Assembly: GCA_964016885.1 (NCBI GenBank)
Contig: OZ024750.1
Span: 33,418,001-33,482,000, forward strand
DNA: 64,000 bases
Direction: 5' to 3'
From: Eledone cirrhosa
Taxonomy: Eukaryota
Shown: piece by piece, positions 1-64,000 of the stretch
How the letters are laid out: the number at the start of each line of letters is the position of its first letter
Numbering within the stretch: position 1 is the first letter of the stretch
Made by a program: the position numbers and the translations under genes
The notes under the pieces: generated by a model
Told to the model about the DNA's origin: nothing
The model's input: the letters and a program-made list of their open reading frames with translations, nothing else
Databases searched by the model: none

Positions 1-14
1 GCAATAGCTGAGGG

Positions 15-140
15 TTTAACTCTGCGATGGAGTGGCGTCCAGTCGGGGCTGGGGTTGAGTCTTGTCCTGTCAGTCGCTTCACGCCACGGAAACCATGATA
101 AGCACCGGCCTGTGAGCCTCCTGGCTCGGGACAGCCTTTA
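15..140 (+). mobile_element. 3' part of a SINE with a Meta-domain-like core
   Basis: ctgcgatggagtggcgtccagtc...gtcgcttcacgccacggaaacc...gataagcaccggcc resembles the conserved central domain of widespread metazoan tRNA SINEs (recalled consensus, not searched). Confidence 0.45.
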
Positions 141-602
141 AATTTTATTACCCGTCTTTCTCGAGAGCAATCATTTTAAAAGTAAGGAAAAGGGTGTGGG
201 CAAAAGGTTCTAAAGATCATCGTTAGTAAATTAACGTAAAACTGCTCTACCTTACAAGAAGCTTAAATCAACCTACCACTGAGAATATACAGAACAGACA
301 CACGGATATCAACCCTGCTTCATTCTGTTGGATTTAAACAAAGTGACTTAGTTTGCTATGTGTTGTTCTTGCAAATTCTAAAATTTTAAGGTTGTTTGAT
401 AGACATCCGTTATTATATAACACATTAAACTTTTAATAATTCTTTCTAACTTTGATACAAGACCAGTCCATTATATCGACCCAAATACCTACCGGGATTT
501 TATTTCATTGACACCCCTGAATGATGAAAGGCAATGTTGACCTCGACGTAGAAAGTCATTTTATCGGACGCTATGCCGACACTTCCCAATTCACTGCCCT
601 CG

Positions 603-735
603 TGATAATTGTTTCTACTTTAGGCACAAGCAAGGCCAGCAATTACCCAGTGCATTACTGGTACTTTATTTGATTGACCTCGTAAGGATGAAAGGCTAAG
701 TCAACCTCGGTGGGATTTGAACTCAGATCGTAAAG
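603..735 (-). mobile_element. tRNA-derived SINE family A (Deu/Nin-like core), partial
   Basis: Reverse complement of the B-box gagttcaaatcc and core ttgcctttcatcc..ggtcgataaa..aagtaccag shared by many copies in the window. Confidence 0.8.
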
Positions 736-944
736 GGATCATGATAATGTCAACAAATCAGAACCTATAACTAAAGAACAAATATTTGGCACAAGATTAA
801 AATATTTTATTAAATCTACGAACGTTTATAAAACACATGTTTTATAAACTTTGCTCCTTTCTCCTGATATTTACGTCCAGAGTTCTACTCGTATGTATTT
901 ATGTATATATAAAAGGATATAAAGGATGAAGATCCTATAATCCC

Positions 945-1145
945 TTGTGGAGTGGTAGAGGCACCGTCTACGGCGTGTCTAGGACACTTTTTAAACCTGG
1001 CGGAGCCCAACCCTCTCCAGGTATGAAGACAGCCGATTTTTTTCTATGGAGGAAGAATTGAACCCAGTAATGGACTGGTACTTTATTTATCGACCTCGAA
1101 AGGATGAAAGGCAAAACTGACCGCGGTGAGATTAGAACTCAGAGA
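945..1145 (-). mobile_element. SINE family A, long-tail subfamily
   Basis: Family A core plus a 3' segment shared with 8530-8635, 42075-42203 and 44991-45120. Confidence 0.6.
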
Positions 1146-1280
1146 GCCCGCCGTTATCTGACCGAAAATAAACCAATGAACAAATATGGATGAATATCAC
1201 TATGATAGAATGTGTGCTAACTTATAAAAAGGATTTCGAACATTATTCATACACTGTCAGACGCGAGCCTGCATATTAAA

Positions 1281-1372
1281 ACATACCTGAGGCGCTTCCG
1301 ATTCCAGAGTCAGGTTCGATCATTAATAGATCGTTCCTCGAGCTGATAGACAGTGAAACATGGGTAATATGT
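1281..1372 (+). ncRNA. Degenerate type-I hammerhead-like motif
   Basis: ACATAC-CTGAGGC-GCT...AGT-GAAAC-ATGG-GTA-ATATGT; core A9 changed to C; the helix II loop resembles the motif at 21684-21771. Confidence 0.35.
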
Positions 1373-1541
1373 AAAAAAATAGGTATATGATGTAACACTG
1401 AATCTTTGTTCCTTTATATATTAATACTATTGATACTCTGCTCCCCAAGAGCATCGAGTGTTCACACGGCATACCACATACGGACGCAATTAACTTGCAC
1501 CTTAACACCTATATATATATATATATATATATATACATGCA

Positions 1542-1647
<106 letters not shown>

Positions 1648-2514
1648 CACGCACACACATATATATATGATGACATACATACATGTTTTTGCTATTTTAT
1701 AAGATATTTTAATTCATCTAGAAACACTTGTGGAATCTCCCATCCCCTTTTATTTGATTATTTTGTAATTGTCAATTCCTAATACATGTATTGATTATTG
1801 AATATTTTGCTGCAGAGTTTTGACCACAAATATCTCTGTAATAAAAGAAACTCATCCTCTATTCTGTTTATATTTAAAATTTACATTCCTCTATCAAACA
1901 TGTTGTCGTATGTTTGTCCGTCATCATATTGTCGTTAAATGTCAAAACCAGATTAACAGACAGCAGTATCTAGTTTTAGCTCACCTTATAAAATAATGTG
2001 GAAGCATCCATTTATAATTTCTCGTTTGATGGTATTTTGTATAGAAAGCAATAAAACGATAAAATATAGAGATTAATAAATATAGTAAAATATATTCTTT
2101 TAAATCTCTTAAATGAGATATAAAATTTAGCAACATAATAGCTAAACATGTTGTTAAAAACATGAATAATTAAAATACCAGACATAATATATCGATTTCA
2201 AAACTGCATGTCCCTATGACAACATTATGCTCCATCACTAAATAAATATTCAATTTAGAACGCCGTTTATTTAGTCAATGTTATACAAGCATACAATTAT
2301 AAAGATGTGGGAATTACTTTAACGCCAATATTTCAATATGTAAACTGAAATAATTCAAATATATAAAGTTTGTAGATATAGATTATACGCATGTAGATGC
2401 GGTTATTCATTCGTATACATTTGTTTATATTCAATAAAATTAAATTACTCGTATATTTATAAAATTCATTCATAAACGTTGTTTCAAAATCTCATAAATA
2501 TTATTCGGTTTTCA

Positions 2515-3090
2515 ATAATGGTTTTTGATTTAGCACAAGGCCAGCAATTTGGGGGGGAGGGGAAAGTCGAGTAAATCGATCCCAGTGCGCAACTGGTAAT
2601 TTATTTTATCGACCCCTTAAAGATGAAAAACAAAACCTAACCCCGGTGTGATTTGAACTCGGTACATCAAGGGCCGTAACTCTATGCCGCAAACCATGTT
2701 ATCCGACGCTGTACTGATTCTACCAATTCACTGATCACTTTTGTTCTTAATACTAATATCAACACTCTAGGGGACCTCATTATACGAACATTCCTGAACA
2801 CTGCAGCCTTCTGGGTTTGTAACGATATTGATAAAATGTAGTACATCTTCTTAATTTTAAAAATAATTAAAGGGCAGTGGATTAACAGTATCGGTAAGCG
2901 TCAAACACCATGCATTGCAGCATAAAGTTACGGCCCTTTATGGTATGAGTTCAAATCCGGTCGAGGTTAATTTTGCCTTTCATCCTTATGGGGTCGATAA
3001 AATAAAGCACCAGTAACGTACCGGGGTCAATTTAATCGACTTTCCCCTCCCCCGAAATTACTGGCCTTGTGCCTATGCTAGAAATCTATA
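2515..3090. mobile_element. Two SINE family A copies in opposite orientation (2515-2730 minus, 2871-3090 plus)
   Basis: Full head-core-tail consensus including the ggggtcgatttaatcgac..cccctcccc insert. Confidence 0.8.
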
Positions 3091-3099
3091 TTAAAAAGA

Positions 3100-3565
3100 A
3101 TTACTGGATATTGAAATACAGAGCATAGAGTTAGATTCGCATGATATTGCTGGAGAGCTTAAAGACGAAATTGTTAGTGAATTTCTTTCGCAGGAGGTTA
3201 CAGAAGGAAGAGCCAGAGGAGGACAACAAGCCAAGACCTATATTAAGTAGATTTGTGATGACATAAACTACAATCCTTCTGATCTACTGAATATGATGAT
3301 CAATAGAATTGGATGGTGACAGAGAGTCAATGGTTTCCGTGCAGGTAGTGTGAACTAGCAGATTTGTGACGACATAAACTGCAATCTCTCTTTTGTGGAA
3401 ACTTACACAAGGAAGAGTTAGCAGAGGATTACAAAGCAAGACCTATATCAAGCAGATTTGTGACAACATAAATTGCAATCGTTCTGACCTGCCTAATATC
3501 ATGAAATTAGAATTGGATGGTGACAGAGATTCACAGGAGTCCATGCAAACAGCGCTATTGATTGA
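3100..3565 (+). mobile_element. Degenerate, internally duplicated RTE-type LINE 3' end
   Basis: Translates with stops to GRARGGQQAKTYIK.ICDDI...MINRIGW, and the block occurs twice; typical RTE C-terminal GR..TY..I..D..R..W pattern. Confidence 0.55.
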
Positions 3566-4440
3566 TTAAAATACAAAATATTTACCAGTATCCAAGCTTC
3601 AAGCATTCTACACTAGAAATTGCTCGACAAATTACAGCTTTTCAAAAACACCCTGAATTAAATACACACAAGCAACAAAAATCTGTTTAAATATTCATAA
3701 AACATTCGTTTGCTATCAGTGCCATATAAGGATATACTTCAACGTAAGGTTCAGTGCTTTATATATTCCAGTAGGTGTGTCTCATGTGTATATTACTATA
3801 ATTAGTTGTTAGTGAAAACATGATTTTACATTTCACAGTTGGTTTAGCTGGATATTGCTTTTATATTAACGAATTACGTTCTCATAATTTCAAACCACTT
3901 CAAACTGCCACATGCAAACTCAGGGAAAAAATTAACAGAGAGAATTTATGAATTTATATATTTTTTTAACTGACTTGAAATAAATCATCTTACACACGCA
4001 CGCACGCACGCACACATACACACACCTACACACACGCACACACATACACACACACACATACGCACATACACACACACACGCACATATATATAGTAGAGAA
4101 TTTAGATCGCTTTAATGTCAGAAGCACAAAAACCATGGCAATATATTTACATTTGTGTGTGTCATATATATATCTATATATATGTGTGTGTGTGTACCCA
4201 CATATATATGAAATATAATGTAATTCATGTCTTTTGCGCAAACATAAAATATTAGCCTCCGTGAGGATAGTAAGCTAAGAGGTTAAACAACAGGGTTTCA
4301 TCACTCCAGAGACAATCCATGTTGGGTTGGTCTGACTAATTTCTTGTTTAGAACTTCTGCGTTAATGATAAATTATAGAAACTGGGCCACAGCTATATAG
4401 CTCATCTAACGTATCAGCCGCTCCGGAAATCAGATATATG

Positions 4441-4482
<42 letters not shown>

Positions 4483-4833
4483 TGTGTGTGTGTGTGTAAA
4501 ATAATAAAAAAAGAAAAAAACAGTAGAAACTACTAAAGGGATTTTCTCTCAGAATAACATCAAAACATTTATTTACAAAATAGGGATTTCCGCATTTAAT
4601 TGTACCGGTTTCAGCTTATATGCTTTTTCAACGACGGAAGTGTATAATGTAGTTAAATTGCATATTAATAAGAATAATAAGAATATGGAGGAAAAACTTA
4701 GTTTTTTCATACATATATATATATATATACATACATACATATGTATACATACATACACATATACATATATATATATATACATATATATATATACATACAT
4801 ACATACATATGTATACATACATACACATATACA

Positions 4834-4869
<36 letters not shown>

Positions 4870-4888
4870 CATACATACATATATATAT

Positions 4889-4959
<71 letters not shown>

Positions 4960-4963
<4 letters not shown>

Positions 4964-5447
4964 GTATATGATATCGTACATGTCGACATTTGGAACCTAA
5001 AAATATATCTCCAAAACCAGGGGTTGACTTGTCCGCCGAATATAAAATGTGAACCTTTACCACCGAGGAGTAAACAGTGAAATTGTCTTCCTAACACTCA
5101 TTGTACACCACTTACCATAACCCTAGCAGCCCACCACAATTATTTCCTACTGAATCTCATATTTGTTAAGACTATGCCGTAGCTCATAGGGTAGATTACC
5201 GTAGGGTAGGTTACCATAGGTTCGTTAAGGTTAGGCTGGTTTACTCACTGAGTTAGAACTCACTTGTGACTGAAGTGTTATAGTAGCTTTAGCGTGCCAC
5301 TAAATGTTTTTAATTATTTCCCTTGCAACTGTCTTATTATTTGGGGTCACCTCATTCGGCGAATATAAGCCTAAACCTGAAATACACCACAGAATTTTAT
5401 TGGTCGACTTATGCGCCGGATCGACTTGTACGCCGACAGATATGGTA
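4960..5447. mobile_element. Mariner/pogo-type MITE
   Basis: Ends TACCGTATAT...gtcgac and cgacttgtacgccgacagaTATGGTA match the TACCGTA...CGACTTATA...TACGGTA type of terminal inverted repeat; TA at both ends. Confidence 0.55.
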
Positions 5448-6764
5448 GGTCCTTAAAAGTGGCATCGTTGCTGCCCGTTTTCCTCTACCTGAACCATTAC
5501 ATAGTGGAAATATAGATTACTGTTTGCTCTGAAGCAACGGTTCTGTCTCGGTATTCATGTTTTTTTTTCCGACGTGTGTATATATCTAAGTTATAAAATA
5601 ACAAATGTAATATAGAAAGTTAATATTATACTACAAAAAAGTTATATTTGTTTAAATGCACTCATGTCTGTTAAAGTAAGATAATAATAATAATAAAAAA
5701 ATAGCGAGAAAAACATGATTTTTTTTCTTTTATTTCACCGCTATCCATTAACATTTTAGTATAGGTTTGGTCAATTAAGTATATGTTAAATTGAAAATAA
5801 TGATTTTAAAATGATGATTTAAAAAAAACACTTAAGTGTTTAGAAAATTGTAATTCATTACAAATAATTTTAAATGTATTTTTGATGACTTAAACATTAA
5901 ATCTACCGTATAATAGGAAGTTGAGTGAAACCTGACGATTGCAGATGAATTTTTACTAAATACATTTCTTTGGATTAAAATATAATCATGAGCATTGATT
6001 TAACTAATTTCAAGTGAAAACAAAAGAATGATTGTCTATTTGGAGTGTTTCGGTTAATTCTTTGGGGGTATTACTTTTCATTCTCTCCGTATATTGATAA
6101 CGTGTACGGGAGAAGAGAGCTGGTGTATACAGTTACACAAAAGACACACCTCTCTCTAATCTCAGTTAGTAATTCCCAGTGATAGCTGACTAATTTATCT
6201 GTTCACCTTAAGGGAAATATTCCACATTTCTTTACCATCCGTCATGTTAAGATATTTACTATTGTTTAACTTTCCATACGCTTAAGAAAATGTGTTTAAC
6301 AATAAAGAATGGTGGTTATTCATAGGAGAGACGTTTATAATTTGATTCTTACATATAGATTGTAAAAATCAATATTGATTTTTTTAAATAATTTACTTAA
6401 GCTATAGATAGTAACTAATGGACGAAAAGATAATGCTATAGCGATTGAAAGCAAAATACTCTTTCATATCACGTATAAAAAGTGCCAAAATTACTGAATA
6501 TATTTTCTAATACTCTGCAAAGAATAGTTATTTCCAGAAATATTGATAAAGGCAATTTTAGAAAATTCGTATTTTCAAAAACTTATTAAACTTTATCTGA
6601 GATTTATCTGCAGTATTTTCAATGGAACTTATTTATAATTAAAAGAAATAGGTGAATTTATTGTATACCTGATTGTTGTTTGAGAAGCCAAAAATTCATA
6701 CTACATTACTAAAGATGTGATGTATTCACCACTATCGTATAGATATCCAACTACCATATAGTTA

Positions 6765-7150
6765 TCCGACTTGACGAGGGGACGACAAAAGGCCAGACGG
6801 CATGACCATCTTCCCGTTCCGCAGTGGGATGACACATGCAGCGACACATTCTCCAGCGGCAACCTGGTGCAAAAAGTGAGTAACCCAGGATCTGTTGTAA
6901 TTCGAGCCGGGGAGAGTAAACTCTCTAAATATCGGTCGACCTCCCACAGGCTTGTAGTCGAGCCCATGGCAGTGGAGATTTCTGGTGTCCTTGGCCCTAG
7001 GACCACCTTCCTGCTCACCGCCATCGGCAGAGAGATAGCTAGCTGCAGGTGTGAGCTTCGCGAACTGGAATGACTCTTCCAACGCGTTCGCTTCACCATC
7101 CTCCGGGGAAACACCTTCTCTATTCTGTCCGCCGGAGCCACGGGGCAGCC
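6765..7150 (+). mobile_element. CRE-like non-LTR retrotransposon, C-terminal restriction-like endonuclease fragment (frameshifted)
   Basis: GDDKRPDGMTIFPFRSG, then WDDTCSDTF...KLSKY...EPMAVEISGVLG...LFQRV..ILRGN; GC-rich island. Confidence 0.75.
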
Positions 7151-8287
7151 AGCTCGTGGGCGCCCATTTGTTCATAATAGTGAGAGATGGGGAGAACGGA
7201 GGTAGTGATAGTGGAAGTTTGGTTCTCTTGTGATCGACCCTGGTGTATATATGTTTCCGACTATCATTTAGTGGTTGCTCTATCATATAATTATCCAGCT
7301 ATCCTATAACCATCCGTCTATTAAATTATAGTAACAAGGTGTGACTTACCCTGAGGCGATGGTAGAAATTATTTTTCTATGATGCCACAAAAGTAAATCG
7401 ATCTTCCGTACTGTTCAGCTATGCCTGTACATAGCTCAAACATAGCAATCAGTCAAAGCTTGAAACGATTATGAAAAGCTTGAAAATGATTATGAAAATC
7501 TTGTATAAAATGATGATTTCATGACATTTTATGAAAATTTCTCACAACGATGAAATGAAAAATTAATAGGATTATGTGTTCATATGTGAGACAAATAACA
7601 AAAAACATTGCAATAAATAATATATTAGCAAAAGGGATTTACAATATAAAAAAACATATAGTTCAATTTCTATAGAACTACCAATAAAGAATTCACAAAA
7701 TATTCAATGAATATGTTTAAATTTGATGAATTCTGTTTCTGAGAAAAAGGAATGTTTATTAATATGTTTCAATTGTAGCCATCATATAAATAATTTGTTT
7801 AATAAATAGAGTGACAAGAAAATAAGGAATTATTTCCATAGAAAATCAAATTGAAATATATTTTCACTTATACAGATGATATAATTAAGATATCTATTTA
7901 ACACACTTTGAAATAACAGTAAGAACAACTTTTCAATGGAATAATTGAATGCTTACATTTATTTCTAAATATCAATAGATCAGATTAAAAACAGAATTTT
8001 ATATATGAATGTTATCATTTAAGAAATATTTGCCAATTAGACATATATAAAATTCCCTGAACTATGAGTAATACAGCTAGCATAGTTATATTGAGAATTG
8101 TTAAGATTGTTATAACTACGAACTACAAGCCCAACATGGCATATATCTTGAAAACTAAACATAGAATTGCACGAAGCTACTGAAAATGACATAACGAATA
8201 TATCTGAAACAATTATAAAGATCTATTTAAAATATAAGTATCAGTTACATCGGATTAAAATTGCCTCGATATGTATTTTTCTGGTTC

Positions 8288-9057
8288 ACTCAGCCCCGAG
8301 TTCAAATCCTGCTGAAAGCAACTTTCATCGTTTCGAAGTCGATCAATTAATTACCAGTCCAGTAATAAAGTCAATTCTCTCACCCATTCTCACTCTCTCT
8401 CTTTCATTCTCTCCCTCTCCTTCTCTCTGTTACTCTTTACTCCGCTCTCCTTCTCTTTCCCACTCTCCTCCTCCTCACACACATACTCTCTCTCTCTCTC
8501 TCTCTCCCTCTCTTTCTTTGCCTTTCTCTGGAAGAAATTTATGTGATTTGATTTGCAGAGAGCGACTGAAAATATTGAAGCCATGTCGTGTCTCATGGCG
8601 GCGTCCCTACGACTCCATCAGAAGTTAAGAACCCTCTATTTTTTACCATTAATATAGTAGTATAACATATAATAATTGTTTTTACTTTTTGCATAAGGCC
8701 AGCAATTATCCCAGTGCATTACTGGTACTTCATTTTATCGACCCCGTAAGGATGAAAGGCAAAGTTAACCTTGGCAGGATTTGAACTCAGACCTTAAAGA
8801 GCCGTAACTCTATGCTGCAAAGCATGGCGTCCAACCTTCTACCGAGACTGCCAATCCACCGCCCTATGTATAACACAATAATTGTTTCTACTTTTGGCAC
8901 AATGGCAGCAATTACCCATTACATTACTGGTACTTCATCTTACCGACCCCGTAAGGATGAAAGGCAAAGTTAACCTCGACGGGATTTGAACTCAGAGCGT
9001 AAAGGGCCGTAACTATGATGGAAAGCATGGCGCCCAACCTTCCATCGATACTGCCAA
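8288..9057. mobile_element. SINE family A cluster (8288-8635 plus, long tail; 8672-8864 and 8878-9057 minus, tandem)
   Basis: Matches to the family consensus. Confidence 0.8.
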
Positions 9058-9094
9058 ATGAAGGAATATAATAGAAATTCAAACCCGCAATAGC

Positions 9095-9363
9095 ATGGAC
9101 TCCAGAAATAGCGTCGAAACGGCTTGAGCTCTGCCGTCGGGGTCAAACATTTTCCTATATATATATATATATATAACGAAGGAAATGTGGTAAGGAACCA
9201 GGTGAACCATAACGCACCAAAGTACTCAATACTTAGGGTAGTAGAGTGGGTAATAGGAACAAGTAGGACCCCGACGGCTGAGCTCAAGCCGTTTCGACGG
9301 CTAATTCTGGACTAAATTAGCCGTCGAAACGGCTTGAGCTCAGCCGTCGAGGTCCTACTTGTT

Positions 9364-9366
<3 letters not shown>
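9095..9366. mobile_element. (TA)n-anchored fold-back element family P with a half-hammerhead (full arm 9175-9313, inverted partial arms on both sides)
   Basis: ~140-bp unit acgaaggaaatgtggtaagg...gaccccgacggctgagctcaagccgtttcgacggctaattctggac recurs at 7 loci; the opposite strand reads GAAACGGCT-TGAGCTC-AGCCGTC-GGGGTC. Confidence 0.75.
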
Positions 9367-9427
<61 letters not shown>

Positions 9428-9954
9428 ATTGGATTATGTGACCATTATGTCAAATATAACCTCTAGTTGTTTTGTAGACAGTTATAAGCCATTTTTATCA
9501 CAGACTTGCAAATCATTTTTTCAGCTAATTTGAAGTTTTGTTCAGAAATACCTTCTTCCATAGATCTACATCATTCTTAGTTTTCCATTTTTTTTTTTTC
9601 TTCGAAAATGTTATTAGCTTTCGTGATATGTCAAATTTATTTCCCTTGCAGTCTCTTAATGGTGATGTATAACAGCTTAATCCCTTCAGAATCTTATCAT
9701 GATTCAATCAGAGTCGCACCTTTACTCTCAAGAAATACTCATTTTTTTTCAGAACCACAGTCTCTATTCTTTTTTTTTTGGGGGGGGGGGACTTCTTGTT
9801 TCCATTACTTTCCTTTGAACCCATGAGATATAAGTGAAACGCGAGGAGTTTAATAACGTTTTTTTGTTTCTCGTTCTTGTTATTTTTTTACGATATTCTG
9901 ATCCGTATAAATGTAAATCATTTTCACCATATAAATGTAATTCATTGTCTATAG

Positions 9955-10302
9955 CAGAGATTCTCAAATCTTTCGGGCCCCTGCCCCCTTCACAGCCACG
10001 TAATACCCTCAACGCCCCCCCCCCCCCTCCCACCACCACCAACCATATTTCCAGAAACACGGAAATTCTAAATGATATATAAATAAAATCGTTAATTTAT
10101 ATATAATAAAAAATATAAATATATAAATAAATATATATTTTTTATTTTACTATATTTATATTTAATATGTATCATTTTAATATCATGTTATATCTAATAA
10201 ACTATTATATCATCTCTACACCACCCCCACTTCCCCCCACCCCTACCCTGGACCCTCTCAACGCCCCCTGGAGGACGGTAGTGCCCACTTTGAGAACCTC
10301 TG
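9955..10302. mobile_element. hAT-type MITE
   Basis: Terminal inverted repeats CAGAGATTCTCAAA / TTTGAGAACCTCTG; perfect 8-bp target-site duplication GTCTATAG (9947-9954, 10303-10310). Confidence 0.85.
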
Positions 10303-10829
10303 GTCTATAGGCATGAAGTAACAGTCATCTTTTGTAAATCAATAAGTATCGGTAAAATCATAGCCGCAAGGGAAGTGAAAAGTTGTTTTCTTAAAGTTGA
10401 GTAAAGTACCAGCTTTTATAGAATAGCAGCATACAATAACCTCCCTCTCCACGCCCAATCATGTTTATTTCCTGTATTACTGTTATCGTTTACATGTCTG
10501 AAATTTTCCATCCGCCAGGATATTGCGATATACAATTCATGTCAATCTTATAATTATCTGCCCAAAACACCGAATAAATACGATGATAAAGTACCTTACG
10601 TAACAGCTTACTAACATATCTTACGTCAGAACATATACTGTTCAGTTTCTGTATTGTTAGTGATAATAACACCAATGGCTGCAAGATTCAAGATCAACTA
10701 AAGGTCTCGTCTCTTTTTAAATATTCCAACACTTTGCTTGAAGTAATGAACAGTGTCAGACAGAGTAACGGTTGTCAAACTAGCAGCTACAATCAATAAA
10801 ATACTTGTAGTTGAATATTTAAATATACG

Positions 10830-11175
10830 AGATGAAATGTTGTTAATAAGAGATGAGATGTTAATAAGAGAGGATGTATGTGTTGTTAATGAAAGAAGAG
10901 TTGTTAATAAGGTTCGGGTTGTTGTTAATTAGAGATGGTGTGTTGTTAATAAGAGATGGTGTGCTGTTACGAAGAGTAAATATGTTAATGAAGTACGGTT
11001 ATTGTTAATAAGAGATAATGTGTTGTTAATAAGGCATGATGTCGTGTGAATATGGGGTGGTGTCTTGTCACTAAGATAAAATATGTTAATAAGGTATGGG
11101 TATTGTTAATGTGTAAGAAAATATAGTTAATAAGGCATGGTGTGTTGCTAAGGGATGAGTTGTTAATAATCATCA
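10830..11175. repeat. Degenerate ~21-bp minisatellite (tgtgttgttaataagagatgg)
   Basis: gttgttaataag recurs at ~20-22 bp spacing. Confidence 0.75.
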
Positions 11176-12661
11176 GATGTCAAATTTTAGATGTGTCTAT
11201 AGTAGCAGCTGGTATTTGAACTAGGATCCTATTTTATTTAATTAAGGATAATAATATTCATATCAAGTAGGCTATTACATCGATAAACGAACATTCTAAA
11301 CGTTAAATATCTATAGGATATCTAGTGGATAATAACGTTAGTACTATTAGTTTAGAATAAAAGGTTCTTTGTTCGAATCCAGTCTCATACGCAGCGGATA
11401 TCCAGGAATATAACATCGAATACGGATTGAACATGAGATTAGTTGAAATGTATGAGATTAGTGTGAATATAAATACTGAGCATTCTTACATCTATAAAGT
11501 TGAATTTAATAGTCAAATTAAATTATAATTTTATGTGTTTAGTTCTTTAAATACTGGTTAACATTTAACAGTATCGATCTTACATTCACAATTATGTTTC
11601 TGGTGCCCCTACCATTGTCTAATCTGACTTGTTTATAATCTGGCTGACTTTTAGAATTATTCCTAATCGTCATGAAATATTCTCCAAGTGTAATATTACT
11701 TGTATAAAATATAAGTTCGATGATCCGACAATTTCCATGTATTTCTCTCTCTCCTTTTCAAATTTGGGGTGTACGTGTACTTTTCTGTGAGTTAACGATT
11801 GCTTTTTAGGAGCTATTCAAATATTTTATAAACGGAAAACGATCAATCTTTTCCCTACATTATTTTGGTGCCATTCTACATGTTCTCGTAACAAGAGTAG
11901 ATTCTTTATCTTCACACTTTCAATGAAACTGCCATTTATTATTTGCAAACCTTCATCGAAGTTTTCAATTTTGTGCTACAATTGTTGGTGAAGAAATTTG
12001 TATTAAACTTGTATTATTTATGTTTTGTGTTCGTATCAATAAAATTCAGTAACTTATCTGATTATAACATTGCAAATATATTTATCAATAACGAATCCAA
12101 CTATTTTCATTTGTATAAAATCGTTGCCATAGCTGTATAAGGTGCTATCGTCTGGACTTTAATGATTTATCACTTTTTTTTAATTAACCGTTATGTAAAA
12201 AACATGGTTCCATTGGTTTTCATGTTCATCTAATTTTCCTAACATCACATTTTTTTACATTTCTATTTCCAATCTTATACGTATCGAACACACATAGTAT
12301 TAAAAAGCATCAGTACCAATTCTTTATTTATTTGTTGTTGAGATTCCTCTGGGATTTCTCCTCATCATAGTCACTCCCTCTATTGGTACATCTACTCAAC
12401 TTCACCTTTTTACCATTTACTGGGATTAGAAAGCTGCAGCCTCGAGTCTCTCTACTTCAGAAACACTATCACATATATTTTAGATTTAAATAATGGCTTC
12501 CAAACTTTTCTGCTGAAGTTTTGTTTCGTCTGATATCTCGCCTAGAATACTTCTGTTACATCATATTTGAAGTCAGTCTGTAATTTGGACAGAACACAAA
12601 TTTATTTGCTCATCGATGTGTATACCTCCACCGAGAAGCACACACACATACACACACACAC

Positions 12662-12692
<31 letters not shown>

Positions 12693-12844
12693 GAGAGAGA
12701 GAGGGGGCAGACAGACACACAGTAAGATAGAGAGGAATCCAAACGAGAAATCAATATATTTTGTAAAGCTTTTTTTATTTGTATAGTAATTCGACGATTC
12801 GTGTAATCAATGTAGTTATAAGTGCATCTGAGAGGATATCTGTC

Positions 12845-12916
<72 letters not shown>

Positions 12917-12919
<3 letters not shown>

Positions 12920-13125
12920 AATGAGTAGGACCCCGACGGCTGAGCTCAAGCCGTTTCGACGGCTAATTCTGGACTAAAATGTGATTTTAGTCCAGAATTA
13001 GCCGCCGAAACGGCTTGAGCTCAGCCGTCGGGGTCCTACTCGTTCCTATTACCCACTCTACTACCCTAAATATTGAGTACTTTGGTGCGTTATGGTCCAC
13101 CTGGTTCCTTACCACATTTCCTTCG

Positions 13126-13126
<1 letters not shown>
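12917..13126. mobile_element. Family P fold-back copy (short arm 12917-12978, full arm 12988-13126) between two (TA)n tracts
   Basis: Inverted arms around a tgtga spacer. Confidence 0.8.
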
Positions 13127-13217
<91 letters not shown>

Positions 13218-13274
13218 AGATATAGATATATAGAGATATAGATATATATGCGTGTGTGTGTATGTATGTATATA

Positions 13275-13445
13275 TAAAGGACGTCCGCCCGCACAATTTA
13301 CGTCTAACAAATTTCACTCACAAAGAACGAAGTAGTCAACCAGAAGCTATGGTGAAGTTTACTCGCCCACAGCGCCTCTCTCTAAATTACACACACAAGT
13401 CTGCGGTCATGACCAAAACCTGTGGACAAACCACCACAGCAGAGG
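13275..13445 (-). mobile_element. Degenerate SINE family B (octopus-type tRNA SINE)
   Basis: tttacgtctaacaaatttcactcacaaag...gctatggtgaag...cgcccac resembles 29565-29702 and 48870-48970. Confidence 0.45.
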
Positions 13446-13937
13446 AGACAATAGTGTTGTCTCTTCTGCTGTGGTGGTTATTTATTTGTCTTTTGTTTTT
13501 TTCGTTTGTTTGTATTTTTTTCATGTTCTAGCAGGAATGTTTATATCGGTAGAAAATAATTGAAAACAAAATCCAATAAGTTAAAACCTTTTTTTCTTTT
13601 AGCTTTTTTTCATGCTTAAAAATATTCCATTAAGATAATTGTTAGTTAAATAAGAATAACAAATGTGATGCAATCATACACGTTTTTCCTCTAACTATAA
13701 TCTGTAGTAAAACTATGGCAAATAAGTAAAAGGTTTTAGATTGGTTCAATATGCAATATTTGTTTATTTGTATGCATTTCAAATATTTTCAATTTTCTTG
13801 GTGCATTAAACGAAGATGGAATATATTAAACAAGGATTATTAAGCAAGTTTAAAACCTAAAATATATTTTAGATTTTATCAGTGTTTTCTGTGTGTATGT
13901 GTGTGTGTGTTTTATCATATATTATTGCTTTAAACAA

Positions 13938-14127
13938 GGGCGGTGGATTGGCAGTATCGGTAGAGGGTTTGACGCCATGCTTTCCAGCATAGTTACGACC
14001 CTTTACGATCTGAGTTCAAATCCCGCCGAGGTTGACTTTGCCTTTCATCCTTACGGGGTCGATAAAATAACGTACCAGTAATTCACTGGCTAATTGCTGG
14101 CCTTGTGCCTAAAGTAGAAACAATTAT
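13938..14127 (+). mobile_element. Full-length SINE family A
   Basis: gggcggtggattggcag head to gtagaaacaattatt tail; flanking duplication attattgctttaaacaa. Confidence 0.88.
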
Positions 14128-14332
14128 TGCTTTAAACAAAGTCGTAATGCGCAAAACGTATGTATACCATTGAAATGGAGAACGTAAAAATGTTTTTGTT
14201 TGTAAAGGTATAGATGAAAAATGTCCAGGTGTTGATAGAGATATCGAGTTAATAAATATAATGTTATAAATATAATAATCAACTAACATCGTAGCCGATC
14301 CCACTGCCTTTTACGAAGCGCTGAACAGATAA

Positions 14333-14527
14333 AGTTAATATAAAAAGTGGTGTGCTCATGCGCTGAGATGCTATAAAAAAAATTTATAAAATAGGGTGAA
14401 GACCCTTAAAGACGAAAAAAGAATTTGCCATCGGCCGTGACAAGGAAGCGACCTATGTATCTCTCAAGGCCTTCACACTCCTTTATAGCATCTCCGCGCA
14501 TAAGCATACCACTCTTTATATTAACTA
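14333..14527. repeat. Imperfect inverted repeat (MITE-like or fold-back)
   Basis: agttaatataaaaagtggtgtgctcatgcgctgagatgctataaa / tttatagcatctccgcgcataagcataccactctttatattaact. Confidence 0.65.
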
Positions 14528-14854
14528 TAAAAATGTCCAAATTAGGCACAAGGCCAGTGATTTGGTGTAAGGGATAGTCGACTATATCAAGTCATTAACT
14601 GACGACCCCAGACACGTTAAAGGCAGCGTTTTACCTCAGTGGGATTTGAACTAAAAAATATAATTCTGTCAAATTTTCCGCCCTAAATATAATAAATATA
14701 AGGAAATACGATACAGTTTTGAGAAAACGGAGCAGCTTTTTTAATAGAAACAACGTGATGGGATGGGGATCTATCAGGCACAGTCTGTTGGTGTTTGTTG
14801 TTAGGCCAGATGAATGAGAGATAGACGCTTTGAAATTCCATGAGCATGATATAC

Positions 14855-15026
<172 letters not shown>

Positions 15027-15039
15027 CGTGAACAATCAG

Positions 15040-15150
15040 GGGTAACCACAGTAAGTAAGGTACTCAATACATTAATGAAGCATAAACATCATGCTTGATA
15101 TAGAAATGGCTTCTACAGGACTAGAACTGATTCCTTCAATTGAATGAAAC

Positions 15151-15206
<56 letters not shown>

Positions 15207-15217
15207 GTTTCATTCAA
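15040..15217 (-). mobile_element. Fragment of hammerhead family Q (related to 56705-56870 and 59339-59400) with a short fold-back around (TA)n
   Basis: Shares cagtaagtaaggtactcaatac and gcttctacaggactagaactg; tgaatgaaacag-(AT)n-ctgtttcattca. Confidence 0.55.
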
Positions 15218-15600
15218 TTTTTTCTTTTTTCTTTTTTCTTTTTTCTTTTTTCTTTTTTCTTTTTTCTTTTTTCTTTTTTCTTTTTTTCTTTTTTCTTTTT
15301 TCTTTTTTCTTTTTTCTTTTTTCTTTTTTCTTTTTTCTTTTTTCTTTTTTCTTTTTTCTTTTTTCTTTTTTCTTTTTTCTTTTTTCTTTTTTCTTTTCAC
15401 TTCATAAACCTTGTTTGTAAATAACATTATTCTTTCTGCACCATCCCTTTAACATGTGCGACACCACCATACTACACTAATACATATCACTATCATTTGA
15501 TAATGCATAAAAATGCTAAAACCGGTAACAGACAATTATTAAATATATAAATAGATAAATAAATGCCATTGTTAAATAATATATAAATCAACTAATACCT
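15218..15600. repeat. (TTTTTTC)n array plus ~200 bp of flank, copy 1 of a local duplication
   Basis: Near-identical to 17985-18350. Confidence 0.85.
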
Positions 15601-15944
15601 TAACACTTCACACAAAGTAAAACATTTCGTTTTAATCATTTTCTAACCCAGAAAAAAGAGAGAGAGAAATAAAAAAGGAAAAAAATATATTTTTCTTCTT
15701 AATAATCGTCTCTTTCTCCCTGTTTTCATCTATATATATATATGAGTTTGACAATCGCCACCGACGACTGCTAGCAAGTTCTCCAGGAAGGTTAACCAGG
15801 AATCTTTAAAAAATCTCCCCTCTGAAGTTAACAAAGAACTTACTAGATTTACAAAACCGAATTGTAAAATTAAAATATTGTAAAATTAAATTGTTTAGAG
15901 CAACAAATGAAGTCATTCTTTTCCTTTTTCCAAATATATGTATG

Positions 15945-16087
<143 letters not shown>

Positions 16088-17582
16088 ATGAGGAGAGATA
16101 GACACATACACACACAAATAGGAAAAATTAGGAAAGAATTATGCAAGCAAATTATAATATTGTCAAAGGAAGTTATCAAAATCGTATCTATTAAATAAAT
16201 GTATATATCAATACTTTGTGATACTACAATCAATGTATTTGAATAAACAGATTAAATATTCTGGACTCAACAGCCAATATCAAGATAGCAACTAAACATA
16301 TATTTGAACTAGAGTCTGGTAAGAGATGTTAGATTGTATCGATATTATATCTTCCACTTCTAATCCAATCCTACAAAATATGTTCGTGCTGTTTCATTTC
16401 CAATTTTGTTATATCAATAATTTTTATTATATATTATACATTATATATTTTTATCTCTTTTACAGAGATTTACGTATTTTAATCTTTTTTTTTCTATAGT
16501 AAATATACACACCTACGTTTAGTAATGTACTCACACAGAACTTTTTATAAACTAAATATGATATATATTGATTAGAATATATTAATATGCTAACATATCC
16601 TTTATATAAACTGTCAGTATAGACAACTAGACGAATTATAAACTAGTTATTAGTGATACTTTTGATATTGATATAGAAAGCAACAACTGAATAGATATAC
16701 GTCCCTTACAGCAATTTATTTTTCTGCACAAGTCACTGGAATGTCAGTCAAAGCAAATGTGGAATAAATGTTATTAAAGCAATATGTCATAAACTGTTTT
16801 TAATTAGAATAATTAGAAATATTGCATTGATCCAATTTTTGCAGTATGTTGCAGTATGTTGCTTAGTAATTTTAATGGATTTCTAATAAATACTTGTGCT
16901 TCTAGCTACTTTAGACATCACGTATATTGTGAGACTTGATAATATGATTGATAATATGATTGATAATATATAAGATCTGATAATATATAAGATCTGATAA
17001 TAATGACTATGGAAGAAAATACTATTAAGAACATAATTATATGAAGGGGGTGTTGTATTTTTACAGTTAAATCTAAAATGGAAAGACTGTGAAACTAGGA
17101 AGAAAACGTTTTACTGAAATCTGAAATCTGACTTGAATGCTTGCAACAGAGTAAACTCTATTACAAGCTGCCAAGGTCCAGCTTGTGGTGTTAAACGATG
17201 CACCAAAAAACATAGAAAGGGACGGATAATACAAGACATCCCACCAGACGCTCCAAAACATCTCGCCAGTCCACCGCACTGACACTGAATTACCTCTTTA
17301 ATTTATCGACCTCGGCAGGATGAAATGCAAAGTGACTTCAATGAGATTTGAACTCAAATCTCAGAGTCGAAACAAATACACCACAAGTCATATTTTTTCT
17401 TATTCTTTTACTTTGTCACTGATCAAGTAACACCCAATTGAGTCGTGAGGGCACCACTGTAACATAATACATATCTTCGAACATCGTATTTCTAAACCTG
17501 CCGGTGACCATGCCGGTTTAGGTAAAAACGATTTCTTCCAGAGTGAGGGTGAGAAAGAAATATATATATGTAAACATTGTTA

Positions 17583-17708
17583 AATTCTGAAGAGCCGATT
17601 TACTAAGGTGCTGTCGCAAAATATTGGAAATTGAATTTTCCCTGAAGCCTATCGGACTAGCATTTCTAGATTTTGTTTAGCTGTACATTGGTGAAACACG
17701 TGTCAATT
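17583..17708 (+). ncRNA. Type-I hammerhead ribozyme motif (Penelope-type, palindromic helix III)
   Basis: AATT-CTGAAGA-GCCGATTTAC...GTACATTGGT-GAAAC-ACGT-GTC-AATT; intact core; AATAAA follows. Confidence 0.65.
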
Positions 17709-17762
17709 ATATAATAAATGCTAGTCCTTTAACAGTAAAGTTGTTATATCCATGTTACTTAT

Positions 17763-17796
<34 letters not shown>

Positions 17797-17984
17797 ATAT
17801 ATTATATATACATATTATATATATAGAGAGAGAGTCCACCATTTGCCTCCATCATGGAATCATGGATCAACTAAGCACTCTTGCCATATTAACACATTTT
17901 GATCTGCTTAACTTCAAGAACTATGCCTGTAAATAACATTATTTTTTCTTCCACATTGACATTTTATGTTCTACATTATGCCCG

Positions 17985-18350
17985 TTTTTTCTTTTCTTTT
18001 TTTCTTTTTTCTTTTTTCTTTTTTCTTTTTTCGTTTTTCTTTTTTCTTTTTTCTTTTTTCTTTTTTCTTTTTTCTTTTTTCTTTTTTCTTTTTTCTTTTT
18101 TCTTTTTTCTTTTTTCTTTTTTCTTTCTCCTTTTTTCTTTTTTCTTTTTTCTTTTCACTTCATAAACCTTGTTTGTAAATAACATTATTCTTTCTGCACC
18201 TTCTCTCTAACATGTGTGTGACACCACACTAATACATTTCACTATCATTTGATAATGCATAAAAATGCTGAAACCGGTAACAGACAATTATTAAATATAT
18301 AAATAGATAAATAAATGCCATTGTTAAATAATAAATAAATCAACTAATAT
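17985..18350. repeat. (TTTTTTC)n array plus flank, copy 2
   Basis: Direct repeat of 15218-15600. Confidence 0.85.
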
Positions 18351-19119
18351 CTTTATATTTCGATATAAAACTCAGGAATGCATTTACGTATCAGCTATGT
18401 GAAAGCGAAAACAAATTGTGTTTTTATATTAAAGCATTAACGACATATTACTAAATAGGAAATGGCATAATTTAATATACGATATGCGTTCCATAATAGT
18501 AACTTATGAAACTAGCATTAAAAATTACTGTATTGAATTCGGTAATAAAATATTAAAGTGGTGAATATGAAATATAATATATATATCCAACATTCTAGTA
18601 GTCTTCGAGTTACATTCTAATAGATGGAAATTATATAATTTTGAGATTTTGATTTTAATAGCTTCTAGGACAACTGACATTGCAAAAGCAAATATGAGTT
18701 CATATTGACAATTATATTTGTCTATGTTTATATATCCCTTAAAATATATTTATATTTCACTTAATTTTCAGCACATAAAAACATGTTACTTCTCCTTCAA
18801 GATACTATGTTTGAGTAGGTGTTGTTCAAAAATTATTATTCTGTGTGTGTGTATGTGTCTGTGGTGTGTGTGGGGGGGGGGGGGGTTGTGTGCGTAAATG
18901 TGTGTGTGTGCGTGAGTGTGTCAGTGTGTGTGTGAGGTTATCAATTTCGTAATTTAAAACCATATGTATTGTAATAATACATATAGCTCTACTTAAATAA
19001 TCATACATTTTATTAAACAATACACATGCACACAATACAGCATGGCTGCTTAAAGGTTTATATCTATAAACAAATGTACGTTTCATATGCGTGTGTGTGT
19101 ATGTGTAAGTGTATTTTAT

Positions 19120-19337
19120 GGTTTCTTATATAGGCACAGGGCCAGCAATTTGGTGGGGAGAGAAAAGTCGATTAAATTGACCCCAGTGCGTGACTGGTAC
19201 TTTATTTTATCGACCCCGTAAGGATGAAAGGCAAAGTTAACCTCGGCGGTATTTGAACTCAGATCATAAAGGGCCTTAACTCTATGCTTCAAAGCATGGC
19301 ATCCGACCCTCGACCAATACCTCCAATCCTCCGCCTT
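19120..19337 (-). mobile_element. Full-length SINE family A
   Basis: Consensus match; gtgtaagtgta on both flanks. Confidence 0.85.
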
Positions 19338-19619
19338 CGTGTAAGTGTAATTAATGCTGATATAACTTATTTTAATTTAGCATATTAATTTTGATAGCTT
19401 CTAGGCTGTACCGCTGCTTATTATATGATACATACTAAAACGAGTGTAAAATAACATATCTGGGCATACACTCATATACACTCTTGCACAAATACATACA
19501 TATGTGAAAGGCAAAGCTAACCTATACAGAATTTGAACTGAGCACGTAAAGGGCCGTAATTCAATGCTGTAAAGCATGTTGTCTGACGCTTCACCGAAAT
19601 TAACTATATAGAAAGACAC

Positions 19620-20187
19620 AACCCCACATCAACATAAAAAATGTGAACTGGATGCTCTGCCGCTCTCATGACATCCAGACTTCTAACAAATGGTATGAAC
19701 ATCAACCAAAATCAGTCATGGAAAAGGGCAACGTATCCAGCTTGTGGGATATGCTTACGATAACCGACCGAGAAATCGCTGCCAACAGACCAGATATCAA
19801 CATAAAAAACGAAACAGATCGGACATGTAGTCTTATTGATATTTCCGTACAAGCTGACAAGAATACATTTATAAAAACAATAGAAAAACTGTCAAAATAT
19901 AAAGACGTGGAAATGGAGATCAACTGCGTGTGGAGGATGACCACAAACACTATCCCTGTGGTAGTAGGAACATTATGATTAATACCCAATTCATCAGACC
20001 TGCACCTTCGCGTCCTTCCCTGCAAGATCACCAAATATGAGCTACAGAAGATCGGGCTACCAGGAATAGTACACATTCTCAGACGAGTTCTCTCTCTACA
20101 ATGAAAACATATATTTCCCTAGGTTCAAAGCCTGAACCTGGCAATGGAGACACAGAACTGAGCTAAACGAAATAATGCAACAATAAT
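19620..20187 (+). mobile_element. R4/Dong-like non-LTR retrotransposon 3' fragment (RLE domain)
   Basis: KWYEHQP..V.....LWD..I.TDREIAANRPDI....C.LIDISV....EKLSKYKD...W...IPVVVG.L...ELQK......HILRRVL; (AAT)-like tail. Confidence 0.8.
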
Positions 20188-20380
20188 AATTGTTTCTACT
20201 GTTGGCACAAGGCCAGCAATTACCCCCAGTGCATTACTGGTACTTTGTTTTATCGACCCCGTAAGGATGAAAGGCAAAGTTAACCTCGGCGGGATTTGAA
20301 CTCAGAATGGCAAGGGCTGTAACTCTATGCGTCAAAGCATGGCGTCCGACCCTCTACCGATACTGCCAATCCACCGCCCT
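20188..20380 (-). mobile_element. Full-length SINE family A inserted in the R4-like tail
   Basis: Target-site duplication taatgcaacaataataat on both sides. Confidence 0.88.
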
Positions 20381-20734
20381 TAATGCAACAATAATAATAA
20401 TAATAGATTTGCATCTCAGAATGTAATCTGATTAGTTTAGAGTATCAGATTGATTCCGATAGATATCGTTTGTATTGATTTTTCTAAGATGCAATAATAT
20501 ACATATTATACCTTAAGCATGGAATCATTCACTTTAAATATATTTCAATTTATTTTACAGCAAAACGCAAATTAAATGAATGCCAGTGTGTAAGGTATAT
20601 ATGGCTTCTGTTTATTTGGCTATCGAGTAATTGCATATATAGAGGGAAAAAAAGATAATTGATTGGCAATCGATATAGATTTGCTAATACTTTAATTACA
20701 ATGTATTGCTATATATCGTAGACAATATTTCAAT

Positions 20735-20800
<66 letters not shown>

Positions 20801-20957
20801 GTTCTGACAGTAAGTGCACTGAATATAGTTCTGGCAGTGCCACTATCATTATTAGCATCAATATCTCAATATAAATATCAATTTTGAATACATCACATAC
20901 ATATGATACAAACATATATACACACGTGCAAGCACTCATATATATATATATATATAT

Positions 20958-21003
<46 letters not shown>

Positions 21004-21305
21004 ATAATAATAAATTTGAAGACTAAAATCTGTTATTTTAATATATATATATATATTATATATATATATATATATTATATATATATAGTAATATATAGTT
21101 ATTATTATATTTATATTTATATATATATATTATATAATATATATATATTATATATAGTAATATATATGTAATATATAGTTATATTATATTTATTTATATA
21201 TGTTTGATATGACTATAAATATGTAGAGGTAGTAGTAAGTAACTAGCCGGTTACCAGTATGACAAAAGGCTCAATGCAAAATTTTCAAGTGTTTTACAGA
21301 GCCGA

Positions 21306-21617
21306 GATACAAAGTGTTAAAACGATCAGATTTTATTTTTAGAACATTTATTAGCTGACAATTGTTTCTTCCAGAGGGAAGTCTGGAATCATAGGAGCAT
21401 AAGGAATGTCGAAAACGTGTTAAATGTAAATTCCTCCGAATTACTGGCCATGTTTGTTATTGCCTTTGACACTAATAACTATGTACCCTAAATGTTCTAA
21501 ATGATTAGGATTCTATTTACACGTTTTCGACATTCCTTATGCCTCGATTGAAGAAACAATTGAGTCTGCTATAATAATGTTCTAAACTAAAAATGTGATC
21601 GTTTTAACACTTTGTAT
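21306..21617. repeat. Diverged fold-back repeat (arms ~21306-21435 and ~21507-21617)
   Basis: atacaaagtgttaaaacgatca...gcataaggaatgtcgaaaacgtgt and its reverse complement. Confidence 0.75.
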
Positions 21618-21683
21618 ATATAATATATATATATTGAAAGGATAACAAGGACGATTGATTACACCTTCGTTGCATTTATTGGT

Positions 21684-21771
21684 AGGTGACGCGCGTTTCG
21701 CCACTGATCAGCTCAAGGTTCGATCTGTATCAATCCTACCCCGCCTCAATAATCGGCGGCTCGACGGACCC
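21684..21771 (-). ncRNA. Degenerate type-I hammerhead motif
   Basis: Minus strand GGGT-CCGTCGA-GCCGC...GTGGC-GAAAC-GCGC-GTC-ACCT, then AATAAA; the 5' core has two deviations from CTGANGA. Confidence 0.5.
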
Positions 21772-22177
21772 TTTTAATATATAGAAAATGAAATTATATA
21801 TATATATATATATATTATTAATATATAATATTATAGGATAGTATCCGGATTCGGCTTTAAGACAACACATACTCAAAATTGATAAATATATATTTCTGCA
21901 ATATTATTACAACAATATGAGACCTCCCAATATTATTATAATACTAATATAATATAATATCTATATATATCTATAATATTATATAATATAATATCATATA
22001 TATATATATACAAAAAAATAAAAAACAAAAATAAATTACCGAGAATCACATTTCTCTATAGATTCTAACGAACCAGAGCTACAACATACGTTAAAAGGCC
22101 AAACACACTGAGACGATGGTTAAACCATTATCCGCACGGCCATAGAAACAACCAAGTAATTCGGGTCAAACAAACAG

Positions 22178-22250
22178 GTCCCTGTAGCGCAGCGGATAGC
22201 GCGCTGGACTTCTAATCCAGAGGCCGTGGGTTCGAATCCCACCAGGGATG
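22178..22250 (+). tRNA. tRNA-Arg-TCT: tRNA-Arg (anticodon TCT), intronless
   Basis: Complete 73-nt cloverleaf: acceptor GTCCCTG/CAGGGAT, D-stem GCGC/GCGC, anticodon arm CTGGA-CTTCTAA-TCCAG, T arm GTGGG-TTCGAAT-CCCAC, discriminator G. Confidence 0.95.
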
Positions 22251-22252
22251 TT

Positions 22253-22291
<39 letters not shown>

Positions 22292-22317
22292 TGTGTATGT
22301 ATATATACATATATATA

Positions 22318-22480
22318 CATGGACACACTGGAAGAGGAAGACCAAGGTTAACGTATGTTGATGCCCTAAGGGCAGACATTGGTCTGTTTGAGACGCGGGA
22401 CATGCCAGCGATAATGAGGGACAGAGACCGCTGGAGAGATCTAGTCCATGGATCTCGGGAATTTTACCCGCCCTAGAATA
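22318..22480 (+). mobile_element. RTE-type LINE 3' end
   Basis: HGHTGRGRPRLTYVDALRADIG...MRDRDRWRDLV. Confidence 0.7.
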
Positions 22481-22516
22481 CATACATGCACATATATATA
22501 TATATATCCTCCTTTT

Positions 22517-22564
<48 letters not shown>

Positions 22565-22654
22565 TATATGGATTTATACATACAGTTTAAGATAAAAAAA
22601 GCTACCAAAAGGGCACACTTACATAGTCACACACACACAGACACACACACCCAC

Positions 22655-22712
<58 letters not shown>

Positions 22713-22789
22713 AAGGTATCATGGTACTGTGTATATCTAGGCACATTTACACATACATACACTCACACACTCACACACAAACACTTTCT

Positions 22790-23175
22790 GTTTCCCCAAA
22801 AGTTGTTGGCCTTGTGCCTAAATTAGAAACTGTCAGTATCAGTAGAGCGTCAGACAACATGCTTTGTGGCATAGAGTTATGGCCCCTTACGTTCCGTGTT
22901 CAAATTACGCAGAAGTTAACTTTGCCTTTCATCCTTACGGGGTCGATAAAATAAAGTACCAGTCACGCACTGGGGTCGATTTAATCGATATTCCCCTCCC
23001 CAAAAATTGCTGACCTTGTGCATATATAAGAAACCATTATTATTTTCCTTGTATATCTGAGTTCAAATTTCGCCGAGGTTAACTTTGCCTTTCATCCTTA
23101 CGGCGTCGACAAAATAAAGTACCAGTAATGCACTGGGTAATTGCTGGCCTTGTACCAAAAGTAGAAACAATTATT
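22790..23175 (+). mobile_element. Tandem SINE family A copies
   Basis: Consensus matches at ~22790-22830, 22830-23043 and 23057-23175. Confidence 0.8.
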
Positions 23176-23399
23176 TTCCTTGTATATATGTATATTCACA
23201 TATAATCCCACCGGGGGCCTCAACCAAGGGCTTGGGTGATGGTTTGTTGATGGCACATTTTCCAACTCCATAGTTAACTGATTGTTACAAATTATATCAT
23301 ACATAAAATATACCCTTTTGTCTATGGGTACAACGTAGTTTGCCCTTCCAATATTACGTTGACGATGCTCTTCACAAAATGTAGGCAGTATTAGTAAGT

Positions 23400-23595
23400 A
23401 CGGTGGATTGGCAGTATCGGTAGAGGGTCGGACGCCATGCTTTTCAGCATAGTTACGTCCCTTTACGATCTGAGTTCAAATCCCGCCGAGGTTGACTTTG
23501 TCTTTCATCGATAAAATGTCTTTCGTCGATAAAATAAAGTACCAGTAATACACTGGGTAATTGTTGGCCTTGTGCCTAACGTAGAAACAAGTATT
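23400..23595 (+). mobile_element. SINE family A
   Basis: Consensus match; gtattagtaagtacg duplicated at both flanks. Confidence 0.85.
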
Positions 23596-23689
23596 AGTAA
23601 GTACGATTTTTTAAATTTCTTTTATACAAGATTTAGCTCGCATGTGATCCATTATTAGTATTATTAATTTTTAAAATACTTCCCAGCGG

Positions 23690-24045
23690 AAAAAGACAGA
23701 AGCTGCCTGCCAGACAGTTAGTTGAAAGGTGGGGGAGAGTGGCGAGCATGGTCCGTGTGTATGGGCCTGTCTTGAGCATACGCCTGTAGATTGGAGCAGA
23801 AAAACTGTGAGAGGGCACTTTGCCCTAGTGGACAGGGTGACTGTGGCTTTTGTGGGCTTTCTACACGAGTGATACTTAGCGTTTCATCACCTTTGGGGAA
23901 TTTGTTATGTTTGTTTTAAATGTTTATTTTATTAGTCTCTTTTATAAATGTCATTTTACACAAAGAAAATCCCACACTGTATCGTTCTGTACCGTCTTTA
24001 ATGTTTCCTTAATGTGATCCCTGTGTCGCTAATAAAGATATCATT
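23690..24045 (+). mobile_element. Possible L1/Tx1-like LINE 3' end
   Basis: VERWGRVASMVRV..stop, followed by a UTR ending in aataaaga. Confidence 0.35.
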
Positions 24046-24054
24046 ATTAATCTT

Positions 24055-24243
24055 GTGAATTGGCAGTATCGGTAGAGGGACGGAGGCCATGCTTTGACGC
24101 ATAGAGTTACGGCCCTTGCCATTCTGAGTTCAAATCCCGCCGAGGTTAACTTTGCCTTTCATCCTTATGGGGTCGATAAAATAAAGTACCAGTAATGCAC
24201 TGGGTAATTGCTGGCCTTGTGCCAAAAGTAGAAACAATTAATA
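24055..24243 (+). mobile_element. SINE family A
   Basis: Consensus match. Confidence 0.85.
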
Positions 24244-24540
24244 TTATTTCTTTACTTACATTGTACCATATGATACATAGTAGATGTCTCTATAAAGCTA
24301 CACACGGTTTTTTTTTCAAGAATTCATGATTAAAAGGTCAAGTCTCGCTAAGTACATCCTCTTTATCTTTATATTCAAATCATTACAGATAGAAAAAGAC
24401 GAAGAATATACTTAGTGACTTTTGTATGATAATCACGAGAAGTTCATTCCTTGCACATATATATATATATATGTGGGGGGGGCGTGTGTGTGTATAAATG
24501 TGCGTATAGCATATTTGAAAATAAACTATGTTTATTTTAA

Positions 24541-24910
24541 AAGTGACGTAGTCACTACTTTAAAATTCATAATGAATGGTCTTCAAAATGTTTTTAAATA
24601 AACATACAGTATATTATCAAATATACTATACTTGCATTCATACATACATCGCTATTTCAGGACTCCAATACTAATTCCTAATTTTTGCTGGACCGGCAAC
24701 CGCTTTGTTTAAACAGCTCTTAAAGATAACTGGAATTCTATAAGAATCCAGCTTATATAACACTCGGCAGAAGCGAAGGAGTATGTAGTCTTGATAACCG
24801 CTTATGAGCTAGAAACGGGACCGTCGATTACTCCCCTTTGCTTTTGCCGAGACTAAGTAAGTGACGTAATCACTACTTTAAAATTCATAATGAATGGTCT
24901 TCAAAATGTT
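24541..24910 (+). mobile_element. Partial-tandem element with ~52-bp direct repeats (24541-24592, 24859-24910) enclosing a hammerhead
   Basis: aagtgacgta(g/a)tcactactttaaaattcataatgaatggtcttcaaaatgtt occurs twice, 318 nt apart. Confidence 0.75.
24763..24851 (+). ncRNA. Type-I hammerhead motif, U3-A8 core variant, with extended helix I
   Basis: GTAGTC-TTGATAA-ccGCTtatgAGCta-GAAACGG-GA-CCGTC-GATTAC; outer pairing CTCGGCAGAAGCGAAGG / CCTTTGCTTTTGCCGAG. Confidence 0.7.
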
Positions 24911-25032
24911 ATACATTTATATATATATGTGTGTGAGTGTGTGTGTGTGTGTGTGTAAAAGATAAACAGAAATAACAACACAATCGGTACAGTATATGGA
25001 AGGGATATATTAGGTTAACGCTTGATATAGCG

Positions 25033-25082
<50 letters not shown>

Positions 25083-25231
25083 TAAAGAGGCAGGCTGTAT
25101 GGTTTCTGTAAACAAAGTTTAAGAAGGTAATAGGGACGTAAACAAGAGAACAAAAGTACCGATGGATTTAAACCCTGTGGCGGTATAACTGCGGAGCAAG
25201 GTTTTTTCCGTGCGACCTCAGTAAAGTGAGT

Positions 25232-25266
<35 letters not shown>

Positions 25267-26536
25267 GGAAGTCGGTATGTTTTAACTTATCCTATTTTCT
25301 CTTCGGTTACTCACTTATATGTGCCATTGTCCTGTGCTCCCTCTTCTATTCGGTATGTTTACTTCGTTTTTTCCTCTTTCCCATTTTTTTCTTTCTTCCT
25401 CTCTCTTCATTATCATTTCTTTCCCTTATGGCCTTTTGATGGATAAAAGGCCTCGGGCGGGCTGCCGATCGATGTCCTGTTTATAAGCGCCCGCCGAAAC
25501 ATCTATGATCTGCCGTAAACAGCTGATGAACGGTTACTTTTCTTCTCTTGTTTACGTCCCTATTTTACCATCTTACACTATATATATTATTATTTACTAT
25601 ATATATTTATTACTGTTGTGAAATATTGTGGCTTTTTTTGGTTGTAACTTCTCTGTTTTTTAGCCTAGGAAAATATAGATATATGCCTACGTATATAATT
25701 ACATGCATATATGTATTTATTTTCTTTTATTAATTGAGTTCTTTACACGAGGAATTAATATTGGTTTTGAAATAACTAATTAACCCGCGTGTGTTTTATA
25801 TTTTACTCTTAATAATTCGGCCGGAGAATTATATTCCCATTTGCCCTTTATAGCATAACTTTCTGCATTTACTGCGGTTATGAAAAGCGATTCTTATTCG
25901 GGTACAACTTCTGATTTAGCCTAAGAAAATATTTATATGCGTGTGTAATTTATACGAGCATATATTTATTTTTTAATTTTCAATTGAGTTCTTAAACACG
26001 TTGGATTGATAATGTTTTCAAAAAAACTAATTAACCCGCGTATATATTATTTTTTTCCTCATTTCGTGAGTTGTCTCCCCTTCCCGCTTCGTGTCGCTAT
26101 GATACTTCCTCAGTCAAAAACTGCTGGAATTTCAAATTTGGCGGTCATTCGAGGCGAGAGAGAGATACTTTACGGACATGATTTTTGACAGCGGTAAGAA
26201 ATTTGTTTTCTTATATCAATGTTTAATGGGCTTCCACTGATGATTTATAAGTGCCCACCTAAATATATTCTTACATGAATATATATTAGGCTTCTACATA
26301 AACTGGAAACATTCTCCCAAACTTGTAGAAAACTTATAATGAAACAATTGTTTGGAAAGAGAGATATACTTTAACTTTAATTATATCTCATAAAATAATA
26401 CAACTGGTTTTTCCACATTATACATATTGTTAGCACCCCAAACACTTAAATTGGGTTTATATTTTAATATAACCTAATGTTTGTTGAGTGAGATGGTTAC
26501 CAGTCAGAGTTTAGCTTTAAACTATCTCTGTTATTG

Positions 26537-26586
<50 letters not shown>

Positions 26587-26590
<4 letters not shown>

Positions 26591-26611
26591 TTGATACGAA
26601 CTCTAAATAAG

Positions 26612-26651
<40 letters not shown>

Positions 26652-26676
26652 CTTATTTAGAGTTCGTATCAAATGT
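26587..26676. repeat. Short fold-back centred on (TA)n
   Basis: acatttgatacgaactctaaataagatgtttt-(AT)n-aaaacatcttatttagagttcgtatcaaatgt. Confidence 0.85.
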
Positions 26677-27549
26677 TATATCTTAAAGTATTTCAAAATA
26701 GTCAACCGAAGCTTCATTCAAGTTCTACATGTTGTTAATGTAGCCTAATCTTCAAAGTTCCTCTAATATATTTAGGCTAAATAGTCTACACTACATATGT
26801 AGCAGATAATCGATGACTTATAATTATTCGAGTAAGTTATAATTTACTGTAATAAAGTACGATAATTTATGTAGCACAAACTTAATATATTCTTTTATGT
26901 GCGTCTTTATTCGCATTTCATTATATTTGAATGTTTGACAGTGCTTCATTGCTGAGTATGTATATATTAGTAACGCTTTGATAATATTCAAATCGAAATA
27001 TTTTTAAATGAACTTTCGATAGATACCCTCGTCTTTTCCTAGCAGTCAATGATTTTATTTCTTTTTCTAAGATCCTTATGAAGATATTTCCGGAACAGAA
27101 ACTATAATGATTATCTACAAAAAAAACTATTCTCTCCATATCACTATAAAATATATTCGTATTCTAGTTATGGAAAAGTCAAGATATTTCTAGTATATAA
27201 TTATTTCTTACAACAGATTTTCAGGTTTCCCTTACAACAGATTTTCAGGTTTCTCTTACTTATTTCACACTACAGAACACTGATCCACTTTTTTCCATTA
27301 GTTTCGTTAGGCTATATTTGTTTAAAGTTAGTTTTGATATTCATACATATTGCAAAGAATATGTTGATGTCATTATAAAAGTGACATAAAATATTATTTC
27401 TTTTTCTGTAATTGAAACAGAAAATCTCATTTAAATTTAAGAAATGTACAGCAATTATTTAAACGAATGAAAACAATCCATACTAAACAACTACACTTGA
27501 AAATACTTTCCTAGATTTATTAATAGTGGTTCGTATCTGACTATTAAAT

Positions 27550-27848
27550 GTGAGTAATCAGAGACATATTTTACGGGCAAAACCAACCAGCAGGAATCCC
27601 ACAGGTAGACCCCAAGGAAGATGGTTGGATAAGATTCATGAGCTTGGTTCGTCTTGCTTAGGGATCAAAACGGATCCGTTAGAGGCGAATGCTTCTAACA
27701 GGACCTGGTGGAAGGTGTGTTTGAGGACTCTGCCACCACGACCCTCTCAGGAAGAAGAAGAAGAAGAAGAAGAAGAAGAAGAAGAAGAAGAAGAAGAAGA
27801 AGAAGAAGAAGAAGAAGAAGAAGAAGAAGAAGAAGAAGAAGAAGAAGA
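27550..27848 (+). mobile_element. RTE LINE 3' end with (GAA)n tail
   Basis: KPTSRNPTGRPQGRWLDKI...LG......A.NRTWW...L..LPPRP followed by a pure GAA array. Confidence 0.8.
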
Positions 27849-29564
27849 CAGAGTAATCGTTTCTGTTGACATTGTAACCATTAAACAGTTTTATATGACG
27901 TTAAGTCAAATGTCACATACACTTCTCTTGTCATAACATTCACTATCCAATTAAATCGTATGAAGCTAAACAATAGTTTCCTAAATATATGTCTTCACAA
28001 TATTACAATATACTTCCAGAACCTTAATTCTGTTATGTGCGTCAAGCTAAATTGACTCTATACATTACGTGACGTTACCAGAATAGAATGTGCCATACTC
28101 AATTGAAGAGATACATTAGATGATCTTGTGTAATAATAAAATGTTGTTCTGTCTCTCTCTCATTTGTTTGTTGAAAGCAATTACATTTTCATTTATCCTC
28201 CTACAAATAAATATAAGCAATATGGATATCAAATCCCACTATCATTCAGTTTCCAAGGAGATTTCTAAGTTTCCAAGAACAAATTAGATTATTCTCTTTC
28301 AGTTCACCAATCGCATTTTGTCCTTTTTATGTGGTGTCAATATTTCGCTCTCTTTTCGAAGACTTGTGTCTATATCTAGTAATTATTATTTGCCTACACA
28401 ACTTAGTAAATAGATCACTCCATGCGTGTATGTTTAGGTCTAACAACTATAAGGATTATATCATAATTCACAAAACATTACTGATGATTTACATTGCATA
28501 TTCTTGTATGTTTGAATATGTTTATTATATAGTCGGAGAATGATGGCTCCCATAATATTTGTAGATTTCACGGATTACTGGGGTCATTGTGATTTATATA
28601 CGAATCCGTTCAAATGTTATTGGATATCTCTTCTGAGTTAATTACGGAATATTAAGAAAGAATTTCTACATTTACGCTGCGATTTGATCACTGTGATTTA
28701 CCGTCATCTATTCATCAATACTTGTGTCTATTTTCTATAAGTTGATAATCGGGAGCGAAGTTTTAAAGCATTGCTTAAAATCTAAGGAGGTGATACACAT
28801 TTAGAAAAAGTAAATGTTCATTGCCAATAATGATGTTAGTTTGTGTTCAACATTAACAAATATTCTGCTATTCAGCAGTTAGGTTTGGGAAGATATGTAT
28901 CATACTTACACAAACAAGTGAGGGTTGATGTTAAGAAGGGAAGCCAGTTATAGAATTTTGTTTCAAAGTATCTCATCCAACCCATGCTAGTGTGGGAAAA
29001 TTGATGTAAATTGATAAATTGATGACGATTAATAACAATTAATTTCAGGAAAATATTATGGTTGCAGTTTATTGAATTAGCTGGTATTATTGATGTGCTA
29101 GCATCCAAATGAGATTGTGATTAGGAAAAAGTATAATTTTGCTAAAGTTACATACATGACCTTTTCTACAGTATTTTTTTTTTCTTAAATTAGTTATTTA
29201 TTAAAACACCTTGTACGTATAAATATGAGTTACATAATGAATGTAACTTACAAGGAAACAAAATGTATGTATATGAATGCATATAAAAATGAGAAAACTC
29301 ATCGCTAGAACAGCCGCTAAAGCAGCTAAATGCTGTCAAAGACAGCGATGGGCAAAGATGCCTCGGAGGACAAAGATCAGCGGGCAGTGGTCAACTGAGA
29401 GACAATCCACAAGTTGGGTGACAGGCAGATGAAATATAGAAAAGATTCAAAGGAAGGGGAGGACAAGGACAAGTGTATCGGGTTACATACGACTAGTAAC
29501 ACTGCTAACACACACCTACATACACACACACGTGTGTGTGTGTGTGTGTGTGTAATGCGCTTTG

Positions 29565-29702
29565 CAAAGATTTCCGTCCATCCGATTCTAGTCTAAGTTG
29601 TTGTTCGATCCGAGGTTATAGGACACTTGTTAAAGGTGCCTTGCAATAGATCGAACGTGGAACCAAGTGGTTACCTGGCGAACATCTTAACCACACCACC
29701 AT
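29565..29702 (-). mobile_element. Degenerate SINE family B
   Basis: tttccgtc...cgaggttatag.gacacttg..aaggtgcc...ggaaccaagtggtt...cttaaccacac. Confidence 0.55.
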
Positions 29703-29797
29703 AACTTTGACCGTGACCAATGTATAGATATACACATGGATGTAAGTCTTCGTGTGAGTGAGAGGAAAGAGAGACACATATGTATGTGTATTTCTAT

Positions 29798-30122
29798 GCT
29801 GAAGGCCTATGGCTTTGTATTTTGGGTATTTGGATCACGATAGTAAGGTCGTGAGTTCGATCCCCGGCAGTGTGTTGTCTCCTTGAGCAAGACACTTTAT
29901 TTTTCGTTGCTCCAGTTCACTCAGCTGGCAAAAATGAGTTGTACCTGTTATTCAAAAGGTTAGCCTTGTTACATTATGTGTCAGGCCTAATCTCCCCGAG
30001 AACTAGGTTAAGGGTGTGCGTGTTTGTGGAATGCTCAGCCACTTGCATGTAAATTTAACGAGCAGGCTGTTCCGTTGATCATATCAACTGGAACACTCGC
30101 CGTCGTGACCGACGGAGGGTCA
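29798..30122 (+). mobile_element. tRNA-derived SINE family C
   Basis: tgaaggc..tggct head, B-box gagttcgatccc, then ccttgagcaagacactttattt..gttgctcc. Confidence 0.75.
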
Positions 30123-31128
30123 GTTATAGTTATTGCTACGCTGCTCTTATGTCTATATAAAAATATTAAATCAGCTGAGATTTAGTCAGCTTCAATTAAT
30201 CTGTTAAACCATTCAAATGAATAATATTTGCCAGAAGTCATTTATGATTTTAGACCAGAACTCAAATCCCTGTTTCCGGAATCATTTCCTGTAAACTTAA
30301 TACGTCGAATATGTTTGTTTTCTGAAATTTAGAATTTTTATTTCAAATAAAACAATAATACAATGTAATGTTTTACTAATAATATTACACATTGCCAATT
30401 CCAAACCTTATTTTAAAAAAAGTTGTTAACATTAGTATAAATATTAATTTAAATAGCTTGTTATTCTATTTGCTAACATTAATAGTAACAACTCTAAATA
30501 TGATATATTTATTTCACATCAAGTTACCAATATAGAAATACGTTTCCTATCTGAACAGATGTAGTGTATATATAACATACAACATAAAATAAAATGTACA
30601 ATTTATGTTATTTATTTATTGGGATATATGTATTTAAATATATTCTTTGATTTTGTAATAATTTCCACTTCAATTGGCTTTAAATGGCGTTAACTATAAT
30701 TTATTTCTAAACGCCATCATTTAACAGGAGATCCAACGAAACACATTTATAAACTAGTGAATGGCATTTGGCCTTTTATCGAGCTCTAGATCTAACCTCA
30801 CTGGTTCGAGCTACGAAAGGAAGCCAGCAGCGTCGACGCTATGCTTAATGATCAGTTGAGAGTGGCATGTCTTGGGGTGGTAATCATCACTTAGATGTCA
30901 TATAACCACTCTCCTAATTTTAAAATGTGCTGTAAGTACCATGTAACAAAATTAGCTTGGTGTATGGTTAACGAAAATTCCTTTGTTATATGTCTCTATT
31001 CACACTTTGGTTTAATATATAAAGTAGGATCTTGTCTATAGCTTTATGTCTCCATCTACAATTTATTTAGGTATTTGATAGGGTATTTGCTATAATACAT
31101 GTCTCCATCTCTATTATATATATATGTG

Positions 31129-31201
<73 letters not shown>

Positions 31202-32391
31202 GGATCTGTTTTATATTTTTCCTCTGTTTTATTCTCCCTTTGTTTAGATATAATAGGATCTTTGCTATATTTTACGCCTCTGTACACACTTAGTGTAGAT
31301 ATATATAATTACATTGAACCCTAGATTATCCCCCAAAGCTAAAATTGATTTAACTGATGAAATATGTCTGTAGGGTAACATTTTATAGGATTTTCTTTGC
31401 GAATCTGCAGAATAATTGAAAATAAATATGATAACAAACATTCACTGTTCCAGAGCCGTGAAGAAAGCGAATTATTTGGACAATAAATTGTATTATTTTC
31501 TGGGGGTTTTCTCAATAATAATACATGGGTGGTTTTGTAAATGTTAATAATTGATTCGAATAGTTGACATAGATACATTTATTCAAACGTAATACTTGAG
31601 AGCCCAGTAAATACTAAATCCATGATAAAAATATTAACAGCTAGAAATACCATAAATTTAGCAAACATTCATTGCATCTAAAAACAGAAATATTCATCTA
31701 TGTAATGTTTATCGCTACCTCAACGATGACCATGGCTATGTTCATGATTAGGTTAAGCAAACATTTTTACTTTAGCTTAACTACATGTTTTCTTTAAATG
31801 TAAATATATATTTCCCTGTTCATTTTTCCTCCTTTATCTCTATATTTTTCATTTAATGTTCATTCAAATCACACAAAGTAACTTAACAGTTTCTAAAGTT
31901 ACATTAAATATATCAGTGGCTACTTTTACACGAAAGTTGCTTGTTAGAAGTAGACATTAATGCGAACTGGGAGGAATCAAACAAGTATTACTCTTGAATC
32001 ATTTACCATTATCACGATTGAAGTTCAAGGAACTACAATTCTGATAGAAATAAAATAAATGAACATAAAATACGGACATAAGCCAAATATTTGTATAAAT
32101 GGGTTTATTCAAAAGTATTTTGGATATTCTTAATACACAAATTATTCTTAATACCGAAAAAAAATGAATTTTCGATGATAGTCGAATATTTGTTCAACAA
32201 AACAGCTGTTGTTATTGTTCATATTCATTTTGTTATGAAACCCCAAATGTACCGTACCATGCCCCGCCATATTGTTTCCTCCGATATATAGTAATTAATT
32301 CTGCAAGATATAATATAGTGGGACAATATAGTATGGCATGTTATTTTCTCATCACCGTCCAGCTTATTTTGATATGCATGTTGCTCTAGTT

Positions 32392-33566
32392 CAGAGGTTC
32401 TCAAACTGTTTGGGCCAGCCAACCTCCAACCCCACCCCTACATGGCCACATAATACCCTCAGTGTCCTCCAACCCTATTTCCTGATAAACCTGCCTACAC
32501 GCAAATTGTAAAAAACATATAATAAATAAAATCGTTAATTTATATATAATAAATAATATAATATATATTATGTATAAATAAATATTATATATTTTTTATT
32601 TTACTATATATAATATGTATAATTTGAATATTTAATATACTATTATATCATATGTATACAATACTATATTATTTAATATACTATTATATCATATGTATAC
32701 AATACTATAATATTTAATATACTATTATATCATATGTAAACAATAATATAATATTTAATATATTATTATATCATATGTATACAATACTATAATATTTAAT
32801 ATACTATTATATCATATGTATCCAATACTATAATATTTAATATACTATTATATCATATGTAAACAATAATATAATATTTAATATACTATTATATCATATG
32901 TATACAATACTATAATATTTAATATACTATTATATCATATGTATACAATACTATAATATTTAATATACTATTATATCATATGTATACAATACTATAATAT
33001 TTAATATACTATTATATCATATGTATACAATACTATAATATTTAATATACTATTATATCATATGTATACAATACTATAATATTTAATATACTATTATATC
33101 ATATGTATACAATACTATAATATTTAATATACTATTATATCATATGTATACAATACTATAATATTTAATATACTATTATATCATATGTATACAATACTAT
33201 AATATTTAATATAGTATTATATCATATGTATACAATACTATATTATTTAATATACTATTATATCGTATGTATCCAATACTATAATATTTAATATACTATT
33301 ATATCATATGTATACAATACTATAATATTTAATATACTATTATATCGTATGTATCCAATACTATAATATTTAATATACTATTATATCATATGTATACAAT
33401 ACTATAATAATATTCACGTACATGGGCGGAACGACACCTACAGCTTTTCTGTTCCTCCCGACGTCCCTTTTTTCTCTACCGCCCCCACCGATCCCTTAGA
33501 CTTCAACACTCCCTGGACCTTCTCAACGCCCCACGGGGGCGGTAGCACCCACTTTGAGAACCTCTG
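32392..33566. mobile_element. hAT-type MITE (same family as 9955-10302) expanded by an internal minisatellite
   Basis: Terminal inverted repeats CAGAGGTTCTCAAA / TTTGAGAACCTCTG; 8-bp target duplication CTCTAGTT / CTCGAGTT; shared internal segments. Confidence 0.85.
32628..33410. repeat. 41-bp minisatellite, about 19 units
   Basis: aatatttaatatactattatatcatatgtatacaatactat repeated head to tail with few variants. Confidence 0.92.
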
Positions 33567-33682
33567 CTCGAGTTGCTTAGTAATATGGGTCTGGTTGTTG
33601 AACAACAACCATACCCAAACAAACAATACTGACGTAAGGGAAAAATAAATAAATAAATAAATAAATATATATATATATATAC

Positions 33683-33729
<47 letters not shown>

Positions 33730-33746
33730 CATATATATATATATAC

Positions 33747-35299
<1,553 letters not shown>

Positions 35300-35309
35300 T
35301 ATATATATA

Positions 35310-35417
35310 TAGGAACCAGTAAGACCCCGACGGCTGAGCTCAAGCCGTTTCGACGTATTGAGTATTGAGTACTTTGGTGCGTTATGGTCCACCTGGTTCC
35401 TTACCACATTTCCTTCG

Positions 35418-35418
<1 letters not shown>
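35310..35418. mobile_element. Family P rearranged copy abutting the LINE 5' junction
   Basis: Antisense short arm 35310-35356 joined to the sense 3' part 35357-35418. Confidence 0.75.
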
Positions 35419-35465
<47 letters not shown>

Positions 35466-35469
<4 letters not shown>

Positions 35470-36290
35470 CAACTAGAAATTGATTGACATATATATATAT
35501 TTAAAATAAACACATGAAACAATCACAGGGGATAATTTGTAAAGTGGGTAATCACATATAGCTAGGTAGGTAACTAATTAAAGTTTAACTAGAGCTTCAA
35601 ATATTACCTTTTAAAAAATGATTAATCCTCCTTGTATATATTTCATTAAAGAAATATATTTCACCAATAATCCGTAAAGTCACAGTAGTCAAATGTTGGA
35701 TCTTCAGCAAGGGGGAAGAAATAACTATCTGTGTTTACACATCAAATGCAAATCTGCGAGTGACCCGTCGCACGTGTTGCAATTCTAAAACTAATAACAA
35801 CATGCTAGCGTCCACCCATTGGCGTGAATAGGTTGGTCGACAGCTATAAATAGCAGCCGAGTCATTTCAACCGATGTATCTCTACAATTAAGGAGCCGTT
35901 TATATATCCAAAATAAATTAAATTAAATTAAATTAAGGGAGTCATGTCCGAGACATGCGCCATATCCATTATTGGTGAAATATATTTTTTTAATGAAATA
36001 TATACAAGGAGGATTAATCATTTTTTAAAAGGTAATATTTGAAGCTCTAGTTAAACTTTAATTAGTTACCTACCTAGCTATGTGTGATTACACACTTTAC
36101 AAATTATACCCTGTGATTGTTTCATGTGTTTATTTTAAATATATATATGTCAATCAATTTCTAGTTGATATAAAATGCTCGGATCTATTCATTGGAATCT
36201 TTGAGCTTATTCTACGGTGGGTATGACGCATATCTCGGACATGACTCCCTTAATTTAATTTAATTTAATTTAATTTATTTCGGATATATA
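35466..36290. repeat. Interleaved fold-back repeats (35466-35672/35969-36172 and ~35902-35964/36222-36290)
   Basis: ~205-bp and ~65-bp reverse-complement arm pairs, bounded by (TA)n. Confidence 0.85.
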
Positions 36291-36499
36291 TATATATATA
36301 CAAGTACAATAACACCAAACACATATAAACACACACTAGTGAACAAAGATAGAATACAAACACAAAAACGCATACACTCAAACACGAACACACACGCAAG
36401 CGCATGCGCAAGCAGAGAGATAGAGACAAGAATAAATAAATTAATTAATTAAATAAAAATGGCGTAGCCATTACAATACAACGGGAGGAAACACAATAG

Positions 36500-36543
36500 T
36501 ACCACTGATGATGTCACAGATGTGTGACGAAAGAAGATTGATA
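36500..36543 (+). ncRNA. Minimal hammerhead motif (helix III damaged in this copy)
   Basis: TACCA-CTGATGA-T-GTCACA-GATG-TGTGAC-GAAA-GAAGAT-TGATA; the sibling near 37520-37552 has GAAAG-AA-CTT-TGATAG. Confidence 0.55.
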
Positions 36544-36837
36544 GACTATATATATACATTTATATCTGTATGTTTAACCGTTGGTCAATCAATAATAAAC
36601 ATTGATTGCCAGATAAATTAACTATGGAGATATAAAATATACAGAAGCGGAAACCAATCCAAACCAAACAGTGAGTGTGTTCTGTTATTATTTCTGGCAA
36701 TATTACAACAATATGACCCCCCCCTCCAAGTATAACAATATTTGTTTCGACACACGATTTCATATCAAAAACATTGCAAAACAAATATATATATATAAAT
36801 TAAACACCGTCACAGTATATATATATATATATAAAAG

Positions 36838-37042
36838 GATCGATCGACTTTCGTCAAATCGGACCGAGGAAACAATGGTTTCGTCGGTCTTTCCAGTTGC
36901 TAATACTATCTATCGGTCGCAACTCCAGGTAGAAGGAGCAACGTGAAATAAAGTGTTTTGCTCAAGGACCGGTCCAGGAATCGAACTCACAATCTCAAGA
37001 TTGTGAATCCAGTTCTCTAACCACTCAGCCACACGCCTTCAC
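36838..37042 (-). mobile_element. tRNA-derived SINE with a family C-like head
   Basis: Minus strand gtgaaggcgtgtggctgagtggttag...gagttcgattcc...ccttgagcaaaacactttatttcacgttgctcc; related partial copy at 62913-63050. Confidence 0.75.
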
Positions 37043-37313
37043 TATATATACAAGTACAATAACACCAAACACATATAAACACACACTAGTGAACAAAGAT
37101 AGAATACAAACACAAAAACGCATACACTCAAATACGAACACACACGCAAACGCACAGAGAAAGCTTTAAGCAATACTCTGACCGGCTTCCGTCTCACTCA
37201 ACAAACATGGCGGCGATGAATTTTTTTTGTACGTCTTTTGATATGAAATCGTATGTTGAAACAAATATTGTTATATTTGGAGAGGATCATATAGTTGTAA
37301 TATTGCCAGATAT

Positions 37314-37462
37314 AATAATTATTTCTACTTTTGGCACAAGGCCAGCAATTATCCCAGTGCATTACTGGTACTTTATTTCACCGACCTCTGTATGGATGAA
37401 AGGCAAAGTTAACCTCGGCGGGATTTGAACTCAGACCATAAAGGGCCGTAACTCTTTGCGTC
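37314..37462 (-). mobile_element. SINE family A, 5'-truncated
   Basis: Consensus match. Confidence 0.8.
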
Positions 37463-37570
37463 ACTGTCTGGTTTGGGTTGATTTTCGCTTCCGTATATTT
37501 TATATCCTTATAGTTAATTTCACAGGTGTGTGGTGAAAGAACTTTGATAGACTATATATATATATATATA

Positions 37571-37914
37571 CCCGCCTCTTAATGAGAATGCAAAACCTAT
37601 CCTGGAAACGACATCCCACCTTGTCTAAAATCTATGGCAAACTCCCTCGAGCCTCTGCCCTTCTAAAATCCCGGAGAGCTCAATTTGCTGGCCACTGTCA
37701 CCGTGCCAGCAATGAAATCATATCCGCTCTCTTGCTCTGGAACCCTGACTCCAGCCTGACTAGGAGTAGGAAGCTGTCATTCCCTGACGTTATCTCTAGG
37801 GATACGGGAATCAGTAGACAGGACCTGGGGGCAGCGATGGGGGACAGGGAATTCTGGGGCATGAGAGTGAGATCCATCATCTCGACAGTAGTCGGCGAAT
37901 GATGATGATGATGA
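37571..37914 (+). mobile_element. RTE-group LINE 3' end with (TGA)n tail
   Basis: NLSWKRHPT...YG.LP.....K.RR.QFAGHC.R...EIIS.LLLW.P...MGDREFW; stop followed by tgatgatga. Confidence 0.8.
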
Positions 37915-38068
37915 TATATATATATATATATATATTTTTTTAACTGTTGATCAATCAATGATAAACACTGATTGCTAGATAAATTAACTATAGAGATATA
38001 AAATACATGGAAGCGAAAACCAACCCAAACCAAACAGTGAGTGTGTTTTATTATTATTTCTGGCAATA

Positions 38069-38240
38069 AGGGCGGTGAATTGGCAGTATCGGTAGAGGGT
38101 TGGACGCCATGCTTTCCAGCACAGTTCAAATCCCCTCGAGGTTAACTTTGCCTTTCATCCTTACGGGGTCGATTAAATAAAGTACCAGTAATGTACTGGG
38201 TAATTGCTGGCCTTGTGCTAAAAGTAGAAACAAGTATTAT
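38069..38240 (+). mobile_element. SINE family A
   Basis: Consensus match with an approximate flanking duplication. Confidence 0.8.
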
Positions 38241-38282
38241 TTATGCCAATATTAATAATAATATGACTCTCCCCAAATTTAA

Positions 38283-38316
<34 letters not shown>

Positions 38317-38342
38317 GTTTGTATATATATATATATATATAT

Positions 38343-38790
38343 ATAAACGTTTGTATATGTATAATAAAGCCAAAGCAATGCAGGTATGGACATAGAATAA
38401 AGAATTCACATGCAAATGATATTGTTGACAATTAGTCTTTTACCTTAGATTTATTTAAATGTCCTTAATTTTCGAGATAATATCTCTTCTTCGGAGGGAA
38501 GTAAAGCGGTTAAACCAGCGTTCTAAATAGCTTGCCAAGTCACTTGCCAAGTGACTTGGCAAGCTATTTAGAACGCTGGTTTAACCGCTTTACTTCCCTC
38601 CGAAGAAGAGATATTATCTCGAAAATTAAGGACATTTAAATAAATCTAAGGTAAAAGACTAATTGTCAACAATATCATTTGCATGTGCATTCTTTATTCT
38701 ATGTCCATACCTGCATTGTTTTGGCTTTATTATACATATAGAAACGTTTATACCTCATTACACAATGCTTCAAGTGAACTATAACCTCCT

Positions 38791-38792
<2 letters not shown>
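38343..38792. mobile_element. Fold-back element family R, copy 1 (arms ~205 bp, centre 38547)
   Basis: Near-perfect palindrome between (TA)n tracts; contains CCT-CCGAAGA-AGAGATATTATCTC-GAAAATTA-AGG, a hammerhead-like motif. Confidence 0.8.
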
Positions 38793-38829
<37 letters not shown>

Positions 38830-39030
38830 TAACGAAGGAAGTATGGTAAGAAACCAGGTGGACCAAAACGCTCCAGAGTACTCGATACTTTGGGTAGTAG
38901 AGTGGGTAACAGGAAAAGAGTCAGGACACCGACGACAGAGCTCAAGCCGTTTCGACGGCTATTTCTGGACTGTCCAGAAAAAGCCGTCAGAACGGCTTGA
39001 GCTCAGCCGTCGGGGTCCTGACTCTTTTCC

Positions 39031-39031
<1 letters not shown>
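38830..39031. mobile_element. Family P fold-back copy
   Basis: Full arm 38830-38971, inverted short arm 38972-39031. Confidence 0.8.
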
Positions 39032-39101
<70 letters not shown>

Positions 39102-39169
39102 GGTAAACAGAAATAACAACACAATCGGTACAGATATATACTGTTATATACGCATGGATGATTCTTGAG

Positions 39170-39440
39170 GTCATGTTCGAAAACTTTAGCATTAAAGTAT
39201 ATATTAATGCACGAAAGATTATATACTGCCAGCTTACAATTATATTACCTTTGAAATCACGAGTAAAAACCCTTTGTTATACCAATTCTATATTTAGGAG
39301 TCCTCAAATGTTCAACTGCCTACCTAATAAATTATCATCCAAGATATTAATATATGAACTCCTGGCCAGGATACAACATACACCCATGAAATTACAAGAC
39401 TGAAAGGAAAACAGATTAAAGCGAGGCTCCAGCATGATCG
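39170..39440 (+). mobile_element. Degenerate CR1-like LINE 3' fragment
   Basis: LKSRVKTL..NSIFRSPQMFNCLP parallels KSQLITTIRHNYF..GPALFNITP of the LINE at 33953. Confidence 0.45.
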
Positions 39441-39588
39441 CAGTTCAGCTACTAAACCCAATAAAAGAATGAATATATATATATATATTATAGATGCAAA
39501 AGGTAAACTGGAAAAAAAAGAAACAAACAACATAGTACAATGAAGAAATATATTTGTTTAATGTTTGATATAGGTTTAAAAGTGTATT

Positions 39589-39639
<51 letters not shown>

Positions 39640-39777
39640 ATATATATATATTTTATATATATATATATTTGTATATATATATAGATATATATATACGTGC
39701 AGTCTCGGTTACACACTGTATTTAATTCATACAGATATAACTTTATCATACACTTCGGGTGATAGCGCACCTCTTCC

Positions 39778-39824
<47 letters not shown>

Positions 39825-39833
39825 GTGTGTATG

Positions 39834-39931
<98 letters not shown>

Positions 39932-40687
39932 CATACATATATATGTATATATATATATATATATATGTATTTCTCTCTCTCTCTCGAAACCGGTCATTTT
40001 TTGTACCCTTTATTCTTTCCTTACTTTATAAAATTATATGTTTTTTCACAAAAAAGTATTCTGTCTCTTATATATTCCATGTGCCATTACCAACCTCAAT
40101 TTTCTCTATAACCTTCGTTTTGTGTAGAAACTTACACTTTTCATATATATATATATATATATATGATCTTATTAGAATTCCTCATAGACGTATCGTCTGC
40201 AATGTACTTACCGATGTATCACTAAGACTAAGTCAATGCACAAACATTTACAATTGTTTGTCAGAGAAAACATACAACGACCAGAGAATATATTCCTCTT
40301 AGACGTCATCTACGTTAAAAACCATATTTCTGTGAGTGTTGCTGGTTTGAAATACAAGAATTTTTTATGTAACTTGACTCAAGAACTAATCATTGCTAAG
40401 CTACTGAATGAGTATGTATATGTGGTGTGTTTATGTATGTATGTATGTATGTTCTTCTGGTTTTATAATTTCATAAACTTTTGCCAATAGAGAGAGAGTC
40501 GGTTTCTAACATAGTTACAAGACTCTTTCATTGGAATATACACAACATCAATTAGGTAGATATGTATGCATGTCTGCATGCATGCATGTGTAGATATGGA
40601 TGTTACTGTATGTGTGGATGTGTATGTTTTGAGTTGTATGTGTGCATGTGTATATGCTTTGTAACTGTACATGTGTATATGTAGTTA

Positions 40688-41097
40688 TTAGATGCAAAAT
40701 TTTGGGATTGTTTTACATATTTTTACTGTTTCATTAATGGATTGTACTTGTAATTTCCTAACTAGTTGTGTACTTTCTGCTCCCCTGAAGCCCAGCTTCT
40801 CAAGATTTGTATTGAGGCAGTTTCTAACATATCCCAGTGCCCCAATAATCACAGGCATAAATCTGAAGGTATAATCAGGATGGAGTATCTGCAGATTTCT
40901 CACCAGTTCTGCAGAAATATTCTCCTTTTCGCTAATCTTTGATTGGCATCTGCTGGACAGCTAACTTCCACTACTCTGCATGCCTTCTTTTCCCTGTCCC
41001 ATATAATATTTGGTCTGTTATACCTGCATTTTATTGAGGTTTTTACTGGCACATTCCACCAGTACTCTTTTATATTATGTATATGTATGTCTTCCAC
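40688..41097 (-). mobile_element. RLE-type (R4/NeSL-like) non-LTR retrotransposon C-terminal fragment
   Basis: YWWNVPVKT..KC.YNRPNIIWDREKK.C.VVEVSCP.D.N, then P.Y.F.F.PVIIGALG; frameshifted. Confidence 0.75.
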
Positions 41098-41224
41098 ATT
41101 GCTGTAGCTTTTAATGTGTATGTATGTATGTATGTATGTGTGTATGTATGTATGTGTGTATGTATGTATGTGTGTATGTATGTATGTGTGTATGTATGTA
41201 TGTGTGTATGTATGTATGTGTGTA

Positions 41225-41835
41225 TGTCAGGTCACCAGTTGGTGCTACTGGTAACATGTATCCCAGTATAACCTGTCTCATGGTCGGGTCGTTGGCGACT
41301 AAACTAGCAACCCCACTAAGGTTTCTTGGTGAGGAGGGTGACTTTGGACATCCTGCAGGACTAAAAACAAAACCTGTCAAAGGGCAAAGGAGCTCTTAAG
41401 AGTAAATGGCCATCCAAAATCACCGGGAGAGATGACCCCTTAGCCTTTGTCAAGACAGAATTCTAGGAGAAGGAAAACTCTGATATAGCACCTGCAACCC
41501 TGATGGTATCCAATGATGTTGACTTGTTCTTCTTTTTGGTAAATATCATCTTGGTTTAGAGAGTGGGACTGGCTTTGTGCAGTTCCTTTGCTCACTATAA
41601 AAGCTTCACGGCACAGGCATTGCTTTATATCTGGAGATCTCTCTGCACTTGTCGTCACATAGTACCATGGGCCCAGCACTATGTGTCAATAATTATCACA
41701 AGTGTAGTGTTTGTTCCAGAGTTTTCAAGTCGCTGGCTGGACTAAAAAGTCACACTCGTTCAGCGCATCGGTAGGGGTTCTCCTACATGGATATAAAGTA
41801 GTGGCCGTACTCTAAAACGAGTTGGCAGCCACCAT
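41225..41835 (+). mobile_element. ~600-bp non-coding interspersed element, copy 1
   Basis: Highly similar inverted copy at 58410-59018 and partial relative at 52815-53060; carries ctaggagaaggaaaactctga, a motif I recall from RTE 5' UTRs. Confidence 0.75.
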
Positions 41836-41939
41836 GTGTGTATGCATATATAGATGTATGTATGTGTGGGGGGTGTATGTATGAGTGTATGTAGGTATGC
41901 ATGTACGTGTGTATGTATATATTCGTGCCGGCTCTCTGC

Positions 41940-42203
41940 TTTCTGAGTTCAAATCCCGTCAAGGTCAACTTTGCCTTTCATCCTTTCAAGGTCGATAAAC
42001 AAAAAGTACCAGATAGTACTTGGGTCGATTCGGCTTCCATATCTCTTTCTCATTTCCTCTCTCTCACTTTCTATCTTTGTCTGGAAGAAATCTACTGTAC
42101 TCAGACCTGGAGAGGGATGGGCTCCGGCAGGCTTAAAATGCCCAAGAAAGGGAGTATATCGAAGCGGCACCCCTACGACTCTATAAGGCATTACGGGACC
42201 ATA
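41940..42203 (+). mobile_element. SINE family A, long-tail subfamily
   Basis: Core, CT-rich linker and shared tail. Confidence 0.7.
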
Positions 42204-42799
42204 CATACATGTATAATATAATCACAAAATCTGCTGTTGTCCCTTACAAGGAATTTTCTTTAATATAAATTCGTTGTAAATTCAAATCCATAATCTATTC
42301 TTATACGAGACTGGCAAGAATAATGATTTCCCGAAGGTATATCAGTAATTGATGTTCTTTTTATTGTTACAGCTCTATCTCTCGGCTTATTTTACAAACA
42401 TTCTTAACAAATTTCAGCTCATATCGATTACGAATTTCAGACAGTTTCCTCTAGTCACATTGTTTCTAACAAGATTTGTTAAATTCTATTTCCAGTCTTC
42501 TATACATTTTAATTAAACACTATCTTAATGAAACAAAACAAATATATATATATGTGTGTGTGTGTATGTGTGTCTGTATGTCTATGTGTCTGTGTGTGTG
42601 TGTGTATGTGTGTGTGTCTATGTGTCTGTGTGTGTATGCCTGTGTGTGTGTCTATGTGTCTCTGTGTGTGTGTGTGTGTATCCGTAGGTATGAAAAAGGA
42701 AAATGGAAAACAGTGCTCAATCGGGAAGAGAATTGATATATTGTATTATTCATTTATGTTCACACACGGAACTCAAGTAGCACTTTTGTACATTGTATG

Positions 42800-43467
<668 letters not shown>

Positions 43468-43478
43468 TATATATATAT

Positions 43479-44613
43479 ATATACTATAAAGCTGGTAACA
43501 ATCTTTCCGCCAAACGGCTGGACCAAACAGCACCAAATTTACACAATAGATGTAACTTTTTCCAAGTAAAAAAGTGAGGGTATTTTTGTTTACTGAATTT
43601 TGTTAAAAGATTAAAGACATTATTTAAATAGTCACTTCTTTAAAATTTCAAATATCAACACTTCCGGTTATACGTCATTCCCCACTTTTTCTTATGACGT
43701 CGCACAACATTCACCTCTTTTTCTTAGTCTGTCTTTTTAGATAGATACATAGCTAGCTATAACGTAGCGACCTTATAATATGTCTCTGTATGTCTGACTG
43801 TCTGCATTAGATAACGTTTTTCGAAATATTTACTTCTGCGTTCACAGACGGATTCTTTTAGTTTCAGGAGATCCCGTTAAGGGTGAAAGCAGCGATTCTT
43901 TGCTTAAACTTTAATCTGTTATTTTAATATATATATTCGTGTACAGATATATTCGTGTACAGATATTTTTGCATACACAAAAACAAAAACCTATTTATTT
44001 CACGAAAGCACAGACGGCTTATCGTCATTGTTACTGTTCGTAGCTAGAGGACCACAGTCTTTCCAAGATCTGAGAACCATCAATGGCCATCAATGTTCCA
44101 CTTACCGTTTGGCTTGCCAGATGCGTGGTATGTTACACGATGACAGCCATTGGCACCTCACCCTGCAAGAAGCAGCAGCTGCTAAAGTCCCTTCTCAGCT
44201 ACGAAAACGTTTTGCTATTATGCTGCACAACTGCGATCTCGCCGACCCTCTCACACTGTGGAACAACTACCGTGAAAGTCTAGCTGAGGACATCCTCCAC
44301 CGCACACGCAGACACAATCCAAACGTAACATACGATGTCGTTTTCAATGAGGCACTCATTTGTCTTGAAAACAGTGTCCTGGAGATTGGTGGTGGGCCTC
44401 TAAGTCACTACAGCTTACCTGCTCCTGACAGGAGTGTCTAACAAAGTAATTTAAATATTTTCTGTTACTTGGAATTCCCATTATGGTTGTACAAATTATT
44501 GTTTGTTAACAAATGTGTTCTCTGTACAGCCTTTATTGTTGTAACTATCAATTTTCAAGCACAAAATGTAGACACCATCCCGAGGCCGTGGTATTCCGTA
44601 CTTCTCTGTACTG

Positions 44614-44652
<39 letters not shown>

Positions 44653-44797
44653 TATATTCGTGTACAGATATTTTGCATACACAATAACAAAATATAAACA
44701 AACGTATTAATTTCACGAGGCCTGATAAGGATAAATATATATCAAATATATAAGAACCTTAGAGCAAATCCCGAGCAATGCCGGGCCATTCTGCTAG
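43479..44797 (+). mobile_element. Non-autonomous Helitron with a Rep/Hel fragment
   Basis: 5' atactataaagc; 3' hairpin CCCGAGCAATGCCGGG then CTAG; no target duplication. Confidence 0.8.
44028..44441 (+). pseudogene. Helitron Rep/helicase linker-region fragment
   Basis: LL..RGPQSFQDLRTING....TYR.AC..RG.L.DD..W...L.EA.....P.QLR..FA.ML..C....P..LW......LAEDI. Confidence 0.85.
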
Positions 44798-44957
44798 TAT
44801 ATATATAAAGCTATAACAAGTTAAATCCAGAATACATTTATATCATTATTTGACATTTTATTACGTAAAACTTGCCCAGGCAAACTACCACCATTTTCAT
44901 CAGATTTTACTATTTCATTACACTGTATATATCTGTCTATCTCTCTATCTATCTATC

Positions 44958-44988
<31 letters not shown>

Positions 44989-44990
44989 CT

Positions 44991-45235
44991 ATGGTCCCGT
45001 AACTCCTGAGGAAGTCGTAAGGACGCCGTATTGAGATATGGCGTTTCTAGGGCATTTTAAAACCTGACGGAGCACATCTCATCTCCAGGTCTGAATACAG
45101 CAGATTTCTTCAGGAAAAGAACAGAGAGTGTGACAGAAAGGAAGTGAGAAAGAGATATAGAGTAAGAATCGACCCATTTCTTGACTGGTACTCTTTTATC
45201 GACCTCGAATGCATTAAAGGCAAAGTTAACCTCTT
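44991..45235 (-). mobile_element. SINE family A, long-tail subfamily
   Basis: Reverse complement of the 41940-42203 type. Confidence 0.65.
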
Positions 45236-47757
45236 CATTAGATTAAAATATTATTATTATAAACAAGATCTCCTCCTCGTATATTTCTAATCTTATTTTG
45301 TTTATCTGTTGTTAATATGAAACACTGATTCTTATATACGTTTCTTTTTAAGAAAACGTATACTTTATGAACTGTGTAGAAACCTTATACAAATTATACA
45401 GCATATCTTTATAAACTCTGCTATATATAGCTATATATATAATATCTTATTAAAATCTAGTCTATATAATTATATATAAGAATAAGATAAATAGAATAAA
45501 GATATATGATACAAAGAAACCAATGTATTATTTTGTTTTGTTTTGTTTCTTCAATATATGTTGTACCACTCTTCATTATTATCGTGTAACTATTTAAAGA
45601 TCTTACATAGGTTTGTTTCATTGCTTAACATGTACAGAATATTACAATATATAAGAAAATATATATACTAAATGCGTAACAAAATTCATGCCGAAATATT
45701 TATTGATTATGGAGTTGTATAGTTAAGGTAAGGCATTGTGAGACGTAATTAAACTTGACTTAGGGAAGTCTAGTATAATGTACGTTAGAAATAAAGGAGC
45801 GAAAGTGGGAGTGAAGTAAGACAAAACAACACTTTATACATTACATGATGGCGCGAGGTTAAAAGAAAAAATAATAGACTGACAATGTTGACGAGATCGA
45901 ATCTTTTTCACAGATATATGTGGTTGGAGAAGTGATTGACATATGCAGATTAGTAGAATTATAGTAGCCAAGCAGCTTCCTGCAATTCATGTACGGTGTT
46001 ATTAGAAAGCGTTAACCTATTGTTAATAATAGCATCTTGGATTCTTAGGTTTCCGATGTTCCGTTTGAAAATTTGACGGAAGGATATTACTGATTCAATG
46101 GACATCAGTTTATGACTGGTATTTAATTCATAATTCATGAAGTCCAGTAGAATAACTGCTGAAAGTAGCCTCGACTGGATTTGAACTCAGGACGTGAATG
46201 GATAATACTAAATACTGCAAGGCTGTTTCTCTGCCTTACTATCAATTCTGCTAATATCTCTCCATGTATCTTAGTTAATAGCTACAAACAAAATCCATAA
46301 AAGCGGTGATAACTGTTTAGGGTCTTCAAGTAATAAAGCCTTGAATTATGATTTATATTCAAAGTTATGTTCCCTGTTTGTTGCTCGAATATCACCAAAA
46401 ATAGATTTCATATGTAGAGAAAAATGTCTTTAAATGGAAGAACTAACTCTGAAATTATTTATAAATTTCATTGTTATAGTAGCAAAATAGATATGGTTTT
46501 TTTTTTTCTTTTGTGAGGGCATATTACAAGCAGAGAAAGTTTAAATTGAAATTGAATAATGTTTACATATTTTAGGAATTATATATACAAAACTCTTCCA
46601 TTGCTAATAAAAACTGTATATGGTATAGAATTCCATGTAAACGTTTTTAATCTGTATTTTAAAAAAATATTTCATTTCAATAATCTAAACATATTTCACT
46701 GTAAATGTACTTCTTTGTGAAATGTAAGTTATGTAGTTGTAAACAGCTCCAGATAAATACTATTTGAATTTTTTAACTAAATCTTACACGTCTATAGTTT
46801 CATATTCCGCAGTAAATTTTTTTATCTGTCTTTACTGTTTATTACACACTCTCTCATCTCTCACCCTCTCTCTCTCTATCTCACCCTCTATCTCTCTCTC
46901 TCTCTCACCCTCTCTCTATCTATCTCGCTCTTCCTCATTCTCTCTCTCATCCTCTTTTCTTCTTTCTAACTCTTTCATCTCTCACCAATGTCCCAATTTC
47001 TTCCTGTTTCCCTCTCTATATTTTTCTATCTTTCTCTTATTTTTTCTCATTATTCATTGAGCTATTATATCTTTTGTGAACGAAAACAGCTTCAGATAAA
47101 ACATATTTCAAATACAAACAAACTAAAAATACAGAAGATAATATGTGTAATGCTGTACAAAAGTAGAAATGAAAGGAATTATAGAGCCGCATTTTTTTTA
47201 ACAAAAAATAGAAATAACTCTTGCAAAATCAATATGAACATATGGCAAATATTAAAATCAATGTCATTACCAATGTGAAACCTCAGTTACATAAAAATGC
47301 AGGATATATAATGTTTGTTTTTGTTTTGTTTTGTTTTACTTTTTCATTTATTTTCCCCAAGAAAAATTGATACGGGCAAAGAATTTACTCTGTTACTATA
47401 GAAACAGAGTTGATAGGTTCTTATGAATCACATTCTTGAAAAATAAGATAAAAGAAACATTTATTTTACCAGTACATGCAGAAGTTTAATGCGGAATTCG
47501 ATTCCATATTGAAGAGAATAATTTGGATTTATTTTCTCCAGGATAGGATGCTAGTCTATTGAATATTATATTTCCTTTTTTTGCTTTTGTTTTTTTGTTA
47601 TTTTGACTGGTTTCAGTCCCTAGACTACGGTCATTGATATAGCCAATCATATCGACTTCAATACTTATTTTATCGATCTAATTGTTCACCGCGAATTTAC
47701 GGGGGGTAATCACAGACAGTCTGAAACGAAAACACGGATACGGACAAAGACACATTG

Positions 47758-47836
<79 letters not shown>

Positions 47837-48051
47837 GAAGTTATATTTAATTTGCTGGGATTCAAACAAGCTATATATATATATATATAGTATTTACGTA
47901 TCGAGAAAGAGAAAAAAAGGGGGGATAGGTGATACATATAGTTATTTGCCAAGTAGCGTATGCCAAAGGTGCTCGATGCTAGTGCCGGCAGTATTAAATA
48001 TTCGAAGTGTTAATATTTAGTGGGCTAGAGAGTTAGCAGAGCGTAAGCACG

Positions 48052-48723
48052 TGGGAAAGTAAAAAATCGGAGAATAGACCGTTAAAACATGTTTATTTAA
48101 AATATCACCTACGTACGTTTCGCCCAGTTGGGCTTCTCAAGGGCATAAATAATCACAAGTGTTCCTTATATTGCTCGGAAAGAGTTTTGGGGGTTAAATC
48201 CACATCAAGGTTCATTGCTCGCAAAAATATCTTGTTTTGATTTTGCAGCAGGTCAAGGGAGGTAACTCTGGCCGGTGTTAGGGCAGTCTTTCCCGGAAAA
48301 TTTTTTTTTTTTTTTTTTGCCGCATCTGTTTGTCTGAGGCTGGGTCTGGTATGCAAGGATTGTTTTCTGGGTGTTATTTTGCAGCGCTGCAAAATAACAC
48401 CCAGAAAACAATCCTTGCATACCAGACCCAGCCTCAAACAAACAGATGCGGCAAAAAAAACAAAAAAAAACAAAAATTTGTCCGGGAAAGACTGCCCTAA
48501 CACCGGCCAGAGTTACCTCCCTTGACCTGCTGCAAAATCAAAACAAGATATTTTTGCGAGCAATGAACCTTGATGTGGATTTAACCCCAAAGACTCTTTC
48601 CGAGCAATATAAGGAACACTTGTGATTATTTATGCCCTTGAGAAGCCCAACTGGGCGAAACGTACGTAGGTGATATTTTAAATAAACATGTTTTAACGGT
48701 CTATTCTCCGATTTTTTACTTTC

Positions 48724-48726
<3 letters not shown>
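48052..48726. mobile_element. Spacerless ~675-bp palindrome (centre 48385/48386) with a hammerhead motif in each arm
   Basis: Arms are reverse complements apart from the poly-T/A run and isolated substitutions; ends at (TA)n; terminal piece recurs at 55422-55472. Confidence 0.9.
48631..48675 (+). ncRNA. Minimal hammerhead motif, U3-A8 variant (mirror at 48103-48147 minus)
   Basis: TATGCCC-TTGAGAA-GCCC-AACT-GGGC-GAAAC-GTAC-GTA-GGTGATA; helix I has a 2x2 mismatch. Confidence 0.65.
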
Positions 48727-48793
<67 letters not shown>

Positions 48794-48982
48794 ACAGCTA
48801 ATTGCAGACTGTATCGAGTACTCTGCTGAATAAGAGTCTCATTAGTTTAAAACTGGTAAGTTCCTTATACATATATACGACGAACTTCTGCACTTCCAGT
48901 CAACCAAATTCTTCTCACAATGCATTCATCATCCCAAGAATATTGTAAAAGACACTTACCCAAAGTACTCAGGAGTATAGCT

Positions 48983-49067
<85 letters not shown>

Positions 49068-49070
<3 letters not shown>

Positions 49071-49186
49071 CAAAGAGGGTGTGGTAAGATACCAGGTGGA
49101 CCATAACGCACCAGAGTACTCAATACTTAGGGTAGTAGAGTGGGTAATAGGAAAAGAACCAGGACCCCCACGGCTGAGCTCCGGCC

Positions 49187-49188
<2 letters not shown>
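49068..49188 (-). mobile_element. Family P copy between (TA)n tracts
   Basis: Consensus match, truncated inside the helix III hairpin. Confidence 0.75.
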
Positions 49189-49234
<46 letters not shown>

Positions 49235-49749
49235 GGAGAGAAAGAGAGAGAGAGAGTAATAATAACGAAATGTGCGTATGTTTTAAAATAATCATTTTAA
49301 GATAACTAATTTAATCAAACCTATAAATATTCTAAATTTAAAACAAGCATGGGAGATAACTCCACAAGAAATTAGCTGATCTAAATGTTTGTTGAATTGA
49401 GGGATATAGATGGAAATGGTTCTTTGTTTTAAAGCCAACTGTTAACACCAACAACTCTGTTTGGGTTGTTATAGCACAGCGCCGGATAAGTATAATCTTT
49501 TAGTTATATTGTTAACACACATAATCAGCGTTATTACATTCCCACTATTTCAATATATATATATATCAATTGTGTTTCAAACTGACGATAATATGCTTCA
49601 TTGACGAGGTGTAATAAGGCCTAAACATACCCATTACTTTCAAAAGCTGACTTTATAAACAAAATCCACTTCCATATGCATTGTCTTTATTAATGAATAT
49701 TTTCCCAAAATTTAGATTATCTGACCTTATTCCCTTCTTGTATTTGTAT

Positions 49750-49878
49750 TACGTCCCTTTACGATCTGAGTTCAAATCCCGCCGAGGTTGACTTTGCCTT
49801 TCATCCTTACGGGGTCGATAAAATAAAGTACCAGTAATGCACTGGGTAATTGCTGGCCTTGTGCCTAAAGTAGAAACA
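49750..49878 (+). mobile_element. SINE family A, 5'-truncated
   Basis: Consensus match. Confidence 0.85.
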
Positions 49879-51197
49879 TGTATTTGTATATATATTTTAT
49901 TATCGATTAAAAACGCTTAAAAGACAAATCTGACTTTAGCAGGTTTTGAAACCAGAATGCAAAGAACTAGTACGAATACCGTAAGACATTTTAGTCGACG
50001 CTCTACTTATTGTGGCAAATTAACACCCGAATAGCATAGTAAGACCCCTTTAAATCAACTATATCCCGAATGAATACATATACAACTGACTTCAACGACA
50101 AGAAATCAATATTTTCGTTCTAACTACAGTGGAAGGCAGATCAGTAAAATTGAACAAAATTCTTTGCTGTATTTTGGTTACCTTTATTTAGATTTAGGTT
50201 CTCAATTTGAACAAGGTTAGTTGTTGACTTTACCATTCCCTCTTTTGGTGTCAATAAATAAGTATCAATGAAATGCTAGAGTCTATTCAATCGACTGTAT
50301 CTGCTTTGTAAAATGTTTGGCTTTCTGCCAATCTTACAAATCAATATATTTTCCCCGTTCGTGATTTATTCAGGAGGTTGTGCACGAAAACAGTAAATCT
50401 GATGTGTTAGCAAGTGAAGCATCTCCATGAAGATATAAATTGTACATAAAATCATTGACCGATGTCTCTTCCGTGTTTAGATCGTTTTCATGTTATTTTT
50501 GTCTCAAACTTTTAGCAGCTTTTTTTCCTTTTCCCAATGATCTCATAGTTTTTATTAGGATATAAGATAATTCTAAAATATATTAAATACTTTTAAGTAT
50601 CAACTTTAATATACTATGAATAAATTTATATTTATTCTTAATATTAACTCATGCTAATATTATTAGTTCACACATTATCTTTGGCTTCAAACTTTTCATA
50701 ATTCATCATTTTAATTATTATTGTATCTAAAAACAAAAAAAAAACATTATGCCATTTCTAATACTATTTAATCTTTTTGCATCGTTTTTTTTGCATCATT
50801 TAATTTTTCAATCCATTACAAAACTATGCGCATTTCATTAATATTTAATATCTAAATTCTACCGGGTCTCTACTTAAAATAGTTATAAGTTTTATTTTTA
50901 GTGTTATGGTTATGTATGTCACGTTTTTTTTTACATTATTCTGTTTGTAAGTAACAAACTTTGACTTTGTATAGAATTATTTTATAATAAAAATGGTTTT
51001 ATTTCTATTAACTGACAAACTTTATATGCCTGTATGACACGGTACAATGTATTGAAAATATTTTTCCTTCAAGAAACCTTCAATAGAAAATTTTTCCTAC
51101 CATATTTCCAAATGAATTAACGGAGAAATAATGTATTTCATGACCTGCACTGTAAACTACTACACAAAGTTCTATGAATACATATATATATATATAT

Positions 51198-51297
51198 TTA
51201 GTATAAGAGAGACGTTTTTATTCATACATCTTCATGTTATTACCTAATAGGTAATAAAACGAAGATATACGAATAAAACCGTCTCTCTTATACTAAA
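51198..51297. repeat. ~100-bp hairpin next to (TA)n
   Basis: ttagtataagagagacg...attacct-aat-aggtaat...cgtctctcttatactaa. Confidence 0.8.
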
Positions 51298-51534
51298 GCT
51301 CCGGTTGATGGAAAATCCTAAGGAATACAAATCCTAAGGAATACAAATCGTAGAGTCTTGTACGTGTTTGCGAAACGTCGGCAGATTATTTTATCATCCA
51401 ACTGAATAATATATATCTATATATCTGTATTAGAATTTCGTATTTCTAAAGAAATACGGTATGTTTACAGGTAAACATTTGGAAAGCCGTAGCTATGCAA
51501 AACAACGAAATTCTAATACATATCTGTATAAAGC

Positions 51535-51628
<94 letters not shown>

Positions 51629-51686
51629 ACTGGAAGGTATTATCCGTAGCGGTAGAGCATTCAGTCCATGGGACGAGTTTGGTAGA

Positions 51687-52104
51687 AGTAGTAACACAAC
51701 AGTTAGTTCACCATACCGAGAACAATTGTTTCGCCTGATGCGGATCTTCATATCGGACTGGTAATGGTTATACGGAACAGGAAGAACAACCGTATGAACG
51801 CGCATGCGCAGAAACGGTCACTTCACCCAAGCGATACAAAACCACGGATGAAAGGTGTAAGGCAGATTACTGCAAATATCCGGAATAAAATGTTCGAGTT
51901 GATTAGAAAATTAGAATGTTGTTATTCAATCCAGAGCTTTGTAGTTATGCAACAGGTGTTTCCAGATATGTGGACAACGTGAGAATATTTCATCTCTTAA
52001 ATTTAAGCAATCCTGTTCCGTATAACCATTACCAGTCCGAGATGAAGATCCGCATAAGGTGAAACAATTGTTCTCGGTATGGTGAAATAGCTGTTGTGTT
52101 ATTA

Positions 52105-52106
<2 letters not shown>
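51687..52106. mobile_element. Fold-back element (arms 51687-51782 / 52011-52106) with a hammerhead-like motif
   Basis: Right arm CCGAG-ATGAAGA-tccgcataaggt-GAAAC-AATT-GTT-CTCGG at 52037-52077; position 3 is A instead of C. Confidence 0.7.
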
Positions 52107-52168
<62 letters not shown>

Positions 52169-52240
52169 AATAGCACAGGCCCATGTTGATAGAGGAACAC
52201 GTCCATCAACTACTTACGTATGTCATATATACATATATAA

Positions 52241-52290
<50 letters not shown>

Positions 52291-52498
52291 ATATGTATAT
52301 ATGTATATGATATATATATGCGTATATATAAGGATGGACGATACTCGAGTTCGGGTATAGATTGAAGGTACCCTTTTACATGTGTTGTATTGAAGCAAAT
52401 AAACTGTGTCTACTCTGGGATTTTACATAATATTACCTATTGAGTACGAGATGCAACTGGTACTAGCAGTGAAACCCATGCTAGTCCCGTCAACCTAT

Positions 52499-52628
<130 letters not shown>

Positions 52629-53082
52629 GTTATTATACACACAGTTATATAGTTATGTGCATTTACCATCATGTAAGCGGTTTATTCCACAAAATATAAA
52701 ACTCTGCATCAAGGGTGAAGCGGATGTAAATTGTTCTTTTAAAGTTTTTTAGTCTAACGTGAAATTCATAAGAGTCAAAGCCATCCGAAATTGTGTAAAT
52801 ATGTATATACACATGTACCGCACAGTTAAACCACTGGGAGTGAAGAACCCCTAGCCTTTGTCAAGGCATTCTTCTAGGAGAAAGCAACTCAGGAAACTGG
52901 GATAACTCCGATATAAAACCTGCGGCTCAGTAGTTACCGATGATGTTGATCTTTTATTCTTTTGGGGTTATAGCTACTGTCGCTCAGAGAGTGGGATTGG
53001 CTCAGTGCACAGTCTTTCCTCACTTTAAAAAATATCTTCACGCACAGGCATTGCACGATAGAATTAATTAATAATTATTAAT

Positions 53083-53262
53083 AATCGTTTCTACTTTTGG
53101 CACAAGGCCAGAAATTACCCAGTGCATTACTGGTACTTTATTTTATCGACCCCGTGTCGATGAAAGGCAAAGTTAACCTCGGCGGGATTTGAACTCAGAT
53201 CATAAAGGGACGTAGCTATGCTAGAAAGCATGTCCAACCCTCTACCGATACTGCCAATTCAC
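53083..53262 (-). mobile_element. SINE family A
   Basis: Consensus match. Confidence 0.85.
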
Positions 53263-53519
53263 AATGGAATATCGTGCATTGGTCATACTCGATAACGAGG
53301 GAGCAGCCATCAGCAAGTATGTATGTATATATGTGTATGTGTGAGCGTGTTAGTTTGTATTAGATCAAATAAATTAACGATATTTATTTCAAACGTTTTT
53401 ATTTTTTAAGTTCTGCATTTTAAAATAGATATATGATTAAATATATTAAGTGGTTCAGTAATTATCCATGAAGTAGTTGAAACTAGACACCAATGCCAAC
53501 TTTTAAAACGAAAGGATGT

Positions 53520-55882
<2,363 letters not shown>

Positions 55883-55937
55883 TATACGTATAATATAAAT
55901 ATATATACAATTGTATATACACACATATATATATATA

Positions 55938-56036
<99 letters not shown>

Positions 56037-56076
56037 ATATTTTTATGTATATATATATATATCTATATATATATAT

Positions 56077-56695
56077 GGAGTGAAAGTTTTAGTAAGTAAG
56101 TTAATTTTTTTAATTCTTTTTAAAATTTTCTTATTTTACGTCTTTCATATTATTGTTCTGCATCCTCCTGCATTGAACCACCTAGGTACTATGACATAAC
56201 TTATGTATTTGCTAGCATTAGCGTACATCTGTACGCATATGTTAGTAGATATACTAAATTCTCTATATTTATCTCCAAATTATTTATTTTGTTGAGCAAA
56301 CCTGCCAAAACCACTACTAATTTATTGGTGTGGTAGTAGGCTTCTGTCATCTTACCATCCCACTCCTACCGACTAGCCTCAGTGTCACGTGATTGATTCT
56401 TTAGAATCTGCCATTTGACCAGAGACAGCGAGCTTTTCAGTGCATGGAATCCAGTCCCCGCTAGCTGTTCCATCTACCGAATTATTATTATTTTTATATG
56501 AGTCCCCAGTGTCCGCGCATTGCCTGAAGACTTAGCTGAGAATAGACTCCCTGATGACGCAATGAATTCTCGACGGTTATATTACGTAACTGTCTTTATC
56601 CCATTGCAGAAACTAATTAGTTGGAGTGAAAATTTTAGTAAGTAAGTTAATTTTTTAAATTCTTTTTAAAATTTTCTTATTTTACGTCTTTCATA
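56077..56695 (+). mobile_element. Partial-tandem (pLTR/retrozyme-like) element, 546-nt unit plus ~73-nt repeat, in (TA)n
   Basis: ggagtgaaa(g/a)ttttagtaagtaag...tctttcatat at 56077 and 56623. Confidence 0.8.
56546..56627 (+). ncRNA. Type-I hammerhead ribozyme motif
   Basis: ACTCC-CTGATGA-cGCAATG...CATTGCa-GAAAC-TAATTA-GTT-GGAGT. Confidence 0.75.
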
Positions 56696-56742
56696 TATAT
56701 ATATAGTAAGGTACTCAATACTCGAACTGAGAAGAAGGAATC

Positions 56743-56793
56743 AGCTTCCTGATGATTTCTCACGAATGAAACAGTTGTAGTCCTGTAGAAGCT
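56743..56793 (+). ncRNA. Type-I hammerhead ribozyme motif (family Q)
   Basis: AGCTTC-CTGATGA-tTTCtcacGAAt-GAAACAG-ttgtagtc-CTGTA-GAAGCT; enclosed by inverted agtaaggtactcaatac / gtattgagtaccttact. Confidence 0.7.
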
Positions 56794-56890
56794 TTTTTAT
56801 ATTAAACATTTATACTCTGCTTTGTATTGAGTACCTTACTTACTTACTGTGGTTACTCCCGATTCAACCCGGGATTAACTTATAACTATA

Positions 56891-56956
<66 letters not shown>

Positions 56957-57134
56957 TTATATGTATATATATATATGTGTGTAGCGTGTTTGTATTCCTT
57001 AATATTGTATAAGCAAGATGTGTTAATTTAATATCTTTTTAATAGAATGTTTGTATTTCATATCATATGAAATGCTCTACTCATTTCATTTTTTAATTGT
57101 AGGATTAGTCACTAAGCTTGGGATATTTAAGTTA

Positions 57135-57300
57135 GGAGCCCCAGGAGGTGAGGTTGCTGTTGCAGCGAGTGCCGCTGGCTATTGTACGCGGGAATGCTTT
57201 TGTGGTTCTGTCCGCGGACGAGCCCTTACGCCTTGCCCTAGACAGGCCTAATCATCTTACCCATTCTACTGTGACACTTGATGACCTCCATCCGAGCCTT
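57135..57300 (+). mobile_element. CRE-like element extreme 3' fragment
   Basis: EVRLLLQRVPLAIVRGNAFVVLSA parallels the end of the 6765-7150 fragment. Confidence 0.6.
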
Positions 57301-58260
57301 ACTAATCTTACATTTTTCTTTGACTATTTTCCTATTTTACATCCATTCCGTTCTTCTCTAATCTTAAATTTTCTCTTTTCCTTTTCATTCAGTCTTCTAC
57401 TGAAATTCATAATATTATTTGTGTGTTTTACATGATATATTCGTAAAGTAAATGAATTTTTGTTGATGACTGTTAATAAAAAGTGTACACAAATAAAAGT
57501 ATTGTGCTAACACTAGTTTACAACAAAACCTGATATTAATGACTTACAGAAATCTGAAGACACAAAGTCTTTGAATAATATTCTACTGTTTGATGAGTCA
57601 TTACTCGAAGAAGAGGAGAATGAAGGGTGTTATAAAAATATCGCAAGAAGTGTAAAATTCAAAAGTAATTAGTATAAGAAGAGACCTTGCGATATATATT
57701 TTGTATAATGTGTATGATGAGCATTCCATTCAGGTGATTTGCTTCCGTAGACAATTAATTTAATGCAATCAATTACATATAAAAATAAATAAAAGAATTT
57801 TAAAATCTCAGAAAACATTCTAGATAATCAAAATTTGTGTAATTATATGTTTTGCTTAGATGCATCCATTTTTGTTTTCTTCCAGGGGAGTTGTTTAATC
57901 GCCATAATTGCATGATTTGTTCTCAGGAAATCCAGGAAAATTGTTGTTATTGGAATTTTACTACTTTGAATTCTATTAGTTTGAAAATTTGGAGTCCCAA
58001 TTCTTTCTAAAACTACATACACCTGGTGTCATGAACACATTTAATATCGTAATAAATGTGAATATCGGGGAAACTAATCAAACTGTTCTTCACTGTATTA
58101 AGCAGGAATAAATACCTGGTTTATTGACAGAGTATATTTCAGACACTTTAGGCATGCGTATTAGATATGCGGGTATAATTTTGTAATTTTATTCACAAAC
58201 TGACTCGGTGTTTTACTACTTTAGTTAACACACACGGAAACATGTGCCTATGTGTTAAGG

Positions 58261-58316
<56 letters not shown>

Positions 58317-58328
58317 ACACACACACAC

Positions 58329-58409
<81 letters not shown>

Positions 58410-58411
<2 letters not shown>

Positions 58412-59018
58412 GTGGCTGTCAACTCGTTTTCGAGTACGGCTACTACTTTATATCCATGTAGGAGAACCCCTACTGATGCGCTGAACGAGTGTGACTTTTT
58501 AGTCCAGCCAGCGACTTGAAAACTCTGGTACAAACACAACACTTGTGACAATTATTGACACATACTGCTGGGCCCATGGTACCATGTGACGACAAGTGCA
58601 GAGAGATCGCCAGATATAAACCAATGTCTGTGCCGTGAAGCTTTTATAGTGAGCAAAGGCACTGCACAAAGCCAGTCCCACTCTCTTAACCAAGATGATA
58701 TTTACCAAAAAGAAGAACAAGTCAACATCATTGGATACCATGAGGGTTGCAGGTGTTATATCAGAGTTTTCCTTCTCCTAGAATTGCCTTGACAAAGGCT
58801 AAGGGGTCATCTCTCCCGGTGATTTTGGATGGCCATTGACTCTTAAGAGCTCCTTTGCCCTTTGACAGGTTTTGTTTTTAGTCCTGCAGGATGTCCAAAG
58901 TCACCCTCCTCGCCAAGAAACCTTGGTGGGGTTGCCAGTTTAGTCGCCAACGACCCGACCATGGGACAGGTTGTACTGGAATACATGTTACCAGGAGCAC
59001 CAACTGGTGACCTGACAT
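58410..59018 (-). mobile_element. ~600-bp non-coding interspersed element, copy 2
   Basis: Reverse complement of 41225-41835. Confidence 0.8.
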
Positions 59019-59041
59019 AATATATATATATACATACATAC

Positions 59042-59098
<57 letters not shown>

Positions 59099-59405
59099 CC
59101 AATAGTAACTAAATGTTACACACCAATACACTGTATCACTATATATATAGTGTATTTATATTATATACATGTATATATATTACTTAAGAATGCATAGTAT
59201 GTAAATAAGAACCAGATGCTGGTGTTAATACACATGTTTCCCACTGAATATCTAATTCACAAACAAGCATAGGCTGCTTAAATAGGTTCCACTACAGTAA
59301 TTTGTTATTACTCATCAGCTGGGTATATATATATATAACCTGATGATTTCATATGCATGAAACAGTTTTAGTCCTATAGAAGTCATTTCTATATAACATA
59401 AAGAT

Positions 59406-59439
<34 letters not shown>

Positions 59440-59497
59440 TAAAAAAATAATGAATAAAACAATGAAACAGTTCCTTATATTAAACAAAAAAAGATCA

Positions 59498-59643
59498 TTA
59501 TTTAACGATCGTTTCTGGGATATATATGTGTTAGAATTGGCATGTATATTTAACAGATCTATGTACAAAATTATACAAAATTATACAAACTATCAAAATT
59601 AAATATACATACCAACTCATATATATGCCGTCTTCAGAAATAA
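59498..59643 (-). ncRNA. Type-I hammerhead motif with long helix II, copy 1
   Basis: TTATTT-CTGAAGA-cggcATATATATGaGTTGG...CTAACaCATATATATccca-GAAAC-GATC-GTT-AAATAA. Confidence 0.72.
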
Positions 59644-60107
59644 ACATATATATATATACACAGTATTTTCCGTAGTGTTGTAATATAGATTTAGAAAAAT
59701 AACCAATAATATATTGGTCAAAACAACAGATGGGAATCTAATTACTCACTGCCACCAAAAATTCTCACTGCTATCAAAAAACCACTCCCTCAACTATTCT
59801 TCTAACAACTTCACCCCTCCCTCCTAATATTCTCTATAAAAACCAAACAGGTTCTCAGTAAAATTATTCCGATGAAATGACAGTTGATAATAACATTGAA
59901 ATATTGAATGTCTGCATAACTAATACTTTGTAGATAGCAGCTGTTTTCAGGTTATGTAACTGTTATAGAATCACGTGTCAATAAATTCCTTTTAACTAAA
60001 CTGTATCCATTAAAATCCTTCTATATATATATATATATATATAAAATATTAAAAAAATAATGAATAAAACAATGAAACAGTTCCTTATATTAAACAAAAA
60101 AAGTTCA

Positions 60108-60253
60108 TTATTTAACGATCGTTTCTAGGATATATATGTGTTAGAATTGGCATGCATATTCAACAGATCTATGTACAAAATTATACAAAATTATACAAAC
60201 TATCAAAATTAAATATACATACCAACACATATATATGCCGTCTTCAGAAATAA
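60108..60253 (-). ncRNA. Type-I hammerhead motif with long helix II, copy 2
   Basis: Same motif; helix I TTATTT/AAATAA, palindromic ACGATCGT helix III, GTT triplet. Confidence 0.72.
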
Positions 60254-60587
60254 TATATGTATATATATGTGTTGGTATGTATATTTAATTTTGATAGTTT
60301 GTATAATTTTGTATAATTTTGTACATAGATCTGTTGAATATGCATGCCAATTCTAACACATATATATCCTAGAAACGATCGTTAAATAATGAACTTTTTT
60401 TGTTTAATATAAGGAACTGTTTCATTGTTTTATTCATTATTTTTTTAATATTTTATCTTGACTCTGTATTCCGTTTATCTTTCACCGAAAGTGATTTTTC
60501 ATTGCATCTCTTCTTTCCATGATATCCGGATTACATTGAGTTCTTCATACGGATTGGACACTACCGTAAACTCTTGGTAGATTTATC

Positions 60588-61345
<758 letters not shown>

Positions 61346-62801
61346 GACTTCAAAGAGATCAAAAATATATTATACGAATAACTTAACGATTATTTATAAA
61401 TGATTCTGTTTTCAATGAAAGAAACTACACGAAAATAAGTTCTGGGTATTCTTTTAAATTAGAGTAAAATTTAACAACAGTATTATTATTTCCAAAGACT
61501 TTTATTGAATATTTCTTTAATAAATACATTTACTGCGGTAGAAATTTGGCACCCGATATTTATGATTTATCGAAAACCGTCTACATCAAACAGAGGATAG
61601 GAAATTTTAAAATGCATTTCAATTATCAGATTTCAATAACGAATTTCATACATTTCAAGATATACTATCAATATCTTATATATCATACATAAAAAATAGT
61701 TATAATTCATATAGTGGTGACAGCTTACAGTCGTCATTCTTTATGTCTGTATTTCTAAGATGAAGTAACCATGGAAGCTTATTTCAACACAAGTGTGTCA
61801 TTGGCAGTTGCTACAAGTTCTGAAATAATTTTGTTGTAATATTGGAATCGCTGAAAACATTTAAGCCATTTAAAATCTTAGATGACATCTTCGTCTGTGT
61901 CTTAGGTCCCCGAACTGCCATTTTTTTTTCGCAAAATCAGAGAAATGGCACCCAGCCTAAGAAGCCCGTGAGGCGGAATGGCTGCTGTAGCGGGTGTCGC
62001 TGATCGTTCTTCGTAGCAATGCTTTCGCCATTTTGTCTTATAACACTTTAAATATATTATAGTCAGTCAGTGCAGCCACTGATCAGATGGGAGTAAACAC
62101 TGCACAACTAACTCTAAACCTTTGCATGGTTGAAAGTGACAATCACAACCAAATAACAATCAAATTATAAGTTTGATAGTGTTTTCAAATGTATAGATTT
62201 TATATTTGCAAGCATCAAAACGAATTCTAAAAAGAACTATAAAAACCGCTTTATTACAGGGTTCTGATCTGTTTCCTAATGTAGCTCAAGAAGTGACACA
62301 ACAAACAGCGAGCACTAATATTTACAAGACATGGGGCAATTCATTATCTATCTCCCAATAGTAAACAACTAATTTAGTGCAGGTCCAAACATCTTCCATT
62401 CATAATTCACACTCAGCAAGTATGCAGTTAGAATATTCCTATAGTCCCCTGGTGTTCAATTTGAAACCAATTGAACAGGCAGAATGAAATAGAACTCTGT
62501 ATATTGAGCATTATGTAGTGTTCCACAAGGGTTGATAAATTGCCAATTATTCTGCAAGATAAATCGAGATGAATATTGGTAGTGATGTATTATTCATTTA
62601 TCGATTTTATTTCAGGAATAGTAGATCATTTCAACCACATACAGAGACACGTTACCAATCCTTCTCTCCAATGGGAAAACAAGAAATATGCAAATTACCA
62701 ATAGTTATAAAACTATATATACACACACATACACACATAAATATACATATATATACATATATATACGTATATATACGTATATTTACGTATATATACATAT
62801 T

Positions 62802-62873
<72 letters not shown>

Positions 62874-63072
62874 GGGGGAGAGAGAGGGGGGATGGGTAGG
62901 TAAGAAGATAGATAGACCGGGCGATGTCCTTGAGCAAGTCCCTTAATTTCACGTTGCTCCTTCTGCCTGGTTTTGCAATTGGAAAGACCAATGGAAATAT
63001 TTTTCCAATTTGACGTTAAGTGAGGTTTGGGATCTTGTTGATCGACTGTTATTTCATATATATATATATATA

Positions 63073-63766
63073 AACAAAGAGGATGTGGTAAGATACCAGG
63101 TGGACAATAACGCACCAGAGTACTCGGTATTTAGGGTAGTAGAGTGGGTAATAGGAAAAGAGTCAGGACCACAATGGCTGAGCTCTTGACCGTTTCGACA
63201 GCTAGATCCGAACAAAGCCAGCAATATTAGAACGGCGGGAATCTAATTGATCTTATCGAGAGGTATAGTCCATATATGGGTATGCCGTCAAAACAAAAAA
63301 AGCAGAAATATCAAAGCAAATAATCCTATAAATTTGTTGTTTATCTTGTCTGTCACGGGGAGTGGTCAAAGTTCTGGGATGTCATGTACATGGTTAAATT
63401 CCTTCATAGTGGCGGGGGGGGGGGGGGGGCTGAACTGGCCTGAAGAACCAAAGGGAGGGGAGTAAGAGGACAGTCAGGCGTTAAGAGAAAAACCTTTACA
63501 ACTAACTTTCATTTATGTGAAACGGTAAACTACAATTCAAAGAGGTAGGAATATAATTTCAGAATGTAAGAATCAAGGAAGGGATTTAGATTCTCTCTTA
63601 ACGCCTGGCCGTTCTAATATTGCCAGCTTAGTTCGAATCTAGCTGTCGAAACGGCCGGAGCTCAGCCGTCGGGGTCCTACTCGTTCCTATTACCCAATCT
63701 ACTACCCTAAGTATTGAGTAGTTTGGTGCGTTATGGTTGACCTGGTTCCTTACCACATTTCCTTCG

Positions 63767-63767
<1 letters not shown>
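63073..63767. mobile_element. Longer family P variant as an inverted pair (63073-63238 minus, ~63605-63767 plus) with a ~350-bp interior
   Basis: Both arms extend past GAAAC into gccgttctaatattgc..gctt.gttcg.atctagctgtc; (TA)n at both outer ends. Confidence 0.75.
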
Positions 63768-63815
<48 letters not shown>

Positions 63816-64000
63816 AAAGAATAGAGGTGTAACACACAAGTTATTATATATTGGTAAACGGAATAGAAAATGCTGACAAATTGTTCACAGTTGAAAAATG
63901 GTTTAATTAGGAATAAAAGAGTATTAGTGATTGTATGGGTTAGTATTCAGTTGTGGTTTTAAGTTTTTAAGTTTTTACCGGTTGCGCATTTCTAAATGCT

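Follow-up and report, generated by a model that had tools for sequence, protein, structure and literature searches.

A more-than-unit copy of a multi-copy 318-nt repeat with a U3-A8 type I hammerhead motif in Eledone cirrhosa, a likely non-autonomous derivative of Penelope-like elements

What kind of element carries a hammerhead-like motif that departs from the strict core consensus is the question raised by positions 24541-24910 of the 64,000-nt stretch of Eledone cirrhosa DNA analysed here (hereafter the window), which is AT-rich and abounds in microsatellites and short repeats. Reading of the letters alone had assigned to this locus a variant hammerhead set on a long rod inside a partially tandem unit, and had taken it for a small element of retrozyme size that strict-consensus searches would miss. 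Here, we addressed whether the motif, the unit and their relatives in public sequencing runs agree with this assignment. The explanation that we favour with reasonable, though by no means full, confidence is that the locus represents 1.16 units of a 318-nt repeat that exists in many copies and is endowed with a U3-A8 type I hammerhead, likely a non-autonomous derivative of Penelope-like elements (PLEs) and probably inactive.

The core letters of the hammerhead were read directly at 24785-24831 on the plus strand, where a relaxed descriptor matched as well; its positions (3, 8, 10.1 etc.) are numbered according to the general convention. The structure opens at helix I, as in type I, and allows six, three and three pairs in helices I, II and III, respectively. 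Helix I (24785-24790/24826-24831, GUAGUC/GAUUAC) includes one G-U pair and is followed by the core UUGAUAA at 24791-24797 (U3 = 24791, then U4, G5, A6 and U7, A8 = 24796, A9 = 24797), by helix II at 24798-24811 with pairs 24800-24802/24807-24809, by the GAAA box from G12 to A15.1 at 24812-24815 (GAAAC spanning 24812-24816), by helix III at 24815-24824 closed around a GGAC loop, and by the GUC triplet at 24823-24825 (U16.1 = 24824, C17 = 24825), with the cut predicted after C24825. Both departures from CTGANGA fall exactly on the compensating 3-8 pair, which stays Watson-Crick as U3-A8, and the core TTGATAA with its GTC and GAAAC was found as the sequence-only reading had described it. The same holds for the two mismatches noticed at the base of helix II, C24798·A24811 and C24799·U24810, both unpaired in this copy. 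The former puts C10.1·A11.1 in place of the 10.1-11.1 pair, which is the most conserved pair of the stems, and a search filter of PMC3088659 would discard a motif of this kind; active hammerheads with U·U at the helix II base have been published. The C10.1·A11.1 mismatch weakens the claim of activity for this copy, not its homology. Since only one hammerhead is present and helix II bears an extra mismatch, the copy is probably an inactive, crippled, dead-end offspring.

A descriptor that accepts C3-G8 or U3-A8 found two sites in the real window as against one in 40 shuffled windows, a chance rate which leaves the 18-bp rod described below out of the reckoning. Hammerhead models of Rfam failed to match this motif at gathering score and even at E<=10, and they likewise missed a hammerhead with canonical core at 56749, which makes the Rfam negative a weak test; the whole Rfam scan returned one tRNA at gathering score, to which the E<=10 threshold added chance-level miRNA matches. 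The tRNA gene (22178-22250, plus strand, 74 bits, anticodon UCU, Arg) is located between microsatellites. Scanning of metagenome and viral contigs with the hammerhead pattern yielded 0 loci in each. The hammerhead with core CUGAUGA at 56749 belongs to a second, unrelated type I family at 56705-56842 and has a U·U helix II base, a 3-bp helix III and an 8-nt loop within long inverted arms; its relatives at about 59339-59399 (plus strand) and 15034-15137 (minus strand) are 5′-truncated near the core, with (TA)n in front of them, and in the one near 15100 the core is decayed. To the left of this family, 75-bp direct repeats (56076-56150/56622-56696, 97%) delimit one more partial-tandem unit with a period of 546, in which CUGAAGA and CUGAUGA words near 56525 and 56551 fail the descriptor.

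The unit that accommodates the U3-A8 hammerhead is bounded by direct repeats of 52 bp, the first at 24541-24592, where the more-than-unit copy starts, and the second at 24859-24910, both on the plus strand. They are identical at 51 of 52 places (the sole difference being G24551/A24869), extend on neither side and set a period of 318 nt, exactly as had been claimed. The resulting unit (24541-24858, plus strand) has 36% G+C, is devoid of a coherent ORF, no long reading frame being found in the frame listing, and in size and composition conforms to what is expected of retrozymes (150-450 bp, G+C under 50%, non-coding). Its predicted fold is more stable than that of shuffled sequences (z = -4.43, none of 100 shuffles being as good). 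Relative to the common 3′ ends of its family the unit is circularly permuted, and the entire copy is a permuted 1.16-mer with one hammerhead only. Neither blastn nor nhmmer revealed a second copy of the unit within the 64-kb window besides an inverted fragment. At three paired places (24548/24866 and 24572-24573/24890-24891) both 52-bp repeats carry the same non-majority letters, absent from about 90-97% of the aligned depth of organism A (see below). Because these letters are common to both, the repeats likely originate from one template copied in more than one round; a local duplication at a later date may be an alternative source of the redundancy. Several repeats of other kinds were encountered in the window: a SINE-like one of about 200 nt, three to five diverged copies of which lie upstream of the unit at 22793-24246; a near-perfect palindrome with 45-bp arms centred on a TA run (26587-26676); and further long hairpins, for instance near 38925-39030.

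Relatives of the locus were sought in four of seven listed public sequencing runs; these four, designated X1, X4, X5 and X6, were aligned to positions 24495-24912 at 80% likeness. The family comprises 3,470 contigs in X1 (organism A) and 963 contigs in X4 (organism B), while 3,027 and 2,591 RAD reads match it in X5 and X6, respectively; it is, hence, a multi-copy family of thousands of contigs, the unit of which includes a type I hammerhead. As the share of sampled words present did not exceed 29% in any run, the aligned contigs and reads represent other copies and not this locus. Scanning of metagenome and prokaryote genome contigs for the pattern of the abundant segment gave 0 loci in each. 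Among the best 16 of 4,579 records, the junction from the end of the unit to its start is crossed by X1 records 1-4 and X4 records 9-12, and X4 record 9 covers 24556-24882, that is, more than one unit; it follows that the 318-nt period is a trait of the family. Head-to-tail junctions and a 327-nt span are found elsewhere in this manner, and two cores occur in none of the same 16 records.

Letters of the hammerhead vary unevenly between copies. In helix III, G24817 is replaced by A together with C24822 by U in 83/84% (X1), 88/87% (X5), 90/90% (X6) and 16/10% (X4) of cases, and since these changes occur at matching shares, both the G-C and A-U forms of the pair exist. In helix II, substitution of G for U24810 restores C24799-G24810 in 82% of X1 (61 contigs) and 83% of X4 (16 contigs). 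The suggestion that the family consensus repairs helix II is thereby borne out in one half: G24810 is a minority letter in the RAD runs (37% in X5, 23% in X6), and among the best 40 of 251 difference rows none restores A24811 to a pairing letter, the majority differences listed there for helix II and its loop being at 24800, 24803 and 24805. An ATG at 24804 in loop II was considered as a conserved start codon and dismissed, T24805 being changed to C in 59%, 73% and 90% of copies in three of the four runs (47% in X4), with a stop following. In the same 40 of 251 rows, majority differences affect 0 of 13 core places as against 6 of 22 places in helices II and III (p = 0.046), while comparison of the core with the unit-wide rate gives p = 0.24, which makes conservation of the core no more than suggestive. 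The lowest best-run share among these 40 rows is about 0.77 (17 shares were computed and the rest read off), and if the rows are ranked by share, as they appear to be, then a share of about 77% is probably the upper limit for C3, G8 and G11.1 in every run. Minority letters of this copy itself emerge as differences at 80-99%. Taken as they stand, these shares suggest that U3-A8 is likely common to copies beyond this one, and we only infer it for the family at large. Depth of X1 over the core (1,456-2,477) is about 1% of the peak (228,750), owing to divergence of the majority of copies in the rod; most members of the family, too diverged at the core to be judged, could carry C3-G8 or no hammerhead, and 41-61 X1 contigs bear the variant letters inside the hammerhead. 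For the diverged subfamilies, a consensus of loose ends (agreement 0.6-0.7) displays GUC before the core, in register, and a pairable rod, in which C24763-G24851 becomes U-A, A24769-U24845 becomes G-C and two pairs are added; the arms of this consensus come from different records of runs with the same species label, so their pairing is a putative one.

The rod that extends helix I occupies 24763-24851 (plus strand), its outer 12 pairs having a predicted probability of 0.98-1.0. Beyond helix I it begins with a 4-nt bulge, after which 18 more pairs are possible between 24763-24780 and 24832-24851 (with a 2-nt bulge), in good accord with the approximately 17 counted before; z-score of its fold is -4.40 (0 of 200 shuffles as good). 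The hammerhead itself is mostly not formed in the predicted fold of the monomer, where pairs of helix III have a probability of 0.01 in this copy, and a competing helix 24788-24793/24816-24821, engaging the 5′ strand of the core with helix III, reaches about 0.54. With the majority letters of X1 the probability of the competing helix rises to 1.0, helix III staying at 0.01 or less. The changes at 24817 and 24822 strengthen the competing helix too, so that their covariation alone is no proof of helix III. Between two copies, helix III is predicted to form a self-duplex of -14.7 kcal/mol, and replacement of U3-A8 with C3-G8 would stabilise the “off” fold by about 3 kcal/mol, all of these folding energies leaving tertiary contacts out of account. 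A weaker “off” helix is, in terms of this model, a possible reason for the U3-A8 variant. Taken together, the Rfam negative even at E<=10 and the multi-copy family with pair-keeping changes in helix III and in the rod uphold the view of a retrozyme-sized element overlooked by strict searches.

The loose ends of other copies, judged from the best 24 of 770 rows, converge on two positions. One 3′ end, at 24646, runs into TA repeats in 21 contigs of X1 and in 310 and 229 reads of X5 and X6, and the other, at about 24675-24683, does so in 24 contigs of X1, 18 of X4 and in 160 and 137 reads of X5 and X6. Both ends, located 139 and about 168 nt past the cut site and 30-37 nt apart, delimit an interval (24646-24683, plus strand) followed at each of its borders by (TA)n in copies from X1, X4, X5 and X6; by analogy, it may be equivalent in size to the optional Penelope “tail” of 30-40 bp described in PMC8557442 and PMC11167929, the latter placing the tail of an Anolis PLE between two internal priming sites, with priming shown in vitro. 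Just before the common 3′ end, and inside the most widely covered segment (about 24580-24634, the depth peak in X1 and X4), a perfect 8-bp hairpin is folded at 24608-24627 (plus strand), which may be the region recognized or primed by Penelope reverse transcriptase (RT). Ends at 24734/24737 coincide with a GAATTC site at 24733 and were rejected as ends of the element; those at 24597 and 24680/24683, situated at TTAA and AATT and met among the rows listed in the RAD runs only, were not accepted as natural either. Depth of X1 rises at 24675-24677, and a 5′ boundary near 24680 is possible.

The left end of the copy is abutted by an inverted, 5′-truncated fragment of the same family (24487-24542, minus strand), which matches 24591-24648 with 81% identity over 58 nt (blastn E 1.7e-9) and whose outer end falls at the common 3′ end of the family (24646). 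Origin of this fragment by inversion in the same event was rejected on account of its 81% identity as compared with 98% between the direct repeats: its divergence from them is too great for a common template, and it is, by this comparison, probably an older neighbouring copy. Such an inverted truncated neighbour is typical of Penelope insertions as portrayed in PMC8557442, and insertion of PLEs beside earlier copies is mentioned in PMC6765202. On the right, the copy is flanked by a (TA)n(TG)n microsatellite (24911-24957, read directly), a similar tract lying on the left at about 24457-24493, and no target-site duplication is separable from the microsatellites on both flanks. One more small repeat begins just to the right of the element: a (TG)n tract leading into one and the same 40-nt sequence is found at 24928-24997 and at 39069-39139 (96% over 71 nt). 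The locus thus combines a partial tandem, an interval of tail size, an inverted truncated neighbour (81%) and a microsatellite target, all of them traits of the Penelope type.

Eight frames of 20500-29500, picked from 48 listed, had no match among Pfam domains, and an ORF uniting RT and GIY-YIG between pseudo-LTRs (pLTRs) was absent from the same eight frames near the unit. In other copies, beyond the 24 of 770 loose-end rows considered, read-through into an ORF may occur. The RT frame at 33953-35500 (minus strand) lies 9 kb off, separate from the unit, and matches RVT_1 only (Pfam E 2e-27); it is 5′-truncated, open over 515 codons and starts in a TA repeat, with Argonauta hians providing the named relative of highest identity (62%, among 120 listed), and an exact look-up of this frame gave no match. 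From this one transposon protein, an octopod would be the likely host. Penelope families are reported to have been recently active in Octopus vulgaris. The unit is likely a protein-free passenger of Penelope elements, that is, a non-LTR retrozyme. Its membership in this class is probable rather than established, two-core arrays and circular RNA being the defining traits.

The following course of events would account for the locus. Tandem or more-than-unit copies would be transcribed, two hammerheads would pair via helix III, the sequence of which is nearly self-complementary, and cleave after GUC (24825), and monomers of about 318 nt freed in this way would be ligated to circles. As the predicted monomer avoids the active fold and helix III can pair between copies, cutting may be confined to tandem transcripts and circles may be stable: in the monomer, the 5′ strand of the core would pair with helix III, lengthen the rod and keep the circle uncut. 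A Penelope-type RT-endonuclease acting in trans would then cut one strand of (TA)n DNA and begin reverse transcription at an internal position of the RNA, namely at either of two sites 30-37 nt apart, and more than one round of copying of the circle or tandem would give permuted, terminally redundant inserts such as this one. U3-A8 keeps the 3-8 pair Watson-Crick and is predicted to cost the “off” helix about 3 kcal/mol of stability. The boldest version, i.e. an undescribed, very abundant octopod retrozyme family with fixed U3-A8 and C·A helix II base, U3 selected to loosen the “off” helix that protects the circle, and a Penelope tail at the TA-joined ends, appears doubtful to us. If it were true, the two TA-joined 3′ ends would be direct genomic evidence of internal priming by Penelope RT on retrozyme circles in more than one round. 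The double, tail-like 3′ end of a unit that encodes no protein offers a simple genomic test of whether Penelope enzymes mobilise animal retrozymes, which is still deduced indirectly.

The strongest competitor to a passenger element holds that the unit is a solo pLTR of an autonomous PLE, a truncated partial-tandem remnant whose hammerhead acts in the RNA of the full element. Distances of 139 and about 168 nt between the cut and the 3′ ends are similar in order to those in the Anolis PLE, for which PMC11167929 gives the cut at 26 nt and priming at 111-118 nt into the ORF; the inverted neighbour and the TA targets are PLE traits as well, U3-A8 is known from the pLTR hammerheads of Cercyon, and Penelope families of Octopus vulgaris are recently active. 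Against this, copies run end-to-start with no ORF in between (X1 records 1-4, X4 records 9-12), the loose ends listed behind the tail enter TA repeats and share no coding sequence (best 24 of 770 rows), RT and GIY-YIG are missing from the eight nearby frames, and the architecture of the hammerhead is canonical, not of the minimal pLTR type, all of which leaves this origin unlikely in our judgement.

A lower probability still is given to a SINE- or satellite-like family, in which the hammerhead is a dead relic or the property of a minor subfamily and rod and repeats have spread independently of self-cleavage. That the core attains about 1% of the peak depth, that the inactive helix dominates the predicted folds, that pair 10.1-11.1 is restored in none of the listed rows and that core conservation is unremarkable against the unit-wide rate (p = 0.24) all fit such a history, which nevertheless has to reconcile itself with 13 core places free of majority differences, among the rows listed, next to 6 of 22 varying in helices II and III in two organisms (p = 0.046), with core departures that amount exactly to the compensating 3-8 pair, and with retention of GUC and a pairable rod by diverged subfamilies. 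Mere resemblance arising by chance in a local hairpin, with the 52-bp repeats as a local duplication, would explain the silence of the Rfam hammerhead models, which, however, missed the canonical core at 56749 too; the descriptor rate of one in 40 shuffled windows, counted even before the rod, and the family with its more-than-unit period in other copies argue against it, and the repeat family in public runs has already largely refuted this extremely improbable reading.

The known systems closest to the element include metazoan non-LTR retrozymes of coral, Mytilus and axolotl (Cervera and de la Peña, 2020; PMC7229834), which resemble the unit in length (170-400 nt), low G+C, lack of an ORF and self-pairing of the whole unit, and whose type I hammerheads likewise have a helix I of 6 bp, a short helix II and a helix III of 2 bp with a tetraloop. 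Axolotl HHR_Amex2 from this set has a mismatch at the helix II base, U·U in place of the C·A at 10.1·11.1 observed here, and the 318-nt unit differs from the retrozymes described there in its U3-A8 core and single hammerhead and in being known from DNA alone; for the published retrozymes, an array that contains at least two hammerheads is the defining feature. The word “octopus” does not occur in the main text of that paper, i.e. no cephalopod example is given there. A recent preprint (bioRxiv 10.64898/2026.07.22.740005) regards retrozymes as non-autonomous derivatives of PLEs, the same origin as proposed here, with monomers being non-transposing offspring and two complete hammerheads characterizing active elements; it covers 31 vertebrates and 4 invertebrates, and neither “octopus” nor “mollus” appears in the portion of its text available.

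Hammerheads from pLTRs of Schistosoma Cercyon PLEs (Cervera and de la Peña, 2014; PMC4209133) exhibit the same U3-A8 covariation, S. mansoni alone having about 1,300 such motifs, and share with the element a dimer-type helix III, partial tandems, a tail-like double end, an inverted neighbour and a microsatellite target; the dimer mode is attributed there to most animal type I hammerheads. They are minimal, with long helix II, short helix I and almost no helix III, whereas the motif at 24785-24831 combines canonical proportions with a long rod and no linked ORF. Partial tandems, an inverted truncated neighbour, a tail of 30-40 bp and microsatellite targets are likewise reported for PLEs in PMC8557442, as found here. 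Natural U3-A8 hammerheads with the same 3-8 covariation, several in number and active in vitro, were presented by Perreault et al. (2011; PMC3088659), whose text, in the section consulted, makes no connection between them and repeats of animals, and this copy in addition lacks the 10.1-11.1 pair. Natural occurrence of U3-A8 variants, stated in the sequence-only reading, is already in print, and the novelty implied for them is not supported, PMC3088659 and PMC4209133 (the latter in animal PLEs) having come earlier.

Our search found neither a paper on hammerheads or retrozymes of octopus nor a report of this family from cephalopods, though supplements might list an octopus family or a U3-A8 retrozyme; “ribozyme” and “hammerhead” are absent from the consulted part of the 2026 repeat annotation of Octopus vulgaris, and for giant squid there are 235 listed loci of Rfam hammerhead-1. 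Retrozymes, hammerheads of Penelope elements and the rare U3-A8 core are each already known, and what the present locus adds to them is a cephalopod family, probably unrecorded, that strict descriptors and Rfam miss.

Follow-up and report, generated by a model that had tools for sequence, protein, structure and literature searches.

The locus lies in a window of 64,000 nt (the whole stretch of DNA that was analysed), in which a (TA)n tract stops at 56076 and GGAGTGAAA opens at 56077. A GTT triplet occupies 56620-56622 and GGAGTGAAA begins again at 56623, with the triplet and this second occurrence together spanning 56620-56631. The first-pass annotation had noted the same sequence, give or take one T, at both places and about 73 repeated nt in a 546-nt unit, and the window letters bear this out: a direct repeat of 75 nt (56076-56150 and 56622-56696) is 97% identical at a spacing of 546, with two positions that differ. 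Positions in the unit are numbered such that +1 is the base directly 3' of the predicted hammerhead cut, and the 5' boundary of the copy at 56077 can be read as +1 or -1, a T being common to both. The features of the locus are as follows.

55001..56076, no strand: (TA)n-rich target upstream of the insertion (sequence, repeat listing)
56077..56622, + strand: full 546-nt unit from predicted cut to predicted cut, +1..+546 (direct repeat, family units)
56077..56149, + strand: 73-nt repeat, upstream copy, with its 5' boundary read as +1 or -1 (sequence, direct repeat)
56262..56275, + strand: site B (about +186..+199), where the family has its second fixed 3' end, unused in the window copy (family end maps)
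56546..56627, + strand: predicted type I hammerhead of the minimal Penelope kind (sequence, motif scan, helix II covariation)
56622..56623, + strand: predicted cleavage site, crossed in the window copy (sequence, family end map)
56623..56695, + strand: incomplete downstream unit (+1..+73) that stops at site A and is joined to TATA (direct repeat, family 3' ends)
56705..56886, + strand: insertion of a second hammerhead family (motif scan, repeat comparison)
56887..56976, no strand: (TA)n downstream of the second insertion (repeat listing)

The hammerhead annotated at 56546-56627, with a predicted cut at 56622/56623, parses by eye and was matched by the motif scan at 56551; it is the one complete hammerhead motif of the window locus. 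Stem I consists of 5 bp, ACUCC (56546-50) with GGAGU (56623-27), while the core is made up of CUGAUGA (56551-57), GAAA and the GUU triplet. Helix II has 6 bp and a long extension, with a C/A opposition and then a G-C pair at its base, and loop 3 is palindromic, which is typical of Penelope minimal hammerheads as these are described in PMC4209133. The Rfam hammerhead models gave no match to the motif even at E<=10, which leaves it below the gathering threshold; its long helix II sets it apart from them. Covariation of helix II was seen in 174 fetched copies, with four fully paired versions present in 71, 30, 30 and 24 copies; the core is intact in 142/174 motifs and the palindrome in 158/174, in a set retrieved with an expression that prescribed part of the flanking letters. 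The covariation and the copy ends that fall at the site (see below) are indirect signs that the predicted ribozyme may cleave itself. Minimal hammerheads of Penelope-like elements are reported to cut poorly in vitro, slowly and in a dimer-dependent manner (PMC4209133).

The second hammerhead family sits in the same (TA)n tract, with its motif at 56743-56793, a predicted cut at 56787/56788, a short inverted arm at 56705-56722 and a 4-bp stem III; it has a hairpin at its terminus, and its fixed 3' end lies at about 56884. On first inspection this family yielded 3,355 candidates, and 1/11 of its joints fell at its cut, a sample too small to serve as a replicate. The window also holds an inverted repeat of at least 222 nt (54000-54793, 97% complementary, arms 350 nt apart), a tRNA gene with a UCU anticodon (22178-22250, Rfam 74 bits) and a 41-nt tandem repeat of 19 copies with 96% matches (32627-33409).

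The host genome measures 3.0 Gb and is rich in (TA)n, and the 546-nt family is abundant in it: the exact pattern of a +72 end joined to TATA was matched 1,756 times genome-wide (control 0), which puts the family at no fewer than 1,756 (TA)n-inserted copies. Subfamilies diverge down to about 74-80% identity, units measured from cut to cut are 519-551 nt long (n=61, duplicates included), and arrays or arms extend to at least 6 units (locus L207), so that at the level of the family tandem units each carry a type I hammerhead, a feature of non-LTR retrozymes. A first sample was drawn by fetching the first 100 of the 1,756 matches and dropping 3 duplicates. An adjacent inverted arm accompanied 67 of the resulting 97 arms, and 61 of these 67 inverted arms ended at +176..+205 (site B), with 3 at site A and 3 elsewhere. 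A second sample comprised all 44 matches of a variant pattern, 43 of which were parsed (L240 was dropped), and here 28/30 inverted arms ended at site B. The fixed ends of the family are thus its 3' ends, which lie ~116 nt apart at +72 (site A) and about +188 (site B), one per side, and in two-armed copies site B is the 3' end of the opposite arm. Two such ends, 5' truncation, partial tandems, an adjacent inverted arm and an AT-rich or microsatellite target are all features of Penelope-type insertions. Site A would be a start of reverse transcription, and the 73-nt repeat is accounted for by internal priming at +72 of the downstream unit, a fixed 3' start common to at least 1,756 copies. Overshoot on a circle is disfavoured as the source of the repeat by this fixed internal start. 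No strong fold was found at site A or site B. Between a site B end and the (TA)n there is often a stretch of (TC)n (e.g. in L003, L006 and L020), which suggests slippage at priming.

None of the fetched family copies had a reverse transcriptase (RT) + GIY-YIG frame attached, as an autonomous Penelope-like element would; they end in (TA)n or in inverted arms, and the family is putatively non-coding. Intact-looking RT + GIY-YIG frames are present elsewhere in the genome, several of them with hammerheads and (TA)n behind the frame. Across 50 of the 150 GIY-YIG loci listed (10,596 candidates), the 546-nt unit was never found as the terminal repeat of an RT + GIY-YIG locus, and there was no clear similarity to an autonomous pLTR. 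At one locus (L187:7010-7919) a tandem repeat of about 459 nt with a long-helix-II hammerhead lies 3' of an 844-aa RT frame, a design akin to that of the 546-nt family. A separate RT + GIY-YIG family (L189, L190, L193, L199 and L185) has a compact hammerhead 3' of its frame, with the motif near 3300-3600 in 9.5-kb loci, and its copies stop at two or more places ahead of (TA)n. As for traces left by RNA editing, 110 young segments showed no excess, with 33 A>G against 80 T>C changes on the sense strand.

The 5' boundaries of copies were then mapped against 15 subfamily references. Thirty loci that had been chosen by likeness to the full 619 nt were excluded from the end statistics, bar four that were also in the second sample. 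Plotted relative to the triplet, as had been proposed for the locus, most 5' ends are scattered along the unit at a background of about 0.002 stops per base, yet they pile up at +1..+21: this top window of the unit holds 37/158 ends in the first sample against 7.95 expected, with only 7 at -21..-1, and the second sample replicated the result with 13/71 against 3.5 expected. Those 37 stops occurred in about 172 passes, meaning that ~79% of passes cross the junction. Without the symmetric joints described below the pile-up is weak (14 vs 7.7, P=0.026 in the first sample; 6 vs 3.4, P=0.13 in the second), and arms without an inverted partner, the class to which the window copy belongs, showed no enrichment (2/30 vs 1.8 expected, and 0/13). 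A hand count of direct (TA)n junctions (100 of 116 rows) placed 9 at +1/-1 among the 47 loci listed, while any single upstream class reached at most 5 among the matches listed. At +5/+6 candidate junctions of the family were found at 13 places in 9 clusters; they are about as common as those at +1, and there is no sharp +1 peak. The boundary at 56077 had initially been read as evidence that the ribozyme was active when the element moved, and ends at the cut across the family support this, but the single locus is weak evidence, since 5' ends are mostly scattered, its own class shows no enrichment in the samples and junctions at +5/+6 are about as common. A small secondary cluster of 5' ends at +176..+196 (L043, L073, L083, L104, L124 and L231) falls at site B, as if one cDNA had stopped where the other enzyme was bound.

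Head-to-head joints between mirror-image arms were examined next. A palindrome of 8 nt lies on the 3' side of the cut, at +7..+14, and might create symmetric joints unaided; 84 such joints were found exactly there, compared with 7 at a 10-nt palindrome at -11..-2, just 5' of it, and 2 at a mid-unit palindrome. Few arm pairs therefore meet just beyond the cut, and an explanation of the pile-up by palindromes alone is disfavoured, as the longer one gave 7 joints against 84. A joint search designed after the blunt joint at L216 required both arms to reach +4 and to come within 24 nt of each other, and returned 57 places against 16 for a reversed-pattern control. Fifty were listed and 42 analysed, leaving out 2 duplicates, 2 joined via (TA)n, 2 without family sequence at mid-joint and 2 at the stem-III palindrome. 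The 84 arm ends of these 42 joints fell most often at +1 (23) and -1 (19), followed by +2 (11), +3 (8) and -2 (8); an end at -1 means a single additional base, whether templated or added, and this base is commonly a T on the sense strand. Both arms ended at +1/-1 in 15/42 joints, where a simple uniform grid as the null predicts 0.5 (P=2e-18), and with a local null over +4..-4, 42/72 ends lay on 2 of 8 positions (P=2e-9). The count of joints with both arms at the cut is 14/41 without the discovery joint L216 and 15/44 with the two omitted palindrome joints included. Some of the joints with both arms at +1/-1 hold unrelated filler between the arms.

These joints have their own flanks and come from several subfamilies, and in 39/42 cut-proximal joints one arm has an A end and the other a B end. 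Both arms stopped near the cut together more often than under independence (12/5/7/37, P=9e-5), the partner arm was the best or tied-best match in 13/28 cases, and at L051 all three units carry the same 11 private variants; paired stopping and the resemblance of arms suggest one template that was primed twice. Among measured cut joints, 19/28 have arms about 60-70 and 170-200 nt long, the lengths predicted for a cut monomer, while 9/28 have an arm that crosses one junction and stops at the next cut, like the window copy. In a variant seen at L256, L259, L266, L270 and L283, and inside arrays too, an additional G stands directly at the cut junction; it could be the fixed relic of a base added at a junction.

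Taken as a whole, the element is probably a hammerhead-bearing repeat that lives in (TA)n, has Penelope-type ends and is copied by a Penelope-like reverse transcriptase from linear RNA with a hammerhead-cut 5' end. Tandem arrays would be transcribed into multimeric RNA, of which the minimal hammerhead would cleave only some junctions. The enzyme would nick (TA)n and prime inside the unit on both strands, at +72 for one and near +188 for the other, and each cDNA would extend upstream until it stops at random or reaches the cut 5' end and runs off. Head-to-head joining of the pair would follow, either blunt, or with filler or an additional base, or once the ends have been trimmed back to nearby microhomology; alternatively, a single cDNA would be joined to the target. 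On this model the source of the window copy would be a dimer with its upstream junction cut and its downstream junction uncut, and there is reasonable ground to read its 5' end as a run-off rather than a chance stop. The many mirror-image copies that stop at the predicted cut are likely a DNA record of a ribozyme cutting the RNA that was copied, and the templates likely carried hammerhead-made 5' ends. The simplest reading has linear multimers in which only some junctions are cut, as slow, dimer-dependent minimal hammerheads would leave them, and it fits better than closed circles, which fit poorly because they have no end at +1. The first-pass annotation had taken the insert for the cDNA of a self-cleaved RNA, either a circle read slightly more than once or a linear repeat-to-repeat transcript, and the linear form is the one that agrees better with these data. 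Circles or nick-jumping may regrow arrays alongside. A bolder version, which I consider conceivable but doubtful, is that the joints are a germ-line record of cleavage to the nucleotide, in which one cut RNA was primed at two fixed internal places from the two ends of a break in (TA)n, both cDNAs ran off the same ribozyme-made 5' end and were joined blunt, and the enzyme could jump a cut junction, with arrays regrown from linear cut RNAs and no circle needed.

A different template was weighed against these linear multimers, namely a monomer, either a circle or a cut monomer held together by stem I, round which the enzyme rolls or across whose nick it jumps, with a stop at +1 when the junction is open and unjumped. 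It would suit the crossing of the junction in about 79% of passes, the arms of at least 6 units and the need of array regrowth for some route, and related retrozymes form circles according to PMC7229834. Unit-to-unit divergence within an arm equals that between arms (2.6% vs 2.9%, 61 loci), and 11 private variants of L051 are present in all three of its units, as expected from a monomer; a homogeneous linear multimer, however, accounts for the divergence pattern equally well, and the comparison does not separate linear from circular templates. Besides the missing end of a closed circle, an RNA that has been copied once should sit in a hybrid and be unable to refold, as Penelope-type reverse transcriptases are not known to have RNase H, yet 9/28 joints stop at the cut after crossing. 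A monomer template is for these reasons regarded as improbable.

Doubt could also attach to the ribozyme itself, as an RNA end at +1 might arise where transcription begins or through a nuclease of the host, or the enzyme might stall at the folded hammerhead, and cutting would be unneeded. Many ends do lie at +5..+21, just 3' of stem I, and cleavage was unneeded in vitro for a related protein, as PMC11167929 reports. A stall at stem I, though, predicts ends at +6 or beyond, whereas 42/84 ends were observed at +1/-1. The initiator-like sequence TTAGTT would be expected to start transcription at -4, where 0/84 ends fall. A capped RNA template is expected to leave an extra G, but what is commonly seen is a sense-strand T, and an origin of the ends without the ribozyme thus appears very improbable. 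For the window copy by itself, an ordinary random 5' truncation that happened to fall at +1 is a minority possibility that deserves mention: arms without an inverted partner are unenriched at the cut, the +1 excess among direct (TA)n junctions is modest, and the locus was chosen because of the coincidence. Set against this are the many exact +1 ends demonstrated in the family and a background stop rate of only about 0.002 per base. Random truncation bears on the window locus alone and leaves the family result unaffected.

Like metazoan non-LTR retrozymes, as characterised in PMC7229834 and bioRxiv 10.64898/2026.07.22.740005, the 546-nt family consists of dispersed monomers to multimers and putatively non-coding tandems with one type I hammerhead per unit, and the same two sources propose Penelope-like elements as the mobiliser of metazoan retrozymes. 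It differs by its 546-nt unit, against about 300 as the typical length given in PMC7229834, and by its Penelope-type minimal hammerhead; in addition, a circular form of it would be hypothetical, and where its copies end marks the predicted cut and speaks for open, linear templates, a finding not known from those accounts. With Penelope-like elements that have pLTR hammerheads, in the descriptions of PMC4209133, PMC8557442 and PMC11167929, it shares partial tandems, 5' truncation, an inverted arm, two fixed 3' ends and a (TA)n target, as well as a long helix II with an extra base and a palindromic loop 3. Unlike these elements, no reading frame was found attached in copies of the 546-nt family, and its 'tail' is about 116 nt compared with the 30-40 published there. 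The Penelope 'tail' is described as one A-type and one B-type end per insertion, with tandem and inverted structures (PMC8557442), and for the Anolis Penelope-like protein it was traced to two internal starts of reverse transcription, with nicking and extension on both strands in vitro (PMC11167929), a pattern that the A and B ends of the 546-nt family match. That protein, the one reconstituted system, could dispense with cleavage, and as far as PMC11167929 reports, its hammerhead site was not marked by the end of any RNA read, whereas DNA ends mark the predicted cut in the 546-nt family.

The in vivo role of minimal Penelope hammerheads is treated as an open question in PMC4209133, and PMC7229834 presents retrozymes as assumed to move via circles. 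In the openly available literature that was searched, no mapping of copy ends to the hammerhead cut was found for retrozymes or Penelope-like elements. Exact cut-site stops in many independent insertions suggest that cleavage occurred on real templates, at least part of which were open and linear. A genome sequence is all that the joint test requires for a family of this kind, and a substrate for in vitro work is already delimited by sites A, B and +1. A parallel exists in the HDV-like ribozyme at the 5' end of R2, where the cut sets the template's 5' end and is mirrored in the 5' junctions, with variable junctions formed by microhomology when the cut lies at the element end (PMC3774820); R2, in contrast to the 546-nt family, uses a different ribozyme and is an autonomous, site-specific element with a single arm, going by the same source. 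The 546-nt family would behave like a Penelope-dependent SINE-like element and has testable traits of metazoan non-LTR retrozymes.
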